From assembly GCF_027023865.1 (NCBI RefSeq), contig NZ_JALVUC010000019.1, positions 236,586 to 300,585 on the forward strand: 64,000 nt of DNA. Reading direction: 5' to 3'. The notes beneath the pieces were generated by a model that was not told where the DNA came from, ran no database searches, and saw only the letters and a list, made by a program, of their open reading frames with translations. This DNA comes from Thermococcus sp. (GTDB taxonomy: Archaea > Methanobacteriota_B > Thermococci > Thermococcales > Thermococcaceae). Each line of letters starts with the position of its first letter. Within the stretch, counting starts at the first letter, position 1. Made by a program: the position numbers and the translations under genes. This document shows, one piece after another, positions 1 to 64,000 of the stretch.

Positions 1-708
1 TACCTTATTCCCAACGGGATAGACACAGAATTCTGGAGGCCTTCAGAGGACAGAGAGAAGAGGAAGGAAGCCCTTGGCTTGAGGGGGGTTGTGGTAACTA
101 CCACCTCACGCTTAACGAAGAGGAAGAGAACTCATGTGATCCCGAAAATTGCAAGGGGAATAAAGAAGGAATACGGAAAGGACGTAACGTTCCTAATAAT
201 CGGGGATGGACCCGAGAGGAACAATATCGAACGTCTCATCAGGAAATATGATGTTGGAGACGTTGTTAAACTTCTAGGAAGGCAACCAAGGGTAAACGTG
301 AGAGAATACCTACAGGCAAGTGATGTATACTTCTCGCCCACCGTTTACGAGGCGTTTGGAATAGCCGCACTAGAAGCATTGGCATGTGGCGTTCCGGTGG
401 TTGCTAATAACCACGGGGGGATAAGCGAGATTGTGGAGCACGGGAAAACCGGTTTGGTTTCCAATAATGACGATGAGCTGATGCAGAACCTGATGTCGCT
501 GATCGCTGATGAGGAAAGAAGACAGGAAATGGGTAAGAATGCTCGAAAAAGTGTGGAGAATCACTTTAGCTGGGAAGCAGTAGTTTCCCAGGTGTTTAAC
601 GCTTATAAGGAAACTATGGATCAGGCAAACGAAGAGCCCTTTGTCCTTTACAAGCTCCATCAAACCCTCAAGAGGGGGATCGCGAATGCTGGTGTCTTTA
701 ACCTTTGA
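1..708 (+). CDS. Glycosyltransferase family 4 (GT-B), 5'-truncated by window edge
   Basis: Frame is open from base 1 (YLIPNGIDTEFW); GT4 motif EAFGIAALEALACGVPVV. Confidence 0.9.
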   Translation, partial: YLIPNGIDTEFWRPSEDREKRKEALGLRGVVVTTTSRLTKRKRTHVIPKIARGIKKEYGKDVTFLIIGDGPERNNIERLIRKYDVGDVVKLLGRQPRVNVREYLQASDVYFSPTVYEAFGIAALEALACGVPVVANNHGGISEIVEHGKTGLVSNNDDELMQNLMSLIADEERRQEMGKNARKSVENHFSWEAVVSQVFNAYKETMDQANEEPFVLYKLHQTLKRGIANAGVFNL

Positions 709-1429
709 TGTGGAACAGGACTGTCCTCCCTACTTGAGCACAACTAGGGGGGTGGAGGAGGGGCTCCCGAAGATCCTTGACCTGCTTGGGGAAAAGGGGG
801 TTAAGGGGACATTCTTTTTTACGGCACAGATGGCAAAGGAATACCCCCATCTAGTGAAGCGCGTGGTTGAAGATGGCCATGAACTGGGGTGTCATACCTA
901 CAACCACGAGCGTCTGGACAAACTGTCAAAAGGTGAAGCCGAGAGGATCATAGAGAAATCCCTCCAGGTGTTGAGGAACTTTGGAGAGGTGGTCTCGTTC
1001 AGATCCCCGAATTTACAGCTTCCTTCTGAGATATACGCCGTATTGAGGGAGAAGGGAATCCTTGTGGACTCTTCAAAGGCCGTCTATAAGAGGTACCGGG
1101 GCATCTCGTACGTGGGTGGTGTGCTGGAAATCCCCGCTTCTGTAACTTCCTCCGTATTGAGGCTTCCCTGGAGAATCCAACGAATAATCCATGCTCGTTT
1201 AAGGGAGCCGAGGGTTTATTTCGCCCATCCTTGGGAGTTTGTCCCGATGAAGGGGGTACGCTTTGACTGTCGCTTTAACACTGGAGAAAAAGCCCTTGAG
1301 TTGCTTGAAAGACTTATAGACCACTACAGAAGGGAGAACGCAGAATTTTTATTGATGAGGGACTATCTAAAGGTTTTCAAGCCCGAAAGGCGTCAAGAGG
1401 CAGAGGGAGTCTCACAACACCCTAGGTAG
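686..1429 (+). CDS. Polysaccharide deacetylase (NodB-like)
   Basis: LTFDVE, TFF, HELGCHTYNH motifs; ATG at 686 after GAGGGGG. Confidence 0.85.
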   Translation: MLVSLTFDVEQDCPPYLSTTRGVEEGLPKILDLLGEKGVKGTFFFTAQMAKEYPHLVKRVVEDGHELGCHTYNHERLDKLSKGEAERIIEKSLQVLRNFGEVVSFRSPNLQLPSEIYAVLREKGILVDSSKAVYKRYRGISYVGGVLEIPASVTSSVLRLPWRIQRIIHARLREPRVYFAHPWEFVPMKGVRFDCRFNTGEKALELLERLIDHYRRENAEFLLMRDYLKVFKPERRQEAEGVSQHPR

Positions 1430-2176
1430 ATTGATCCACATTAGGTATAGGGCCACCAGAACCACCACAGCTGCGAAAACCTGTCTCAGCTCCCTGCAGG
1501 AAAGCGATTTTGCTGTACGCACGCCGATGGCGTCTCCAATTAGCCCGCCTAGCACGAAGAGTATCACTATTACAAGGTCTATGGGTCTGCCTTGGAGTTC
1601 GTAGCTCACAAAGCCAGCAAGTCCGTTAAGGACTACCACGAAGAGGGACGTTCCAACTGCACGATGCATTTTAAGCCCTGCACCCATCGTCAGGGCTGGG
1701 ACAAGCAGGAAGCCGCCTCCGACCCCAAAGAATCCAGAGGCAATCCCAACGAGAAAGCCAAGGCCAGCGACGTTAATACGGCTAATTTCTTTCCCCTCTT
1801 TAACCTGTTGAACCTGTTTACTATTGTTCTTCACCATTTTAATCGCTATAGCTACCATCAGAACCGCGAACAGCGTCAGCAAAAGGGGCCCTTTTACAGA
1901 TTTGTTCATGTAGCTACCGATATAAATCCCGGGAATGCTTGTAAGGGCCATTAGCGTTCCGGTTTTAAAGTCTATGTTTCCCTTTCTCCAGTGCATTATG
2001 AACCCTATGATTGCGGTTATTCCTACAGCAACCAAGGAGGTGCCGACGGCGGTGTGGGGATCAAGGCCTACGAAGTACACCAGCAGGGGGACTGCAAGGA
2101 CTGATCCACCGCTTCCCGTAAGGCCAAGCGACAGTCCAGAGAGGAACCCAGAGATTACAGAATCCACTAGATTCAT
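1412..2176 (-). CDS. Sulfite exporter TauE/SafE family membrane protein
   Basis: GLTGSGGSVLAVP and GFFGVGGGFLLVP repeats; start moved to ATG 2176. Confidence 0.9.
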   Translation of the reverse strand: MNLVDSVISGFLSGLSLGLTGSGGSVLAVPLLVYFVGLDPHTAVGTSLVAVGITAIIGFIMHWRKGNIDFKTGTLMALTSIPGIYIGSYMNKSVKGPLLLTLFAVLMVAIAIKMVKNNSKQVQQVKEGKEISRINVAGLGFLVGIASGFFGVGGGFLLVPALTMGAGLKMHRAVGTSLFVVVLNGLAGFVSYELQGRPIDLVIVILFVLGGLIGDAIGVRTAKSLSCRELRQVFAAVVVLVALYLMWINLPRVL

Positions 2177-2237
2177 AACGATTTCCCCAGAGCGATGAAT
2201 TAAAGTGTACCCTTTTAAAATTTCCTCTGATTCCAAA

Positions 2238-2822
2238 TTAAATGATGCCAGCCCCGTAGAGCGCGTGATATGCTTTAAGTAACGTGTTCTGAACTCTCTT
2301 CGGGCCAAAGGTTCTCACGGCCCTTCCAAGGCCCTCGTTGTAGATACGGCGCATTATGAAGTCCGTCTCGCGGTTGAGACTCAGCTTTTCCTGGTTCTCA
2401 AGGTAGAGGCGCGCTATTTGGGCAGGCTCGCGGTAGTTGAGTCCCTTCAGCCACCTGAGCGGAATCCCGTCGTTGAAGCGCTTGACGACCTCAAAGCCGA
2501 TGACCGTAACCTCATCGTCACCGTAGAGGTCGCCGTAAATCTTGTTCAGCTCATGGAGGAGCTCCTTAACGTCCGAAAAGCCATCTAACTCTGCATCCTC
2601 ATTGGTTAATTCCTTTACTTTCTTTTTCTCAACTTTAGTTATCCTGACCTTTGCTAGTGTAGTGTCGCTCGGCCTGACCACTAGGTAAACCTCACTCCCC
2701 GGCTTCGCCTCGTAGTTACCGTAGCGTATCGTGGTTACCTTGTCCCCGCGAAGGATTTTAGACTTATAGACTGAGTCAATCAGCATGAATTTCCTTATCT
2801 GGACCGGCTTCGCTCTCCTCAA
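2238..2822 (-). CDS. ASCH (PUA-like) domain protein
   Basis: [11 protein letters not shown] and A..DGF motifs. Confidence 0.85.
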
Positions 2823-3507
2823 GGTTCAACCCCCTCAGTATCCCCGGTAGTTCTTCGAGTGAGTTCATCGTGAAATCGGCGTAGTCGAGATACTCAAGCT
2901 CCCTGTCGGCGTATTTTCCATAGCGGAACCAGATGGTGGTCATACCCACGTTTTTAGCCCCATATATGTCGGAGTAAAGCCTGTCCCCAACCATGAGCGC
3001 CTCTTCAGGCTTGACCCCTATGTCTCTCAAAGCCCTCTTGAATATCCGAGGGTGGGGCTTCTTCACGCCAAGGGAGTCGGATATGAGTACTTCATCGAAG
3101 TATGGATCGAGTTCGAGGCGGAGTATTTTCTCCCACTGCTTTATCGGGTCGCCGTCGGTGATTATCCCGAGGCGATAGCCGTCCTTCTGGAGCTCCAGCA
3201 GAAGTCGTCTGACACCACGGACGGTTCTCAGGTATGCGAACTTGGTGTTGTGATATGAAATGACTCCGGCGGCAACTAGTTTGGGGTCGTAGGGAATCTC
3301 TAGTCTTCTTAAGAGGTAGTCAAAATGTCGGTTGAAGTTGCTTCCATACTCTTTTATCAGCTCAAGAAGCTCCCCGTAGGCGGTGTCGAAGTCAACCGGG
3401 AGGCCGTGACGCACCATGTTCTCTATCGCGTTCCGGCGCGCCATCTCGGCTAGCCTCGTCGTATCGACAATCGTATCATCTAGGTCAAAGAACACGACCT
3501 TTATCAT
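2776..3507 (-). CDS. HAD-superfamily hydrolase
   Basis: [26 protein letters not shown] motifs. Confidence 0.9.
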
Positions 3508-3540
3508 CACGCTCCCCAGCCTATCTCGTTGAAGTGATAT

Positions 3541-3939
3541 TTAACCCTTCTCAATATCGAGGTAGGGTCCCTTGGGATCCTGTGCCTTCATCTTCCTGTA
3601 AGCCCTGAAGTATTCGTCCTCCTCCAGCCACTCCCCTATGAGATCATCGAGGGTTCTCTTGAGGGATATCGGTGTCGTGGAGACGAAGATTATCCTTCCG
3701 AGTTTGAGTGGTCTTATGGCGGAGATGATGCGCTTTATGAAGTCGTTGGGGCCGTGGATGATGAGGAACTTCCTCTCGTGCCAGTCCCCCCTTCCCTCTG
3801 GCTTCCTCTCAACGACCTCCTTTAGCTTCCAGCCCAAACACTCCTTCGGAACCTCGTGAACCTCGACACTGTCAAGGGCATTTCTAACGGCCTCAACCTC
3901 TTCCCCAGAAAATCCTATCAGAAAAACCGCCTCATTCAT
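3541..3939 (-). CDS. Conserved hypothetical protein (DUF3783-like)
   Basis: Intact ORF downstream of cobB in the same operon; family assigned by resemblance only. Confidence 0.6.
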
Positions 3940-4539
3940 TAAGCATCACCTTCACCTTTTCCATCAGCATATCCATGACCTCGCCCGCCCGTCCACGGAT
4001 GAAGACGTCGGCTATCGGTGTTATCCCACTCCGTTTGGTGTTCACCTCGATTACCCTGCCGCCGTGCTCCTTAACGATCTGGGGGATGTATGCTGCTGGA
4101 TAAACGATGCCGCTCGTTCCAATGACGAGAACGAGGTCCGCACTCCTGGCCAGCTTAAAAGCTTCCTCCAGCGCCTTTTTCGGAAGTGGCTCGCCGAACC
4201 ATACAACGTCTGGCCTTAGAAGGGAACCACAGCGCGGACACTCTGGGAGACCTCTCTCATTTAGGGACTCCTCCAGACGATCACTCTCCTTAAGATTCTC
4301 CGTGTAGGAGCAGGAAGTGCACCTAACGCGGAAGATGTTTCCGTGAAGATCCATCACGTTCCTGCTCCCTGCCTCGCGGTGCAGGTCGTCGACGTTCTGC
4401 GTTATCACTGCCGTCAGAATCCCCATCCTCTCGAGTTCTGCAAGGGCATAGTGAGCCGGGTTCGGCTTTGCTTTCATTACCAGGTTCATCCTCCACTTCT
4501 GACCTCCTTCCCGCCGTGAAGGGCGAGGGTTCCAACGAA

Positions 4540-5850
4540 TTAACCCCTCACCATTGGCAGGGAGGTTTGAGGGGGTAACCCTCATCACCCCTTTTGAAGA
4601 GGGTTCGGAGAACCCCTCTGGCTCGGCCTTGAGCCAATTACCCCTACCCGCCGTTAAACCCGGCAGGTTTGGGGTTATCGTTTCTACCGCCTTCTTTAAG
4701 ATATTAAACGCTCCAACAAGGTCCGCGTTAAACACAAGCCCCGTCGCGGGACACTTAAATAATCCGCGAACGAAGCGAGCCCCTTCGTGAGGATTCCCGC
4801 AGACGGGACAAGTCTTCGAAGTGTAAGCCTCATTAACCAGCTCAACCAGAATATCATACTCCTCTGAGACTTCCTTGAGCCGTTGAATCACCGTGTTGAA
4901 ACGCCAAGTGCGGGAGAGGATGAAATTCCGCTTCTTGCCCTTATTCGGCTTTTTAGCAATCCCCTTAGGATAACCGACCACAATCCTTGAAACTCCGAGA
5001 TTGTAGAGCTTTTCAACAGTTTGCCTTACCGCCGTGTTAATGTAGTGTCTGGCTTGAAGTTTAGCCTTCTCATGCATTCTTTTGAATTTTCTACTCGTTT
5101 TCGCTCCCGACTTGTTGAGTTTAGACTGATAAACGGCTATTTTCCTCTGGAAGTAGAAGTCTATTGCCTTGATTGGCCTGCCACTAACGAGAAAACTCTC
5201 CCCGTTCTCAACGTAGACCGCCATTAGATTGTTCACTCCCAAGTCAATGCCCGCTGAGAGGTTTCCTAAGGGCTCTCTTGGAACTTCAAACCAGCCTTCT
5301 TTGGTCAATTTCTGACTGACCGTCAGGCTGATTTTTGCAGACCATTTTCTTTTCACGTCGTCGTAGATGATTTCAAGCCTCCCTTGTTTGCCCTTCAAGT
5401 GTATCCTACCCTTGAACTGAATTTCTAACTTACCGAATTTTCCGAGTCCTTTAAGGATTAACTTGTTGCCTTCAATTTTGTATTGGTCGTTCCTGAGGAT
5501 GATTAAGGGTTTTCTTCTCCCACCTTCCTTCAAATAGTTTGGAGGTTTTGGTTTGAGCCATTTGGGGAGTTCTCCGGACTTCTTTTTCCTTGCAAGGGAG
5601 AAGAAATTTCGCCATGCTTCAGTATTCTTCCTGCAAATCTGCTGGACTGTCGCCGAGCCAATTTCCTTCTTAAACTCCTTGTAGACGATTTTCCTGTCTT
5701 GTTGAAGTCTACCGGTTTACCCTCAAAGAATTCTTGCCTGCGGAGGTAGTTTACTCGGTTCCAGACTTTAGCCCCAACATCGGCTAACTTGAAAAGGATT
5801 TTCTCCTGTTCTTTTGAGGGCTGGAGTTTTACCGTTACTGTCCTTTTCGT
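4540..5850 (-). pseudogene. tnpB: TnpB nuclease: start codon ACG, 1-nt deletion near 5693, natural stop bypassed
   Basis: RTVTVKLQPS N-terminus, [32 protein letters not shown]; reading frame broken. Confidence 0.9.
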
Positions 5851-6269
5851 TTTAACTCACGCTCCCATTGGGTTTCAACGTAGTGCTTAACAATCTCGTC
5901 CGTTATGTAGCCGACTGAGGCGACAAAATAGGAGCGAGACCAGAGTCTCCCGTGAGTCGTTTTGCTCCTCAGTTCTGGAAATTCTTGGAGGAGTTTCCTG
6001 GCAGTTTTACCCTTTAAGTGGTTCACTATTTGGGCTGGCGAGAGGTTGGGTTTGGCTTGGAGGAAGACGTGAACGTGGTCTGGCATTACTTCGAGGGCGA
6101 TGACTTCGCACCCAATTTCTTCCGAGTATTCTTTGAGCATTTCCTTGAGTCTCTCTGCGACTTTTCCGGTGAGAATGTCCCTCCGGTATTTTGGTATCCA
6201 GACGATGTGGTAGGTTATGAAGTGTTTTGCGTGTCTTGTTCTCTTGATTCTTGGTGATTCTGGTTTCAT
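5835..6269 (-). CDS. tnpA: IS200/IS605 Y1 HUH transposase
   Basis: YHIVWIPKYRR, HUH motif DHVH, LWSRSYF, Y-x3-Q helix (YVETQ). Confidence 0.95.
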   Translation of the reverse strand: MKPESPRIKRTRHAKHFITYHIVWIPKYRRDILTGKVAERLKEMLKEYSEEIGCEVIALEVMPDHVHVFLQAKPNLSPAQIVNHLKGKTARKLLQEFPELRSKTTHGRLWSRSYFVASVGYITDEIVKHYVETQWERELKRKGQ

Positions 6270-6639
6270 TGTGAACCCCTTAGTGTATGATATGTATCAA
6301 GACTTAAATGTTTTTCGCTTCCTATTTAAAGGCAGGTAAAAGCTCCAGACGAGATGGGGATCCTTTTTGAGGGCCCTCGGAGTGGCAAGCTCCTCCGGCC
6401 GGTGCTTTTTCCACAGCCCCTTGGAGCCTCTGAAGGTCGGAACGCCGCTCTCGGCACTTACCCCTGCACCTGTGAAGGCTATCGCGAACTTAGACTTCAC
6501 TAGCAGCTTAGCGGCTTCTTCCAACATGTTACTACCACTTCGGAAGACCTTAAAAATCCTGCCCGTGATTTTGGATATGAGTGGAGAATTCAGAGGATAT
6601 TCTAATCGAAAAATCTAAAGACCGTGCAAGGGTTTAAAT

Positions 6640-6655
6640 TGTATGCATGCATACA
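6640..6655. promoter_or_regulatory. Perfect 16-bp palindrome TGTATGCATGCATACA just downstream of a TATA box
   Basis: Lies between TTTAAA (6633-6638) and the RBS of the amino-acid permease. Confidence 0.55.
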
Positions 6656-6674
6656 TTTAACTGGAGGTGAGACG

Positions 6675-7874
6675 ATGCCGGTTACGGACGGCACCCCAAA
6701 GAGCAAAGTCACCACTTCACACGGCCGTTACTACGCGGAGAGAATGGCGCTGGCGAGACGGAAGAAGCTTAGACGGCGAGCCACGCTCCTTCAGCTCGTG
6801 AGAAAGAGGAAGGGGATAGTCGCGCTCAGGACGAGCACGATAAGGGTTGAGAAGAGACACATAACAAAGAACGAAGCCCTCGCGATACTCGTGGGGACGC
6901 AAATTGGGGCGGGAGTCCTCGGATTACCCTATGCGGCAAGTAAGGTTGGCCTTATTCCAGCGTTTGGCGTCCTCATGGGGATCATGCTCCTCATGCTCGG
7001 AACCGCTTTCATAGTACTAAAGCTCAGCGCCGGCATGAACGGCGCCCAGATGAGCACCGCCGCGAGCAGGACCCTTGGAAAGGCTGGGGGTTGGCTGATG
7101 TACATCAGCATCTTTATAATGAGCTTCGGCGCGCTCCTGGCCTACATAGCAGGCATGGGAAGCGTGTTCCAGAGCCTCTTTGGAATAAACGAAACCCTCG
7201 GGGCGCTCATCTTCTGGGTTCTGGCTTCACTCGTTGTCTACCACGGCCTCGAAGCCAGCGGGAAGACCGAACTGATAATGAGCTACATCATGCTCGTCCT
7301 CTTCATCGGCGTCACCGTGATGCTGGCCCCCCACGCGAAGCTCAACAACGGGCTATACGTTGACTGGGGCGGACTGCTCAGCATAACTGGAGTGGCTATC
7401 TTCGCCCTCGGCTGCCACACCGTCATCCCCGACGTCTACAAGGGACTTGGGAGCTACGATGAGACGAAGAAGGTTGTGGTGCTCGCATTCCTGATTCCAA
7501 CGGCAATATACGCGGTGTTTATGGCGGCGTTCCTGCTGGCCTTTGGAAGGGACACACCCCAGATAGCTACCCAGGGACTTCAGCTCCTCTACGGAGAGCT
7601 GGGCAACGTCATAGGTAACCTCATACCCCTGCTGGCAATAACGACGAGCTACATAGGCATAGCCCTCGCGCAACAGAGCAACAGCGAGGAGTTCGTACGC
7701 ATGAGGAGATTATACGCATGGGTGCTGACGGTGATTCCTCCAGCCATCGTTTACTTTGCCGGCGTTAGGAACTTCGCGGACGTTCTGGCCTTCGCCGGCG
7801 ACACCGGGGACATGCTGGCCTTCATCGTGCTTCCAATACTGATGTGGTTTGCCTACCGCTTGGGGAGGCGCTGA
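6675..7874 (+). CDS. Aromatic amino acid (Mtr/TnaB/TyrP-like) permease
   Basis: GTQIGAGVLGLPYA in TM1; polytopic; ATG after GGAGGTGA. Confidence 0.85.
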   Translation: MPVTDGTPKSKVTTSHGRYYAERMALARRKKLRRRATLLQLVRKRKGIVALRTSTIRVEKRHITKNEALAILVGTQIGAGVLGLPYAASKVGLIPAFGVLMGIMLLMLGTAFIVLKLSAGMNGAQMSTAASRTLGKAGGWLMYISIFIMSFGALLAYIAGMGSVFQSLFGINETLGALIFWVLASLVVYHGLEASGKTELIMSYIMLVLFIGVTVMLAPHAKLNNGLYVDWGGLLSITGVAIFALGCHTVIPDVYKGLGSYDETKKVVVLAFLIPTAIYAVFMAAFLLAFGRDTPQIATQGLQLLYGELGNVIGNLIPLLAITTSYIGIALAQQSNSEEFVRMRRLYAWVLTVIPPAIVYFAGVRNFADVLAFAGDTGDMLAFIVLPILMWFAYRLGRR

Positions 7875-8004
7875 GCCTCCACCTCTCTTTTTCTCATCGG
7901 AGGTCTGGCCCTTCTTCAACGATCCTAGTGCACATTTCTGAACACGTTCTTATCTCGGTAAGATTTATATTCATGACGTTTAAATCCCCATCGAGGTGTT
8001 TGTG

Positions 8005-9291
8005 ATGGCTGAGTACATGGAATACCGCGACAAGGTCTTGGAGTTTATTGAGGACCACGAGAACTGGAGGAAGCATACGATAAACCTCATAGCGAGCGAA
8101 AACGTGACCTCTCCAAGTGTCACCCGTGCCGTTGCGAGTGGGTTCATGCACAAGTACGCCGAGGGCTGGCCGAAGCAGCGCTACTACCAGGGTTGCAAGT
8201 ACGTTGATGAGGTCGAGCTTATAGGTGTTGACCTCTTCACCAAGCTCTTCAAGAGTGACTTTGCCGATTTGAGGCCGATCTCTGGAACCAACGCCAACCA
8301 GGCTGTCTTCTTCGGACTCGCCCAGCCGGGAGACAAGGCTATCGTTCTGCACACCAGCCACGGTGGGCATATAAGCCACATGCCCTTCGGTGCCGCTGGA
8401 ATGAGGGGTCTTGAGGTCCACACCTGGCCCTTTGACAACGAGGAGTTCAACATCGACGTCGACAAAGCCGAGAAGCTTATCCGTGAGGTCGAGCCCAGGA
8501 TAGTCGTCTTCGGCGGTTCACTCTTCCCGTTCCCACACCCGGTCAAGGAACTTGCACCGGTCGCTAAAGAGGTTGGAGCCTACGTCATGTTCGATGGAGC
8601 GCACGTCCTTGGTCTCATCGCTGGCAAGCAGTTCCAGGACCCGCTCCGTGAAGGGGCTGACATAATCACCGCTTCAACCCACAAGACCTTCCCGGGACCG
8701 CAGGGCGGTGTCATCATCTATAAGCGCTTTGGAGAGACCGAGGAGATAGCCAAACTCCAGTGGGCAATCTTCCCAGGTGTTCTGAGCAACCACCACCTCC
8801 ATCACATGGCCGGAAAGACCATCACAGCGGCGGAAATGCTCGAGTACGGACAAAAGTATGCGGCCCAAATAGTGAAGAACGCAAAGGCCCTTGCCGAGGC
8901 CCTTGCCGAGGAAGGTTTCAAAGTCGTCGGCGAAGACAAGGGCTACACCAAGAGCCACCAGGTCATTGTCGACGTCAGCGACCTGCACGAGGCCGCTGGA
9001 GGATGGGCCGCCCCGCTCCTTGAGGAGGCCGGCATAATTCTCAACAAGAACCTCCTGCCATGGGATCCGCTTGAGAAGGTCAACACTCCGAGCGGCCTGC
9101 GCATAGGCGTCCAGGAGATGACCCGCGTCGGCATGATGGAGGGCGACATGAAAGAGATAGCGCACTTCATGAAGCGCGTGCTCCTTGACAGGGAAGACCC
9201 GAAGAAAGTCAAGCGCGATGTATACGGCTTCCGTGCCGAGTTCCAGAAGGTCTACTACTCCTTTGACCATGGCCTCCCGCTTAGGGAGTGA
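8005..9291 (+). CDS. glyA: Serine hydroxymethyltransferase
   Basis: LIASEN, YAEG.P..RYY.G, STHKTFPGPQGG (PLP lysine). Confidence 0.98.
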   Translation: MAEYMEYRDKVLEFIEDHENWRKHTINLIASENVTSPSVTRAVASGFMHKYAEGWPKQRYYQGCKYVDEVELIGVDLFTKLFKSDFADLRPISGTNANQAVFFGLAQPGDKAIVLHTSHGGHISHMPFGAAGMRGLEVHTWPFDNEEFNIDVDKAEKLIREVEPRIVVFGGSLFPFPHPVKELAPVAKEVGAYVMFDGAHVLGLIAGKQFQDPLREGADIITASTHKTFPGPQGGVIIYKRFGETEEIAKLQWAIFPGVLSNHHLHHMAGKTITAAEMLEYGQKYAAQIVKNAKALAEALAEEGFKVVGEDKGYTKSHQVIVDVSDLHEAAGGWAAPLLEEAGIILNKNLLPWDPLEKVNTPSGLRIGVQEMTRVGMMEGDMKEIAHFMKRVLLDREDPKKVKRDVYGFRAEFQKVYYSFDHGLPLRE

Positions 9292-9434
9292 CCCTCCGTT
9301 TATTATCTTTTTCTCTTGAAAGCCTCGCCGTTCACGGCAGGGATACAGTAAACCACCCAACAGCCCTTAAACAGGAAAGCAACAGAAAATCCTAAATACA
9401 CTAACCACCCACACTCACCATTGGGTGGGCGATA

Positions 9435-9590
9435 GTGGGGAGAATCGACATCTACCTGAGGGACGACGTGGAGAAAAAGTTCAGAGAACTCGTCGAGAAA
9501 CTCTACGGTGGAAGAAAAGGAAGCCTGAGCATAGCCGCCGAGCAGGCAATTCTCGACTGGATTAAAAAAGTCGAAAGCGAGGAGAAATGA
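9435..9590 (+). CDS. Small ribbon-helix-helix (CopG-like) protein, 51 aa, missing from the ORF track
   Basis: MGRIDIYLRDDVEKKFRELVEKLYGGRKGSLSIAAEQAILDWIKKVESEEK; ATGA overlap with tnpB. Confidence 0.75.
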   Translation: MGRIDIYLRDDVEKKFRELVEKLYGGRKGSLSIAAEQAILDWIKKVESEEK

Positions 9591-10884
9591 AGCGCTCAGT
9601 AACCCTCAAACTCCAACCCTCAAAAGCCCAAGAGAAAACCCTCTTCAAGTTAGCCCTAATCACTTCTAAAGCCTGGAACCGGGTAAACTACCTGAGAAGG
9701 CGGGAATTCTTTGAAGGTAAACCAGTGGACTTTCTGGAAACACAGAAGACAGTCTATGAAGAGTTCAAGAAGGAAATCGGTTCCGCCACAGTTCAGACAA
9801 TAGCGAGGAAGAACGCCGAAGCTTGGCGGAGTTTCTTCTCCCTCCTTCGGAACAAGAGAAACAGGGAACTCCCGAAATGGATGAGGCCAAAACCGCCAGA
9901 ATACGTCAGGGATGCTCACCTAATAATCCTGAGGAATACACAATATAGGATTGAAGGGAACAGACTTGTTCTGATGGGTCTCGGCAAGTTCAAACGTCTC
10001 GAAGTCCAGTTTAAAGGTAGAATACATCTCAAGGGTAAACAGGGGAGATTAGAAATCACCTACGATGCCATTAAGCGGAAGTGGTATGTTCACATCAGCT
10101 TTACCGTTGAAGAAAAGTTAATCAACGGTGAGTGGATGAAAGTCCCAAGGAAACCATTGGGCGACCGTTCGGTAGGAATTGACTTGGGTGTAAACAACTT
10201 AATGGCTGTCTATGTGGAAAACGGTGAAAGCTTCCTCGTGAACGGAAGACCGTTGAAGAGCATTGCCTTTTACTGGCAGAAGAGAATAGCCGAGTATCAG
10301 TCAAAACTCAACAAAAGCGGTGTAAAGAAGAGTAGGCAGCTAAAAAGAATGCACGAGAAGGCCAAACTTCAAGCCAAACACTACATTAACACTGTTGTGA
10401 GACAGACCGTTGAGAGGCTTTATCAATTGGGTGTTAGCAGGATTGTTGTTGGCTATCCAAAAGGAATTGCCAGGGACTCTGATAAGGGCAGAAGGCAGAA
10501 TTTCCTCCTCTCTCACGTCTGGCGGTTCAATATGGTAATTCAACGGCTCATGGAAGTTGCGGAAGAGTATGGTATCAGCATTATGGCTGTTGATGAGGCT
10601 TTCACTTCCAAAACTGCCCCGTTTGCGGGAAGCCCCATGAGGGAGCTCGCTTCGTTCGCGGATTATTTAAGTGTCCCGCGACGGGGCTTGTGTTCAATGC
10701 CGACCTTGTTGGGGCGTTCAACATTTTGAAAAAGGTAGCAAAAACGATAACCCCTAACTTGGGTGGCTTGTACGCTCAAGGGAGGGGTAACTGGCCGAAG
10801 ACCGGGCCAGAGGGGTCGAAGACCCGTTTTGGTTTGGGTTTTAATGAGACCCCTCGAACCTCCCCGTCATTAGCGAGGGGTTAA
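9587..10884 (+). pseudogene. tnpB: TnpB nuclease with 1-nt deletion near 10615
   Basis: [16 protein letters not shown]; restoring one T gives TCPVCG...[10 protein letters not shown] to the stop at 10884. Confidence 0.9.
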
Positions 10885-11049
10885 CTCGTTGAAGCCCTCA
10901 TCCTTCAGGGCGGGGAGGAGGTCAGTCTCTGTTGTTTTTCACAGGGGAGTCATGTTTTGGAAGTTCGGTTGGGGTTTCTACGATACTAAGGAAACTCCGT
11001 TAGAAATTTTTTAAGAAAAAGTTATAAACTGTCTTTCCCACGGCTTTAC

Positions 11050-11125
11050 AGCGGTGCCTAGCCTTCATAACCCATGCACCCCTCTGGCACCGCTCACACT
11101 GACCAAGGGGGCTTTAATAAGGATT
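11050..11125 (+). ncRNA. Candidate structured small RNA with its own promoter
   Basis: 9-bp stem AGCGGTGCC (11050-11058)/GGCACCGCT (11086-11094) beginning about 28 nt after the first T of TTATAAA (11022-11028). Confidence 0.55.
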
Positions 11126-11341
11126 TTAAAATCAGTAGCTTGAATATAGCCTCCATAACGATTGAGCGCTAGAATAACCGCCAAACTGCGACTGGAATAA
11201 AAACCTTCGAACCAGACCTTGAATAAGGGTTTAAATGAGCTGTTCCAATCTGCTTAGCAATCCGTGTTCTTCCGCTTCAAACCTATTTGAAGTGTTGGAT
11301 AATATTAAAAGGAACCCTCCGTAAGATATGAGGGTGATAAC

Positions 11342-11815
11342 GTGAGGAAAGTAGTTCCAGTGCTCTTACTACTGCTTCTAATACCCGTGGGCTACTACGT
11401 GGGTACCCAGGGAAAAGGCACCACCTATTCCGCGGGGCACAATGGCTCCTCTGAAATCAGTTTTCAGGCAGAGAACCTCTCCGTCTTCATGAAACTGGAC
11501 AGAGAAATATACTCAAGGAACGACACGATGAGGCTAACAATCATCAACACGGGAGAGCTAAACGCCACAACCGGCTACGGATTCAGAATCTACCGCTTGG
11601 AAAACGGAAAGTGGACAGAGGTGCAGGTCAAGATGATGTTCATCCAGATGGCGGTAATAATTCCCCCTGGAAAGGAGTGGGAGCAAAGGGTGAAGCTCTC
11701 CAGTCTGAACCTCGAGCCGGGTCACTACAGGGTGGTCAAAAGCGTTATTATCTCCAACAGTGAAACCCACAACGCAGTTGGTATGAATGTGGGTGCCGAG
11801 TTCGATGTGAGGTGA
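11342..11815 (+). CDS. Membrane-anchored/exported Ig-like domain protein
   Basis: Hydrophobic N-terminal segment followed by a beta-strand-rich domain. Confidence 0.6.
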   Translation: MRKVVPVLLLLLLIPVGYYVGTQGKGTTYSAGHNGSSEISFQAENLSVFMKLDREIYSRNDTMRLTIINTGELNATTGYGFRIYRLENGKWTEVQVKMMFIQMAVIIPPGKEWEQRVKLSSLNLEPGHYRVVKSVIISNSETHNAVGMNVGAEFDVR

Positions 11816-11890
11816 TAAGTGGCATTCCATTAGCAAAACTTTTTATCCCCCTCTCACATACCCAACCCTCGGCTATAGGGGTGAGGAAAA

Positions 11891-12226
11891 ATGAAGTTCT
11901 GCCCAAAGTGTGGTAACCTCATGCTTCCAGACCGGAAAAGAAAGGTCTGGGTCTGCCGTTCCTGTGGCTATGAAGAGCCTTTTGACGAGGAGAAGGACCG
12001 AGAGAAGACCAAGATAACCCAGAAAGTTGAACACAAGCCGGATGAGGGCATCATCGTCGTTGATAAGGACGTGGAGACCCTGCCAACGACGAAGGTCTAC
12101 TGTCCCAAGTGTGGTGAGGTTGTCGAGGCTTACTGGTGGGAGATGCAGACGAGGGCAGGTGATGAGCCGAGTACAATATTCTACAAATGCAAAAAGTGTG
12201 GCTACGTCTGGAGGTCTTACGAGTGA
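11891..12226 (+). CDS. tfs: Transcription factor S (TFS)
   Basis: Two Zn ribbons; QTRAGDEP acidic hairpin. Confidence 0.97.
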   Translation: MKFCPKCGNLMLPDRKRKVWVCRSCGYEEPFDEEKDREKTKITQKVEHKPDEGIIVVDKDVETLPTTKVYCPKCGEVVEAYWWEMQTRAGDEPSTIFYKCKKCGYVWRSYE

Positions 12227-12396
12227 AGTCCGAGGAGGAACTGAAACTTGAGACCATAAGAAGGCTTGCTAGGAAGGCCCTGAAGGAGCTTGATGAAGCA
12301 TACAGAAGAATCCCCGAGACTGACAACGGAAAAGCTTATTTATTCCGCGGGAAAGAAAGGGTTAGGATGATGCTCAGTATACTCAAGGAGGGATAA
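12223..12396 (+). CDS. Small conserved hypothetical protein between tfs and pcn
   Basis: GTGA overlap with tfs stop; its 3' end supplies the pcn RBS. Confidence 0.7.
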   Translation: MKSEEELKLETIRRLARKALKELDEAYRRIPETDNGKAYLFRGKERVRMMLSILKEG

Positions 12397-12398
12397 AG

Positions 12399-13148
12399 AT
12401 GCCATTCGAAATAGTTTTTGACGGGGCTAAGGATTTCGCTGATCTTATTGCAACAGCCAGCAACCTCATAGACGAGGCCGCCTTCAAGGTAACAGAGGAA
12501 GGAATAAGCATGCGCGCCATGGACCCTAGCAGGGTCGTCCTCATCGACCTCAACCTCCCGGAAGGGATATTCTCCAAATATGAGGTTGAGGAAGAGGAAA
12601 CCATAGGGATTAACATGGATCACTTCAAGAAGGTCCTCAAGCGCGGAAAGGGCAAGGACACGCTCATCCTGAAAAAGGGCGACGAGAACTTTCTTGAGAT
12701 AACCTTCGAGGGAACTGCGAAGAGAACCTTCAAGTTGCCGCTCATAGAGGTGGAAGAGCTCGAGCTCGAGCTTCCGGAGCTTCCATTTACTGCTAAAGTC
12801 GTCGTCCTAGGAGAGGTGCTTAAAGAGGCCGTCAAGGACGCCTCCCTCGTCAGTGACGCCATGAAATTCATCGCCACAGAGAACGAGTTCATTATGAAGG
12901 CCGAGGGCGAGACGAACGAGGTTGAGATAAAGCTTACCCTTGAGGATGAGGGTTTACTCGACCTCGATGTTGAAGAGGAAACGAAGAGCGCTTACGGAAT
13001 CAGCTATCTGGCTGACATGCTGAAGGGCATCGGGAAGGCCGACGAGGTAACGGTCCGCTTTGGCAACGAGATGCCCCTCCAGATGGAGTACCTTATACGG
13101 GACGAAGGAAAGCTTGTCTTCCTCCTCGCGCCGCGCGTTGAGGACTGA
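12399..13148 (+). CDS. pcn: DNA polymerase sliding clamp PCNA
   Basis: MRAMDPSRVVLIDL...FLLAPRVED; 249 aa. Confidence 0.98.
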   Translation: MPFEIVFDGAKDFADLIATASNLIDEAAFKVTEEGISMRAMDPSRVVLIDLNLPEGIFSKYEVEEEETIGINMDHFKKVLKRGKGKDTLILKKGDENFLEITFEGTAKRTFKLPLIEVEELELELPELPFTAKVVVLGEVLKEAVKDASLVSDAMKFIATENEFIMKAEGETNEVEIKLTLEDEGLLDLDVEEETKSAYGISYLADMLKGIGKADEVTVRFGNEMPLQMEYLIRDEGKLVFLLAPRVED

Positions 13149-13181
13149 TTTTCTTCTTCCCTATTCCCCGGAGGGGTGGTC

Positions 13182-13757
13182 ATGGACATCGTCAAGCTCA
13201 GGGAGCTTCTTGAGGGTGAACTTTCGTCCCCGGAGCTGACCGAAGTTGGGGAGGAATTTTACAGGGAGTTCGACAGCTTGATAAAGGCCCTGAAGCTCGG
13301 CGCCGAAAGCTCCCATGAAAGGGGAGAGAACGTCGAGGAAAAACTTTATCTGGCCCAGGTAGAGATAGCTGAAAAGCTCGCCCGTGAGATAATTAAAATC
13401 CGCCTCCACAAGCTCGTTGACCTCGCAGTTGAAGGTCTTCCCAGTGAGATGACGGAAGAGGAGAAAAGGATATTCAGTGTTCTACGGGCATTTGTGGAGC
13501 GTGGAGAGGTTCCAGAAGCTCTACCCCGTGAGGAGCAACCGATTCGTGAGGAGATTGCTATAGCTAAGCCTGTCTCACCGCAGAGGAAGGTCCCACACGA
13601 AGCGTACATAATCCTGGTCGACCTTCCAAAGGTTCTCGACCCCGGGCTGAGGGAGTACGGACCGTTTCACGCTGGTGATATGGCCGTTCTCCCGAGGGAA
13701 CTTGGGAAAGTCCTCTTAGAGAGAAGCGCGGCTGAGAGGATTAAAATAACCCCGTGA
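13182..13757 (+). CDS. gins51: GINS complex subunit Gins51
   Basis: Helical A domain (IIKIRLHKL) plus C-terminal B domain (YGPF..GD...LP); adjacent to pcn as in Thermococcales. Confidence 0.85.
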   Translation: MDIVKLRELLEGELSSPELTEVGEEFYREFDSLIKALKLGAESSHERGENVEEKLYLAQVEIAEKLAREIIKIRLHKLVDLAVEGLPSEMTEEEKRIFSVLRAFVERGEVPEALPREEQPIREEIAIAKPVSPQRKVPHEAYIILVDLPKVLDPGLREYGPFHAGDMAVLPRELGKVLLERSAAERIKITP

Positions 13758-15219
13758 TGGAAATGCCGTTCTCAGTCTGTATGCGCGACTGCTATGATAC
13801 CTGCTCGATGATGAGTGAGTTCAGAGATGGGAGGCTCGCTGTTAAAGGAAACCCAAAGCACCCAGTTACCGCTGGGTTTCTATGTCCCACGGGCGCCCTC
13901 CTTCCGAGGTGGTTTCACTCCAAAGACAGGCTCAGGAATCCTCTAATCAGGGCCGACGAGAGGGGGAGCGGAAAGTTCAGGAAGGCGGCCTAGGAGGAGG
14001 CAATAAGCCTCACGGCCCGGAAGCTCAGAGAGACCATTGAAAAATATGGATGCGAGAGCGTCCTGGTTTACCAGTACACCGGCGACAGGGGTGTTGTGAA
14101 CTACGCCTTCCCACTGAGGCTCTTCCATCGCCTCAACACGGTGATGCTCGACCACGGAATCTGCGACAGGGCCGGACAGGAGGCCTTAGGGATGTCTACG
14201 GCACTGCAGTCGGCCTCGACCCTGAAGAACTGAAAAAACAGAGGTTGATCGTCTACTGGGGGTAAACGCCTTCTGGACGAACCTCCACGGATTCATGCTC
14301 GCCAAGAGGTACAACTTAGAAATCTGGACGGTTGATGTTGTGAGAACTGAAACGGCAAAGCGGAGCGACAGGTTTTTCCATATACGGCCGGATACTGATG
14401 TTCTCCTCGCCCTTGGAGTTGCAAAGGTTCTTATCGGGGAAACCTCTACGATGAGGCCTTTGTCGTTACCCACGACATCCTTTTGACTGACACTGCACTC
14501 TACTCGGACGTCGTTCTGCCATCCAGTACGTTCTTCGAATGGCTTGACATAGCGGAGGGCTACTACCACCGCTACATTGCCCTGAACGAGCCTGTGGCAA
14601 AGTTCCATGGGAAGAGCAACAGCGAGGTAACGCGGTTGCTTGCGAAGGCCATCGAAATAGGGAACCCCCACCTCTACGAGGGTGACGAGGAAATGATGCG
14701 GAAAACCCTCGAACTCAACGGCCTGAGCTGGGAGGAGCTTAAGAAGAACAGCTTCGTTAAAGTGCCCGAAAAACCAAGGAAGTTGGAAACGCCGAGCGGA
14801 AAAATTGAGTTCTACTTGCAGAGGGCCGTTGGGCGTGGGCTGGGTCCCTTTCCAACGTACAGGCGGTTCAAGGGGGATACCCTCTTAGGCTTCTCACTCC
14901 GACCTATCGGATGACCATAACAAGCCAGTACCACAACACCTACGGCATGATAGACCCTAACCTTTACATCAACCCGGAGGATGCTAGGGAGCGTGGAATC
15001 CGAGATGAAGATGGGGTGGAGGCCTTCAATGATAACGGCAGGATTAGGACGAGGGTAAAAGTCAGCGACGACGTTTCCAGGAGTTGCCCTTCTCTATAAG
15101 GCTTTTTGGCCTAGTTGCTAGGCTGGAACGCGAACTTTCTCACAAGCAACGAGACTGTTCAAAACTACGGCCACGGCTCTGCATACCATTCAACTTGGGT
15201 TGATATAAAGAAAGTTTAA
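13757..15219 (+). pseudogene. Molybdopterin oxidoreductase pseudogene
   Basis: CMRDCYDTC...GFLCP N-terminus; nonsense TAG at 13991; frameshifts near 14189 and 14262; probable internal deletion near 14463; ends at TAA 15219. Confidence 0.85.
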
Positions 15220-15439
15220 GGCAGATGTTTAACTTTCTATCTGCATTATCGACGAGAGATTTTTGTCCGGTTACATATACTGATGAGTAATGATGTATCT
15301 TTTTGGAAGAATGTCCGGGGGTTTGAAGGTTTCTTGCGTATCCGTCAAAGTTTTTCCAGAAAACGAACCGAAAAGTTTATATATTCGAACCAACATGGTT
15401 TATAGTGAAGACGACACAGGAAAAAAGAGGTGATGAAAG

Positions 15440-16090
15440 ATGGTCGTCATAGGAGAAAAGTTCCCAGAAGTTGAGGTCAACACGACCTTTGGAAAGATAA
15501 AGTTGCCGGAGCACTTCGCCAAAGAGGGCAAGTGGTTCGTTCTCTTCAGCCACCCGGCTGACTTTACCCCTGTCTGTACGACCGAGTTCTACGGCATGCA
15601 GAAGCGCGCCGAGGAGTTCAGGAAGCTCGGCGTCGAGCCGATCGGACTTAGCGTTGACCAGGTCTTCAGCCACCTTAAGTGGGCCGAGTGGATAAAGGAG
15701 ACCCTCAGAGAGGAGATAAGCTTCCCGATAATCGCGGACGACCGCGGAGACCTCGCTGAAGCCCTCGGCATGATACCGAGCGGTTCAACACAGACCGCGA
15801 GGGCCGTCTTCGTTGTCGACGACAAGGGCACCATAAGGGCCATCATCTACTACCCGGCCGAGGTCGGCAGGGACTGGGACGAGGTCATAAGGCTCGTCAA
15901 GGCCCTCAAGACCAGCGACGAGAAGGGCGTTGCCCTCCCGCACAAGTGGCCCAACAACGAGCTTATCGGCGACAGGGGCATAGTCCCACCCGCCGGAACA
16001 GTCGAGCAGATCAAGGAGCGCGAGGAAGCGAAGGCCAAGGGCGAGATCGAGTGCTACGACTGGTGGTTCTGCCACAAGAAGCTTAAGTGA
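15440..16090 (+). CDS. Archaeal peroxiredoxin (Prx6/TDXH type)
   Basis: [13 protein letters not shown]; C-terminal CYDWWFC. Confidence 0.95.
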
Positions 16091-16159
16091 AGGGGTTTCC
16101 CCTTCTTTTTATCTTCGTCTTTCTGAAATTAAAAAGAACAGCAAAAAACAGAAGGCTGA

Positions 16160-17556
16160 TTAGCGGCTTTCTATATAAATTCCAACCGGAACCTGTGTGT
16201 CGCATGTTCCCACATGATACGTATACGTGCTGGTACCCAAATAGATGTATTCTGAAACATCCTGACCAACACCATTCCACTCCCCGTAATTTTGAATCCC
16301 TCCATATATGTTAAGAGAACTTGAAGAAGTGTAATATATCCCTGCGCTCAACCCTGCGGCCCATGGAGGAACGGCCCCGCCGCTTAATGCCACTGCAAGG
16401 GCACCTATCGGAATCCCAATCCCGAAATCTGCCGAACATGAACCGGAAGCATCTGAAATCAGTAGGGCAAGGCTTTGAGTCCCCGACTCCAAGAGCAGTG
16501 GCATACTTCATGTCGGTTCCACTGTAAATCCGGCTCATAATCTCTGAGTCTGGCAGTCCATTCCTGCTTCCCCCCACAATATCATTCTCTCCGGTGGTTT
16601 CTATGTCATTGATGCCCTCCTGAACCCTCTCTTCACCCGTGGGGACACAGTTGTTTAAACTTCCCGTGCAGTAGTATTCCTTCTGGTGCAGATGATAGGG
16701 CTTTGCATAGATGTATATGTATCCCTTCTCGTTAGGTGCAAGAAGAATGCTACGTGAGAAGTAATACTTACCTTCCATTGTGTAGAAGTCGTTTCCATAT
16801 ATGTCCAAACTTGGAGTACTCTTCTCTGAAATCTTGTAGCCGTAAGCTACTGTAAGCCCAAATCTGGTGTAGTACTCTTTGATAACATCTACCCATGCGT
16901 TAATAACTCCGGAACTAGAATATTTATTGTCCACAATCAAAACTGGGACTTCAATGTAATTATCCGGCCTCCATGACAGACTCCAGTCAGTTTTCCAGCC
17001 TGTTGGAACCCAACGGTGTCCCACCACTGCTTTTCGTGTTAGCTTTGAGGAGAGATGAGGGCAATTTGTGTATGTTGATTTTCACAGTCTTCTTGATGCC
17101 CTTTGAGACCTCAGCGGTGTTGTAGTTAACCATGGCGAAACCCCGATACAGCTTTCCATTTTCGTGATCCAGAACCCAGACAGAGATCATCAGTGAAGAG
17201 CCAATGCCTTTGGGGTAGGCTCTCTTCCATTCATCGAGGACAGACTGAAGCTTTTCGTCGGAGAAGGGTATCTTGACCGTATTTCCAGAGTCCCAGAACT
17301 TCAGCCGACCGGGTTTTTTAAGGCTTCCAAGGAAAACCGTTCTGTATACTTCCCGCGTGGGAACCAGTGCATCTATCTGAACCTGAACCTCAACGTTCTT
17401 TGATATCTCGGTGAGTGGTCTGCCCTTCTCGTCAACCAGTGCAATCTGAATGGCGGGCGGCTGGAGGGCGTTTGCCAAGTATACTCCCATTGTTCCACTC
17501 AACAAAAATGTCACAAACAATACTCCAATGAGCCTTTTTGATACCATCCTGATCAT
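16160..17556 (-). pseudogene. Exported hypothetical protein split by two frameshifts (near 17030 and 16480)
   Basis: Signal-peptide-bearing ORF followed by two overlapping ORFs in other frames. Confidence 0.6.
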
Positions 17557-17733
17557 CTAACCAAAGTCTGCATATCATATTAGAACATTAATGCTTATAA
17601 ATTTTTCCTTTTACTATGCGTAACTACTTCTGCTTTTTTTCGTAGAGTTAAGTAATTCCAACGGTAGTTTTGCTAACTGTCTGAGTGAAAATAAGGAAGA
17701 GCAAATGAGTGAACATAAATGCTCGTCAATATA

Positions 17734-18437
17734 TCAGAGCACCCTCCTCCTGAAGAGCACCACCAATGGGATGAGCCACGCGAGGTGAATCACGACGGCG
17801 AGCGGGAAATCAGCGTAGTCGTTGGCTGGAATGCCCTCAAAGACCTTGTAAAGCCAGTAGGTTGGCAGAAAGGCGGTGAACCTGCTCCAGTCGGTAGAGA
17901 GGTTCCTCCAAACGACGACGAGCTTTATCAGCGGCGGCAGCATGAGGAGCCAGCCGAGAACCTTGGACACCGTTAGGGCCTGCATCCTTGACTCTGAGAA
18001 CACCGTAATGAGCAGCCCGTAGATCCACACCTCAAGGAGGAAGAGGGCAATCAATGCAAGAATTCCCTTTTGAGGCATTTCTATGTCGAGGATCCAGGGG
18101 GCAACCACGGTTATCAACGCGGTGACTATGGAGGCCCACGTGAGCCTGTAGGCCAGAAAAGCCTCACTTGAGATTGGGATTACTTTCAGGGCCTGAATTA
18201 TCCTGTCCTCCTTCTCGTCGGCCATCATGAAGCCCGGAATTATGCCGAATATCATGGTATGAATATCATCATCAGGAGGGCCAGCAGAGGGTAGTAAACG
18301 CCGATTTTGTCTTTGAAGTAGCGGACGATTGAGAGGAGAACCAGCGTCATCGCCACGCTGTAGACCAGCATAGGGTCCCTCCTCAATAGCCTGATGTCCG
18401 TCCTGTAAATGGCCCCAAACCTCTTCACAAGGCTCAT
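17734..18437 (-). pseudogene. ABC-2 type exporter permease with frameshift near 18255
   Basis: ORFs 18252-18437 and 17734-18255 join as LMMIFIP-MIFGIIPGFMMADEKEDR. Confidence 0.8.
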
Positions 18438-19543
18438 CTCAACCCCTCCACGGCACGCCTGTAGAATCTGATTCTGGCGAAGTAATAGGCAGCAATGCTC
18501 CAGATCACCAGTGCGGCCCCTGAAAGGAGTAAGGTTTCGGCTGACACCCCAACGAAAGGCGTTTTGAAGAAGTAGAGTGCCCGATAGCTGGGGACGGCGT
18601 AAAGGACTTTCCAGATCCCACCCGTGAGGTAGCCGTGGTAGTGGGCGAAGGGCAGGAGTGAGACCACCATGACGCCGAGTATCGGCACGAAGTAGTCGTC
18701 GAGATCGCGGTACTTCGCCGAAATCCCGATGCCGAGGAGCGTGTAGACCATGGAAGCGAGGAAGGCCCCGAAGAGGACGTAGGGGAGGCCGCTGAGGGAG
18801 CGCGTGCCGATGCCCATTATTAGAGCCGCCCCGATTACCAACTCAACCCCCAAGATCAGCGTTTTTGCGAGGATGTAGCTCCTCCACTTCATCGGCGTTA
18901 CTGCTAGGGCACCGATCACCCCATCCTCCTTCTCCGCGAATATCTCCGTGCCGACGAACATAAAGCCAACGAGACATGGCTCAATGACGAGGAAAATTGG
19001 TACCATAGTCGGCAGGTACCGCTCCGGGAAGGCGAGGAGCATGATGTCTATAAGCGTCGCCAGCTCCCAGTAGAAGGTCTTGCCGGGTATCCCGAAGGTC
19101 ACCGCGACGCTGTAGGAGAACGCTACCGTTATTGCCAGGGCGATAAGCGTCATCATTCCGGGAGTTCTCTTTCTAAGCTCGTCCTGCATCCCCTTGAGGA
19201 ACGGCCAGCCGCCGTAGAAGTAGACCACCGCCGAAAGCAGGAAGAGGACGTAGTAGTCTCCCGGGAAGGTCAGTTCAAATCCGAGGAACCTCTGAATCAA
19301 CGGCGAAAGAACTAGTATCGGAACCGTGAGTATCGAAGAAACGATGAACCTCCTCTTGAAGTCCTCCGTCATCATCTCGTGGTGCTTCGCGTGGGAGTGC
19401 CTGTGCCCTTCGTGGCCTTCATGTTTATCTCCAGCATGCCCATGTCCAGCGTGCTCTTCGTGGACATGGTCTTTGTGGGCATCTCTTTCATGAATCTCAT
19501 GCTCCATGGCTTCATGGTCAGCGTGAACCTTCCCTTCTTTCAC
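18434..19543 (-). other. In-frame chimera: N-terminus of a CopB-type Cu P1B-ATPase fused to the C-terminal part of an ABC-2 permease
   Basis: His-rich leader, RTPGMMTLIALA, FYWELATLIDIMLL, then AFPERY...EIFAEKEDGV...LAVTP; junction near 19035-19045. Confidence 0.85.
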
Positions 19544-19595
19544 ATCTCACACCTCCACAGGTTTCCTGATTCCAACCCAGAAATCCAAAAAGAGA

Positions 19596-20139
19596 TCAAA
19601 CCCCATCAACGACGTCTTTCAGTATTTCCTCGACCTTTCCGGCGACTTCAAGGAGTTCGTCGTTCCTGGTTATACTCATGGCTCTCGTCGGGAGCAGAAG
19701 GCTCACGTAGGTCTTTCCTTCCTTAACGTAGACCACAAGGTTGCAGGGCAAGAACGTGCCGCTGTTGATGTCTATACCGATCAGCTCACTCGAGTAGCTC
19801 CGGGTTGCAGGCACCTAGAATAACGTAGGGCTCCATCTCAAGGCCGAGCTTCTCCTTGAAGAGGAGGTCAACCCTTACCTCGCTGAGGACGCCAAAGCTC
19901 TCCTTCTTCAGCTCCTTCTTGACCCTCTCAACGGTCTCGTCGAAGCCGGTCTCGACGGCCCTGACGTAGGCGTACTCCGTCTTTTCCATTCCCCTGCCAT
20001 GCTTTCCATCCATGTCCTTACCGTGGCCCTTGCAGCCGCCCTTCATCTTCCCTTTGCCCTTCATTCCCTGCATGCCACCTTTCATTCCTTCCATCTTGCC
20101 TTTTCCCTTCATGCCTTTCTTCTCCTTTATTTCATTCAT
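19596..20139 (-). pseudogene. DUF302 protein with Met/Gly/Lys-rich N-terminus; +1 frameshift near 19801
   Basis: YVILGACNP then, in another frame, SSELIGID...LPCNLVVY. Confidence 0.8.
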
Positions 20140-20411
20140 CTCACCGTTCATTTGAATCACCTTTTCTTTTGTCAATGTTTACTCTACTGCAAGAGTTAAT
20201 AGGATTGTCATTTACCAAATGGAAGAATTCACAATCAAAAATTGCCAGAATTAATGCCGTTTCCTGAGGCTAGCATAAATCGCCTTCAGAAATGGAACAA
20301 TGTTCACTGAGGGTGTAATCAGCACTCTCGGTGGCAGACTTGATGTTTACGAAAGGATAGCTATCGCCGTGACAGGGGCACCGGTTTTTTAGGGCAGTGA
20401 GGGAGAAGCGT

Positions 20412-21239
20412 TCACCTTTTTACCTTCCAGTAACCCAGTACTAGTATCAGAGCAACTCCTGCAAGACCTAGGAGTTCCGCACTATTTTTAGTGTTCTGGC
20501 CGGTGACCTTTCGACAGGGGGCCAATTCATTTCTCAGACCTTCTGTAAAGTTCAACCTCCGAAGAGAGCTTTCATCGTAGTAAAGCACGGTAACGTTCTT
20601 CCAGTCAAGGGGGACGAAGGGGTTTTTGGGCCGAGTGTAGATGAGGACCCCTTTTTCCAGGAAGACGGCACGCAGGGTTGTGTTGGTAGGAACGATGATG
20701 CCCATATTATCAGGAAGCTTGATGGTGTAGGAAACCGTACCGTTCGAAACGTGGAGCGTTGACCTATTTAATTCTACGGGATAAGATGAAGATTCAATCG
20801 ATACGTTGCCACAGGGGCACAGCTCATCCCTGATTTCCTCGGGAATTATGACGTCCCCTATAAGGCAGGGCCCCCGCGGGTCTATGGCTCTTCCGTCGCT
20901 GAGGTACCACAGCCCCCTGTAGAACGTATAAAAGAGTCCCTCTGCTCCGCTGGTGTTCCCTAGGTAGTAGAGCTCCCCGTCCTTGAAGTAGAAGTAGTAC
21001 TCCCCCACCATGCTCGGGGTGGGTACCCCCTGCATTCCAGGGCCCAGCGCGTCCCAAGAGAGGGTTATTATAGCATCGTCTTTTCCGACTTTAATAAAGG
21101 GAGCGAAACTGCAGTATTCGGTGGGGCCGAGAACAGGATGCGGACCGCAGAGGGACTCGGCCGCCAAGGCAGAAGGCAGGAATGAAAGGGGTAATAATAG
21201 AAAAAGAACAAGCCCCACCCTCCACATGGAGTTATACAT
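20412..21239 (-). CDS. Exported protein with C-terminal membrane anchor
   Basis: Signal peptide; C-terminal LLGLAGVALILVLGYWKVKR. Confidence 0.7.
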   Translation of the reverse strand: MYNSMWRVGLVLFLLLPLSFLPSALAAESLCGPHPVLGPTEYCSFAPFIKVGKDDAIITLSWDALGPGMQGVPTPSMVGEYYFYFKDGELYYLGNTSGAEGLFYTFYRGLWYLSDGRAIDPRGPCLIGDVIIPEEIRDELCPCGNVSIESSSYPVELNRSTLHVSNGTVSYTIKLPDNMGIIVPTNTTLRAVFLEKGVLIYTRPKNPFVPLDWKNVTVLYYDESSLRRLNFTEGLRNELAPCRKVTGQNTKNSAELLGLAGVALILVLGYWKVKR

Positions 21240-22121
21240 ATCGAACCCCCAAATTGCCGATACAATATGAATCAACTTGCTTAACAACATCAAAGGTCAC
21301 TCCAAAGTAGTACGCTCTTTGTGGATATCTCCTTCCGATACTGTTAATCTGGGCTTGTATGTAATCACTTGCTAACTTTGTACAGTTACTTGAGTCACTG
21401 CAAGTTTTACAGTTCCCCCCACCACCTATAACACATTCGTCAGCTTCCATTTCCATAAACACATTCCAGCAGTTGTACTTAAGCTTTAACCCTTCAAGAT
21501 TAAGCACCCATCCATTTATGTTATTTATCCGGCCCATATAATAATTTGGCTGTGCAAAAACATAGTCAAAATATTCACAGGCTCAGGATAATTTGGGGGG
21601 TAATACCATGGAAATATATTTGTCCCTTCAATATTCATTGTTGGTACACTTGGAATCCAGATAAATTCAAATCCCGCGCTGTGTATCTTTTGTGACATTG
21701 CTTCGATTAATTCGTGAGAAATCCCTACTCCCTTCTCTATCTGATCCTGTTTGAACATCCAAGCATTCTCAAGGCTTCAATAAAAACCCCTTAAATTAGG
21801 ATCCGAGGATCCGGCGAATACATCAATCCATCTTTCCCAGTAGGATCCCTCAAAACTTCCGGTTATGTTGCCACGAGGGGTTTTTGCAAGTGTAAAGAAT
21901 GGTATTGTAACATAATATGGCATGTTCATGGGGTCACTCAAATATTCGGAAAGGTTATATGCGTCAGTCTCTGCATCTCCAGTATATTGGATGTGAGCAG
22001 GCTGTCCGAGTACCACAGCATAGTCAAAACCTAGTCCTTTAAACTCCCTTAGGCTTCCACTCATTCTCGATTCGTAGTCCGACCCATTCCATCTGATCCA
22101 CCATAGTCCAAAGTTTGCCAT
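21232..22121 (-). pseudogene. DUF4855-like (putative glycoside hydrolase fold) pseudogene
   Basis: In-frame TGA at 21777 (FY*SLE); frameshift near 21570 restores FDYVFAQPNYY; AT-rich. Confidence 0.65.
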
Positions 22122-22260
22122 GGAGTATCACCAACATTTGTTATTCATTATAGTATAAAAATCTTTTTAGACAGATAGGTGATTATAACTAAACAATGTT
22201 AAATCAAAAATAACAAGGTAAAAATGGTTTACTTAATCTTAAAACAGAATAGAATAAAAA

Positions 22261-24327
22261 TCACCTCAGTATCCTCATCGCGTTGAAGACCGCTATGAGG
22301 GCGACGCCGACGTCGGCAAAGACCGCCTCCCACATCGTCGCTTCGCCAAAGATTCCGAGGCCTATGAAGGTCAGCTTAACACCGAGGGCAAAGATTATGT
22401 TCTGCCACACTATCCCCTGCGTCCTGCGGGCGATATTTATGCCCCTCGGCAGCTTGGATGGCTTGTCGTCCATTATAACGACGTCGGCCGTCTCTATGGC
22501 AGCGTCGCTTCCGAGGGCACCCATCGCAACTCCGACGTCCGCTCTGGCTAAAACCGGCGCATCGTTTATGCCATCTCCAACGAAGACGACCTTCCCGTCG
22601 CCCTTCTCCTTCTCCAGCTCCTCGATGACCCTCACCTTGTCCTCCGGGAGCAGTTCAGCGTAGAAGCCGTCGAGGCCGATCTGCTTCGCTATTTCCGCCG
22701 CAACCTCCCTGCTGTCACCGGTGACCATGACGACCTTCTTGATGCCGAGGCGCTTGAGCTCTTTCACCGCAATGGGAGAGTCCTCCTTTATCTCGTCGGA
22801 GATTATAATGTAACCCGCGTACTTTCCGTTGATGACCACGTGGGCCACCGTGCCTTTAACCCTGCAGGTGTCGTGCTCTATGTTGAAGCGGTGCAGCAGC
22901 CTGTCGTTTCCAACCATGACCTCAACACCGTCCATCCTTGCCCTGACGCCGTGCCCGGCTATCTCCTCGTACTCGACTATCTCCGCTTCGTTTATTTCCT
23001 TCCCGTAGGCTTCTTTTATCGCACTCGCTATCGGGTGGTTCGAGTGTGCCTCCGCTAGGGCAGCAAACTTGATGATTTCTTCCTCGCTGAAGCCGTTCCT
23101 CGTCTCGACCTTCGTCACCTTGAAGACGCCTTTGGTAAGAGTTCCGGTTTTGTCAAAGGCGACTATGGTAGCGTCCTTAAGGGCATCCAGGTAGTTGGAG
23201 CCCTTGACGAGGATTCCCTCTCTTGCGGACCGCCCTATGCCCCCGAAGTAGCCGAGGGGGATTGAGAGCACTAGAGCACAGGGGCACGAGATGACGAGTA
23301 TCACCAGCGCCCTGTATATCCATGGGGTGAAGGCTCCTCCTGTGACTATGGGTGGCACTAAGGCAATGAGGGCGGCCAGTCCAACGACTGCTGGGGTGTA
23401 GTAGTGGGCGAAGCGCGTTATGAACTTCTCTGTCTTTGCCTTCCTTGCGCTTGCGTTCTCGACGAGCTCGAGGATTCTTGAAATGGTCGATTCGCTAAGC
23501 TCCTTCGTTACCTGAACCTTAAGGACGCCGCTCAGGTTGAGCATGCCGGAGAGGATTTCCTCGCCTTCCTTAACCGTCCGCGGGACGCTCTCACCGGTCA
23601 GGGCCGAGGTGTCAACGGTCGAGGTTCCCTCGATAACAACGCCGTCAACGGGAACCTTTTCACCCGGCTTGATGAGTATTATGCCGCCGGCTTTAAGCTC
23701 CTCCGGCCTTATCTGAACAATCCTGTTTTCCCGTATGAGGTTGGCATACTCGGCCTTGAGTGCAAGCAGGGCCTTTATCGAGCGCCTTGACCTGTCAACG
23801 GCCATGTCCTGGAAGAACTCACCGACGACGTAGAACAGCATGACCGCCACGCCCTCGGGGTACTCCCTGATCAGGAAAGCGCCAATGGTGGCTACGGCTA
23901 TCAGGAAGTTCTCGTCGAAGACGTTGCCGTGGAGAGAGTTCACCACCGCACTCCGCAGGACCCTCCAGCCGGAGATGACGTAGCTCGCCAGGAAGATTCC
24001 GAAGACGAGGGCGTCGTCTATGCCGTAGTAGTAGCGCATCACGATGCCCGCGGCGAAGAGAACCAGCGAGAGACCGATGGGATAAACAGTCTTCCAGTAA
24101 TCTCCCTCACCTTGCTTATGGCCGTGTCCCTCTTCAATGACCTCGACGTCGGGTTCGACCCTCTTGATTATCTCCTTGGCCTTCTCAACGTCCCCCTCTA
24201 CAACCGCCTCCTTCGTGGCGAAGTTGACCACCGCGAACTCGAAGCCCTCCTTCTTGAGTGCCTCCTCTATTTCATAGGCGCAGCTCGCGCAGTCGAGGCC
24301 TTCCAGCTTGAGCTTCTGGGGCATCAC
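22261..24327 (-). CDS. cadA: Zn/Cd/Pb-translocating P1B-2 ATPase
   Basis: HMA CASC, TGES, SCPCAL, DKTGT, GDGINDAP, TM8 ADVG. Confidence 0.95.
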   Translation of the reverse strand: MMPQKLKLEGLDCASCAYEIEEALKKEGFEFAVVNFATKEAVVEGDVEKAKEIIKRVEPDVEVIEEGHGHKQGEGDYWKTVYPIGLSLVLFAAGIVMRYYYGIDDALVFGIFLASYVISGWRVLRSAVVNSLHGNVFDENFLIAVATIGAFLIREYPEGVAVMLFYVVGEFFQDMAVDRSRRSIKALLALKAEYANLIRENRIVQIRPEELKAGGIILIKPGEKVPVDGVVIEGTSTVDTSALTGESVPRTVKEGEEILSGMLNLSGVLKVQVTKELSESTISRILELVENASARKAKTEKFITRFAHYYTPAVVGLAALIALVPPIVTGGAFTPWIYRALVILVISCPCALVLSIPLGYFGGIGRSAREGILVKGSNYLDALKDATIVAFDKTGTLTKGVFKVTKVETRNGFSEEEIIKFAALAEAHSNHPIASAIKEAYGKEINEAEIVEYEEIAGHGVRARMDGVEVMVGNDRLLHRFNIEHDTCRVKGTVAHVVINGKYAGYIIISDEIKEDSPIAVKELKRLGIKKVVMVTGDSREVAAEIAKQIGLDGFYAELLPEDKVRVIEELEKEKGDGKVVFVGDGINDAPVLARADVGVAMGALGSDAAIETADVVIMDDKPSKLPRGINIARRTQGIVWQNIIFALGVKLTFIGLGIFGEATMWEAVFADVGVALIAVFNAMRILR

Positions 24328-24680
24328 CTCACCTCCGACAGGTGAACGACCGTGGTTCTGAGTATCTCCCTGATGTGCTCGTCGTCGAGGCGGTAGAAGA
24401 CGTTTTTACCGTCCTTGCGATAGGTTACAACTTTTCTGTCCTTGAGGATGCGGAGCTGGTGGGAGACGGCCGAGACAGAGAGCTTCGTTACAGCCGATAA
24501 ATCGCAGGTGCAGAGCTCCCCTGCCTCCATGAGCGCGAGCAGAATCTTGAGCCTCGTCGGGTTGCCGAGGGCGTCAAAAAAGTCCGCGATTTCGAGGATA
24601 ACCTCATCTTCCGGGAGCTTAGACTGGGCCTCAAGCACCTTATCGAGGTGCTCTTCATATACCTTACAGACTTCGGTCAT
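24324..24680 (-). CDS. ArsR/SmtB (CadC-like) metal-responsive repressor
   Basis: FDALGNPTRLKIL, ELCTCDL, SAVSHQLRIL. Confidence 0.92.
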   Translation of the reverse strand: MTEVCKVYEEHLDKVLEAQSKLPEDEVILEIADFFDALGNPTRLKILLALMEAGELCTCDLSAVTKLSVSAVSHQLRILKDRKVVTYRKDGKNVFYRLDDEHIREILRTTVVHLSEVR

Positions 24681-24694
24681 CTTTCATCACCTCT

Positions 24695-24718
24695 ACATTT
24701 GAGCATCTGTGCAAATGT
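24695..24718. promoter_or_regulatory. Inverted repeat ACATTTG-N10-CAAATGT, candidate ArsR/CadC operator
   Basis: Between TATA (24718-24725) and the RBS of the repressor gene. Confidence 0.6.
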
Positions 24719-24763
24719 TTATAAACCTTCCCATCCTCAAAGGTCAGGTGTCCGGCGAAATGT

Positions 24764-25744
24764 TTATTTACCCCTCATGTGTTCGGCGAAGAAATTCCAG
24801 ATAACCTGGTCTGCGTTTATATCCCTGCTGGTTCTTCCTATAATACGCTCGGGGAGGTATTGGTAGCCCCCAGGCCACGTATGACCGCCCCCATCGATAC
24901 CGTAGAAGACAACCTCGGCACCACCTCTGCAATGGGAATGACGCTCCATCCATACCCGGGTTCCATCCTTAGGGTCTTTATCGGGCAAATAGACTTTCCC
25001 GGAGTTCAGGGCACAGCCGTTTCTTTTCACCCAGTATGAAACGGTCTCGTTGATGGATATAGCTTTCCCAAGCTTTAGGGGACCAAAATGAAGTTCCCCT
25101 CCGCCCCATGGCACTAAGGAGTCCTCCGTGCCTAGGATAATCAAGATGGGAAGGGGGACGTTTGAGGTGCAGTTTTCATACAAGTTGGTGGACATGGAAA
25201 CCCCAACGACAGCAACGGCCCTCAGGCGCTCCGGAACCTCACACGCCAGCCGGTAGGTCATCAGCCCACCGTTGGACATCCCCACAACAAAAACGTTCCG
25301 GGGATCCGCGTGGTAATTCTTGGTGAGGTAGCCAATGAGGGCCACTATAAAGCCCACATCGTCCACATTTTTCCTCTGGGATTCATACCGCGAGAGGTTC
25401 CTGCCGTCGTTCCAGTGCTTCCCCACCGCGTCGGGGTACACCACGATGAAGCCATGTTCATCGGCCAGTCGGTTGAGACCACCCTTCGTGAGTCGCTCCA
25501 TATCAAAACCGCTGCCTCCACCCCCGTGCAGGGCGATAATGAGGGGAAGGGTCTTATTTCCAGAGTAGTCCGCGGGAAGGTGGACGATGAAAGTCCGCCT
25601 GAGTCCGCCCACGGTTACTGACCCCCGAATATCGCCGGGGTACATAGACTGTCTCCTGTGGGACAGGTACCCCAACGAAGAGAGGATGAGAAGAACCGCC
25701 ACAATAAGAACACCTACCGGTCTGCGATGTTTCGACCACTTCAT
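24764..25744 (-). CDS. Exported PHB-depolymerase/LpqC-family esterase
   Basis: LIIALHGGGGS, VVYPDA...WNDGR, GMSNGG (Ser), GTED (Asp), GGGHTWPGG (His). Confidence 0.85.
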   Translation of the reverse strand: MKWSKHRRPVGVLIVAVLLILSSLGYLSHRRQSMYPGDIRGSVTVGGLRRTFIVHLPADYSGNKTLPLIIALHGGGGSGFDMERLTKGGLNRLADEHGFIVVYPDAVGKHWNDGRNLSRYESQRKNVDDVGFIVALIGYLTKNYHADPRNVFVVGMSNGGLMTYRLACEVPERLRAVAVVGVSMSTNLYENCTSNVPLPILIILGTEDSLVPWGGGELHFGPLKLGKAISINETVSYWVKRNGCALNSGKVYLPDKDPKDGTRVWMERHSHCRGGAEVVFYGIDGGGHTWPGGYQYLPERIIGRTSRDINADQVIWNFFAEHMRGK

Positions 25745-25900
25745 GAGGGCTCCCGTGAGTGTTAGGGGGCTCATTGTATATGAACCTTTGTAATGGGTTA
25801 TTCAAGGGGAGGATATGTGCTTCCAGTAACCTCCCCGTTCCAAGCAGGATCCTGACCGCACGCCTGAGCATGACGGACAAGTCGTCAGTATCTGGAAGCC

Positions 25901-26137
25901 TCAGTGGTGGCAGCCGCCCCGGCGGTGCCCCATGCCGTGCCCGTGGCGGGAGTGGGCGTGACTCCCGTGGGAGTGGTGGGAGTGCCTCATGCCCTCCACT
26001 CCGATGTACTTCTCCGGGTTCGCCTCGAACTCCGCCTTGCACCCAGGGGAGCAGAAGTAGTAGACCGTCCCGCCGTACTCGACCCTGAGTCCGGTGTTCT
26101 CGTCAACTTCCATTCCGCAGACGGGGTCAATCGGCAT
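25901..26137 (-). CDS. YHS/TRASH-domain metallochaperone with His-rich tail
   Basis: DPVCGM...YYFCS.GC; tail HSHHSHGSHAHSRHGHG. Confidence 0.9.
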   Translation of the reverse strand: MPIDPVCGMEVDENTGLRVEYGGTVYYFCSPGCKAEFEANPEKYIGVEGMRHSHHSHGSHAHSRHGHGMGHRRGGCHH

Positions 26138-26344
26138 TCAGGCCACCCCCACTTCGTAGCCGTACCTTTCAATGGCCTTGACTATCTCCTCCAGGCGGAC
26201 CCTTCCGGGGTCGAACTCGACCACGGCCGTTTTGGTCTCGAGGTCTGCCTTTCCCTCGGCCCCGACGCTCTCTATCGCCTTGGTTATTCTCATAACGCAG
26301 TGCTTGCAGCTCATGTTTGGTATCTTCAACACGACTTCGGTCAT
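26138..26344 (-). CDS. copZ: Copper chaperone (HMA domain)
   Basis: MSCKHC motif. Confidence 0.9.
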   Translation of the reverse strand: MTEVVLKIPNMSCKHCVMRITKAIESVGAEGKADLETKTAVVEFDPGRVRLEEIVKAIERYGYEVGVA

Positions 26345-26438
26345 TTGCATCACCGATAGGAGCTAAGAAGGAAAGCTTATGGGGCTTATCCTTACCAGAA
26401 TGAAAACTAAAAACCGGAGACATAAACAAAAGTGAAAA

Positions 26439-26816
26439 TCAGGTGGAGTCAATGATCCCCTTCACCTGCTCCTCCATCGGCCTCATGAGTTCCGCGACTT
26501 CCTCGCCGGCTATCCTCCAGGCGACGCTCGGCAGCGTAACGCCGAGGTAGTTCCCGTCCTCAGTGCGGTAGCCGAAGCCCGTGCAGGGAAGCAGTGCCCC
26601 GATGTTGGGGTCTATCTTGACCAGATCCTCGACAAGCTCGCTGTGGCAGATGAACAGCAGGTGGTAGTCCGCTATTATGCCGTTCTCCGTTTCGGTTATG
26701 GCGACGGGAATGCGCTCCCCTATGAGGAGGAAACCGGCCTCCTCCAGCCTCTTTTTGAAGCGTTCCCAGAGGAAGTCCAGGTCCTCATCAAAGCGCCTAA
26801 CGTAGTAGAACTCCAT
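26439..26816 (-). CDS. DUF302 family protein
   Basis: LFIC...IGALLPC pattern. Confidence 0.7.
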   Translation of the reverse strand: MEFYYVRRFDEDLDFLWERFKKRLEEAGFLLIGERIPVAITETENGIIADYHLLFICHSELVEDLVKIDPNIGALLPCTGFGYRTEDGNYLGVTLPSVAWRIAGEEVAELMRPMEEQVKGIIDST

Positions 26817-26820
26817 CCAA

Positions 26821-27204
26821 TCACCCCCAGCTCGTCCACGTTGTCTCAGCTATTATGCACTTCCCAAAGCTGTACTCAACGCCTTTCTCATCGAGGAACC
26901 TGGCAATATCGTCGCTCTCGGCACCGGGCTGGAACCAGAGCCTTTTGAAGCCCGCCTCGACGGCTTCTCTTGCTATGCCCAGCCCCACCGCCGGTGGGAC
27001 GACAAAGACTATGACGTCCACATCGCCAGGAAGTTCCCGGACACTGCGGTAGCACCTCAGGCCTTCGATCTCCTCATGCTTCGGGTTCACTGGGAGAACC
27101 TCGTACCCTTTACCGACGAGGTCTTTCAGAATTATGTTGCCGTACTTTGAGGGGTTTGGGCTCGCGCCAACGAGCGCTATTTTCCTGAAATCCCTAACGT
27201 TCAT
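26821..27204 (-). CDS. CoA-binding domain protein
   Basis: IALVGASPNPSKYG, PVNP, LWFQPGAES. Confidence 0.9.
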   Translation of the reverse strand: MNVRDFRKIALVGASPNPSKYGNIILKDLVGKGYEVLPVNPKHEEIEGLRCYRSVRELPGDVDVIVFVVPPAVGLGIAREAVEAGFKRLWFQPGAESDDIARFLDEKGVEYSFGKCIIAETTWTSWG

Positions 27205-27254
27205 TTTTCACACCCAAGAGTGAGATCAATTTCACCCTTTTTATTCATTGCGGG

Positions 27255-28127
27255 TCAAAAATGGGTAAATCTGACCGCACTCTTCGTGGTCTTTTTCTCC
27301 CGGTTCAGTGTCGGCCCCTTGCCGTAGGCCCTGAGCACGAGGTAAAGTGCCGTTATGAGGTATCCAAATTGCACCAGCACTCTGCCCCACTCCATGCTCA
27401 CGGAGTACCCGAAGAGCACCGCAAAGACCGAGCCTATGGCCCCCTTGTGGTGCCAGACACTCTCGCTCGGAATCCCGAGGTCGTAGGCGGTGCCAGCGAG
27501 AAAGCCCGGGGAATAGCCCTCCTCTTCCGCCCACTCAATGAGCTCGTGCGTGCCGTAACCTGCAAGGCCTGCCGCTACAAACACCAGCAGTATCGAGCTG
27601 AAGTAGAAGAACTTCCTCAGGTCTATGCGCATTCCAACACCGTATATCAGGTAGGCCAGCACGAGCGCCCCCGCCAGCCCGGCGAAGAGGCCGAGGAGCG
27701 TCCCGCTCAGGTTCTGGGTCATGAAGGGCGTGAGGAAGAGAACCGTTTCGAGTCCCTCCCTGAACACCACGATGAAGGTAAAGCCTATCAGAGCCAAGGG
27801 GGCTATCGACCTGCTCACCTTGCTCTCTATCTCCGCCTTAATGTCCTTGCCTTTGGTCGCCATCCAGTATATCATGCTCGTGAGGACTATCACGGCCAGG
27901 TAAGACGCTACCCCCTCAAAGAGCTCGGTCTCCTCAAGACCGCCGTAAAACTTCAGCACTCCTATTCCAAGGAGGACGCTGACGCCAACCGAAAGGGCAG
28001 TTCCTATCCACACGTCCTTTATCTGTTTCGCCCGGTTGGTTCTTCTCAGGTAGGCGATTATTATCGCCACTATTATGGCCGCTTCAAGGGCCTCCCTGAA
28101 TGTTATGAGGAAAGCGCCAACGTTCAT
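27255..28127 (-). CDS. ftr1: FTR1-family iron permease
   Basis: Two RExxE motifs (REALE, REGLE). Confidence 0.93.
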   Translation of the reverse strand: MNVGAFLITFREALEAAIIVAIIIAYLRRTNRAKQIKDVWIGTALSVGVSVLLGIGVLKFYGGLEETELFEGVASYLAVIVLTSMIYWMATKGKDIKAEIESKVSRSIAPLALIGFTFIVVFREGLETVLFLTPFMTQNLSGTLLGLFAGLAGALVLAYLIYGVGMRIDLRKFFYFSSILLVFVAAGLAGYGTHELIEWAEEEGYSPGFLAGTAYDLGIPSESVWHHKGAIGSVFAVLFGYSVSMEWGRVLVQFGYLITALYLVLRAYGKGPTLNREKKTTKSAVRFTHF

Positions 28128-28146
28128 GGGTTCACCTCCGAATTTC

Positions 28147-28160
28147 TTAGATTAGTCTAA
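28147..28160. promoter_or_regulatory. DtxR/SirR-like box TTAGATTAGTCTAA upstream of ftr1
   Basis: TTAGA-N4-TCTAA palindrome just 5' of the RBS. Confidence 0.6.
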
Positions 28161-28393
28161 AATTCATAGAGCAGCTTATGAGTTTTACCTTTGCCAAATC
28201 GAAACTTCGCAAAATAGACGGGAGACATCACAATTCCCAGAGAGATATGCCATGTATCAAACCAAAAGGGTTCGAAGGGAACACAACTTGATGCGAAAAC
28301 CAACCGAACTTCTCAAATCTGTGAAAAGGGATGAAAACTTAACTCCATTCTGACCAAAATATGGGATAAAAATTTACAGAATGGAAAGATCCA

Positions 28394-28972
28394 TCATATC
28401 TTCCCAACCAGATCAAGGCTGACTTCTAAGGCCTCCTTGCCAGGCTCCCAGCTCGCCGGGCAGACCTGGCCTGGGTGCTCACGGACGTACTTGGAAGCCT
28501 TAAGCCTCCTGAGGATCTCCTTCGCGCTCCTTCCTATGCTGAGGTCGTGGAGCTCCATGTGGACAACCTTTCCGTCGGGGTCTATTATGAAGGTGGCCCT
28601 CCACGAGACCCCCTCGTCCTCGATATATGTGCCAAAGAGGCGGCATATCTTTCCTGCCGGGTCGGCCAGCATCGGGTACTTTATCTTCTTTATGCCGGGG
28701 GAAACGTCGTGCCAGGCCTTGTGGACGTAGGCAGTATCGGTAGAAACGCTGAGGATTTCAGCCCCTTCCTTCTTGAACTCCTCGTAATAGTCGGCCAGCT
28801 CCTCAAGCTCGGTCGGGCAGACGAATGTAAAGTCCGCTGGATAGAACGCCAGAACGACCCACCTGCCCCTGTAGCCCGAGAATCTCAGCTTTCCTATCTC
28901 GTCCTTCTCCGGAAGGTACGCATCGGCCTCAAAGTCGGGAACGATTTCTCCAACCTTCACCATGGGATTCAC
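28394..28972 (-). CDS. ahpC: Typical 2-Cys peroxiredoxin, AhpC type
   Basis: YPADFTFVCPTE and VCPASW. Confidence 0.95.
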   Translation of the reverse strand: MNPMVKVGEIVPDFEADAYLPEKDEIGKLRFSGYRGRWVVLAFYPADFTFVCPTELEELADYYEEFKKEGAEILSVSTDTAYVHKAWHDVSPGIKKIKYPMLADPAGKICRLFGTYIEDEGVSWRATFIIDPDGKVVHMELHDLSIGRSAKEILRRLKASKYVREHPGQVCPASWEPGKEALEVSLDLVGKI

Positions 28973-29102
28973 CTCGGCATTATGTTGGCGACCCTAATTT
29001 ATATAGGTTTGCCTAACAAAGTGAAAAGTTCCAGAATCGAAAGCATTTCATTTTGGAGGACAAATTTAAATATCTTAAAAGCGAACCAATCTGGGTGATG
29101 GT

Positions 29103-29669
29103 ATGAAGGTAAAGGTAATTCTCGGAACGGCAAGGGAGGGCAGGAAGAGCGAGAGGGTAGCGAAGTACCTCGCGAAGAGGGCCAAGGAACTCGGCTGGGA
29201 GGCCGAGCTTATAGACGTTAAGGACTACCTCCTCTGCTACACCCACCGCTGGAAGGTGACACCTGAGATGGAGAGATACAGAGCCAAGATCCTCGAGGCG
29301 GACGCCCTCGTCATAGTCGCGCCGGAGTACAACGGGAGCTACCCGGGCGAGCTTAAGATACTCCTCGACACGATCTACGACGAGTACGAGGCCCTACCCG
29401 TTGGAATCTGCACGGTTTCAGTCGTCGCCGGCGGGGTCAGGCTCCTCATGGAGCTCAGAACGGCCGCGGTGAACTACCGAATGTTTCCCGTTGGACAGGT
29501 GCTCTTCTACAACGTGGACGATATCTTTGAGGGCGAAGAGCTGAGGGACGAGAAGTACGAGGAGCGGGTTGAACGGCTTTTCAGAACCCTTGAGAAGTAC
29601 GCCAGGGCTCTGAGGGCGATAAGGGAGGAAGTGAGGGAAAAGCTGAGGGAGAAGACCGAGGGGGTTTAG
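29103..29669 (+). CDS. NADPH-dependent FMN reductase
   Basis: GTAREGRKS, APEYNGSYPGELK. Confidence 0.9.
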   Translation: MKVKVILGTAREGRKSERVAKYLAKRAKELGWEAELIDVKDYLLCYTHRWKVTPEMERYRAKILEADALVIVAPEYNGSYPGELKILLDTIYDEYEALPVGICTVSVVAGGVRLLMELRTAAVNYRMFPVGQVLFYNVDDIFEGEELRDEKYEERVERLFRTLEKYARALRAIREEVREKLREKTEGV

Positions 29670-29672
29670 CAC

Positions 29673-30236
29673 CTATCCTCTCTTCCCATCCAGCCCCATG
29701 AAGTAGACCGTCGCGGGGCAGCCGCTGCACTTCTTGCCGTAGAGGTAGCAGTCGGTGCAGACCTTTCCGCAGGGTGCCTTCTCCCTGACCGGCTCGAGCT
29801 TGAAGTCCACGAACTCAGGATAGGCCGGCGAAGAGCCTATGGAGACGTCCATCTCCTTAACGGCCTCAAGGGGACGAATTGTGTTCTCTATAGTGGCCTC
29901 AAGGACGGAGTGGTTCCCTGCTATGAGAGCCAGGTTGAGGTTGTACTTCCCCGTCGTGGTCGCCACGAAGACCGTCCGGGGGCACCTTGCAAACACGTCC
30001 GCGAGCTTCTCCGCCTCGTCCATGCTCCTCACGCGCAGGTTAACGACGGCAGAGACGAAGTTCCTCTTCTTTATGTTGAGCAGGGCCTGGACCCTCACGT
30101 CGCCGCGCTTCTCCAGCCGTTCAAGCCTCTCCCTCGCCGAGGGGTGGCTTATACCAAGCTCCCTGGCTATCTCGCTCACCTTTGTCCTGCCGTCCTTCCT
30201 CAGCAGGCGGTATATCTTCAGGTTGCGCTCGTCCAT
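29673..30236 (-). CDS. Lrp/AsnC-family regulator with C-terminal Cys cluster
   Basis: N-terminal HTH (DGRTKVSEIARELGIS); tail CGKVCTDCYLYGKKCSGCP. Confidence 0.85.
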   Translation of the reverse strand: MDERNLKIYRLLRKDGRTKVSEIARELGISHPSARERLERLEKRGDVRVQALLNIKKRNFVSAVVNLRVRSMDEAEKLADVFARCPRTVFVATTTGKYNLNLALIAGNHSVLEATIENTIRPLEAVKEMDVSIGSSPAYPEFVDFKLEPVREKAPCGKVCTDCYLYGKKCSGCPATVYFMGLDGKRG

Positions 30237-30328
30237 AGAACCACCTTCATTTTGAAGGTTCTTACCTAAAATTTCTTGGGAAATGAATATAAGAGTTTCG
30301 AGTTCAATCGAAAATCGAGGTGATACAG

Positions 30329-30526
30329 ATGAAGAGGAACGAGGGAACCATTGATAGGGCCATCAGGGTGGTTTTGGGCCTGATCCTGCTCGGCCTCTGG
30401 GCAGTGGACAAGATACCGTACAGGACTGCAACACTGATAGTCGGGCTTGTCGCGTTGATAACCGGACTTACGGGCTTCTGCGCCCTTTACAAAGTTCTCG
30501 GCATAAACACCTGCAAAGAGTGCTGA
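30329..30526 (+). CDS. DUF2892 (YgaP-like) small membrane protein
   Basis: NEGTIDRAIR...TGFCALY..LGINTC. Confidence 0.85.
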   Translation: MKRNEGTIDRAIRVVLGLILLGLWAVDKIPYRTATLIVGLVALITGLTGFCALYKVLGINTCKEC

Positions 30527-30535
30527 GGTGGAAGG

Positions 30536-31159
30536 GTGAAGCGGGTAACCAAAGTGCTCGTAGTCTCCGGTGAACTGCTGATAGCGGTAAGCCTGGTGCT
30601 GATGGCAACGGGGCTGGCGATGAGGGATCCAACGTCGGCCCTCGGATCCCTGATGAGCTATGAAACCGCCAGAAGAGCCCACACCCTGGCAGCGTACCTC
30701 TTCGTACCTCTGTTTTACGTCCACGCCACTGCAGGGCTGTTAATTGCCCTAAACCGCGTCAAGGCGTTCAGAAGCGAGAGAGCACTGAAGGTAGCCCTCG
30801 GAATCTGGACCGCGGTAGTGGCGGGGGTAGTGCTGATGTCGCTGGTCCCTCAGAGCTCCCCGACATTCCCTGGCTCAGTGAGTGCCTCCAACGCCACAAC
30901 CTCCGGAGGACTGACCCTTGCAGAGATGGCAAAGCACAATTCCTCAAGCGACTGCTGGGTCGTTGTCGAGGACGGGATCTACAACGTCACCTCACTGATA
31001 GACACGCACCCCGGCGGCAGGGAGGCGATACTGAAGTACTGCGGCACGAACGCCACCGAGGTCTTTTTCCGTGAACACACACAGAAAGACTATGAAGTCC
31101 TCCAGACGTACTACATAGGGACGATCGGAGAGCCTCTCAACACAACAAAAAACCGGTAG
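30536..31159 (+). CDS. Membrane protein with C-terminal cytochrome b5-like heme-binding domain
   Basis: AKHNSSSDCWVVV...YNVT...HPGG...CGTNAT..F..H; N-terminal TM segment with His pair. Confidence 0.85.
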   Translation: MKRVTKVLVVSGELLIAVSLVLMATGLAMRDPTSALGSLMSYETARRAHTLAAYLFVPLFYVHATAGLLIALNRVKAFRSERALKVALGIWTAVVAGVVLMSLVPQSSPTFPGSVSASNATTSGGLTLAEMAKHNSSSDCWVVVEDGIYNVTSLIDTHPGGREAILKYCGTNATEVFFREHTQKDYEVLQTYYIGTIGEPLNTTKNR

Positions 31160-31180
31160 GGGGGATACCCCCTAATTTTT

Positions 31181-32845
31181 TCAACCGGTTCCGGGGAGTT
31201 CTCCTCCGGAAAAGACCCAAACTCTGACCGTTCTGTCGGCCATAAACGCCGTCTGGCGGAGCGCCACCGTCCCGTCGGTGTTGAGAATCTTGAACGCCAC
31301 TATTTTTACTTCCTTCCCTGTCTGGGGGTTCCTGCCGGTGACGACCTCGATGAAGGCTCTGTTGAGGTAGCTTGGGGCCAGCCTCTCGCCCTCGCTTATC
31401 CCGGATTCGTTGATCAGGACGTTCACGTTGCCCTTCGAGTCCGAGACCACGAACACCCTCACCTCGGCGGAGTAGTCCTTGAGTCCCTCGGCCGGAATAG
31501 GGATGAACGGCCCGGTGCCGAAGTCGGTAACGTTGATGCTCTCAGGGGCCGGAACCTCGGCGAAGGGCTCGCCCCCAAAGGTCTCCCTGAAGATGCCGTT
31601 CAAAAGCGGGCTTACTGTGCACGAGCACGTTGTCTCCACCGGCGTGCTCATCGAGGCTTCGGCGAAAGTTACCGCGTTCTGGAATGCATCCAGTGCCTTC
31701 TTCGCTCTCCTGGTTTCGACCTTCGTTCCGCCCATTCTAACGTTTATGTTGACGAGCTGCTCGGCGAGTTGCTTGAGGTCAGCTTTCATAACAAGGGTCT
31801 GCACCGTGTACTGGCCGGGCATGAGGTAGAGGTCTTCCATAGGGGCGGGGTCGTAGGGGCCCGTATCCGTGGGTTCAAACACGAACGGGGCCACGTTGGG
31901 GGCTGGGCACACGAGGGGCGGGTCGGGTTCCTCGGGTAACAGGGTCATTGTGTTGCTGTCGAGCGGAAGCGGCCGGTAGCAGAAGCCATCGTCGTCCACC
32001 ATTCCAAGAAGGGTCGTGTTGACCGGCGGTATCTGGTAGTAACCGTTCTCGTCGGGCAGAACCTTCACGATGGTCTCCCCGGTGTTCGGGTCAATGAGCC
32101 TTATGGCGCTTGGCTTCCCTTCACCGATGGCCTTTATCCACGCGCCCTTTTTCGCCCCGATTACTCCCGCGATCTGGCCGGCTCCCACGGTTCTCCCGCC
32201 CTCTCTAATGCCCCGGGCGAGGACGCCCCCGGTTCCGACCTGGTAGATCTCGATGATCTCAAGCTCGTAGCCCTTCGTGATGGAGTACATCTTCTCGACC
32301 ATCTGTGGGACGTCCATCCTGGTCGTCTTCCCGTTTCCGGTGTAGAATAAGTCGCCCCTTGGGCTGTAGAAGGCCTCTATCGACTCGCCGGTGGTGGCGT
32401 TCTCCCAGTAAGCCTTCTCGACAGCGCTTATACCGACGGCTGACCTGAGGTTGAGGAGCTCGTAGTACCTCAGTCTGGCGAGGTCGTAGAGCATTGCAGT
32501 CCTCTGCCTGGGGTCTGTTTCTTTATCCGCTTTCTTCCTCAGCTCTTCCGCCTTTGCGTCCCAGTTTGAGAACTCACCATCCTTTATCTCGAAGCCGGTC
32601 TTCTGGAGCTGGGCCTTCGCATCTCCTATCGCGTTATCGTACTGGCCCACGAGGGCCAGGATTTCCTCATCGGTCGCCCTGGGGGGTTCGGTCGCTGTGC
32701 TCTCTGCGGGTGTTCCCGTCGAACTCCCGGTTTCCGGCGACACCGTCCTGGTTACGTTTCCTTGGTCAATACATCCAGATATAAATGCGCCGAGCATCAC
32801 GACACTTAAAAGCAGGGCAAAGCCCGCCAATTTTTTCGCCTTCAT
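31181..32845 (-). CDS. Large lipoprotein of unknown function with HU/IHF-like motifs near the C-terminus
   Basis: Lipobox FISGC, Thr/Ser linker, GRNPQTGKEVKI. Confidence 0.75.
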   Translation of the reverse strand: MKAKKLAGFALLLSVVMLGAFISGCIDQGNVTRTVSPETGSSTGTPAESTATEPPRATDEEILALVGQYDNAIGDAKAQLQKTGFEIKDGEFSNWDAKAEELRKKADKETDPRQRTAMLYDLARLRYYELLNLRSAVGISAVEKAYWENATTGESIEAFYSPRGDLFYTGNGKTTRMDVPQMVEKMYSITKGYELEIIEIYQVGTGGVLARGIREGGRTVGAGQIAGVIGAKKGAWIKAIGEGKPSAIRLIDPNTGETIVKVLPDENGYYQIPPVNTTLLGMVDDDGFCYRPLPLDSNTMTLLPEEPDPPLVCPAPNVAPFVFEPTDTGPYDPAPMEDLYLMPGQYTVQTLVMKADLKQLAEQLVNINVRMGGTKVETRRAKKALDAFQNAVTFAEASMSTPVETTCSCTVSPLLNGIFRETFGGEPFAEVPAPESINVTDFGTGPFIPIPAEGLKDYSAEVRVFVVSDSKGNVNVLINESGISEGERLAPSYLNRAFIEVVTGRNPQTGKEVKIVAFKILNTDGTVALRQTAFMADRTVRVWVFSGGELPGTG

Positions 32846-32961
32846 GCTATCACATCTTTTAGCCACGAGATAGCAAAAAATCGAGAAGAACTCGTCAAGT
32901 GACTTATAGCCAGGGTTAGGCGAGGATGTTATTAACGGTTATGCTTGCAAAGTGGAAAAAA

Positions 32962-33519
32962 TTAATCAAAAACTGCTTCACCCCTAACCGCGACGAGAAC
33001 CGTGAAGGCCATCACCAGGGCTATCTCATAGGTCTCTATCAGCGCCACCGACGGCCAGTTTATGAGTGTCCCCATCACCGCCAGCGCGAAGATAAACCCC
33101 GAACCGTAGCGAACGGTCTTATCCTTTAAACCCGCCCCGTAGACGAGCATCCCCAGGAAGAACTGGACGAAGAAGTAGGTCGAGACGAAGGAGTGTGGCC
33201 TAGTGCCGGCGTGGAAAACCCCTATGAGGGCCAGGAAAAGGGCAGAGATGCTGATGTACGCCCCACCGACCGTCTGGAGCCTGTTCTCCGATGCGAGGAT
33301 GAGGTAAATGGAGAAGACAAGCATAAACACCGCCGTCAAGATGAGGCCGTAGTTGTATATCCACGGCGAGGTGGCCATTTCGAGTGAACCGAGGTCGCTC
33401 AGGGCGTTGTGGAAGAAGGAAAACCACCCGTTACGGCTTATGCTCCAGGCAACGAAGAGCCAGTAGATCAACCCGGCCAGGATTCCGGAGTACTTGAGCG
33501 GCCTCAGCGGGACTTTCAT
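32962..33519 (-). CDS. DUF998 family membrane protein
   Basis: WFSFFHNALSDLG motif; polytopic. Confidence 0.8.
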   Translation of the reverse strand: MKVPLRPLKYSGILAGLIYWLFVAWSISRNGWFSFFHNALSDLGSLEMATSPWIYNYGLILTAVFMLVFSIYLILASENRLQTVGGAYISISALFLALIGVFHAGTRPHSFVSTYFFVQFFLGMLVYGAGLKDKTVRYGSGFIFALAVMGTLINWPSVALIETYEIALVMAFTVLVAVRGEAVFD

Positions 33520-33809
33520 TCTTTACACCACCTTTTCAACCTGTCCCTGAATGGAAAGAGAATCCCTCTCCCACGGGACTCCTTCCGTTGAAACCCTGTT
33601 GAGGTATATAAACACTGTGTAGTTTTGGGTGTGAACATATATATCTCTTCCTGGACTGAAAAAGGACGGTGTTAGGTATTTCTGGCTGTGGAAGTGTTAA
33701 CCTGTCTTCTGAGCGCTAGCATTGACAGGCAACCCATTTTCAGATTTCACAGGCCTAATCCCGATTAGTACTATTGGTGTTTGACTGATCTGTCTCAAAA
33801 AAAGAAAGC

Positions 33810-34910
33810 TCAGAGGAGCTCCTCGACGAGCTCCGCGGTGGCGCTTCTTGCCTTGCTCCTCAGTCTCTCAAGGTGACCGCTCAGGGCCTCACCAATGCCG
33901 TGGACGAAGAGGCTCATCGCCTCATCACTGTCCAGGCCTCTCGACCGGAGGTAGAAGAGCGCATCTTCATCGAACTGCCTTACAGCCGAGGAGTGGAATG
34001 CACTCTCTATCTCTCCGGTGTCGACCTCAAGCATCGGCACGCTCACGCCGAGCGAGCCCTCGTCCATTATGGTTATATGGGACACAACCCCGCTCGATGA
34101 GTTCCTGGCGCTCTCAAAGACCTTTGCAACGCCCCTGTGAACTGTCCAGCCGTTTTCGTAGGAGAAGCCGTGAACCCTCGTCTCGCTGGCCGTTTTTTCC
34201 CCGTACTGGAGGACGTTGGTGAGGTAGTCGACAGCCGAGCCTATGGCTATCGGCATTCCCCTCAGTATCAGCTCGCTTCCCTTACCCTCAAGGGAGTAGT
34301 CCTCGCGGTGGTGGCTCATCTCCCCGGCGCTTATGACGGTAAAGGCCCTGACGCTCGCACCCTCTCCGAGGCTCGCCCTGAGGAGGTAGTGAGAAAGGCC
34401 CTCGTGCCTCCCAACGGTCAGGATCTCAAGCTCGGCGTTTCTGGCTTTCAGCTCGACCACGAGGGACTTTGCTCCTTTCCCGGCGAAATCGTAGATTATT
34501 ATCGGGGCCTTAACGTCCTCGGCCTCGATGATGATGTGGTGGCTGATGAAGGCCCTCCTTGAGAGGTGGGAGGCTATGACGAGGGGCTCCACCAAGTCCC
34601 TGGTAATCTTCACCCTGTAGGCCTTTTTAAGGGCATAGAAGTGGAAGCCGAGGATCCTCGACTCCCCCGGCTGGGAGAGGCCGAGCGTCCCTTCGCCCAG
34701 TTCGACTCCATCCGGAAGGTCAAAACTCGCTTCGCTTCCCGAGAGGGTTATGTTCCCCCTTATCGGAACCTCCCCTGCTTTTGCTTCGGTTGGAAGCCTG
34801 AGCGGTGAGTTCTCCTCGAAGAGCTTCCACTTGGTGTAGCTCTTTATGGTTGGACTGTCGCCGTACTTCTGGTAGGTGAGTTTCTCAAGCGCTTTTCTCT
34901 CGATAAGCAT
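33810..34910 (-). CDS. sufD: SufD-like Fe-S assembly protein
   Basis: P.LEVDT..IESA.HSSAV...DEDALFYLRSRG. Confidence 0.9.
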   Translation of the reverse strand: MLIERKALEKLTYQKYGDSPTIKSYTKWKLFEENSPLRLPTEAKAGEVPIRGNITLSGSEASFDLPDGVELGEGTLGLSQPGESRILGFHFYALKKAYRVKITRDLVEPLVIASHLSRRAFISHHIIIEAEDVKAPIIIYDFAGKGAKSLVVELKARNAELEILTVGRHEGLSHYLLRASLGEGASVRAFTVISAGEMSHHREDYSLEGKGSELILRGMPIAIGSAVDYLTNVLQYGEKTASETRVHGFSYENGWTVHRGVAKVFESARNSSSGVVSHITIMDEGSLGVSVPMLEVDTGEIESAFHSSAVRQFDEDALFYLRSRGLDSDEAMSLFVHGIGEALSGHLERLRSKARSATAELVEELL

Positions 34911-36337
34911 CAGCCAACACCCCCTACCTCGCTGAACTCGAGCTCTATGACCTTCTTGAGCACCTCGACGTACTCGAAGGGCAGTCCTTCAAGGATTTCG
35001 CTGATGAAGCCGAGGACTATGAGGCTCTTCGCCTCTTCCTCGCTTATTCCCCTGGAGTTCATGTAGAACAGCTTGTCCTCGCCGAGCTTCCCTGTGGTTG
35101 CCTCATGGATTATGCTCGCGCTCGGCTCGTCACTCTGGTTGTGCGGGTAGGTGTAGGCCTTGCTCTCCTCGTCGAGGATGAGCGAGTCACAAGATACAGT
35201 CGCCGTCGAATTTTTAGCTCCCTTCAAGATCCTCACCAGGCCGCGGTAGATGTTTATCCCGCCGTTGGCACTTATGCTCTTGGAGACTATCTTCGAGCTG
35301 GTGTTGGGAGCAAGGTGCCAGGTCTTTGCCCCGGTGTCCTTTAGATACGGCCCGTTGCTCAGCGAGACGACGTACTGGGCTGTCCTCGCTCCCTCGCCCT
35401 TCAGGACGCTCGACGGGTAGGTGTAGGTTATGTGGCTCCCTATGCTCCCCTCGATCCACTCGACGTAGGCGTTCTCCTCTATTATCGCCCTCTTGTTGTT
35501 GAAGTTTATCACGTTCCTGCTCCAGTTCTGTATGGTGGTGAACTTCACCGTGGCGTTCCTGTGGGCGTAAATCTCGACCATGCCGTCGTGGAAGGAGAAG
35601 CCCTTGTACATCGGTGCGCTGCAGCCCTCTATGAAGTGGACGTAGCTCCCCTCGTCCGCTATTAGGAGGGTGTGCTCAAACTGGCCCTCCAACGCGGAGC
35701 CTATGACGAAGAAGGCCTCTATCGGGAAGGGCACCCTGACTCCCTTCGGGATGTAGACGAACGCCCCACCGCTCCAGAGGGCGTGGTGTAAAGCTGAAAA
35801 CTTGTGCTCTCCAGCCGGGAAGACCCTTCCGAAGTAGCGCTTAACGATGTCCGGGTACTTCTGAACCGCTTCCTCCATCGGCACCATTATTATGCTCTTC
35901 TTCTCGAACTCCTCCTTGAGCTGAGAGTAGACACTCTCGCTGTCGAAGACCGCCGTAAGGCCCGAGAGGAACCTCTTCTCTATCTCCGGGATGTTGAGCC
36001 TCTCAAAGGTCTTCCTGATGTTCTCCGGCAGGTCGTCCCAGTCCTTAACCTCGTTGCCCACCTCGGGCTTTGAGTAGAGGGAGAAACTCTCCAGGTCAAG
36101 CTCCTCGATTCCGACCACCCACCTGGGCATCGGGAGCTTCTTGAATAGCTCCAGCGCCTTGAGCCTGTGCCTCAGCATCCACTCGGGCTCGTTCTTTATG
36201 CGGGATATTTCCCTGATGACATCCTCGGTGATCTCACCGCGCAGCTCGATTTCCTTGGGGTAGGGGACGGCGGTTCCCAGGATTTCCTCAAGCGAGCCAG
36301 CTTTGAGAATCTCCTCAAGCCTTGACTGTTGCACCAT
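34910..36337 (-). CDS. sufB: Fe-S cluster assembly scaffold SufB
   Basis: GQFEHTLLIA, FIEGCSAP, CDSLI, HEAT.G. Confidence 0.95.
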   Translation of the reverse strand: MVQQSRLEEILKAGSLEEILGTAVPYPKEIELRGEITEDVIREISRIKNEPEWMLRHRLKALELFKKLPMPRWVVGIEELDLESFSLYSKPEVGNEVKDWDDLPENIRKTFERLNIPEIEKRFLSGLTAVFDSESVYSQLKEEFEKKSIIMVPMEEAVQKYPDIVKRYFGRVFPAGEHKFSALHHALWSGGAFVYIPKGVRVPFPIEAFFVIGSALEGQFEHTLLIADEGSYVHFIEGCSAPMYKGFSFHDGMVEIYAHRNATVKFTTIQNWSRNVINFNNKRAIIEENAYVEWIEGSIGSHITYTYPSSVLKGEGARTAQYVVSLSNGPYLKDTGAKTWHLAPNTSSKIVSKSISANGGINIYRGLVRILKGAKNSTATVSCDSLILDEESKAYTYPHNQSDEPSASIIHEATTGKLGEDKLFYMNSRGISEEEAKSLIVLGFISEILEGLPFEYVEVLKKVIELEFSEVGGVG

Positions 36338-37058
36338 TCTCACCCACCGCCGCGAAGCCCTTCTCCTCGATGAGCTTTACAAGCTCCATCCCGCCGGAAA
36401 CCACCAGTTTGCCCTCCTTGAGCACGTGAACCCTCTGGGGGTTGAGGTACTCCAGTATTCTGCCGTAGTGCGTGATGAGGAGTATCCCGGTGCCCTCTCT
36501 ATGGAGCCTCGCTATTACCCCGGCTATGACCTTGAGCGAGTCAACATCGACGCCACTGTCCGGCTCGTCGAGAATGAGCAGCTTGGGCTTCACAAGGTAC
36601 GCCTGGAGCATCTCAAGCTTCTTCCTCTCGCCGCCGGAGAAGCCGACGTTCAGTCCCCTTGAGAGCATCGAGTCCTCAAAGCCGAGCTCCTCGACTGCCT
36701 TGAATACCATGTCGTAGGCTTCAACCTCGTCTACGCCCCTGAAGTTCTTCAGAGCCCTCTGGAGGAAGTTTATGACCTTGACCCCCTCGACCTCGACGGG
36801 GTGCTGGAAGCTCAGGAAGATTCCCTTCCTGGCCCTCTCCTCGGGCTTTGCCCTGGTTACCTCCTCCCCGTCGAAGATTATCCTGCCCTCCGTGACGATG
36901 TACCTCGGATGTCCAGCTATCGTTAAAGCCAGTGTGGACTTTCCTGAACCGTTTGGCCCCATGACGACGTGGAGCTCGCCCGATGCGAGTTCAAAGTCCA
37001 CTCCCCTGAGGATTTCCTTTTCGGCAACATTAACATGGAGGTTTTCCACTTTCAGCAT
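36315..37058 (-). CDS. sufC: Fe-S assembly ATPase SufC
   Basis: GPNGSGKST, GFSGGERKK, ILDEPDSGVD, LITH. Confidence 0.96.
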   Translation of the reverse strand: MLKVENLHVNVAEKEILRGVDFELASGELHVVMGPNGSGKSTLALTIAGHPRYIVTEGRIIFDGEEVTRAKPEERARKGIFLSFQHPVEVEGVKVINFLQRALKNFRGVDEVEAYDMVFKAVEELGFEDSMLSRGLNVGFSGGERKKLEMLQAYLVKPKLLILDEPDSGVDVDSLKVIAGVIARLHREGTGILLITHYGRILEYLNPQRVHVLKEGKLVVSGGMELVKLIEEKGFAAVGENGATVKA

Positions 37059-37149
37059 GAGCATCACCGCTTTTTCTTTACCCGTGTTTGGGTAGAAAAG
37101 CACACTTTTAAAACCTTTCTTCACAGATGTGGGTAAAACGGAGCAATGT

Positions 37150-38253
37150 TCAATCCTTCAGCCCGGCCCCATCGAGAACCTCCAGAACCCTCTGGAACCG
37201 CTCAAGCTTCCCGCTCGTAACGACCCTTTCCGGGCGGAACGGGCAGTCGCAGTAGGGGTACTCAAGGAACGCCTGATACGTCCCTATCTTTCTCGCTATC
37301 GCCACTATCTCCTCCTTGTCCATGCCGAGGAGGGGCCTGTGAACCGGGAAGCGCACGCTCATCGTCTCGAAATACAGGTTCGAGAGGGTTTGTGAGGCCA
37401 CCTGTCCGAGGCTGTCTCCGGTTACTATCCCCAGCGCACCCTTCTCCCTCGCTATCTCCGCAGCTCTCCTCAGCATCGCCACCTTGCAGACCACGCACGT
37501 CCACTCGCGGAGATGGGCCTTTACCAGGGCCGAGACGTATGGCTTCAGGATCTCAAAGTGGTTCTCCACTATCAGCTCTATCGGCTCAGGGGAGTAGTCC
37601 TCAAGTATGTCAACGACCTTCTCGACGACGCTCCTCGCGTTCAGCCCCTGGTCAAAGTGCACCGCGATGACTTCAGCCCCCCTCTTGAGCATGAGGAAGG
37701 CGGCAACCGGAGAATCTATGCCCCCGCTCAGCAGGACGACGACTTTGCCCTGCGTCCCAACTGGCAGGCCGCCAACTCCCCTGAGCTTCTCAAGGAAGAC
37801 GTAGGCCTTCCCGGCTATTATCTCTATCCCGACAACGAGCTCCGGGTTTTTGAGGTCGACCTTCCAGCCGAAGTTCTCAACGATGAAAGCACCTATTTCG
37901 CGGTTTACCTCCATAGAGGTCTTGAGGAAGGTCTTGTCGAGCCTCTGGGTCTCAACCTTGAAGCTCTCCGGGTTGAGGCCTTTGAGAACCTCCTTCAGGT
38001 AGGCGGGAATCTCCTCGTAGTCCATCTCCCTAGCGGGAGAGACGGAAACCACGCCGGGCACTTTGGCGATTATTCCAGCCGCATCGTCCGGGGCATCGAC
38101 CAGTATCCGCCCCCTGATTATCTTCGCCCGTCCCTCTATGCCCTTCCTCCTCAGCGCGGCGAGTATGTTGTCCCTGAGCTTCCTCTCGAACTCCCTCCTT
38201 TTGCCGCCCTTGATGCCGACCTCGCCGTAGCGCACGATTATCACTTCAACCAC
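37150..38253 (-). CDS. thiI: tRNA 4-thiouridine synthase (THUMP + PP-loop, no rhodanese domain)
   Basis: RYGEVGIKG, SGGIDS, CVVC, GDSLGQVASQT. Confidence 0.95.
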   Translation of the reverse strand: MVEVIIVRYGEVGIKGGKRREFERKLRDNILAALRRKGIEGRAKIIRGRILVDAPDDAAGIIAKVPGVVSVSPAREMDYEEIPAYLKEVLKGLNPESFKVETQRLDKTFLKTSMEVNREIGAFIVENFGWKVDLKNPELVVGIEIIAGKAYVFLEKLRGVGGLPVGTQGKVVVLLSGGIDSPVAAFLMLKRGAEVIAVHFDQGLNARSVVEKVVDILEDYSPEPIELIVENHFEILKPYVSALVKAHLREWTCVVCKVAMLRRAAEIAREKGALGIVTGDSLGQVASQTLSNLYFETMSVRFPVHRPLLGMDKEEIVAIARKIGTYQAFLEYPYCDCPFRPERVVTSGKLERFQRVLEVLDGAGLKD

Positions 38254-39202
38254 CCAGGTAGCGGGCGAAGAAGTTCTTGGCCTCCTTCTCGTCCTCGGCA
38301 CCGCGGATTACCATTCTGCCCGTCCTGAACACCAGTATCTCGGCGTAGTCGTCCTCGAACTGGATGAACTGGCTCGTCTTCAGGTACTCGATGCCGAGCT
38401 TCTCAAACCTCTCCGCAAACTCGTCGAGGTTTATGCTCATGGGTACGGGCGGCGTCACCTGTATCGAGCCGTCGCACATGCGCTCGACCTTTATCCGCTT
38501 TTCGAGAAACGTGAGTTCCCTCCTCACACAGGCGGGACAGTCCTCCCTCCTCGGTATCCTGACCTTCTCGAAGTCCATGCTCTTGAGGTCAAAGAAGAAC
38601 AGTTCGCTCTCGACCTCCTCGCCGAGCAGAATCTTCGCCGCCAGTGCCACCGCCAGCGATGCGGCGAAGCTCGGGAGGTAGCTCATTATCCCGGCTATGG
38701 CACAGGTCGGCAAAGGCCTTTCAGGGAGTTTGGGCATCAGACAGCGGAAGCAGGCGGTTTTTCCGGGGATTATCGGCATTATGTTGCCGTAGGTTGCCAG
38801 GACACCCACGTAAATCCAGGGCTTGTTGTTCTTGACCGCGTAGTCGTTTATGACCTGCCTCGTGTAGATGTTGTCCGTCCCGTCGATTATTAGGTCAGCT
38901 TCGTCTAGGAGACCCACCGTCCCGGGGTTGAGGTCTTCGAAGTGCCCCACGACCCCGAACCGCTCCTTCAGAACCTCAACCTTCGGCTTTCCAACGTCCT
39001 CCTTGGTGTATATCGTCCTGGGGAGGTCGCTCTCGTCAACGAAGTCCCTGTCGATAACGATTATCCTCCCGACACCGAGCTTGTGGAGGAAGTAGACCTC
39101 CCAGCTGCCCAGCGCGCCGGCTCCGACAACGGCAACGGTGCTCTCGCTCAGCTTTCTCTGTCCCTCGATTCCTATGATCGGGAAGTGCCTTGAAAAGTCC
39201 AT
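38246..39202 (-). CDS. ThiF/MoeB (E1-like) adenylyltransferase
   Basis: VVGAGALG, DRDFV..SDL.R, CFRC, CPAC; start moved to ATG 39202. Confidence 0.92.
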   Translation of the reverse strand: MDFSRHFPIIGIEGQRKLSESTVAVVGAGALGSWEVYFLHKLGVGRIIVIDRDFVDESDLPRTIYTKEDVGKPKVEVLKERFGVVGHFEDLNPGTVGLLDEADLIIDGTDNIYTRQVINDYAVKNNKPWIYVGVLATYGNIMPIIPGKTACFRCLMPKLPERPLPTCAIAGIMSYLPSFAASLAVALAAKILLGEEVESELFFFDLKSMDFEKVRIPRREDCPACVRRELTFLEKRIKVERMCDGSIQVTPPVPMSINLDEFAERFEKLGIEYLKTSQFIQFEDDYAEILVFRTGRMVIRGAEDEKEAKNFFARYLGG

Positions 39203-39337
39203 TTCCACCTGCATGCTCTCACCGGAAACCCTTTCGTTGGAACTCAAAAAAGGCTTTTGAAAACCAAAGGTTCTGGACAGTTCTGGGGAGCGGCGGAAGG
39301 ATATTAAACCCTCGGGAGAACTTTCCACGGTGGTGGC

Positions 39338-39889
39338 ATGGAGTTCTTTGAAGTTCTGAGAAAGAGACGGAGTGTGAGGCGCTTTCAGGACAGGCCCGTG
39401 CCGCGTGAACTCGTGGAAAAGCTGCTTGAGGCTGCCTTTCTCTCGCCGAGTTCCTTCAACAAGAGGCCCTGGCACTTCATCGTTGTGGACGATGGAGAGA
39501 AGCTCAAGGCCCTCTCGGAGGCCAAGCTGGGGGCTTCGGGTCTGGCCACCGCGCCGCTGGTGATCGTTGTGACCGCGGACGAAGGCCGGAGCGACGTCTG
39601 GGTAGAGGACGCCAGCATAGCGGCGGAGCACATACAGCTGGCTGCCTTTGACATCGGACTCTCGGCATTCTGGGTTCAGATAAGGAACAGAATGCACGAT
39701 GAAAGCAAAACCGCTGAGGATTACGTGAAGGAGCTTTTGGGAATTCCCGAAAACTACCGCGTGCTCTGCATAATCGGGGTTGGCTACCCAGCGGAGAAAA
39801 AGCCGCCCCGGGAAAACGTCACCGAGTGGGGGAAGGTGAGCCTCAACGGGTTTGGAAGGGAGTTCAGGAGGGGGGAGGATGAAGCTTAA
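39338..39889 (+). CDS. Nitroreductase family flavoprotein
   Basis: RRSVRRF, SPSSFNKRPWHF. Confidence 0.92.
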   Translation: MEFFEVLRKRRSVRRFQDRPVPRELVEKLLEAAFLSPSSFNKRPWHFIVVDDGEKLKALSEAKLGASGLATAPLVIVVTADEGRSDVWVEDASIAAEHIQLAAFDIGLSAFWVQIRNRMHDESKTAEDYVKELLGIPENYRVLCIIGVGYPAEKKPPRENVTEWGKVSLNGFGREFRRGEDEA

Positions 39890-40445
39890 GCTCCTGACGA
39901 TTTTTCTCCTCCTTCTGCTTCTCTCCCCTCTGGTGCTCGCGGATGAAGAGGAGAACGAGTATGAAGCGGGTTATGGAGGCCTTGCAGAGGCAGGGGTTGC
40001 GCTCATAGCCGTCGGTGTTACCTACTACGCCCTAACAAAGAGGAAGATGATGATAGTCCACAGAAAATCGGGTGAATGGGGCTTTGAGATAAAACCGGAG
40101 CAGCCCTATCTGACGGTTCTCGGGCCCATCACCCCCATGGAGATACACCACGCGCTTACAGTGGCCGGTTCGCTCCTTGCATTCGTCCACTTCGTCTCGT
40201 GCGGGGTATACAGCGGTGCCGCGGGCCTCAGCGGTCTCGGAATGGGCATCACCCTCGTGGTACTCAACGTGAGCGGCTTCATTGGGAGATACATCTATAG
40301 AAGGATTGCCAAGGCAGTTCGGAGGCACGAGAAGAAGACCGCTCTGCTCTTTGTTCGGGCCCTCAGCTACTGGAAGGCCATACACATCGCAACAACGCTG
40401 CTCTTCGTGCTCTTCCTTGTGATACACATCGCGGCGGTTGATTAG
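39879..40445 (+). CDS. Membrane protein with two TM His pairs (ferric-reductase/cytochrome b-like)
   Basis: IHHALTVAGSLLAFVH and IHIATTLLFVLFLVIH. Confidence 0.6.
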   Translation: MKLKLLTIFLLLLLLSPLVLADEEENEYEAGYGGLAEAGVALIAVGVTYYALTKRKMMIVHRKSGEWGFEIKPEQPYLTVLGPITPMEIHHALTVAGSLLAFVHFVSCGVYSGAAGLSGLGMGITLVVLNVSGFIGRYIYRRIAKAVRRHEKKTALLFVRALSYWKAIHIATTLLFVLFLVIHIAAVD

Positions 40446-40534
40446 CGGCCGGGGATTCGTCTATTGACGACAATTAACACGTCATTAACCGAAAAACTTT
40501 TAAGGGCGGCATTTAATTGTAATCGGTGAGCCGC

Positions 40535-40861
40535 ATGAAAGTTCTCGTGATAATCTCAAGCGGTGATGAGAGGGCACTGCCGGGCTTTATGTGGTCTGTC
40601 AACGCGCTAAAATACGGCTGGGTCGAAGACGTTGAGGTCATTCTCTTCGGCCCGGTAGAGGAAGCCATAGCAAGAGGGGACGAGCGCTTCGTCTCGTGGA
40701 TCGAAAAGCTCAGAGAGCTTGGAAAGCTGCCGGTTGCCTGCAAAAGAATAGCTGAGGAGGAGAGCTTTGAAGTCTCGCTCCAGAGGTATGCAAGGGTCGA
40801 GTATGTCGGGAGGATAATAGCCGACAGGCTCAAAGAGGGCTACGTTCCGATGACATTCTGA
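40535..40861 (+). CDS. DsrE-family protein
   Basis: VEVILFGP...PVAC pattern. Confidence 0.75.
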   Translation: MKVLVIISSGDERALPGFMWSVNALKYGWVEDVEVILFGPVEEAIARGDERFVSWIEKLRELGKLPVACKRIAEEESFEVSLQRYARVEYVGRIIADRLKEGYVPMTF

Positions 40862-40921
40862 TGAAAAAAGCTTCAAAAAAGGCTTTTAACCGCCCTTTCA
40901 ATCTTTTTTCAGGTGAACCCT

Positions 40922-42192
40922 GTGAAAAAGGCACTCCTGATTCTCTTCATTCTTGCGTTCTTCTCCGGTGTGGCCACCGCCGCAGAGGTGAGCTACGGAA
41001 ATCTGTCATTTCACGATGTTTCAAGCGAGAACGGGCTCAATGCTCTGATTAAGTCCCACGAGGGAGCTTACTTCTTCATTTTCTATCACTCCGAGAGCTG
41101 TCCCGCCTGTCAGTACATGAAAGAAAGCGTCTTTCCCACCCAAACGGCAGAAAAAGCTCTCAACGGTCTCGTTCTGGTGGCGGTTGATGTCTACAGAGGC
41201 AGGGGGATAACAACGCTCCGCTATAGGGTTGATGGCCCAGTCATAGTCATCCAGCCGGGTAACAGCGGTTATTATACGCCGAAAAAGGCCGGTGAGGAGA
41301 TAAGCGTCGGCGTTCCCGGCACGCCAACAATGGTCATCTTCAAGGCCGAGAAGGGAACTATGGTGCTGAAGGGAGTTGCGGTTGGTGCCCTCAACCCGGA
41401 TGGGCTGGCGTTCTTCGTTGAAAAGGCGGTTGGGAACAGCAGAATAAGCAGCACAAAGACAGCCAGACCTGAGAGGGCACAGAGGACAGGTGGCCTCAGC
41501 CTCGCAGTTCTCCTCCCGATATTCTCAGCCGGTATCGTTAGCGTCTTCTCGCCCTGCGTCCTCCCGGTTATAGTTGGTGCCCTTTCCCTAACATTTGCAA
41601 GGAGAAAGGTTGAGGTAGTAATAGCCGGAATGGTGGCTTCCTTCGCCCTTCTCGGTGCCCTCGTCGGGAGCCTTGGGAACTACGCCTCGGGAATACAGGG
41701 AGCCCTCTACCTGATTGGAGGGGCTGGCTTCATAGCCATAGGCGCGAGTTTCGTGAGCGAGCGCGTCAGTGCGAGACTTGAAAGGCTCCTCAGCTTTTCC
41801 CCCGCCGAGAGGGTTTCCTCCAAAAGAGGCCTCGCCTACGACTTCGCCCTCGGCTCCGCATTGGGAGCGACGTGGCTGGGCTGTATAGCCCCGTACGTGG
41901 GATTCGCCGTTATAACCGCCGCCCTGACCGGGGAGACCCTCAAGGGAGTAATCGTTATGGGCACCTACAGCCTCGGGATGGGCCTCACCGTCTACCTCAT
42001 CACGATGTCGAAGGACCTGGCGGGTGGATAAACAGGAAACTGCTCTCTCGCGGGGTCTCGCTTGGCGGGAAAAGCTCCAGGTGGGAGCTCATCCTGGGGG
42101 CTGTCATGATAGTGCTCGGCCTGCTGATGCTCACCGAGGTGACCCCACTCAAACTCTGGAGCAGGCTCTTCGAATCACTCTCACAGCTTTGA
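40922..42192 (+). pseudogene. Thioredoxin-fold + CcdA/DsbD transmembrane fusion, 1-nt frameshift near 42024
   Basis: CPAC thioredoxin motif; FSPCVLP and WLGC TM cysteines; final helices in another frame. Confidence 0.85.
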
Positions 42193-42204
42193 GGAGGTGT
42201 TTAG

Positions 42205-42714
42205 ATGTTCGGGTACAGGAGAAAGCTTGATATGGGCCTCAAGGAGGCCGAGGAGAAGTTTAAGGCAAAGCTTGAGGAGAGAGCCTACAGGGTCGTGATG
42301 GAATTCACGCCGAGCGACGTCGTTAAGGCCAAGCTCGGCGTTGAGATGGAGCCCTACAGGCTGCTCTACGTCTGCAACCCGAAGAAGTTCTACGACATGA
42401 CCAAGGTCGAGTACGAGATCGGCTCCTTCGCCCCGTGCCCGATGCTCCTTTACGAGAAGGACGGCGAAGTATACATCGCGATAAACACGGCCGAGGACAT
42501 TGTTGACGTTATCAGGGACGCGCTCGAGGATGTCAAAGCGGCCATTGAGGAGCCTTCATGGTCCTTTCCTTTTATTCTTGCCCCCCTCATAAAAAGGCAA
42601 ACAAAAGAGAAAGGCTCAGGTAACCCTTTCCAGCCCGTCCTTCCTTATTATGTAGGTATCCTCGTGCTTTATCGCCCCCTCAGGAATCATCAATGGGGGG
42701 TGGATGATGCTTAA
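42205..42714 (+). CDS. DUF302 family protein; natural stop apparently lost near 42555
   Basis: YRLLYVCNP, GSFAPC; the ORF tail crosses a T-rich tract into the convergent gene. Confidence 0.7.
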   Translation: MFGYRRKLDMGLKEAEEKFKAKLEERAYRVVMEFTPSDVVKAKLGVEMEPYRLLYVCNPKKFYDMTKVEYEIGSFAPCPMLLYEKDGEVYIAINTAEDIVDVIRDALEDVKAAIEEPSWSFPFILAPLIKRQTKEKGSGNPFQPVLPYYVGILVLYRPLRNHQWGVDDA

Positions 42715-43692
42715 CACCATATTCTCCTGAACCTTTTCAGCCCTCGTCTGCACTATTATCGTCGGCATAGGCGGTTCCTCAACGAGTAACCCAACTCCAT
42801 GGGTATACCCGGTGAGGTAGGCGTCACCAAAGCCTTTCTCCTTGAAGAAGTCGGCGAGCTTCTTCTCGACTGTGCTCAGAGTTGCCCCGACCTTCGTCTC
42901 CTCCAGGGCGAGCTTCAGGGCTTCCTCCTTAACCTCTAGTGCCTTTTTAACCCTCTCCCCCGGGTCTCCGACCACGAAGGTCCTGGCTGTATTGGAGTAG
43001 TAGTGGTTCCAGTCCGTCCCTATGACTACCGTTACAACGCCGTTCTCCTTAACCTTAAGATCCCTAAACGGCTCTGCATGAGCCCTGGGTGTGGTTGAGA
43101 CGTAGACCTTTGGATCCTCGCTCCCGTTGAGCATTAACTCCCTGACGACTTCAGCCGCTATCTCCAGTTCGCTCTTCCCCGGCGCTATTGTTTCTTCCGC
43201 GACCTTCATGCCCCTTTGAGCTATCTTTCCAGCCTTCCTGATGTTCTCAAGCTCCCAGCCGTCCTTTATCATCCTCAGACTCATGGTGAGGTTTAGGACG
43301 TCAACAACCTCCACAACGGGGTTTAACTTCTTGAAGAGATTGAGGAAGAAGGTATAGGCATCTCTCTCGACGCTGAACTCGTGGCCAACCCTCGTAAAGC
43401 CGTTCGTGGCTACCCACGTCACGATTCCGGCCATTAAATCTTCGGCGCGTTGGTATTCCTCTACGTTCTCTACCCAGCTTTTCTCCCTGAAAAGCTCTGC
43501 CTCGCCCTTGACGACGTAGACAGTCGGCTCGCCCTCTGCTGGGATGAGAAGGCTTGGGCGGAGCCATTTCGTCCCCGTAAAGTAGATGAAAGTGGAGAGG
43601 GTTCTTATAACTGCCCCGTCTATGTCGTTCTCCCTGAGGAGTTCCTGGAAGCGTTCAACCCTTTTCCTGAATATCTCCTCTTTTCCCCTCAT
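42616..43692 (-). CDS. M24 (Xaa-Pro) aminopeptidase family
   Basis: ARTF, HGVGL..EE.P, HP, KHEDT. Confidence 0.9.
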   Translation of the reverse strand: MRGKEEIFRKRVERFQELLRENDIDGAVIRTLSTFIYFTGTKWLRPSLLIPAEGEPTVYVVKGEAELFREKSWVENVEEYQRAEDLMAGIVTWVATNGFTRVGHEFSVERDAYTFFLNLFKKLNPVVEVVDVLNLTMSLRMIKDGWELENIRKAGKIAQRGMKVAEETIAPGKSELEIAAEVVRELMLNGSEDPKVYVSTTPRAHAEPFRDLKVKENGVVTVVIGTDWNHYYSNTARTFVVGDPGERVKKALEVKEEALKLALEETKVGATLSTVEKKLADFFKEKGFGDAYLTGYTHGVGLLVEEPPMPTIIVQTRAEKVQENMVLSIIHPPLMIPEGAIKHEDTYIIRKDGLERVT

Positions 43693-45035
43693 TCCAATTC
43701 CTCCCAGTCTATCAGTCTCTTTTCACCCTCTATCTTTTTATACGGTGCGATGTCCATCGTCATCTCAAGTGTCCCGATGTATTCGCCCCTCTCATTGAAG
43801 AGAGGAACATATTTGATGTAGACGTACTTCTTCCCGAGATGGAGCCAGAAAGTGGCTTCCTTCTTCCTGCCCTCCTTAAAGGCCTGGAGTATCTTGTTCA
43901 CAATGTAAACACTCTTCGGTGGGTGGCAGAGCTGGACCGGTCTTCCAAGGACTGAGAGCGTTCTGTCGAATATCCTCTCTCCCGGCGAGAAGAACCTCAC
44001 GCGGTCGTCCTTGTCTATAAAGGTAACGTCCATCGGCAGGGCCTCGAAGATGATCTTAAGCTCCTCGACATTAACGTAGCCTGTCCCGAGGTCTATGTCG
44101 CCATCGCGCTTGAGTTCCGTTTTATCAAACTCAAGAGGCTGACCTTTGAGGGCTTCCTGAACTTCCTTCGGGAGGCTCAGTAGCTGTTCTACGCTCAGCT
44201 CCGGGTTGATCTCCCATGGGTGGAGCGGTTTAACATCCTCACCGGGATCCCAAGCTGGCGGATCCACCTTATAGTAACCCATCTCGTCCTCCTGCATTCT
44301 AATGGCCTTCCACTCGCCGTCGCTTAGCAGGGCCTTGAGTGTTGGGTAGTATATGTTGTTCTCCCTAAAAACCATATCGTTGAGGGCGAAGGATGCCTCG
44401 CCGGCTTTGTCCTTGAAGAGCTTAACGAACTCCTCCCAAGGCATTTCGTTCCTCTTCCTCAGGAGTTCGGCAAGGTACTTTATCATAAATCTTACCTCGT
44501 CGTGCTTCGTCCAGAGAACGGTGGCCACCGCTGTAATACCCCTCCGTTCAATATATGGAAATGTCAGCATCTCCTCTCGGTTGTAGTGGGTGAAGCCGAC
44601 TTTTCTGAGGTTGTTGACTATCTCCTCCAGGACACCCAGGATTTCTTCCCTCATGCGCTCGTCATTGGTAGTTGTCAGTGTTCTCGCGTATAGGCTGAGC
44701 ATTTCGGAGTCCTTCATTATCTCCTTGTTCTCGAGATAGAGGGTCTTGAGTGGGTGGCCGTCCGGCAAATCCCTCTCCTCAAGTTCATCGGTTCCTTTAA
44801 CTGCCTCCCGGAAAAGCTCAACGTGAATGTCGCACATCTTGGCTATGTCCTTTGCTGAAATCCCCTCTTGGACGAGCTCTTGTTCTATAATAGGTATTTC
44901 TAGAGGTGAGATGTTGCTTAGTAACCTTTTGAACTCCTCTTTGAGCTTTTCAACGCTCTCCCCCTCGTGAATCCTCAGTAGGATTTTTTTCAGTTGCTCC
45001 TTTTTATACTCCCTGTTGTTGAGTAATTCAGTCAT
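43689..45035 (-). CDS. DUF438 + hemerythrin-like + PAS domain protein
   Basis: GHPL, HYNREE..FP, H, REN.I.YP; PAS with CHPP. Confidence 0.85.
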   Translation of the reverse strand: MTELLNNREYKKEQLKKILLRIHEGESVEKLKEEFKRLLSNISPLEIPIIEQELVQEGISAKDIAKMCDIHVELFREAVKGTDELEERDLPDGHPLKTLYLENKEIMKDSEMLSLYARTLTTTNDERMREEILGVLEEIVNNLRKVGFTHYNREEMLTFPYIERRGITAVATVLWTKHDEVRFMIKYLAELLRKRNEMPWEEFVKLFKDKAGEASFALNDMVFRENNIYYPTLKALLSDGEWKAIRMQEDEMGYYKVDPPAWDPGEDVKPLHPWEINPELSVEQLLSLPKEVQEALKGQPLEFDKTELKRDGDIDLGTGYVNVEELKIIFEALPMDVTFIDKDDRVRFFSPGERIFDRTLSVLGRPVQLCHPPKSVYIVNKILQAFKEGRKKEATFWLHLGKKYVYIKYVPLFNERGEYIGTLEMTMDIAPYKKIEGEKRLIDWEELE

Positions 45036-45037
45036 CC

Positions 45038-46213
45038 TCACCCCTCCTTAACCTTTTTTATAAGGAGATCCGTCAGCCTGAGGAACTCGTTATAATCTCC
45101 AGCGCTGGGTCTTGCGTGGATGTCCAGGGTACCTATGAGTTCGAAGTTTAATCCTTTTAACATTTCTAAAAGGGCATCATTACTCTTTCCATACCATCCA
45201 TGGGAGCCGATCAACAATGCGTATTTAGCTGGTGGTCTAAGTGCTTTTACAAGATACGCCGCATAAACAGCTAGTGGATGGGCCCCTGCAAGGACGGTGG
45301 GTGCGGCAAGTACTATTGCCCTGGAATCCACAAGGTCTTTGGCGATATCGCCAATATCAGAACTCACAAGATCATAAACCTCAACCTCTATTCCCTCGGC
45401 GATTAAACGATCTGCAAGCTTCCTTGCAATCTCCTCATTGGTCCCATACATACTCACATACACTATGAGCACCTTCTCCTGCGTTTCGCCACGACTCCAT
45501 TTCTTGTGGGCATCTATTATCCTCTGTGGGTTCCGATATATTGGACCGTGGCTTGGAGCGATCATATCTACATCAAGCCCCTCAATCTTTTGAAGTGCCT
45601 TTCTCACCATGGATGAGAACGGCATCATTATCTCACCGAAGTACCGCTGGGCATGGACCATAATATCGGGTACTTCATCATCATAGAGTCCATCCGCGAT
45701 GTGAGCCCCAAAGAAGTCGCAAGTGAATAGTATCTTGTCTTCTAAGAGATAGGTGAACATCGTCTCAGGCCAATGCAACCAAGGAGCTTCTATAAACCTT
45801 AGTGTCTTTCCACCGAGGGAAACTTCGTCGCCTTCTCTAACAATGATTAACCTTTCATCAGGGAGGTCATAGTATGCCTTTGCAATTTCAGCCCCTTTCT
45901 TCGTTGTAACCACCGACACCTTCGTGTTTTGCTTCAAGATATAAGGGATAGCACCTGAATGATCAGGTTCTGCATGATTCATGATTATGTAATCTATATC
46001 CCCTAAATCAAGGACCTCATTTACTTTTTCTCCCAAGTTACCCTCAAAATCCTTATATACAGTGTCTATGAGGGCAGTTTTCTCATCTCCAACTATTAGA
46101 TAGGAGTTATAGGATGTCCCTCTAGGTAGGGAGATAAGGGCATCAAAAACCCTCCTGTTCCAATCTTTAGCGCCCACCCAATAAACCTTTGGGGATATCT
46201 CGACGGCTTTCAT
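45038..46213 (-). CDS. fprA: Flavodiiron protein (O2/NO reductase)
   Basis: GTSYNSY, HAEPDHSG, HWPE, CDFFGAH, PSHG, flavodoxin YVSMYG. Confidence 0.95.
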   Translation of the reverse strand: MKAVEISPKVYWVGAKDWNRRVFDALISLPRGTSYNSYLIVGDEKTALIDTVYKDFEGNLGEKVNEVLDLGDIDYIIMNHAEPDHSGAIPYILKQNTKVSVVTTKKGAEIAKAYYDLPDERLIIVREGDEVSLGGKTLRFIEAPWLHWPETMFTYLLEDKILFTCDFFGAHIADGLYDDEVPDIMVHAQRYFGEIMMPFSSMVRKALQKIEGLDVDMIAPSHGPIYRNPQRIIDAHKKWSRGETQEKVLIVYVSMYGTNEEIARKLADRLIAEGIEVEVYDLVSSDIGDIAKDLVDSRAIVLAAPTVLAGAHPLAVYAAYLVKALRPPAKYALLIGSHGWYGKSNDALLEMLKGLNFELIGTLDIHARPSAGDYNEFLRLTDLLIKKVKEG

Positions 46214-46225
46214 GTTATCATCTCC

Positions 46226-46239
46226 ATGACGAGTGTCAT
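46226..46239. promoter_or_regulatory. Operator palindrome ATGAC-GAGT-GTCAT (fprA promoter)
   Basis: Between TATA and RBS; same motif at 46289, 46802 and 55894. Confidence 0.7.
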
Positions 46240-46288
46240 ATACACATCTTATAAGTATTGCTGGTCATATTTGCTCAATAAAGTTTAT

Positions 46289-46302
46289 ATGCCGTACGTC
46301 AT
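46289..46302. promoter_or_regulatory. Operator palindrome ATGCC-GTAC-GTCAT (tusA-like gene promoter)
   Basis: Abuts TTTATA; one mismatch to the consensus. Confidence 0.6.
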
Positions 46303-46323
46303 ACCATAGATCGGTGGTGCAAA

Positions 46324-46800
46324 ATGATGCTCGATGTTAGGGGACTAAAGGCCCCACAACCCGCTGTTATGATAGTCGAGTCCCTCGGAAAGCTGAAAAC
46401 CGGAGATACACTTGAGGTGCTCGGTGATAAGCCCTTCGTTGATATGATACCGAAGCTTGAAGAAGCTGGTTACTCCATTGATATCAAGGAGATTGGCAAT
46501 TTCTTCGTGCTCAGGGTTACAAAAACTGAAAACTCGAAGGAGCTTAATGTGGAGGTCAAGGAGTGTGATGATGAACTTGATGAGATAACTGAGGAAACAA
46601 ACGTGGCCCAGCTATTGAAGGTCTATCCTGAATCCCTCAAGATCCTCGTAAAGTACGGTTTTTCGCCGCTTGAGAACCCCGAAATGAGAAAAACTTTAGC
46701 TAAGACAATAACCCTGGAAGGGGCCAAGAGACTCCTCGGGATGAGCGATGACAAATTCAAAGAGATGATGGCGGAGCTTAAGGCCCTTGAAAAACCTTAA
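46324..46800 (+). CDS. TusA/SirA-like domain + DUF1858-like domain protein
   Basis: LDVRGL..P.P (Cys of the CPxP motif absent); C-terminal QLLKVYPESLKILVKYGF. Confidence 0.7.
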   Translation: MMLDVRGLKAPQPAVMIVESLGKLKTGDTLEVLGDKPFVDMIPKLEEAGYSIDIKEIGNFFVLRVTKTENSKELNVEVKECDDELDEITEETNVAQLLKVYPESLKILVKYGFSPLENPEMRKTLAKTITLEGAKRLLGMSDDKFKEMMAELKALEKP

Positions 46801-46826
46801 ATATTCCACCCGTCATAATTGGAACC

Positions 46827-47237
46827 ATGAAGACCAACGCCTTTGAGGTGGCCTCGCGCTACGTCTACCCTTCACTCAGACGAAGGCTCGTTGAGCATCT
46901 CCGGGGGAGGGGTTTAAAACAGACTGAGATAGCGAAGCTACTCCACATAACTCAGTCCGCGGTTTCCCGTTATCTTAAGGAAGAACGCGGGAAGACGATA
47001 GATGTTTCTGCTTTTCCTGACATTGACAGAAAACTGGAAACGCTTGCCGAGAGGATAATCGCAGAGAGGCCCAGTGAGTACGAGATACACACCGAGCTCG
47101 TGAAACTCTCCCTTGAATTCCTTGGCAAAGGTTACGGATGCTCTTTTCATGCGGAGATTGATCCTGAAATAGATCCAAAAAAGTGTGGAGTCTGCCTTGA
47201 ACTTTTTGGAGAATCTCAATCGAACAACCGCTTGTAG
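46827..47237 (+). CDS. HTH transcriptional regulator (COG2522-like) with C-terminal Cys/His motif
   Basis: [19 protein letters not shown]; CSFH...CGVC. Confidence 0.8.
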
Positions 47238-48214
47238 GCGATGTAACCGTATCTTCTAAGTCCATCTCTCGGAATGAACCTCAGCGACGCGGAGTTTATG
47301 CAGTAGCGCTTTCCGGTTGGTGTTGGCTCGTTAAAGACGTGGCCTAAGTGGGAATCTGCGAATCTGCTCCTCACTTCCCTTCCGCATAGAAAGCCCTTGC
47401 ACTCATCAGCCTCGATAACTGCCCATTCTTCAAGCGGTTTGGTAAAGCTCGGCCAGCCCCTCCCCGAATCGTACTTATCGAGCGAGCTGAAGAGCGGCTC
47501 CCCCGAAACGATATCCACATAAATACCGTCCTCATAATTATCCCAGTACCCGTTCCTGAAAGGTGATTCAGTGTCGCCAAGCTGGGTCACTCGATACTGG
47601 AGTGGCGTTAAGAGGCTTTTAAGTTCCGAATCATCCGGCTTAACATAACCCAGCCAGTAGCGCTCCCTCTCCGGGAAGATTCTGAAGTAACGGTTCTTCT
47701 CCCAGGCCTCTTTGATGAAGTCAAGCCTTCCAGAATAGCGCTTGTAGTGTTTGTAGTTTGTCTCAAAGCGGAGGTAATAACTCTGGTGGTAGTCCTCGGC
47801 GGGATAGAACTCACTTGCAGGTAGAATCTCCGTGACTATCTGCCCTTTAAAGATTCCCGAGAGTTCAAGCCTCCGCCTGGACTCTTCCGCCAACTTCTTC
47901 TGTTCCTCATTGAAGTAGAATATTGCCGTCCTGTACTGCTCTCCCCTATCGGCGAACTGCCCTCCAGAGTCGGTGGGATCGATGTTCTTCCAGAAGACCT
48001 CCAAAAGACGTTCATAGGAAATCTTCTCTGGGTCGTAGATCACCTTAACTGCCTCGCGGTGACCGGTCTCACCCGTGGAGACCAGCTCGTAAGTTGGGTT
48101 CTCAAGTTGGCCACCGGTGTAGCCCGAGACCGCTTCAATGACCCCGGGCAGTCTCTCAAAGGCCTCCTCCATGCACCAGAAGCAGCCACCGGCGAATATG
48201 ACAACCTCCTTCAT
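47216..48214 (-). CDS. msrAB: Bifunctional methionine sulfoxide reductase A/B
   Basis: GCFWC, GHREAV, YHQ.Y; [14 protein letters not shown]. Confidence 0.96.
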
Positions 48215-48378
48215 TTACAACACCGTATAAAACCCAAAGCGGGAAGTGATTAATCTTTAGGTTCGGAGTGATAATCCCTGGAAGGTGATGGGGCCAATGG
48301 AGACACCCCAAGGTTTAGAAAACCATATATACCGGGTAGGCTCAATTCATGTCGCAGTACACTCTTTGGTGGTTGGAG

Positions 48379-48894
48379 ATGGCCGTTAAGAGGAAAATGA
48401 CCCGGAAGTTTCTTGAAGATGCTTTTGCGGGCGAAAGCATGGCCCACATGAGGTACCTGATCTTTGCCGAGCAGGCGGAGAGGGAAGGCTTTCCGAAAAT
48501 AGCGAAGCTCTTCAGAGCCATTGCGTATGCCGAGTTCGTCCATGCGAAGAACCACTTCATAGCCCTTGGGAACCCTGGCAAGACTCATGAGAACCTCCAA
48601 GCGGGAATTGACGGTGAGACCTACGAGGTCGAGGAGATGTATCCGGTCTTCAAGAACGTCGCCGAGTTCCAGGGGGAGAAGGAAGCCGTCAGGACGACAT
48701 ATTATGCCCTTGAGGCCGAGAAGATACACGCCGAGCTCTACGCGGAGGCCAAGGAGAAGGCTGAGGAGGGCGAAGACATTGAGATAAAGAAGGTCTACAT
48801 CTGTCCGGTCTGCGGTTACACTGCGGTGGATGAGGTCCCCGACCGCTGCCCGATATGCGGAACGCCAGGGGAGGAGTTTATAGTCTTTGAATGA
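48379..48894 (+). CDS. rbr: Rubrerythrin
   Basis: AFAGES.A, E..HA, C-terminal CPVCGY...CPICG. Confidence 0.95.
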   Translation: MAVKRKMTRKFLEDAFAGESMAHMRYLIFAEQAEREGFPKIAKLFRAIAYAEFVHAKNHFIALGNPGKTHENLQAGIDGETYEVEEMYPVFKNVAEFQGEKEAVRTTYYALEAEKIHAELYAEAKEKAEEGEDIEIKKVYICPVCGYTAVDEVPDRCPICGTPGEEFIVFE

Positions 48895-48974
48895 TTCTTT
48901 TGTTTTTCCACTTCACAGGTTTGAACCACAAACCTTATAAGGACGACTTAATAACACCAAGTAGGTGAAAGAAA

Positions 48975-49136
48975 ATGGCAAAGTGGAAGTGCATAGTCTG
49001 TGGGTATGTCTATGATGAAGACGAGGGTGACCCCAACAGCGGGATGGAACCCGGCACCAAGTTTGAAGACCTGCCCGAGGACTGGGTCTGCCCGCTCTGT
49101 GGCGCTCCTAAGGACATGTTTGAAAGGATAGAGTGA
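48975..49136 (+). CDS. rub: Rubredoxin (53 aa, missing from the ORF track)
   Basis: [20 protein letters not shown]...[14 protein letters not shown]. Confidence 0.97.
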
Positions 49137-49146
49137 GGTGGTTGAG

Positions 49147-49494
49147 ATGCTTAGCGGAACCATAAAGAGTGGAGACTGGAAAGGGGAGAAGCACGTCCCC
49201 GTTATAGAGTACGAGAAGGATGGCGACCTTGTCAAGGTCGAGGTCAGCGTCGGCAAGGAGATACCCCACCCGAACACTCCGGAGCACCACATCGCCTGGA
49301 TACAGCTCTGGTTCCACCCAGAGGACGGAGCCTTCCCAATACTCGTCGGCAAGGTCGAGTTCAGCAACCACAGCGACCCGCTGACCGAGCCTAGGGCTGT
49401 CTTCTTCTTCAGGACCGAGGAGAAGGGCAAGCTCTACGCCCTCAGCTACTGCAACATCCACGGCCTCTGGGAGAACGAGGTTCAGCTCGAGTGA
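49147..49494 (+). CDS. sor: Superoxide reductase (1Fe, neelaredoxin type)
   Basis: EKHVP, HPNTPEHHI, CNIHG. Confidence 0.97.
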   Translation: MLSGTIKSGDWKGEKHVPVIEYEKDGDLVKVEVSVGKEIPHPNTPEHHIAWIQLWFHPEDGAFPILVGKVEFSNHSDPLTEPRAVFFFRTEEKGKLYALSYCNIHGLWENEVQLE

Positions 49495-49580
49495 TTTTTA
49501 TTCTCTCTTTTCCTTTACCCCATAGGTAGGTTTATTAACCGCCGGAGGGACTCTCTCTATCTTCGCTGGTGATGGTTAAA

Positions 49581-50180
49581 ATGGAAGCGTATTTTCAGAT
49601 CATGACCTTTGGGGGTGTTCTATCCCTTTTGGGCATATTCCTGACTTGGAATTTGGCGAGAATCGTTGAACACCGCCATCTTCGGAAGAAAGGTCTTTCA
49701 TGGCTGGTTCTTGTCGGAGGACTTGTGACTGCCGCAGGGTTTTTACCTGGAGCCTCCTCTGGCGGGGATGCCATTGAATGGGCCATACTCCTCGGCCCGG
49801 TTCTCATAGGCTACGCCCTCTCGGAAAGCGGTCTCGTCAGGGCGAACATAGAGATGCTCCTCCAGACGGCGGTTGTGGGCATGGCCCTGGTTCTCGGTGG
49901 GGGAAGCCGAACCCTCGTGGTTGAGTCGTTCTCTGTCGTCTCGACTCTGCTCCTCATAAATGCGCTTGCCTTCTACATGTACATACCCTCCTGGGTCTCA
50001 CGGGTTCCCAGGACCGCGGCATGGATTTTCATGACCTTCTTTCTCCTGAACGCGATTTACGGCGGCGACTTCTACGTGTCACTGCTCTATCTACTCTCAC
50101 AGCTCCTCTGGATCTCAGCCCTTATCCGCCTCCATCTGGCGGATGGTGTGCTTCACACTTCTGCCCAGGAAGGCTTATAA
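49581..50180 (+). CDS. Hypothetical polytopic membrane protein
   Basis: Multiple hydrophobic segments; no recognised motif. Confidence 0.6.
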   Translation: MEAYFQIMTFGGVLSLLGIFLTWNLARIVEHRHLRKKGLSWLVLVGGLVTAAGFLPGASSGGDAIEWAILLGPVLIGYALSESGLVRANIEMLLQTAVVGMALVLGGGSRTLVVESFSVVSTLLLINALAFYMYIPSWVSRVPRTAAWIFMTFFLLNAIYGGDFYVSLLYLLSQLLWISALIRLHLADGVLHTSAQEGL

Positions 50181-50212
50181 CCGTGCACTCTTAAAAAAGA
50201 ACGGTGAGAAAA

Positions 50213-50572
50213 ATGAAGGTTTACATACCAGACCGTGAGTGGCCGGAGCACTACAAGCCGGTCCTTGAAGAGCTTGCCAGGGTAACCGACCCCGTCACCG
50301 GGGGGGACGTCTTGGACTCGGGCATCATAGCCGGACTGGAGGTTGCGGAAGACACGCTCAAGGTCTGGCTCAACTTCGAAAGCCATGCAGAGTACAATAT
50401 AACTGGCGAGAGCGCGATAGCCTACTCCAAGATAATCGGCGACATAATGGAGCGCTTCGCCCTCATAAGGTTCCAGAACGTCTACGTCTACGACCTTAAG
50501 AACAACATTGTCGGCATCTTTGAGAACAAGAAGGGCTACAAATGGGAGGACATAAGCGCGGAGAGGGCCTGA
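50213..50572 (+). CDS. DUF59/MIP18 (Fe-S assembly) domain protein
   Basis: L..VTDPVTG.DV...GII. Confidence 0.75.
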   Translation: MKVYIPDREWPEHYKPVLEELARVTDPVTGGDVLDSGIIAGLEVAEDTLKVWLNFESHAEYNITGESAIAYSKIIGDIMERFALIRFQNVYVYDLKNNIVGIFENKKGYKWEDISAERA

Positions 50573-50573
50573 G

Positions 50574-50954
50574 ATGGGACTTCTCGGCATCTTCAAAAAA
50601 CCCGCCAAAAGGCCGAAGAGGGGTCCCAGGGAAGATCTCCCCCCGGAGGTAAAGCGGGTCGTTGAGGTTCTCCGCTCCGTTAAGGATCCCGAAACGGGGC
50701 TTGACATAGTGGACGAGGGTCTGCTCTATGGGCTCACCGTCGAAGGTGGCAAGGCTCAGGTCTTCCTCCTTCTCGCCCGCTCAACACCCAAATGCCACTT
50801 CTGCCAGATGCTGGCGATAAACGTCCAAAGGGGAATTCTAAGGGATATCGTTGAGGTTCTGCGGAAGGAAGGGTTTAAGAGGATTGAAGCGTATAACGAA
50901 ATCGGGCTTCTGCTCGAAGAATGGGGTGATGAAGATGGTTCCACCGGAGCTTGA
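50574..50954 (+). CDS. DUF59/MIP18 (Fe-S assembly) domain protein with CxxC
   Basis: VKDPETGLDIVDEGLLY; TPKCHFC. Confidence 0.85.
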   Translation: MGLLGIFKKPAKRPKRGPREDLPPEVKRVVEVLRSVKDPETGLDIVDEGLLYGLTVEGGKAQVFLLLARSTPKCHFCQMLAINVQRGILRDIVEVLRKEGFKRIEAYNEIGLLLEEWGDEDGSTGA

Positions 50955-51459
50955 GGAGGGACTCCCCCTCGAGAGGGTTAAGGAGTTCTCACTTGAGGAG
51001 CTTTTGGGGATGGCTGTAAAGGCCGAAATTGGGGCAAGGAACTTCTATGAAAGCCTTGCTGAGAGGATAGAGATAAAGGAACTTAAGAACAAGATAACGT
51101 GGCTCGCAGGAGAGGAGAAGAAGCACGAAGAACTTCTGAGGAGGATTTACGCCAACACCTTCCCTGGGAAGGAGATCGTCTTCCCCAAGGAGCACATAGG
51201 GCCGGAGCTTCAGCCGGTAGTAAGGCAGCTTCATGGTGTTGAGGACATAATAGAGCTGATCAGGTGGGCCATGAAGGCCGAGGAGATGGCGGCTAAGTTC
51301 TACGCCGAGCTTGAGAAGATGGTTGACACCGAGGAGAAAAAGCGCCTAATGCGCTACCTCAGCGACATGGAGTGGGGTCACTACTACAACCTCAAGGCCG
51401 AGTATGAACTCCTCCTCGACTGGGCAATGTACAGCCAGATGATGAACGTCGGGCCGTGA
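50935..51459 (+). CDS. Ferritin-like (rubrerythrin-fold) protein
   Basis: MAVKAE..A..FY, EE.KH, second repeat AE...FY...E.GH. Confidence 0.85.
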   Translation: MVPPELEEGLPLERVKEFSLEELLGMAVKAEIGARNFYESLAERIEIKELKNKITWLAGEEKKHEELLRRIYANTFPGKEIVFPKEHIGPELQPVVRQLHGVEDIIELIRWAMKAEEMAAKFYAELEKMVDTEEKKRLMRYLSDMEWGHYYNLKAEYELLLDWAMYSQMMNVGP

Positions 51460-51506
51460 GGCCTTATCTTCTTCCGTTTTTGAAAAGTTAAAGCAGAGAG
51501 AAGAGG

Positions 51507-51950
51507 TCACTCCGTGTACTCTGCTATCAGTTTCGCTAGGAGCCTGTGGTGTTCCCTCTCGTTCTCCACTATTGCCTCTGCCAATCCTCTAAAGAGTGGG
51601 TGGGTCATCTTCTCCGCCATCTTCTGATAGGTATCTATCATATCCTTCTCTATATCGAGATGCATCTCTGCGAAGCGCTTCACCAGGGCCTTCTGCTCGG
51701 GGGAAAGCTCAACGTCTCTAACCTCCGAGAGTGGCCCCTCGCCGGCGAGCTTCTCAAGCTCCTTCTGCGCATCGAGGATTGCTTCCATAAGATGCTTGTG
51801 GATGACGGTGTCAACGGCTATCCTTCCGACTATCTCCTCAACCTTTGTATACCTCAATCCCTGCCCCCGTATGAGTCCTAAACCGTCGGTATAGCTGGAG
51901 GCAGCCTTCTTTTCGGTTTCATAGGCGTGTTTAACGAGTGGTTCAGACAT
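51507..51950 (-). CDS. Ferritin-like (rubrerythrin-fold) protein
   Basis: E.KAA..Y, DT..H, IE....Y, NEREHH. Confidence 0.75.
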   Translation of the reverse strand: MSEPLVKHAYETEKKAASSYTDGLGLIRGQGLRYTKVEEIVGRIAVDTVIHKHLMEAILDAQKELEKLAGEGPLSEVRDVELSPEQKALVKRFAEMHLDIEKDMIDTYQKMAEKMTHPLFRGLAEAIVENEREHHRLLAKLIAEYTE

Positions 51951-52015
51951 AGACATCACCGTAGTTATGTGTGCCATTAAGCCTAATAATGATTTCCCTT
52001 GAACAAAGGAAAGGG

Positions 52016-52318
52016 TCAAAGATTGACCTTTATCCCGGTTTCCTCTTCAACTTCCCCAAAGCCTTCCTTCATGTACTTTGCGAGTTCTTCATCGACCTCG
52101 AAGAGCGCCGCAAGGAACTCCCCGAAGTGCTCCTTCTCCTCGTTTGCAACATCGTGGAAGATACCTTTTATCCTCTCGTCTTCAATACCGGTAGCTAACT
52201 GCTCGTAGATGCTCATAGCATCAAGCTCAGCTTCGATAGCCCAGCGGAGGGCCTGTGCTATCTCGGTCTTGGTTAGGGGCCTGTCCTTGGGGAGTTCAAA
52301 CGGATATTTGGCCAACAT
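52016..52318 (-). CDS. Encapsulated-ferritin (EncFtn/Flp)-like protein, stand-alone
   Basis: AIEAELDA..IYEQ, VANEEKEHFGEF; 100 aa. Confidence 0.85.
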   Translation of the reverse strand: MLAKYPFELPKDRPLTKTEIAQALRWAIEAELDAMSIYEQLATGIEDERIKGIFHDVANEEKEHFGEFLAALFEVDEELAKYMKEGFGEVEEETGIKVNL

Positions 52319-52378
52319 GGTATCACCACTATCAACTCACTTTCTTCTTCCCTAATAATGTTTCTCTTTTGAAAAGCC

Positions 52379-52930
52379 TCACCTGAGGAACTTCGAGACG
52401 CAGGGGCTTTCACCTGGTTTACTCCTCCGGAAGTGGCCGCTCGGCTTTCCGGTCAGAAGCTCCTCGAACCAAGCCTCGTGTTCTATCTCCTCGTGGAGGA
52501 TGGCCAGAGAAAGGTCATAGGTCCTTGGGTCTTTGCCCATCGTGTAGTTGCATATCTCCGTGTAGACACCGACGGCACAGCGCTCCGCCTGGAGGAGAAC
52601 CTTCAGTATCTCCTCAACGGTCGGGTTCTCGGGCAGGTAGGCGTCGCTGCACCAGGCCATCTTTGAGAAGTCCACAATGTCCCTGGAGAGCTCCCCACCG
52701 AGTTCGTATATCCTAGGCACAAGGACTTCGAAGTGATTCCTGTCCTCAAGGCGGGCATCTTCAATGATTTCTTTTATTGTTTCACCGTCCATACCCGCTG
52801 CGTGGTTCCTTAGAATCGTGTAGTAGTAATAGGTTGTAAACTCAGCCGCGGCCGCCTTCAGTAGCATATCCAAAAGTTTCTCAACGTCTATACCGGCTCG
52901 CTTCACGAGCCGTCTGTTGTGTTCTGACAT
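52379..52930 (-). CDS. dpsL: Dps-like protein (thioferritin type)
   Basis: [35 protein letters not shown]. Confidence 0.92.
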
Positions 52931-52979
52931 AAGTTTCACCAATTTTGGTAGTTACTTATATTTAATAAACTTTTCTATT

Positions 52980-52994
52980 TAGAAATTATTTCTA
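52980..52994. promoter_or_regulatory. Perfect 7-1-7 inverted repeat TAGAAAT-T-ATTTCTA, candidate Fur/PerR operator
   Basis: Between the back-to-back dpsL and fur promoters. Confidence 0.65.
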
Positions 52995-53033
52995 TTTAGT
53001 AAGGCTTATAAAGACTTGGCCCTAACCTCAACC

Positions 53034-53417
53034 ATGTGGAAGGAAGAAGCCTTGGGGGAGCTCAGGAAAAACGGCTACAAACTCACGCCCCAGAGGTTGA
53101 AGCTCGTTGAGATGCTCGATGAAAAGGGGGCGGAGCATCCATCCCTCGGGGAAATGCTCGGAGAGATACGAAAGGTTTTCCCGACGATGAGCTTCTCGAC
53201 CCTCTACTCAAATGTCCTCATCTTGAGAGAACTTGGGCTGGTCGAGCTCTTCTCCCTCGGGGGTGAGACGAGGATTGAGATAAACACAGAACCCCATATC
53301 AACCTCATCTCCGGTAGAGAGATAATCGACATCGACGACCCCGATATAATCGAGGCCATAGTGCGGAAGACCGGAAAGAGAGTGAGGCTTGTAAACGTGC
53401 TCGTGGAGGATGAGTAA
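53034..53417 (+). CDS. fur: Fur/PerR-family regulator, probably leaderless
   Basis: GYKLTPQR, EHPS, SFSTLYSN, EPHINL; ATG about 28 nt after the first T of TTATAAA with no RBS. Confidence 0.88.
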   Translation: MWKEEALGELRKNGYKLTPQRLKLVEMLDEKGAEHPSLGEMLGEIRKVFPTMSFSTLYSNVLILRELGLVELFSLGGETRIEINTEPHINLISGREIIDIDDPDIIEAIVRKTGKRVRLVNVLVEDE

Positions 53418-53596
53418 TCTGGTGACGTAGTTGGCCGTGTTTAAAGTGGTTGATGGTTTCATGCAGGAGAAGTTAATCTGAAAAAATCAAATTAAAACTT
53501 TGAAGATTCCCTTAAAATCTGAAAAAAAGTTCGAAAGGCAAAATTTAATAACCCAGAATAACATAAAGACGTTCCAGAGGAAGGAGGTGAAAACAC

Positions 53597-54304
53597 ATGG
53601 CACAGCAATTTGAGGAGGTCGTCTTTGAATACTTGAAGAGCATTAAACCGGGGGAAGACATCCTAGTCGAGTTCACTTCCAACGAACCGATCCATCTTCT
53701 CCTTGACGTACTCCTTAGGTATCTCCACCGAGAGAACATCCCGGTGATAATCATTGACGTCCTTGATCACCTTAACATGTTCAAAGCCCAGCTAGGGGTA
53801 GTCGGGATAGATACAGCACTCCTCGAGAATGCTTACGTAGTAAAGATAGGTGGGCTGTCAAAAACTGGGAATGTTATGGGTGAAATTCCCCCCACAGAGG
53901 AGCTTCCAATTGGAGTTAAAAAGCTTCACGAACTTTTCAAAAAGGTTCCGGAAGACTTTGTTTTCAGGGTAACACTCGGGCTTGACAAACTCTTAAGGTA
54001 TTATGAAAAAGAGGGCTCCCTTGAAGCGTTCATGGGGCACTTAAGAAAAGATTCCGGCGAGAGTGGGAGGATAAGAGTATTCGCCGTGAACCGGGATATC
54101 GCTCCCGAAGAGGCTCTTAGTGAGATGAGAGAACTTGCTTCAAGGGTCTTTGATGTTGAGCTTGAGGAAGGGAGAATAAAGTTGACTATTGTCAAGTCTC
54201 CAAACTTCGCGGAGTACGGGGAGAAACTCACAGTGTTCGCCGCGGGACTCCAGGGTCACCTGCGAGACCAGAGAGAGGTAAGCGACAACTTGATCCTGAC
54301 GTAG
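53597..54304 (+). CDS. DUF257-like Thermococcales protein
   Basis: GEDILVEFTS.EP, IIDVLD.L, VVKIGG; family assigned by resemblance. Confidence 0.7.
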   Translation: MAQQFEEVVFEYLKSIKPGEDILVEFTSNEPIHLLLDVLLRYLHRENIPVIIIDVLDHLNMFKAQLGVVGIDTALLENAYVVKIGGLSKTGNVMGEIPPTEELPIGVKKLHELFKKVPEDFVFRVTLGLDKLLRYYEKEGSLEAFMGHLRKDSGESGRIRVFAVNRDIAPEEALSEMRELASRVFDVELEEGRIKLTIVKSPNFAEYGEKLTVFAAGLQGHLRDQREVSDNLILT

Positions 54305-54505
54305 AGCTATGTTTCTGTCTCAATCCATTTTGTTAGTAGGTTGCAGGAAGGGAATTAAGCGTAGCCGTTGGGCAGGTAATACTGTACCTCAAACGTGGAA
54401 GGATGAAAACACCGTTTAGGATAGCTTAATGTGGGTGAGTTTCGGGGTCAGGTGGTTCAACCTGCCGGGGGGCTGTTCTTAAAAGTTGAAAAAATTAAGG
54501 AAAAA

Positions 54506-55879
54506 TCAGTCGAGAAGGGGAGAATCCTCACTGACGGCAGTTGTTGAGTTGAGCATTCTCTTCAGGTCCTCCTCCGGCTCACCTATGGGCCTGAGGTCAA
54601 ACTTCTTCCTGATGGTCTCAAGGACGTTTGGTGTGAAGAACTCCGGAGCCTTTGGACCAAGGTAGATGCCCTTAATCCCGAGGTAGAACAGGCTGTAAAG
54701 GATTCCTACTGCCTTCTGCTCCATCCAGCTGAGGACTATGCTCACCGGGAGGTCGTTGAGGCCGACATCAAGTTTCCTCGCGAGTGCTCCTGCAATCTGG
54801 ATTATGGAATAGACGTTGTTGCATTGGCCGAAGTCCATAAAGCGGGGTATTCCCTCTATCTCACCGTAGTCGCGCCTGTTGTAACGGAACTTACCGCACG
54901 CGGCCGAGAGGATTATGGCATCCTTGGGGACCATCGCGGTGAGCTTCTCATAGTAGCTCATCTTCGGATTGGGGACGTCACAGCCGCCAATTACGAAGAC
55001 GTGCCTTATTTTGCCCTCGTTGATGAGTTCAATGAGCTTGTCCATCAAGGGGAGAACGTTGGTGTGGTGGAAGCCCGTAACTACGTGGCCATCTTCCTTT
55101 CTCTCCATCCTTGGGGTTTCAAGGGCGCGTTTGATTAGGGGCTCGTAGTCGTTTTCAAGGTGTGGAACACCTTCGAGACCCGCTATGTCAGTTGTGAACA
55201 TCCTGTCGGCGTAGCTCTTCGGTGGTTGTTGCACACAGTTGCTGGTTCCCAGTATGGCACCAGGAAACGCGGTGAACTCCTTCCTCTGGTAGACCCAGGA
55301 ACCGCCCCAGTTGCCGTAGAGGGACTTGAACTTCCTGAACTCTGGATAAGAGTGGGACGGAAGCATCTCCGAGTGGGTGTAAACTCTGATTTCATCCTCA
55401 AGTCCCATCTCCCTGATCTGTTTCAGTAGTTCATAAAGCGCCCGGTAAGTGTGGCCGGTTACGAGTATTCCATGTCCTTCGTCGGTTCCGGTTGGGACCT
55501 TAACCGGCTCCGGGTTTCCGTAGGTCTCGGTGTAGGCTTTATCAAGGAGTTCCATTGCTTTGAGGTGTATCCTTCCGTTCTCTAGGATAAGCTCAAGGAA
55601 GCGGTTTTTATCGAAGTTCACATTGGTGAGCGTTGAGTACAGGGCCTTGCTTAGGAAGAAGCCGATTTCACTGTCCTTATATCCTAACTCGTAGGCGTGG
55701 AAGTAATAGGCGGCAGTTCCCTTAATACCGTAGATAAGGGCCTCCTGAAGGGAGTTCAGGTCCGGATCCTTACCGCAGATGCCTCTAAGCGTACATCCCC
55801 CTGGCTGGCTCATGGAGCATTGGTCACACCTCATTAAAATTCCTGCCTCTTTTCCATTCTTTGGAACCTTCGCGGCCAT
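54506..55879 (-). CDS. hcp: Hybrid cluster protein (hydroxylamine/NO reductase), short class III form
   Basis: C-x2-C-x7-C-x5-C, ILVTGH, YTHSEML, GGCD, ACGKFR, DFGQCN, SWMEQKA; 457 aa. Confidence 0.96.
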   Translation of the reverse strand: MAAKVPKNGKEAGILMRCDQCSMSQPGGCTLRGICGKDPDLNSLQEALIYGIKGTAAYYFHAYELGYKDSEIGFFLSKALYSTLTNVNFDKNRFLELILENGRIHLKAMELLDKAYTETYGNPEPVKVPTGTDEGHGILVTGHTYRALYELLKQIREMGLEDEIRVYTHSEMLPSHSYPEFRKFKSLYGNWGGSWVYQRKEFTAFPGAILGTSNCVQQPPKSYADRMFTTDIAGLEGVPHLENDYEPLIKRALETPRMERKEDGHVVTGFHHTNVLPLMDKLIELINEGKIRHVFVIGGCDVPNPKMSYYEKLTAMVPKDAIILSAACGKFRYNRRDYGEIEGIPRFMDFGQCNNVYSIIQIAGALARKLDVGLNDLPVSIVLSWMEQKAVGILYSLFYLGIKGIYLGPKAPEFFTPNVLETIRKKFDLRPIGEPEEDLKRMLNSTTAVSEDSPLLD

Positions 55880-55890
55880 ATTGTCACCTC

Positions 55891-55910
55891 CATATGACAC
55901 TTGTCATATG
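55891..55910. promoter_or_regulatory. Perfect 9-2-9 palindrome CATATGACA-CT-TGTCATATG (hcp operator)
   Basis: Directly 5' of the hcp RBS, downstream of TTTAAA at 55928. Confidence 0.75.
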
Positions 55911-56257
55911 AATATTGTGTCAATTTGTTTAAATCTTTTTCTCCATGAAACGTCATAGAAAAATTTATGAAAATCAAAACTCTGAAAAAAAGCCTTGATC
56001 GTTCTACGAGGCATAGATTGAACCATAAAAGGCTGATGGCCCTAGCCATCCGCTGTTTTTGAGTTATACTCCCTTACTCCAAAAGGCGTGTTTTTAGGAG
56101 AAAATGTGACGGGGAGAAGGGCCTTCCAGGAGATGAACTCCCATTCCCTCGTGGGTGAAACCCCCCACTATTCAATAGGAAGATGACATCGAGTACCAGT
56201 ATCTCAGCTTTCATAATCCACGTGTCCTGGTGCTCGTCGTGGGTTCCCTGTAGTCCT

Positions 56258-56737
56258 TCAATCAACCTCAAGGCTGAAGTCCTGGTAGTCCATCCAGATA
56301 CCCGTCTTCATGATGGAATCGTACTGCGCCTTGAGAAGCTCGTAGTGGGACTTCTCTATCCTCGCGAGCTCCTCAAAGAGCCTTCTGACTGAGTCGTGCT
56401 CCGCCTCCTTCGCGGCCTCTTCATAGAACTCCCAGGTGAGCTTTTCCTGCTCCATGCCGATTCTCACTGCATCGATCTCGCTGAGGTTCTTCTCATCGGC
56501 TTCAACGACCAGCTTCTCAAGCATCTTCCTATCCACCGCCGGAAGCTCGCACTTCTCGGCCACTTCCTCGAGGAACTTCCCCTCAAAGAGGTCCCAGTGC
56601 TCTGCTTCTTCCTTGGCTAGAAACAGGAACATCTTCCTTGCCCTCTCATCCCGGGCTTTGCGCGCCAACCTTATGTAGAACTTAAGTTCTGTCTTTTCAA
56701 CCTCAAGGGCCAGTGCAATGGCCTCTATCTCGTTCAT
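56258..56737 (-). CDS. Ferritin-like (rubrerythrin-fold) protein
   Basis: ALEVEK....FY, EEAEH, EQEK....FY, IE.SH. Confidence 0.85.
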   Translation of the reverse strand: MNEIEAIALALEVEKTELKFYIRLARKARDERARKMFLFLAKEEAEHWDLFEGKFLEEVAEKCELPAVDRKMLEKLVVEADEKNLSEIDAVRIGMEQEKLTWEFYEEAAKEAEHDSVRRLFEELARIEKSHYELLKAQYDSIMKTGIWMDYQDFSLEVD

Positions 56738-56791
56738 GCTATCACCGAAGGATTATTATGCCTCCAGAGGTTATAACCTTTGGGGATTGCG

Positions 56792-57340
56792 ATGAAGGGA
56801 GAAATCCTGAGGGCTGGGAGGCCCGTTGAACTGAAAGATGAACTGTTAATGTTCGCGTTCGGCGTTTACAGGGATACAGGAGGAGCCTATCCAGCTCTCG
56901 AATGGGTTGAAGAGAAGCCCTCTCCGGACGATTTTGAAGGATTCAAACGGGTGTATGAGCCGTTCCTTGAGTTCCGCCTCAAAGATGAGTTTGACGAACT
57001 CTACATCCTGAGGGAAAACGGAAAGATTACGGGAACGGTGGCCCTCATCTACACCTTCCAGGGTAAGGATATTCCGTGGGTTCCGGAGGACATAAAAAAC
57101 GGGAGAACCGGTCTGATAGAGTTCCTCATGGTCGACCCTGAGCACCAAGGGAGGGGCTACGGCTCCGAACTGTTGAATTTCGCCGTGAGAAGACTGGGGA
57201 AGCTTGGAAGGGACGCCTACATTGTGACCTTTCCGGAGCTTGAGGCTTACCATTACTACATCCGCAGGGGCTTTGTTGAGGTTGAGCGCTACGGGGACTT
57301 TGTCCTCCTTAGGTTCGCCCCAAACGGTCTTCGAGCTTGA
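56792..57340 (+). CDS. GNAT N-acetyltransferase
   Basis: MVDPEHQGRGYGS acetyl-CoA motif. Confidence 0.9.
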   Translation: MKGEILRAGRPVELKDELLMFAFGVYRDTGGAYPALEWVEEKPSPDDFEGFKRVYEPFLEFRLKDEFDELYILRENGKITGTVALIYTFQGKDIPWVPEDIKNGRTGLIEFLMVDPEHQGRGYGSELLNFAVRRLGKLGRDAYIVTFPELEAYHYYIRRGFVEVERYGDFVLLRFAPNGLRA

Positions 57341-57482
57341 GGTAGAAGAACAGCACTATCATAAAGATGGTGATGTAATAGCTCCACTTGAAGGGTATAA
57401 GGCCAATCACCCCAAGGGTGTAGATCACAGCCAGGAAGATGACCAGAACGAGCAGGATGCGGTAGAGACTTTTCTTTTCCAT
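57309..57482 (-). CDS. Small two-TM membrane protein (57 aa, missing from the ORF track)
   Basis: MEKKSLYRILLVLVIFLAVIYTLGVIGLIPFKWSYYITIFMIVLFFYLKLEDRLGRT. Confidence 0.6.
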   Translation of the reverse strand: MEKKSLYRILLVLVIFLAVIYTLGVIGLIPFKWSYYITIFMIVLFFYLKLEDRLGRT

Positions 57483-57527
57483 TATACCACTGAAGAAAAG
57501 AGAAAATGGAAGCTTATAACCTTTGGG

Positions 57528-59402
57528 TCAGCCCGTCGGGGAGGTCACATTGCAGGCCAGTGGCTGGACCTGATAGTGGAAGACACTCGGATGCAGGAGT
57601 TCTGCTATCTCCTCCAACCCGAGAACTACCCTCGGACCCGGCCTCACAACGAGGTCCTCATCACTCAGCACGTAAACGCGGCCGTTCTTAACGGCGTTAA
57701 CACTCGCAAGCGGCCCATTGCAGAGGTTCTTCGGTTTTATCCCCGCGTTGGGGGAGATTATGATGACATCGGGGTTCCTGGCTATTATCTGCTCCTCGCT
57801 CACCGCCTTCCATCCTTTTATGTCGCTGAAGATGTTCTCACCGCCGGCGAGGTTTATGAGGTCGTTGATGAAGGTGCCGTTTCCTGCCGTCCAGTAACCG
57901 TTGTAGTAGCTCAGGAGGAAGAATACCCTCGGCCTGGGCTTCCCCCTCACCATCGATTCAACGTAGGCTACCGTCGCCTTCATGTCGGCAACCACCGTCA
58001 GCGCGGCCTCTTCCCTGTTAGTGACCTTCCCGAGAAGCTTAATCTGCCTGTAAACCCCGCTGAGGTTATTTGGAGAGACTATTATCACGGGTGCTATCTC
58101 TTCGAGCTTGTTGAGAATTGGAAGGGAGTAACTGTCCGCTATTATGAGGTCTGGTTTAAGTGCCGCAATCTTCTCAAGGTTCGCGTACTTACCGTAGCCA
58201 CCAACGCGTGTTATGTTCTTCACCGCCGGCGGGAAGTCCGCGTAGTTTGTGACACCTACAACCTTATTACCTGCCCCTATGTAGAACAGGGTCTCGGTGA
58301 TGCTTGGTGCGAGACTGACTATCCTCTGAGGTTCCTTCTCAATAATTACCTTTCTTCCCTCAAAGTCCACGATGGTCATTGGGTACTTGGCCTTGAACGC
58401 GTCCGGGTGGAGGAGCTTTGCCACTATCTCAAGACCATTGACCACGCGCGGGCTTGGGTGGATGAGGTCGCCCTCGTTCTCTATCATGTAAACGCGCCCA
58501 TCCTTAGCGGCGGTCGTGCCTGCCAGCGGCCCCTTGTAAACGTCTTGGACGGTCATCCCGCAATGGGGGGTTAGGATTATGACCTGTGGGTTTCTCTTTA
58601 AAACCTGTTCAATGCTCACGCTAGGCCAGCCCTTTGTATCGTTGAATATATTTATCCCCCCAGCGAGGTTTATGACGTCGCTGATGAACGTATTCCCCCC
58701 TGCCGTCATGAGGGGTTTGTTCCAAACCACATAGAAGACCTTAACTTTCGGTTCGTCCTTGACCGCTGAGGCTATGGCATCTATCTTTGCGTTGAACTCA
58801 TCAATGGCCTTCTTCGCGGCATCCTGAGCGTCAAAAACCTCTCCAAGGAGTGTCAGTGCCCTGGGAATGCCCTTCAGGGAGTGCGGGTCAACGATGAGAA
58901 CGGGTGCTATCTCTTCGAGCTTGTTGAGAATTGGAAGGGAGTAACTGTCCGCTATTATGAGGTCTGGTTTAAGTGCCGCAATCTTCTCAAGGTTCGCGTA
59001 CTTACCGTAGCCACCGATTCTGGTGACGTTGGCAACAGCAGGGGGAAAGTCGTCGTAGTTCGTAACTCCCACGACCCTGTTGAAGAGTCCGAGGTAGTAG
59101 AGGTCCTCGGTTATGCTGGGGGCGAGGGTTACGACCCTCTTCGGCTCGGCTTTTATAGTTACGGTTCTGTTGGCAAAGTCCTTGACGGTTATCGGATAGT
59201 AAGCTTTCTGGCTTTGGGCCACGGTCTGCTGTGCAATGGATGACGTGGTTTCGGTGGTGCTTGAACTGCTTGAAGCATGAAGGCCAGCGCTTGATGCCAC
59301 TGTGGTGGGCGTTGTGGCTGTCGTGCTTCCTCCCCCGATACATCCGGAGGCAACGACGGCACCAAGGAAGATGAGGACAAGCAAAACCGCCGTCTTCTTC
59401 AT
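57528..59402 (-). CDS. ABC substrate-binding lipoprotein with two tandem BtuF/FhuD-like domains
   Basis: Lipobox VASGC; two copies of P.RV.(T/S)LAPSITE...G....VVGVT.Y.DFP. Confidence 0.9.
   Translation of the reverse strand: MKKTAVLLVLIFLGAVVASGCIGGGSTTATTPTTVASSAGLHASSSSSTTETTSSIAQQTVAQSQKAYYPITVKDFANRTVTIKAEPKRVVTLAPSITEDLYYLGLFNRVVGVTNYDDFPPAVANVTRIGGYGKYANLEKIAALKPDLIIADSYSLPILNKLEEIAPVLIVDPHSLKGIPRALTLLGEVFDAQDAAKKAIDEFNAKIDAIASAVKDEPKVKVFYVVWNKPLMTAGGNTFISDVINLAGGINIFNDTKGWPSVSIEQVLKRNPQVIILTPHCGMTVQDVYKGPLAGTTAAKDGRVYMIENEGDLIHPSPRVVNGLEIVAKLLHPDAFKAKYPMTIVDFEGRKVIIEKEPQRIVSLAPSITETLFYIGAGNKVVGVTNYADFPPAVKNITRVGGYGKYANLEKIAALKPDLIIADSYSLPILNKLEEIAPVIIVSPNNLSGVYRQIKLLGKVTNREEAALTVVADMKATVAYVESMVRGKPRPRVFFLLSYYNGYWTAGNGTFINDLINLAGGENIFSDIKGWKAVSEEQIIARNPDVIIISPNAGIKPKNLCNGPLASVNAVKNGRVYVLSDEDLVVRPGPRVVLGLEEIAELLHPSVFHYQVQPLACNVTSPTG
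58087..59015. repeat. 116-bp perfect direct repeat (58087-58202 and 58900-59015, offset 813)
   Basis: Base-by-base identity read from the sequence. Confidence 0.95.
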
Positions 59403-59474
59403 TTCACTCACCTGGATTATTTGTCCATTTAAGGTCAGAAGAGGGGTATATAAGGTTGTTGGATATTTTCTCCG

Positions 59475-60056
59475 TCAGTCCTTGGACTTGGTTATACGGA
59501 ATATATCCACACGGGTTATTATTCCGGTTACCCTGCCCTCTTTGTTCTGGACGAGAACGGCTGGATTGTCTTCCAGGAGGTATTTAACGACCTCTAAATC
59601 CTCGTCTTCGTTTACTATTGGAAATGGCTCTTCCATTACCTCCATAACCTTCCGGCCGTAGATGTCTTCATACTCAAGGCTCTGCCTCACGAGGGTTCTC
59701 TCCGTGACGGAGCCTACCACCTTACTCCCGCTTATAACTGGTATCTGGGAGATATTGTGCTCGTTCATTAGTTTAATGACGTTCTCAACCGTCTCATAGG
59801 GCTTTACAGAGAGAACCGGTGATGACATGACGTCCTTTGCTGTGAGCTGGGCGTGTTTGTACTCGTGGAGGGCCTGGAGAATCCGGTTGAGGGTGGAGAG
59901 CCTGGGGTCAACCTTCCCCGTCTCGAGCTTTGCTATGTATGCCTGTGTTACCCCCGCCCGTCTGGCAAGCTCCTCCTGAGTTATTCCCAGTTCCTTTCGT
60001 ACCTTCCGTATCTCCGATGGGTCTATGGGGCGGGGTATTATCACCACAATAACCAC
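59475..60056 (-). CDS. XRE-HTH + CBS-pair transcriptional regulator
   Basis: RKELGITQEELA..AGVTQAYIAKLETG; tandem CBS domains. Confidence 0.92.
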   Translation of the reverse strand: MVIVVIIPRPIDPSEIRKVRKELGITQEELARRAGVTQAYIAKLETGKVDPRLSTLNRILQALHEYKHAQLTAKDVMSSPVLSVKPYETVENVIKLMNEHNISQIPVISGSKVVGSVTERTLVRQSLEYEDIYGRKVMEVMEEPFPIVNEDEDLEVVKYLLEDNPAVLVQNKEGRVTGIITRVDIFRITKSKD

Positions 60057-60109
60057 CGGTTATTGGTCAGTTCCGGGTATTATAAACCTTCCTCAGAAGA
60101 GCATCGAAG

Positions 60110-60239
60110 TGTGGGCCGGGTACAGAGACCCGCGTTCATTCCCTCGCACGGGTGGATGCTCCCGGTCCTGTGGGCTCGGCGTGAGCACGCTCCGCTCACT
60201 GAACCCGATACCTCGCGGAGGCGGATTGACCGAGCCCAT
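60110..60239 (-). ncRNA. Two-hairpin H/ACA pseudouridylation guide sRNA (probably HgcE/Pf3-like)
   Basis: GGGCUCGG..CCGAGCCC-ACA and GGACCGGG..CCCGGCCC-ACA, each with an internal pocket and GA/RUGA K-turn motif. Confidence 0.85.
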
Positions 60240-60302
60240 GAGGAGACTGTTGTCCCCTCACTGTCGGCGTTTTAGTGTAAGGTTCACGATTTAAAAACCT
60301 GC

Positions 60303-61169
60303 TCATGCAGAGATAAGGATCACTCCTGAAACGGCCAGCAGGAGGCCGATCAGTATCCTCCCATTGGGGGGCTCCCCGAGAATGAGTACCGCCAGGGCCG
60401 ATGATATTATCGGGTTTATGGCAGAGACAGGTGCTGCTATCTGGGAACCAACCTTTCCAACGGCGTAAACGAAGAAATACTGCCCCACGAGGAGACCGCT
60501 GAGTGCGACGCCGGTCAGAACGGCGAGTTCCTTAAGGGTTAATTCTCTGAGTTCACCAGCGTATTTTGGAAGGATAGGGGATATTCCCAATGCAGCGGAC
60601 ATCATCCTGAGGCCCGCGAGTGGGAGAACCGGCACATGTGATGTGAGCCAGTCCATTAAGAGTATCGCGAGGCTCCATGATACCGGCGCTAGAATCGCAA
60701 AAAGGAAACCTCTTGGGTTGGAGTGCTCGCTTTCCTCAGCCCTTTTTACGATTACCACCGATGCAACGACCAGAACCACCCCAAGGAGCATCCTAACGCT
60801 AATATGCCTCCCTAAAAAGAGAAAGGCCCACAGCATAACCCAGAGGGGATAGGTCGATGTTACCGGAACCGTTCTTGAAACTCCCATGTCGTTGAGGGCG
60901 TGGAAGTAGAAGTAGTCTCCGACAACGAAGCCTAGGATTCCGGACAGAAAAGCTACCCCAAAGAGTTCCGGCTTGAGGCTCAGGATTTGACCGAAGGTGC
61001 CGCTAAAGGTGAATATAACCAAGAACATAGCAGAGACTATGTAGAGCCTGACGATGTTGACGGCGACGGGACTTTTGTTCCTCATGCCCACTTTCACCAG
61101 TATTGTCGAGACGGCCCATGAGAAGGCCGAGGTTAAAGCCGCCAGCACGCCGAGGGTGAATCCGTCCAT
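60303..61169 (-). CDS. EamA/DMT-family transporter
   Basis: Two internal repeats, about 10 TM segments. Confidence 0.9.
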   Translation of the reverse strand: MDGFTLGVLAALTSAFSWAVSTILVKVGMRNKSPVAVNIVRLYIVSAMFLVIFTFSGTFGQILSLKPELFGVAFLSGILGFVVGDYFYFHALNDMGVSRTVPVTSTYPLWVMLWAFLFLGRHISVRMLLGVVLVVASVVIVKRAEESEHSNPRGFLFAILAPVSWSLAILLMDWLTSHVPVLPLAGLRMMSAALGISPILPKYAGELRELTLKELAVLTGVALSGLLVGQYFFVYAVGKVGSQIAAPVSAINPIISSALAVLILGEPPNGRILIGLLLAVSGVILISA

Positions 61170-61254
61170 GATGGAGGAGAGACCAGTTAACTTAAAAACT
61201 TAACGTTAAGATTTACAACGAAATGTAGCTTATTAACCCTTTCACTCAAGAATA

Positions 61255-61313
61255 GGCGATGATGATCTCGGCAGAGCTGACGCAAGGATGATGACGATCT
61301 TGAGTACTGAACT
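61255..61313 (+). ncRNA. C/D box 2'-O-methylation guide sRNA
   Basis: C ATGATGA 61259, D' CTGA 61277, C' ATGATGA 61288, D CTGA 61307; TATA at 61230. Confidence 0.92.
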
Positions 61314-61350
61314 CCAGCGGGACACCTGCTAGAGGCATAAAAGAGAGAAA

Positions 61351-63033
61351 TCAGCGGAGGATTATGCTGAGCTTCCTGAGGGTTATTCCTATACTGTATT
61401 CCCTGGCCACGTCACGGATGACGCGTTTGATCGTCTCCTCTATGTCCTGTTTTATCCTCTCTTCGGATACTCCCGAGAACGAGCCGAACAGTCCACCGAC
61501 GTTCTCATGTAGGAAGCTCGCCTCTATATCAACGTGGACCGTCGAACCCATGATCTCGTGGTTGAGCTTGAGCCACTTGAACGTAACCCTGGGAATGAGC
61601 TTGAGCTCCGCGTGTATTCTGTTCTTGAGAGTTTCAATGGCGGGCTCTATGCGGCTCTTCAGTATTGTATCCTCGCTCTCCTTCTTCTTGGCCTCTGTCA
61701 GGACGGCGAGCTCGTCTATGCCAGCCTGCTTGAGGAGTTGCTCTACTTCCTCCTCAAACTGTTCCTTCTTGGCGAGTATTTCGGCTGCCTTCCCACTTGA
61801 AACAACGGACTTCTGAGCCGGTGTAGCTGTCTGGGCAACGTTGGGGGTCGTTATGAACTCGAGGTCGATATTGCGGACGCTTGTATAGTGGTTAATGCTC
61901 CTTCCAAGTTCCTTGGCGTGCCTGCTGAGTATATCTCCAACCGCCTTTTTTGCTTCATCGGGAACCAAGTTAGTCTCGACTGCCGCCGAGAGATTTACCT
62001 CGAACTCCCTCCTACCGCGGATGTCAAAGTAAGCCTTCGTGATCTTTATTCCAGCTCCTTCGATTTCGCCTACAACCGTTCTTGCGAAGTTGCTGAAGTA
62101 GGGCCACACGTCCTCGAGGACGGAGAGGGTTATCCTGCCGTCCTTGGTCACGTTCCCGGTTTTTTTCTTGTCCCTGTCAACTATCTCCTGAGGCTTGATC
62201 TCCCGGCCATCTATCACAACGCTGACATCGCGGATTATGGGTTTGATTTCGGCCTCACGGAGTATAACCGGGGCGTATTTGCTGACGGAATGAAGCAACC
62301 TCTTCTCCGCGACCTCTACCTCCCGTGAGCTCCCCGATGAGCTACCGTAGACGTGGACGTTGAGGTAAACAACGCCCTCACCGACGTTGGCATCGAACTC
62401 AATTCTGTTGATTGTAAGCCCGCGTATCTTCTTTGCATCCCTCATTACGTACTCGGCATAGGTCTGAAAGGCATTCTCAGGAATGTGCCCCCCATGTAGA
62501 TTAACAGTGACCTCTGGCTTTTCGGGTTCCCCCTTCGGGACGACATTTGTGGGCTGGGGGACCTGCTCCACGGGCTTGGTGGGAGGGAGTTTTTCCTGTG
62601 GCACCTTCTTTGAAACAGGGGCAGGTGTCTCCCGGACGGCGGGAGGTTCCTTGCCTTTAAAAAGCTCCTCCAGTTTGATCTTGGGGGTTTGAGAGTATGC
62701 ATCAACGTTTTCCGCTATCGAGAGCTTGAGTTCTATTTCATCGAGGGGATAAATGTCAACGACCATGGGGCTTCGGAGGACTGACTTTAGAGCCGTTATT
62801 GCCTCCTCACCGATGAGTGACCTCTTGGTGTCGATTACAAGGCCCTCTGAAGCGAGCAACTTTGTCCTGTCAATGAGCAGGGTGATGTAGTACTTGCCCT
62901 CCTTACCCTTCGCGAATACCTTGAGAAAAGCCCCGCTTCCCTGTTGAAGTGCATTTTTGACTGTCCCCACCAAGTCATCAGCTGACGTAACGACTGCGTT
63001 CTCCACCATGGGGCTTTTGTCGGGCAACTGCAT
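61351..63033 (-). CDS. DUF2226-like domain protein
   Basis: N-terminal domain typical of Thermococcales DUF2226 proteins, then a Pro-rich linker; family assigned by resemblance. Confidence 0.6.
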   Translation of the reverse strand: MQLPDKSPMVENAVVTSADDLVGTVKNALQQGSGAFLKVFAKGKEGKYYITLLIDRTKLLASEGLVIDTKRSLIGEEAITALKSVLRSPMVVDIYPLDEIELKLSIAENVDAYSQTPKIKLEELFKGKEPPAVRETPAPVSKKVPQEKLPPTKPVEQVPQPTNVVPKGEPEKPEVTVNLHGGHIPENAFQTYAEYVMRDAKKIRGLTINRIEFDANVGEGVVYLNVHVYGSSSGSSREVEVAEKRLLHSVSKYAPVILREAEIKPIIRDVSVVIDGREIKPQEIVDRDKKKTGNVTKDGRITLSVLEDVWPYFSNFARTVVGEIEGAGIKITKAYFDIRGRREFEVNLSAAVETNLVPDEAKKAVGDILSRHAKELGRSINHYTSVRNIDLEFITTPNVAQTATPAQKSVVSSGKAAEILAKKEQFEEEVEQLLKQAGIDELAVLTEAKKKESEDTILKSRIEPAIETLKNRIHAELKLIPRVTFKWLKLNHEIMGSTVHVDIEASFLHENVGGLFGSFSGVSEERIKQDIEETIKRVIRDVAREYSIGITLRKLSIILR

Positions 63034-63147
63034 TGTCACCACCATTAGCTATATATATCCCTCGTTCAAAGAACCCTGAGAGGAATATCACCGTCTTAGT
63101 ATAATGGCGCTTGTATTTAAACATTATTGTGCAGAAAGGTGAGCATC

Positions 63148-64000
63148 ATGCGGGTGCTGGTGTTGGGAGGAGGCGCCCTCGGGCGTTCGGTCGCCGAGTC
63201 ACTTAGGGGCGAGTTTGAGGTAACGATAATCGAGAAGGACGAGGTAAGGGCAAAAGCACTTGAAGAGAGCGGATTCAACGTCGTTCACGGGGATTTCTCG
63301 TACACTGCGACTCTACTTAAAGCGGGCATAGACCGGGCGGAACTCGTCATAATAACCACGACGAACATTGAAACGGTTAAAAAAACAGTCTACGTGGTCA
63401 GGAGCAACAACCGAGATGTACCAGTACTCATCGTTCTCCCAGATGAGGTGAGTGTGGAAAGCCTACTCGAGGAGATAAGAGAAGCCTACGAAGCGGACGT
63501 TAAGGTGGATTATGCGGTTTCTCCCAGGAATGCCCTGAGAGATGCAATCATAAAGAGCGTTGAGAGAATAGGGGAGAGCAAAAACGCAAAACTCCTCGTA
63601 AGGAAGCTCAAGGAACTCAAATCCAGGGGGGACTCCCTTCTAATTCTCATGCATGACAATCCCGACCCCGATGCTATAGCTAGCGCCGCAGCACTGAGCG
63701 CTATAGCCGGGACCATAGGGCTGAAAACGCAGATAGTCTACGGCGGGGAGGTAACCCATCACGAGAACAGGGCTTTTGTGAATCTCCTGGGGGTGGACAT
63801 CAAACGCGTCTCCCCGGGTTCCTACGAGCTTAAGCGTTACCCGTTCATAGCGCTGGTCGACTGCCAGCCGAACGGAAACCTCACGACCCTTGAGCAGCCT
63901 GACTATGAGAGGATAAAGATAATAGTTGATCACCATCAGAGTCTCCAGCACCTACAGGAGCTTATCCCCGAGGACGCGTTCATAGATATACGGCCAGACG
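63148..64000 (+). CDS. TrkA-N + DHH phosphoesterase, 3'-truncated by window edge
   Basis: VLGGGALG; HDNPDPDA, LVD, VDHH. Confidence 0.9.
   Translation, partial: MRVLVLGGGALGRSVAESLRGEFEVTIIEKDEVRAKALEESGFNVVHGDFSYTATLLKAGIDRAELVIITTTNIETVKKTVYVVRSNNRDVPVLIVLPDEVSVESLLEEIREAYEADVKVDYAVSPRNALRDAIIKSVERIGESKNAKLLVRKLKELKSRGDSLLILMHDNPDPDAIASAAALSAIAGTIGLKTQIVYGGEVTHHENRAFVNLLGVDIKRVSPGSYELKRYPFIALVDCQPNGNLTTLEQPDYERIKIIVDHHQSLQHLQELIPEDAFIDIRPD

Follow-up and report, generated by a model that had tools for sequence, protein, structure and literature searches.

A Thermococcus surface lipoprotein carrying short segments identical to bacterial EF-Tu, bL12 and HU: a tentative case for peptide display

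Introduction

The window analysed here, a stretch of 64,000 nucleotides of Thermococcus sp. DNA, contains a gene for an exported lipoprotein that was taken in the initial annotation to be a surface-anchored DNA-binding protein built on a captured HU fold, on account of several HU/IHF-like strings in its sequence. These strings are all present in the order given there, and their residue positions are confirmed. The question raised by this locus is whether they represent an HU domain at all and, if they do not, what such short segments are doing in an archaeal surface protein.

Results

The lipoprotein gene and its surroundings

31181..32845, minus strand: lipoprotein coding sequence, 554 amino acids, including the stop codon; alternative GTG start at 32866
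32771..32845, minus strand: signal peptide with the lipobox FISGC at its end (residues 21-25, 32771-32785), by direct reading of the sequence
32962..33519, minus strand: upstream, co-directional gene for a DUF998 membrane protein (Pfam PF06197, E 1e-25)

The open reading frame is real and lies on the minus strand (31181-32866 if counted from the GTG codon), with the ATG at 32845 being the likely start, as the MKAKK beginning is also found in homologues. The N-terminal signal peptide and lipobox, with its invariant cysteine (MKAKKLAGFALLLSVVMLGAFISGC), predict lipidation; the lipobox is found family-wide, in 22 of the 23 aligned homologues, and residues A20, I22, S23, G24 and C25 are near-invariant in the family alignment. 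The surface location proposed in the initial annotation is upheld by these features, and the protein, which is acidic in its mature form (pI 4.75), is almost certainly surface-anchored, judging from its signal peptide and conserved lipobox.

The family is present in 28 of 99 Thermococcales genomes, as well as in Geoglobus, and each of the 31 homologues is annotated as hypothetical. Pfam and NCBIfam contain a family neither for the lipoprotein nor for the small secreted proteins described below, and a scan of viral contigs gave no relative. The DUF998 and lipoprotein genes are neighbours in 7 of 8 Thermococcales loci, with the arrangement DUF998-lipoprotein-cytochrome b5 occurring in 7 of 8 genomes checked. 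This neighbour is absent as a conserved partner in Geoglobus, so that its conservation is within Thermococcus only, and no partner gene common to the Thermococcus, Geoglobus and bacterial loci was found in the neighbourhoods compared. The genes msrPQ and a peroxiredoxin gene are also among the neighbours. Together with an EF-Tu peptide, FAIREGGRTVGAGVVAK, given as a carbonylation cluster (PMC2751825), they prompted a reading of the protein as a sacrificial oxidation target, which was dropped as unsupported.

Likeness to HU is confined to the beta-arm

31301..31339, minus strand: cassette TGRNPQTGKEVKI, residues 503-515; exact match to the beta-arm of HU
31679..31705, minus strand: cassette AKKALDAFQ, residues 381-389, with weak likeness to HU helix 2
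32069..32095, minus strand: IDPNTGETI, residues 251-259; hairpin in the middle of the protein, native to the scaffold

The arm string is indeed carried by the protein, with 13 identities over 18 residues to E. coli HU-beta (BLASTP, E 1e-6), and comparison of the family with an HU alignment gives a match of 20 columns that ends at the arm (hhalign, E 2.5e-8). As a sequence match, this likeness is in excess of chance. The complete arm motif R-x-G-R-N-P-x-T-G-x-x-I, including the intercalating proline, is present in TGRNPQTGKEVKI and is near-invariant in the main clade of the family; it is degraded in P0016, P0023, P0027 and P0031, and the proline is lost in divergent members (GRNAVGEE, ARNSTTGEE, GRSAKIGDE).

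Beyond the arm, the HU domain is not in evidence. The Pfam Bac_DNA_binding model scores 11.6 bits against a cutoff of 22.4 bits, and does so over the 18 residues 503-520 only, while the NCBIfam HU-beta model gives 18.5 bits of the 157 required; a forced, collinear alignment with full-length HU scores just 1.7 units higher than the arm by itself. In the full-length AlphaFold2 model, which is a multi-stranded sheet of moderate confidence (mean pLDDT 58.8), the GRNPQTG segment is the turn of an ordinary hairpin (residues 497-521, pLDDT about 86) within a larger antiparallel sheet. For the C-terminal domain in isolation (alignment A3), the model had a pLDDT of 39 and was unusable. A Foldseek search of the PDB with the full-length model returned no HU and nothing at E<=0.001, and the HU body, comprising two helices and a three-stranded sheet with protruding arms, was thus undetected by profile comparison, AlphaFold2 and Foldseek. 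The calculated pI of residues 336-554 is 5.07, compared with 9.8-10.5 for HU controls. In distant paralogues the arm position is occupied by a degenerate hairpin, LTLREPTTGEESQV, indicating that a hairpin at this place is native to the scaffold. Profile comparison, structure prediction and structure search, checks of the kind named in the initial annotation, do not sustain the captured fold.

The remaining strings fare no better as HU signatures. KADLKQLAEQL reproduces, letter for letter, the start of the ribosomal protein bL12 (MADLKQLAEQLVNLTVKEV..., Pfam L12_N and L12) rather than to HU helix 1, INVTDFGT (residues 437-444) gives no signal (hhalign P 0.31), and RAKKALDAF resembles HU helix 2 only weakly (hhalign P 0.0024, probability 12%). 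In the orthologues P0014, P0015, P0024 and L016, moreover, AKKALDAFQ is replaced by GIEKTDIRRG, a segment of EF-Tu. The overlapping string KKALDAFQDA is common to the lipoprotein and a Patescibacteria secreted protein. The second arm-like string, IDPNTGETI, is present as claimed but is a native scaffold hairpin; in P0031, a member of the family, the corresponding residues are RTRNPQTGKEI, and the CshA-like repeat protein P0044 matches the region. A repeat match to P0051 was judged to be chance.

Cassettes from EF-Tu and bL12

32174..32209, minus strand: cassette IREGGRTVGAGQ, residues 213-224; exact match to the EF-Tu C-terminal hairpin (Bacteroidota type)
31748..31783, minus strand: cassette ADLKQLAEQLVN, residues 355-366, identical to the bL12 N-terminus

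Comparison of the family with EF-Tu domain 3 gives 26 matching columns around IREGGRTVGAGQ (hhalign, E 3.9e-10) and none once the cassette is removed, and domain-wide beta-barrel homology to the EF-Tu C-terminal domain (PF03143) was not found. The possibility that residues 160-232 are related to domain 3 outside the cassette as well was considered and rejected, residues 140-211 alone giving P 0.7 (hhalign). The IREGGR portion is invariant in the family (6 of 6 columns), and the segment lies in a low-pLDDT loop of the AlphaFold2 model. Two additional EF-Tu cassettes, GIEKTDIRRG and TPFHNKYRPQF, are found in family members; the further EF-Tu segments of relatives are the domain-2 hairpin and a domain-3 strand. 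The IREGGRTVGAGQ island had been overlooked in the first reading of the sequence.

The second cassette, ADLKQLAEQLVN, is invariant in 11 of its 12 family columns and corresponds exactly to the start of bL12 of Bacteroidota type, with exact matches in the bL12 proteins P0136, P0145 and P0090; the rplL gene of locus L012 starts MADLKEFAEQLVNLSVKEV, and identity to bL12 extends over 12-18 of 18 residues. The bL12 N-terminal domain as a whole (PF16320) was not found in the lipoprotein, where 12 residues match and Pfam gives no hit, and in the archaeal protein the cassette is internal rather than N-terminal.

The same cassettes in other secreted proteins

A cassette-bearing secreted group is defined here by an export signal and at least two shared cassettes set between unrelated sequence. 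The lipoprotein combines its export signal with four of them, IREGGRTVGAGQ, ADLKQLAEQLVN, AKKALDAFQ and TGRNPQTGKEVKI, and is the only cassette-bearing gene in its genome. The same cassettes recur, shuffled and separated by linkers that are unrelated, in some 35 small Sec-secreted proteins from Proteobacteria-type contigs, as well as in proteins of 260, 295 and 429 amino acids and in a secreted protein from Patescibacteria. The small proteins consist mostly of linkers and cassettes, and in them ADLKQLAEQLVN nearly always follows directly upon the signal-peptide cleavage site (AxA, then ADLK), which corresponds to its native position in bL12.

When 66 cassette-bearing proteins were scanned by segment, only EF-Tu domains 2 and 3, HU and bL12 were matched; NusG, L11, L10 and the EF-Tu G domain, which belong to the same operon, gave none, and L1 gave a single, chance 8-mer (TGKEIKVL). 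Archaeal and bacterial cassette genes differ at synonymous sites, indicating that selection acts on the peptides. At fixed scaffold positions, orthologues exchange one cassette for another (AKKALDAFQ for GIEKTDIRRG; RLVDPNTGETV for RTRNPQTGKEI), and TPFHNKYRPQF, AELGEVEPR and IGDPGVKQG are inserted in some of them. The variants carried are of Bacteroidota type (GAGQ, GIEKTDIRRG) in the archaeon, the Patescibacteria MAG and the Proteobacteria-type contigs. What is shared, then, is the cassettes and not the scaffold: the longest stretches of invariant residues in the family are among them, and they are kept at the protein level while their codons drift. The AlphaFold2 model puts two of the three cassettes in loops of low confidence.

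For four cassettes, AKKALDAFQ, AELGEVEPR, IGDPGVKQG and the C-terminal IAIKEEGANVKKEKGVEDVE, no parent protein was found, and PDB sequence searches (20-22-mers for ADLK..., AKKALDAF..., IAIKEEGANV... and IGDPGVKQG..., as well as AELGEVEPR) gave nothing relevant; the statement that all cassettes mimic housekeeping proteins is consequently an extrapolation. Scans of genomes and metagenome contigs gave at least 3 useful loci, the genome scan mainly returning HU and EF-Tu among the matches listed, and a census of 401 Patescibacteria genomes contained one clear cassette protein, indicating that such proteins are rare there. The carriers may have hydrothermal habitats in common. A full-text literature search for the cassette strings returned only ordinary EF-Tu and HU peptides, and no curated family or paper describing the cassette-sharing pattern was found.

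Discussion

Since the arm is one of several cassettes, the others deriving from EF-Tu and bL12, the question shifts from an HU domain to a displayed peptide vocabulary. From the sequence data, we tentatively regard the lipoprotein as a possible display scaffold at the cell surface, on which short linear motifs mimic loops exposed in abundant proteins of bacteria. The membrane-anchored protein has its own scaffold, which is restricted to its lineage and has no recognisable fold relative. The loops and hairpins of this scaffold carry cassettes, 9-18 residues long, that match letter for letter segments of three cytosolic proteins very abundant in bacteria; in the lipoprotein these are the C-terminal hairpin of EF-Tu, the N-terminal helix of bL12 and the beta-arm of HU. 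Shown outside the cell, these motifs would imitate loops or chain ends that are exposed in bacterial EF-Tu, HU and bL12, and the lipoprotein might act as a ligand, competitor or decoy for a putative extracellular partner that recognises these peptides.

This display reading is supported by the highly significant similarities that stop at the cassette edges, by the restriction of matches in the 66-protein scan to EF-Tu domains 2 and 3, HU and bL12, and by the shuffled cassettes of the small secreted proteins, in which ADLKQLAEQLVN nearly always forms the predicted mature N-terminus. Further support comes from the synonymous differences, the exchanges between orthologues and the Bacteroidota-type variants whatever the host, as well as from the placement of cassettes in low-confidence loops, the acidic pI of 4.75 and the single cassette gene of the genome. 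It is weakened by the lack of a cross-domain partner gene, the four cassettes for which no parent protein was found, the internal position of ADLKQLAEQLVN and the mean pLDDT of 58.8. Its extension to a mimicry vocabulary outside the cell that spans Thermococcales, Archaeoglobales, Proteobacteria and Patescibacteria, with exact EF-Tu, HU and bL12 copies serving as decoys or signals to a putative recognition system, for instance one sensing lysed bacteria, a predator, a toxin or a phage-like binder, is doubtful.

The main rival to peptide display is the binding of extracellular DNA or RNA, with the grafted loops keeping their parent roles (the HU arm in the DNA minor groove, the EF-Tu loops on the aminoacyl-tRNA backbone) in the capture of nucleic acids for uptake, nutrition or the matrix. 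We take the EF-Tu cassettes to contain residues that contact the tRNA 5'-phosphate and T-stem, and the HU cassettes to lie within the DNA-binding part, so that five of the seven assigned cassettes (three from EF-Tu, two from HU) would presumably come from parts that contact nucleic acid, which fits this rival. The HU arm is intact in most family members, including the intercalating proline, several of the small proteins are basic (pI 9-11, net charge up to +11), and a fully secreted HU exists (P0088). We nevertheless consider nucleic-acid binding unlikely, as the archaeal protein is acidic both overall and in its C-terminal half (pI 4.75 and 5.07), its most conserved cassette is the bL12 N-terminal helix, which is not a nucleic-acid-binding element, and the arm proline is lost in divergent members. 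Moreover, binding to a backbone should require less than letter-perfect conservation across domains, and affinity seldom survives the excision of a loop from its fold.

Alternatively, the cassettes may be building blocks without any mimicry, that is, self-contained hairpins and helices spread by recombination or gene conversion and kept for structural reasons, the likeness to EF-Tu, HU and bL12 reflecting origin rather than function. Consistent with this are the degenerate hairpins LTLREPTTGEESQV and ILGEGRRDVEARAV at the same scaffold positions in distant paralogues and the modelling of the HU-arm cassette as a regular strand-turn-strand element in a sheet. Structural hairpins tolerate substitution, however, yet 11 of 12 columns in one cassette and 6 of 6 in another do not vary at all, amid variable flanks; the small proteins, being mostly linkers and cassettes, have no fold to stabilise, and the segments come from three parent proteins only and from none of the control proteins. 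We regard a purely structural role as quite unlikely. It is highly improbable that the proteins are precursors from which extracellular proteases release cassette peptides as signals, for example imitating a signature of lysed bacteria: although the small proteins resemble strings of conserved peptides with variable, often basic or proline-rich linkers, and genes for ECF sigma and anti-sigma-like factors and serine peptidases adjoin some loci, the cassettes lack conserved flanking cleavage sites, no conserved receptor or protease neighbour was found, and the archaeal cassettes lie inside a large folded scaffold. Finally, a diverged HU/IHF fold with insertions in the C-terminal ~200 residues, binding DNA as HU does, is largely refuted and hardly credible, since the identical arm and the weak collinearity of AKKALDAFQ with HU helix 2 (P 0.0024) are set against a sub-threshold Pfam score over 18 residues, an hhalign match that ends at the arm, a 'helix 1' string that is bL12, a non-HU AlphaFold2 topology with no HU found by Foldseek, an acidic domain and an EF-Tu cassette in the place of 'helix 2' in orthologues.

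If the displayed cassettes are functional mimics, they would constitute an undescribed case of molecular mimicry between free-living microbes across the divide between archaea and bacteria, with pieces of the most abundant and most conserved proteins of bacteria serving as an extracellular code. Microbial communities would then be expected to contain a system that recognises EF-Tu, HU and bL12 peptides outside cells, and the mimicry would explain a 'hypothetical' surface-protein family of about a quarter of Thermococcales. Even if nucleic-acid binding were the sole function, functional loops of 10-20 residues would have been cut out of housekeeping proteins and transferred from gene to gene and across domains of life, with strict selection maintaining them, a process relevant to protein evolution and design. 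For annotation, a warning follows that sub-threshold HU or EF-Tu matches in exported proteins can be real cassettes without the parent fold.

Comparison with known systems

The 554-residue lipoprotein is not a member of the HU/IHF family (DNABII, PF00216). It shares the arm, (R)TGRNPQTGKE(I/V)K(I/V), identical over 12-18 residues, and one distant paralogue also has the HU C-terminus VVKFKAGSELAKAVN, but it lacks the helical body and any whole-domain match, is acidic, and uses the arm as a hairpin in a larger sheet. Extracellular DNABII proteins of biofilm matrices and exported HU proteins likewise place HU-derived sequence outside the cell; these keep most or all of the HU fold, as in two proteins found in our searches with Tat or Sec signals (P0088 and P0087, the former with a Tat-type signal before a whole HU), whereas the lipoprotein keeps the arm only.

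With bacterial EF-Tu domains 2 and 3 (PF03144, PF03143; Bacteroidota type), family members share exact copies of (L)RGIEKTDIRRGM, TPFHNKYRPQF and AIREGGRTVGAGQ(V/I); the lipoprotein, however, is extracellular, has no G domain and shows no similarity beyond the cassettes, and its archaeal host uses aEF1A. Similarly, ADLKQLAEQLVN(LTVKEV) equals the first 12-18 residues after the methionine in some bL12 proteins (PF16320) and is likewise the predicted mature N-terminus of the small secreted proteins, while the lipoprotein has helix 1 only and lacks the L10-binding hairpin, the hinge and the C-terminal domain.

The reuse of modules from unrelated proteins in exported proteins is known from short-linear-motif mimicry by secreted effectors and from housekeeping-derived leader peptides such as NHLP and Nif11. 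The likeness is one of analogy only, short peptide modules being the functional units in each; those systems involve host-pathogen pairs or RiPP maturation operons, whereas the cassette carriers described here belong to free-living hosts, have no maturase neighbourhood and copy EF-Tu, HU and bL12.

The lipoprotein family and its genomic setting

The lipoprotein gene and its neighbours are arranged as follows.

29673-30236, minus strand, Lrp/AsnC-type regulator whose C-terminal tail is rich in Cys
30320-31159, plus strand, YgaP-like small membrane protein (PF11127), then a membrane protein ending in a cytochrome b5 domain (PF00173, E 1.4e-19)
31181-32866, minus strand, lipoprotein open reading frame, read from GTG

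The likely start of the lipoprotein is the ATG at 32845, as in its homologues, which gives 554 residues and the N-terminus MKAKKLAGFALLLSVVMLGAFISGC. Because the signal peptide and lipobox (FISGC) are kept throughout the family alignment, export and lipid anchoring, as proposed in the initial annotation, are the straightforward reading of the sequence. Among 5.8 billion proteins searched, 31 homologues came up, every one annotated as hypothetical; apart from two of Geoglobus-like archaea, all belong to Thermococcus. In a six-frame search the gene was present in 28 of 99 Thermococcales genomes, some with tandem or fused duplicates and distant paralogues of about 800 residues. The order DUF998 - lipoprotein - cytochrome b5/YgaP - Lrp occurs at one locus in seven of the eight Thermococcales genomes checked; the Geoglobus gene has other neighbours, and its upstream membrane protein is unrelated to that of Thermococcus. 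Other Thermococcus genomes keep the synteny between the lipoprotein gene and the convergent YgaP-like/cytochrome b5 pair, and there too the regulator adjoins the pair.

An HU-like hairpin without an HU fold

The lipoprotein does resemble HU in the beta-arm, and it lacks the HU fold. E. coli HU-beta shares 13/18 identities with the segment TGRNPQTGKEVKIVAFKI (BLASTP), and hhalign of the family alignment against an HU alignment yields 20 columns at E 2.5e-8. Among the HU/IHF signatures initially described, it is this arm that stands: taken alone against HU, the AKKALDAF region is weak (P 0.0024, probability 12%) and the INVTDFGT region gives P 0.31, while a forced collinear full-length alignment (greedy settings) gains only 1.7 score units. 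Pfam Bac_DNA_binding reaches 11.6 bits where the gathering score is 22.4, with the match confined to residues 503-520, and the HU models of NCBIfam, matching over 18-24 residues, attain roughly one-tenth of their cutoffs. In the AlphaFold2 model (pLDDT 58.8 at full length, about 86 around hairpin 497-521), GRNPQTG is predicted to form the turn of that hairpin within a larger antiparallel sheet, and Foldseek of the model against the PDB returned no HU and nothing at E<=0.001. The pI of the C-terminal half is 5.07, versus about 10 for HU. On these grounds the proposal of a captured HU fold is abandoned, a true HU fold in the C-terminal part being very improbable; the lipoprotein shares only excised segments with HU/IHF and does not belong to that family. 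Since distant paralogues have a degenerate hairpin, LTLREPTTGEESQVAFVKLIGIDGKF, at the HU-arm position, the hairpin is native to the scaffold and HU-like only in sequence, in this clade.

Parent proteins of the cassettes

The exported, lineage-restricted scaffold bears conserved, exchangeable peptide cassettes (9-18 residues) copied from bacterial EF-Tu, HU and bL12. In PDB and NCBIfam searches IREGGRTVGAGQ (residues 213-224) matched the C-terminus of bacterial EF-Tu. The searches that found cassette proteins also returned three bL12 proteins (Pfam L12_N and L12) starting MADLKQLAEQLVNLTVKEV; one genome examined at its tuf-nusG-rplKAJL operon has MADLKEFAEQLVNLSVKEV. Fragments of EF-Tu, in part labelled Chitinophagales or Sphingobacterium, carry LLRGIEKTDI(R/K)RGMVI, HTPF(F/H)NKYRPQFY and FAIREGGRTVGAGQ(V/I)T.II.

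Table. Sites in candidate parent proteins matched by 66 cassette-bearing proteins in an ungapped-segment scan
EF-Tu: domains 2 and 3 only, three sites
HU: arm and C-terminus
bL12: N-terminus
EF-Tu G domain, NusG, L11, L10: zero sites
L1: one chance 8-mer (TGKEIKVL) only

The EF-Tu domain-3 signal of the lipoprotein is gone once the cassette is removed; with this domain, as with bL12, the protein has only the excised segment in common and is a member of neither family. PDB sequence searches found no parents for AKKALDAFQ, AELGEVEPR, IGDPGVKQG or the C-terminal tail. The tuf gene of one bacterial contig of 3.26 Mb is split into two called open reading frames (L012 2296-3483; 223 and 160 residues), probably through a frameshift error in assembly.

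Conservation and exchange

The longest invariant runs in the family alignment are ADLK.LAEQLVN (11/12 columns) and IREGGR. Many synonymous-site differences separate archaeal from bacterial cassette copies, which rules out both a recent transfer of DNA and an element acting at the nucleotide level. Orthologues swap cassettes at fixed scaffold positions: GIEKTDIRRG replaces TKVETRRAKKALDAFQ in P0014, P0015, P0024 and the L016 locus, RTRNPQTGKEI in P0031 stands where other members have RLVDPNTGETV, TPFHNKYRPQF is inserted in P0018, P0019 and L016, and IGDPGVKQGTKKPS or AELGEVEPR in other orthologues. The C-terminus of HU, VVKFKAGSELAKAVN, is present in one distant paralogue. Within the source genome, cassettes are confined to the lipoprotein gene. 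Invariant runs, synonymous divergence and exchange are sequence evidence that the cassettes are probably selected units.

The 1126-residue single open frame at L016 (G083:C1:1503000-1506700) comprises two fused family copies, the first with TPFHNKYRPQF and GIEKTDIRRG, the second with ADLKQLAEQLVSLTVK. In the family member P0021 (L014 1558-3222) the cassette IGDPG(A/V)KQGTKKPS is present twice in tandem, ahead of a frameshifted, unrelated C-terminus, so this gene copy is probably decaying.

Small secreted cassette proteins of bacteria

A family-profile search of 1.84 billion representative proteins recovered family fragments and four unrelated signal-peptide proteins of 93-295 residues. In all four, ADLKQLAEQLVN is accompanied by IREGGRTVGAGQ or a version of it differing at one residue, and in three also by RTGRNPQTGKE, in differing orders. 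Two further word-based searches raised the total to about 35 among the matches listed. They are built from a signal peptide, AxA|ADLKQLAEQLVN(LTVKE) and linkers of variable, low-complexity sequence; IREGGRTVGAGQ and RTGRNPQTGKEIK(I/V)P are optional, and IAI(K/Q)EEGANVKKEKGVEDVE often stands at the C-terminus. The contigs that encode them are bacterial in appearance, and one protein is labelled Alphaproteobacteria. On three independent contigs (L005, L006, L008) the gene immediately follows msrP-msrQ (periplasmic methionine-sulfoxide reductase) and precedes queA-tgt-yajC-secDF; another lies near groESL. The cluster at L009 1-5798 ends with P0064, a further such protein; its other products are a secreted protein, an ECF sigma factor, an anti-sigma-like protein, a 465-residue subtilase-like protein and a pair of small secreted proteins that contain Cys. 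The EF-Tu string GIEKTDIRRGM is found in one member of that pair. A 429-residue secreted protein of a Patescibacteria MAG combines ADLKQLAEQLVNLTVKEV, AIREGGRTVGAGQ, GRNPQTGKEI, KKALDAFQDA and AELGEVEPR. A survey of 401 Patescibacteria genomes gave a single clear carrier, and no relatives turned up in the viral contigs searched.

On an AT-rich bacterial contig, the sole cassette of a Lys-rich small secreted protein (L013 2713-3096) is the C-terminal KIAIQEEGANVKKEKGVEDVE; the tail cassette thus also travels alone. Judged by sequence, two bacterial proteins resemble exported derivatives of HU: P0088, a complete HU behind a Tat-type signal peptide (RRxxLRRGAIL...), and P0087, in which a Sec signal peptide precedes just the half of HU that comprises the beta-sheet and arm.

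Possible roles and relation to known systems

The cassettes may act as displayed short linear motifs, in which case the lipoprotein would be a mimic, serving as ligand or as decoy towards a partner recognising these peptides. We tentatively favour such mimicry, at somewhat under even odds, because the cassettes agree letter for letter between domains of life, the bL12 cassette of the small proteins forms the mature N-terminus as in bL12 itself, the variants are of one Bacteroidota-like type in every host, the archaeal lipoprotein is acidic, and the bL12 helix is no nucleic-acid binder. The last two points bear on the main rival, extracellular nucleic-acid binding, which we consider unlikely, though several small cassette proteins are basic; we also count for it that, presumably, as in established structures, the EF-Tu cassettes include tRNA 5'-phosphate and T-stem contact residues and the HU cassettes lie within its DNA-binding part. 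Purely structural reuse is less probable still, and it is quite improbable that the lipoprotein and small proteins are precursors of peptides.

Since Pfam, NCBIfam and a full-text search for the cassette strings across 8.4 million papers gave no earlier description, the cassette vocabulary is rated new, its carriers being counted among the matches listed. The closest parallels, both related to the cassettes by analogy only, are the motif mimicry of secreted effectors and leader peptides derived from housekeeping proteins.

Follow-up and report, generated by a model that had tools for sequence, protein, structure and literature searches.

Systems that resemble the locus described here are known from bacteria and from archaea. 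NsrR, a bacterial NO-sensing repressor of the Rrf2 family with a [4Fe-4S] cluster, is a small homodimer whose metal is held by cysteines and one non-cysteine ligand; it acts from an inverted-repeat operator over the promoter on a compact regulon of hcp, the hemerythrin-type ytfE/dnrN and NO-detoxifying enzymes (PMC1274295, PMC4432287). Bacterial regulons of NsrR, HcpR and NorR have a core of hcp, hemerythrin-type dnrN/ytfE and flavorubredoxin (PMC1274295). HcpR is usually encoded next to, and divergently from, hcp, and its predicted regulon consists of hcp and ferredoxin- or hemerythrin-like genes. In archaea, the Cys-dependent, redox-responsive regulators MsvR and SurR are autoregulated and divergently encoded, and their palindromes overlap promoters of oxidative-stress or electron-flow genes; in methanogens MsvR responds to redox conditions and controls the flavodiiron fpaA operon, and SurR is a redox switch of the Thermococcales. 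ThiR-type regulators of archaea, composed of an HTH and a ThiN domain, reportedly control a thiamine regulon (a description said to be that of Rodionov et al. 2017, J Bacteriol). In our literature search we found no description of a stress regulon in archaea such as the one presented below.

The locus lies in a 64,000-nt stretch of Thermococcus DNA (the window), and its genes, with their Pyrococcus furiosus orthologs, are as follows.

42616..43692, minus strand: M24/creatinase-like protein (Pfam Peptidase_M24 and Creatinase_N)
43689..45041, minus strand: DUF438-hemerythrin-PAS protein (Pfam; ortholog of PF0695, PDB 3CAX)
45038..46213, minus strand: flavodiiron protein, fprA (ortholog of PF0694)
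46324..46800, plus strand: TusA-like (Cys-less)/DUF1858 fusion gene (ortholog of PF0693)
46827..47237, plus strand: regulator, 136 aa (ortholog of PF0691, COG2522)
54506..55879, minus strand: short class III-type hybrid cluster protein, hcp (ortholog of PF0692)

The regulator combines an N-terminal XRE-like HTH with a C-terminal C105-x2-H108-x3-D112-x7-C120-x2-C123 module. Pfam returned only weak matches, to HTH_3 (25.4 bits; cut-off, 23) and, overlapping it, to HTH_5 (23.8 bits). The AF2 model was all-helical (pLDDT 87.9), and a fold search of the PDB gave no match below E=1 and thus no solved structural relative. The assignment to COG2522 made in the initial annotation is correct, as PF0691 is listed under this number, and the protein has the features of the PF0691-like family: a length of ~125–140 aa, the N-terminal XRE-like HTH with a ...Q-S-A-V-S-R-Y... 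recognition helix, and a C-terminal C-x2-[H/C]-x~11-C-x2-C module. Among the orthologs the recognition helix I-T-Q-S-A-V-S-R-Y is near-invariant, with Q43, A45, V46, S47, R48 and Y49 fully so. When 137 distant representatives of the family were compared, the CH(D/E)CC pattern was present in 101, and C105, C120 and C123 were each kept in at least 132. Position 108 was His in 122 and Cys in 11 of them, an exchange typical of a metal ligand. A C-x2-H...C-x2-C arrangement is also common as a structural zinc motif, and the module, which is conserved in members with possibly unrelated regulons, need not be a sensor.

The family is distinct from Rrf2, CRP/FNR and NorR. An earlier reading of the window had recognised no NsrR-, HcpR- or NorR-type regulator, and this was borne out: the 136-aa protein belongs to none of these families, and proteins with Rrf2 or cNMP-binding domains are missing from the genome. 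The Rrf2 domain (PF02082) was not found in the regulator, and its best match in the genome, located elsewhere, scored 20 bits, below the 30-bit cut-off. Compared with NsrR, the protein has an unrelated fold, is archaeal and is associated with a TATA/TFB promoter; its candidate metal ligands (C-x2-H-x11-C-x2-C) are spaced unlike the three C-terminal cysteines of NsrR, and the operator sequence differs as well. HcpR belongs to the CRP/FNR family, is of the activator type and has ~230 aa that include a cNMP-like sensor domain, whereas the regulator is shorter and carries its HTH at the N-terminus rather than as a C-terminal HTH_Crp; a cNMP_binding domain was detected nowhere in the genome. The HcpR1 operator, TTGAC-N4-GTCAA, has the TGAC-N4-GTCA core in common with the archaeal dyad described below, but its flanks are different and the archaeal hcp site lies downstream of the predicted TATA box; the common core is most simply explained by convergence. 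NorR consists of a GAF domain, an AAA+ sigma-54 activation domain and an HTH, of which only an HTH was detected here, and to our knowledge sigma-54 is absent from archaea. In MsvR an ArsR-type HTH precedes a V4R domain that bears redox cysteines; the regulator gave no V4R match and only the weak HTH_5 match. SurR, also ArsR-type, carries a CxxC within its DNA-binding domain and recognises GTTn3AAC, features that the regulator lacks. Among recognisable homologs, only an HTH-ThiN paralog on contig C3, called ThiR from its domain architecture alone, has a proposed function. Its N-terminal ~115 aa aligned with the whole regulator (hhalign probability 97.2%, E 3.4e-11, 28% identity over 110 columns), so that the N-terminal DNA-binding region is shared with ThiR-like proteins. 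The paralog differs in having its own ThiN ligand domain (PF10120, 3e-45), which is absent from the 136-aa protein, in missing two of the four Cys/His ligands and in its regulon. The regulator is a small, uncharacterised, predicted DNA-binding protein with a putative Cys3-His metal site, which most likely represses its own gene and a few NO-type detoxification genes.

The predicted promoter elements, with palindromic sites given without strand unless indicated, are listed below. TATA boxes and transcription starts at all promoters are sequence predictions.

46225..46240: putative fprA-operon operator, TATGACACTCGTCATG on the minus strand (site CATGACGAGTGTCATA), 7 nt downstream of the predicted TATA box
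46248–46255: predicted fprA TATA box, CTTATAAG
46262..46277: second, degenerate dyad, TGGTCA-TATT-TGCTCA, midway between the divergent predicted TATA boxes
46284–46291: predicted TusA/DUF1858 TATA box, TTTATATG
46288..46303: putative TusA/DUF1858 operator, TATGCC-GTAC-GTCATA (site TATGCCGTACGTCATA), overlapping the predicted TATA box
46797–46804: predicted regulator TATA box, TTAAATAT
46802..46817: putative autoregulatory operator, TATTCC-ACCC-GTCATA (site TATTCCACCCGTCATA), its left half overlapping the 3' end of the predicted TATA box
55893..55908: putative hcp operator, TATGAC-ACTT-GTCATA (site TATGACACTTGTCATA), with 9-bp arms spanning 55891–55910
55927–55934: predicted hcp TATA box, ATTTAAAC

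Computation shows where the sites lie and that they are conserved, that regulator, operator and targets occur together, and that the protein family stands apart. On this basis we propose that the 136-aa protein is probably a homodimeric, autoregulated repressor of detoxification genes that is released by modification of a metal-thiolate centre. The pairing of regulator and operator and the repression are the well supported parts of this proposal. The HTH of each subunit would read one TATGAC half-site, and the bound protein would block binding of TBP/TFB or recruitment of RNA polymerase, which is the usual mode of repression in archaea; the sites overlap the predicted TATA boxes or follow them closely and cover the predicted starts, positions that fit repression. 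Four promoters would be silenced: those of hcp, of the fprA/DUF438-hemerythrin-PAS/M24-like operon, of TusA-DUF1858 and of the regulator itself. Of the four operators, that of hcp is the best and that of the regulator the weakest; the targets would then be kept tightly off, and the regulator would hold down its own level only when abundant. The invariant C-x2-H-x3-D-x7-C-x2-C module may bind a metal centre that is labile to redox changes or NO, for which we slightly favour an Fe-S cluster, a Zn-thiolate being a tentative second assignment. Nitrosylation or oxidation of the centre would free the protein from DNA and thereby induce the detoxification and repair genes. In P. furiosus the regulon genes are weakly expressed during standard growth (baseMean 34–119; PMC7830388, supplementary file 3), as expected if they are repressed.

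That NO is the signal is suggested by gene content only. The targets correspond to the core set of bacterial NO regulons given above. The hcp product is a hybrid cluster protein (Pfam Prismane, 3.4e-111; NCBIfam hydroxylamine reductase TIGR01703, 633 bits), fprA has the ODP/Lactamase_B/Flavodoxin architecture in Pfam with an NCBIfam flavorubredoxin-like match below cut-off, and the DUF438-hemerythrin-PAS protein corresponds to PDB 3CAX (E=1e-212). Flavodiiron proteins of the Thermococcales are known as O2 reductases, an established role in anaerobic archaea, and peroxide and hydroxylamine have both been connected with Hcp, so the signal could be O2 or general redox state. The same regulator, operator and repression would then form an accessory oxygen-exposure module, sensing O2, ROS, a thiol/redox shift or iron/zinc status, a reading we consider rather unlikely but one to be taken seriously. 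Fe-S and Zn-thiolate sensors typically respond to O2 and NO alike; the locus is embedded in an island of oxidative-stress genes (SOR, rubrerythrins, Dps-like, MsrAB, Fur-like); and PF0692–PF0695 rose slightly and jointly on copper shock, a thiol/redox stress (PMC7830388). However, none of these neighbouring genes in the window carries the dyad, the universal housekeeping flavodiiron paralog stands outside the regulon (fprA is an accessory paralog, ~31% identical to the second flavodiiron protein of the genome, on contig C3), and the conserved core of hcp, hemerythrin-domain and DUF1858 proteins resembles bacterial NO regulons and not peroxide or superoxide regulons.

A dedicated site is borne out by comparison across genomes. 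The initial annotation had located a 16-bp dyad at four promoters, between predicted TATA box and start codon, and all four positions were recovered, as was the 13/14 match between the hcp and fprA cores; its 'perfect 20-bp palindrome' at hcp had to be corrected to 18/20, with perfect 9-bp arms, CATATGACA and TGTCATATG, around a non-complementary CT centre. The motif was expected to recur upstream of orthologs, and it did so at hcp (30/30 loci), at the regulator (30/30) and at the fprA/TusA promoter. In every hcp ortholog examined the site (at most 1 mismatch) lies next to the SD sequence; 28 of the 30 have perfect half-sites, and flanks and spacer vary. Here 18 nt separate the operator from the predicted TATA box upstream; the operator covers the predicted start of transcription and is closely followed by the SD sequence GGAGGTG. 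The hcp start at GTG 55900 was replaced by ATG 55879, as read from the sequence.

The autoregulatory operator ends 9 nt ahead of the regulator ATG, and the predicted TATA-to-ATG distance of ~26 nt predicts a leaderless mRNA; the TusA/DUF1858 stop codon falls within the same TATA box. TATTCC-N4-GTCATA, 25 nt before the ATG and abutting a conserved BRE/TATA, was found at all 30 regulator orthologs, with versions nearer the consensus at Desulfurococcales and Asgard loci. An extra site, TATGACTTATGTCATA, is present in the hcp-regulator spacer of many genomes, upstream of both TATA boxes.

At the divergent promoter, the fprA operator extends to the predicted transcription start. The TusA operator is kept as TTTATATG(C/T/A)C-N4-GTCATA in more than 20 genomes, in which the fprA and TusA operators are separated by a fixed 63 bp, without exception. 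The fusion protein downstream matched DUF1858 (1.2e-17), TusA (3.8e-10) and DUF2249 (3.9e-5) in Pfam, and its DUF1858 part PDB 2FI0. On the other side, the DUF438-hemerythrin-PAS gene is translationally coupled to fprA, and the M24-like start overlaps its stop, so that the M24-like gene is probably the third of the operon. The regulon is wider than listed initially, as these two genes had to be added. In Pyrococcus-like genomes and in other phyla the DUF438-hemerythrin-PAS gene alone follows the operator, and it, rather than fprA, is the most conserved predicted target of this promoter. M24-like orthologs adjoin the regulator behind a perfect operator in three Desulfurococcales loci (L122, L124, L125).

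Five sites occur within PF0691–PF0695 of P. furiosus. Where hcp is dispersed and away from the regulator it keeps its site (G000, G007, G030), as does the DUF438-hemerythrin gene on its own (G007, G010, G011, G012). In MAGs of Desulfurococcales, Thermoproteota and Njordarchaeum, regulators 47–60% identical have retained this dyad, both in front of their own gene and in front of neighbouring hcp, DUF438-hemerythrin or M24-like genes. One and the same 16-bp palindrome, the putative operator, has been kept across Thermococcales, Desulfurococcales and an Asgard archaeon. Co-occurrence was scored in 80 high-quality Thermococcales genomes: 47 had regulator and hcp, 19 the regulator only, none hcp only and 14 neither (Fisher 5e-7, a value that ignores phylogenetic non-independence). 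Genomes with the regulator had on average 4.8 motif matches each, versus 1.5 without it (control pattern, 2.4 versus 1.7). The regulator-less genomes had no hcp, no orthologous flavodiiron protein and no motif excess; they kept only the ~30–33% identical flavodiiron paralog, without a site, and the lone DUF438 gene in one of them (G019) had no site either. In G085 and G086 the regulator and DUF438 gene are adjacent pseudogene fragments.

The dyad could be read by a different, unlinked factor, the adjacent HTH protein being just a member of the regulon or regulating something else. The second dyad of the divergent promoter, conserved elsewhere as TGGGCA-N4-TGCCCA and with the compensatory TGGACA...TGTCCA in P. 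furiosus, is possibly a site for another factor; it is not a genome-wide motif in this genome, and its conservation points to at least one further regulatory input, so other factors probably act there. For the main dyad such a factor is very improbable: regulator gene and operator appear and vanish together across 99 genomes, their cassette is compact across phyla with no other regulator gene as a conserved neighbour, and the own-promoter site is universal in regulator loci. The proposal that the 46827–47237 protein is the binding factor was strengthened, and no other candidate comes close: the site precedes its gene in all lineages examined, those of other phyla with regulators only 47–60% identical included, targets and motif excess are confined to genomes that encode it, and its recognition helix hardly varies. 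Activation or dual regulation by this protein, for instance by recruiting TFB/TBP once modified, would be compatible with the position of the extra site in the hcp-regulator spacer. We hold it to be equally improbable, as at 4/4 promoters the primary site lies across or behind the predicted TATA box and spans the predicted start, a position that means repression in characterised archaeal systems, and basal expression in P. furiosus is low.

The single-genome statistics for the dyad are modest. With at most 2 mismatches, TATGAC-N4-GTCATA occurred 6 times in the window versus 1.09 expected, a number reached in 0/100 shuffled windows; the matches at 4403 and 43021, inside coding sequence, were discarded as chance. 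With at most 1 mismatch, the 4 matches in the whole genome are not exceptional and lie within the range of 179 composition-matched permuted dyads (average 2.6), which would suit a chance or generic promoter feature without a dedicated factor, but this reading has practically no probability left and is in effect refuted by the comparative data, namely 30/30 and 30/30 conservation in fixed geometry between variable flanks, at one functional gene set and dependent on the presence of the regulator. Three of the 4 matches were non-coding (0.46 expected), which only 2 of the 179 permuted dyads achieved. A PWM scan of the 1.92-Mb genome revealed no strong site beyond those in the window. Conservation in orthologous promoters is the decisive support for the putative operator; its best consensus was TATGACA-YR-TGTCATA, with half-site centres 10 bp apart, that is, one helical turn.

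The dyad TATGAC-N4-GTCATA was assessed as a candidate operator at four promoters in the window, as proposed in the initial annotation. The genes and sites concerned are listed below.

Genes and proposed operators of the locus (window coordinates, strand, description)
42616-43692, minus strand: M24/creatinase-like protein; its start overlaps the stop of the DUF438 gene
43689-45041, minus strand: DUF438-hemerythrin-PAS protein, ortholog of PF0695; overlaps the fprA stop
45038-46213, minus strand: flavodiiron protein (fprA)
46225-46240: fprA operator, CATGACGAGTGTCATA
46288-46303: TusA/DUF1858 operator, TATGCCGTACGTCATA
46324-46800, plus strand: TusA-like/DUF1858 fusion
46802-46817: operator of the HTH regulator gene, TATTCCACCCGTCATA
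46827-47237, plus strand: HTH protein (candidate regulator), 136 aa
54506-55879, minus strand: hybrid cluster protein (hcp), ATG start at 55879
55893-55908: hcp operator, TATGACACTTGTCATA

All four sites were found in the window sequence at the positions first proposed; the hcp site, described initially as a perfect 20-bp palindrome, is palindromic at 18 of 20 positions, its two 9-bp arms being perfect and its CT centre non-complementary. With up to two mismatches allowed, the window contains six matches (1.09 expected), a number reached in none of 100 shuffles. The matches at 4403 and 43021 both lie within coding sequence and were judged to be chance. With at most one mismatch, the whole genome (1.92 Mb) yielded four matches; composition-matched permuted dyads averaged 2.6 and 47 of 179 reached four, so the count is unremarkable by itself and was discarded as evidence. 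Three of the four matches are non-coding versus 0.46 expected, and a non-coding count of three was reached by only 2 of the 179 permuted dyads. Scanning the 1.92-Mb genome with a position weight matrix built on the orthologous sites gave no further strong site. Additional sites in this genome (C19:139819 and C25:6654), in an integrase region (L039) and in coding sequence of a Methanofastidiosa-like genome (L047) were set aside as possible chance matches. No dyad was found at the intervening ROS genes of the window, which encode MsrAB, rubrerythrins, SOR, a Dps-like ferritin and a Fur-family protein.

Promoter geometry was read from the sequence, assuming a TATA box centred ~26-27 nt upstream of +1, the usual archaeal spacing. 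The regulator operator overlaps the end of the predicted TATA box TTAAATAT (46797-46804), with 9 nt between its own end and the ATG; as this ATG coincides with the predicted +1, the mRNA is probably leaderless. The TusA operator overlaps its predicted TATA box TTTATATG (46284-46291), and the fprA operator begins 7 nt downstream of CTTATAAG (46248-46255) and extends to the predicted +1. At hcp, the operator lies 18 nt downstream of the predicted TATA box ATTTAAAC (55927-55934), spans the predicted +1 and directly precedes the Shine-Dalgarno sequence. Binding on or just past the TATA box or over +1 leads to repression in those archaeal systems that have been characterised. The TAA stop of the TusA/DUF1858 gene (46798-46800) falls within the predicted TATA box of the regulator promoter, so that the regulator can in principle be transcribed by two routes, read-through and its own leaderless promoter.

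Of 99 Thermococcales species genomes, about 73 encode a full-length ortholog of the regulator, and the motif is conserved upstream of the orthologous genes in all 30 regulator and all 30 hcp loci. Each of the 30 fetched regulator loci has TATTCC-N4-GTCATA 25 nt before the ATG, right behind a conserved BRE/TATA, with the sequence farther upstream varying with the neighbouring gene. Similarly, a site with at most one mismatch lies immediately upstream of the hcp Shine-Dalgarno sequence in 30/30 loci, with perfect half-sites in 28/30; the half-sites are invariant and the spacer and flanks drift. The hcp site is also kept where hcp is distant from the regulator, namely in the genome of the window and in G007 and G030. 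At the divergent fprA (or DUF438)/TusA promoter, two operators with an exact 63-bp spacing occur in more than 20 genomes. In P. furiosus the regulator (PF0691), hcp (PF0692), PF0693, PF0694 and PF0695 are contiguous and have five sites; in Pyrococcus-like genomes with a dispersed cluster, the DUF438-hemerythrin gene alone retains a site. The structure of PF0695 has been solved (PDB 3CAX), and the protein is uncharacterised.

The dependence of hcp and the operator on the regulator was examined in 80 high-quality Thermococcales genomes. With the regulator present, hcp was present in 47 and absent from 19; with the regulator absent, these numbers were 0 and 14 (Fisher's exact test, 5e-7, ignoring kinship between genomes). 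Dyads with at most one mismatch averaged 4.8 per genome with the regulator versus 2.4 for a control pattern, and 1.5 versus 1.7 in genomes lacking it, kinship again being ignored. The only flavodiiron protein kept in regulator-less genomes is a housekeeping paralog (~30-33% identical), at which no dyad was found in these genomes; nor was one found upstream of the DUF438 gene kept in the regulator-less genome G019. Two further genomes retain the regulator and the DUF438-hemerythrin gene only as adjacent pseudogene fragments (G085:C7:30129-30978; G086:C2:38392-39239), which we read as joint decay of regulator and target.

The regulator itself gave only weak generic HTH matches with Pfam and NCBIfam, and databases name it 'transcriptional regulator' or assign it to the ArsR or XRE family. 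An exhaustive profile search yielded 1,320 representatives (224 at E<1e-10), mostly of 120-140 aa, the few annotated ones being archaeal. The recognition helix Q43-Y49 is among the invariant parts of the sequence, as are C105, H108, D112, C120 and C123. Among 137 representatives from this search, four positions (C, H or C, C and C) are near-invariant, the sequence pattern typical of a metal site with four ligands. Conservation of E84, Y85 and H88 is confined to the hcp-linked subfamily. The AlphaFold model is all-helical and confident (pLDDT 87.9), and Foldseek detected no PDB neighbour below E=1, the resemblance to XRE proteins being confined to the HTH. A function has been suggested for only one homolog, a 300-aa HTH-ThiN paralog elsewhere in the same genome (contig C3:133089-133991; hhalign 97%), found in most Thermococcales genomes as a weak second match of the regulator search. 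This paralog resembles ThiR in its domain architecture, and two of the four ligands of the regulator are missing from it. The initial statement that no bacterial NO regulator is recognisable in the window held genome-wide: NsrR, HcpR and NorR are absent, and neither an Rrf2 protein nor a cNMP-binding domain was found.

When species-representative genomes were scanned, relatives of the regulator turned up in Desulfurococcales, other Thermoproteota, a Thermofilaceae MAG and Candidatus Njordarchaeum; the protein database also contains homologs from Pyrodictium and Pyrolobus. Although the identity of these regulators is only 47-60%, the same dyad recurs both at the regulator promoter and at an adjoining hcp, DUF438-hemerythrin or M24-like gene; one such locus (L126) showed no dyad. 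In Desulfurococcales the M24-like gene adjoins the regulator and is preceded by a perfect operator (L122 4500-5600; L124 4482-5591), which argues that the M24/creatinase-like protein is an unexpected conserved member of the predicted regulon; in the window, fprA, the DUF438 gene and the M24-like gene probably form one transcription unit. In two Desulfurococcales/Thermoproteota MAGs (L118 and L119) the regulator is 57-61% and Hcp 77-80% identical to the Thermococcus proteins, values which suggest that a self-contained hcp-regulator cassette moved recently between phyla by horizontal transfer.

The regulator is best read from these sequence data as an autoregulated homodimeric repressor, which would leave the operator in response to chemistry at its Cys3-His site. 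We infer NO as the signal from the regulon content, because hcp, the hemerythrin-domain and DUF1858 proteins and the accessory flavodiiron protein correspond to the core of the NsrR, HcpR and NorR regulons in bacteria (PMC1274295), and because the neighbouring ROS genes and the housekeeping flavodiiron protein fall outside it. A sensor of O2 or of general redox state is a live alternative. In P. furiosus RNA-seq data, the regulon genes are low at basal level and show small parallel rises under copper shock (PMC7830388, supplementary file 3), a pattern compatible with repression but not diagnostic. Public sequencing runs containing the window sequence were hydrothermal-vent DNA metagenomes only, with no RNA runs among them. 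Returning to NO, it is possible, if rather doubtful as a complete statement, that PF0691-type proteins are the first archaeal NO-responsive transcription factors: a new family with a Cys3-His (+Asp) Fe-S centre on an XRE-like HTH, in which nitrosylation frees a TATA-proximal operator, and whose self-contained cassette of regulator, operator and hcp/hemerythrin genes has passed by horizontal transfer between hyperthermophiles belonging to three phyla (Thermococcales, Desulfurococcales/Thermoproteota and Njordarchaeia).

To our knowledge, there is hardly any description of how archaea detect nitric oxide or nitrosative stress. The 2005 reconstruction of bacterial NO regulons gave archaeal hcp genes no regulator (PMC1274295). 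Among the papers searched in full text, none names PF0691, COG2522 or this motif or describes the regulator, although such absence is not proof. Bacteria already have stress repressors of the metal-thiolate type that control hcp and flavodiiron genes through a palindromic operator; the novelty here lies in the family of the protein, in its operator and in the setting at archaeal promoters. The TGAC-N4-GTCA core is common to the archaeal operator and the bacterial HcpR1 motif, TTGAC-N4-GTCAA (PMC1274295), but the regulators are unrelated. The hypothesis is precise and cheap. It involves a single small protein, encoded as PF0691 in P. furiosus, which is genetically tractable, a single operator of 16 bp and five or six target genes, several of them functionally unassigned (DUF438-hemerythrin-PAS, TusA/DUF1858, M24-like). 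If true, it would define a new family of metal-dependent sensors, give these DUF proteins and archaeal class III Hcp a physiological context, and provide hyperthermophile genetics with an inducible, tightly repressed promoter/operator pair.

Other conserved elements were seen around these promoters. A second dyad, TGGGCA-N4-TGCCCA, occupies the exact midpoint between the divergent fprA/TusA predicted TATA boxes (L007, L010, L029, L065, L070 and others) and could be the site of a second factor; it shows a compensatory change in P. furiosus (TGGACA-N4-TGTCCA) and is degenerate in the window (46262-46277, TGGTCATATTTGCTCA). As a global motif it was unsupported in the genome of the window. Many genomes have a highly conserved third site with a fixed TTAT spacer (TATGACTTATGTCATA) between hcp and the regulator (for example loci L008, L009, L026; P. 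furiosus L032 5925). This site lies upstream of both predicted TATA boxes, at a distance of 51 bp to the operator of the regulator and of ~80 bp to that of hcp, and may have a role in cooperative binding or looping. In two close Pyrococcus-like genomes (L034 3056, L037 3088), TATGACACATGTCATC occurs in the AT-rich spacer upstream of orc1/cdc6 (oriC region) and may be a chance match or a genuine extra site. Finally, a one-mismatch site in genome G012 (L041 3098), flanked on one side by a 120-aa EncFtn-like/rubrerythrin-like gene and on the other by one resembling a hydrogenase maturation protease, possibly marks a lineage-specific regulon member.
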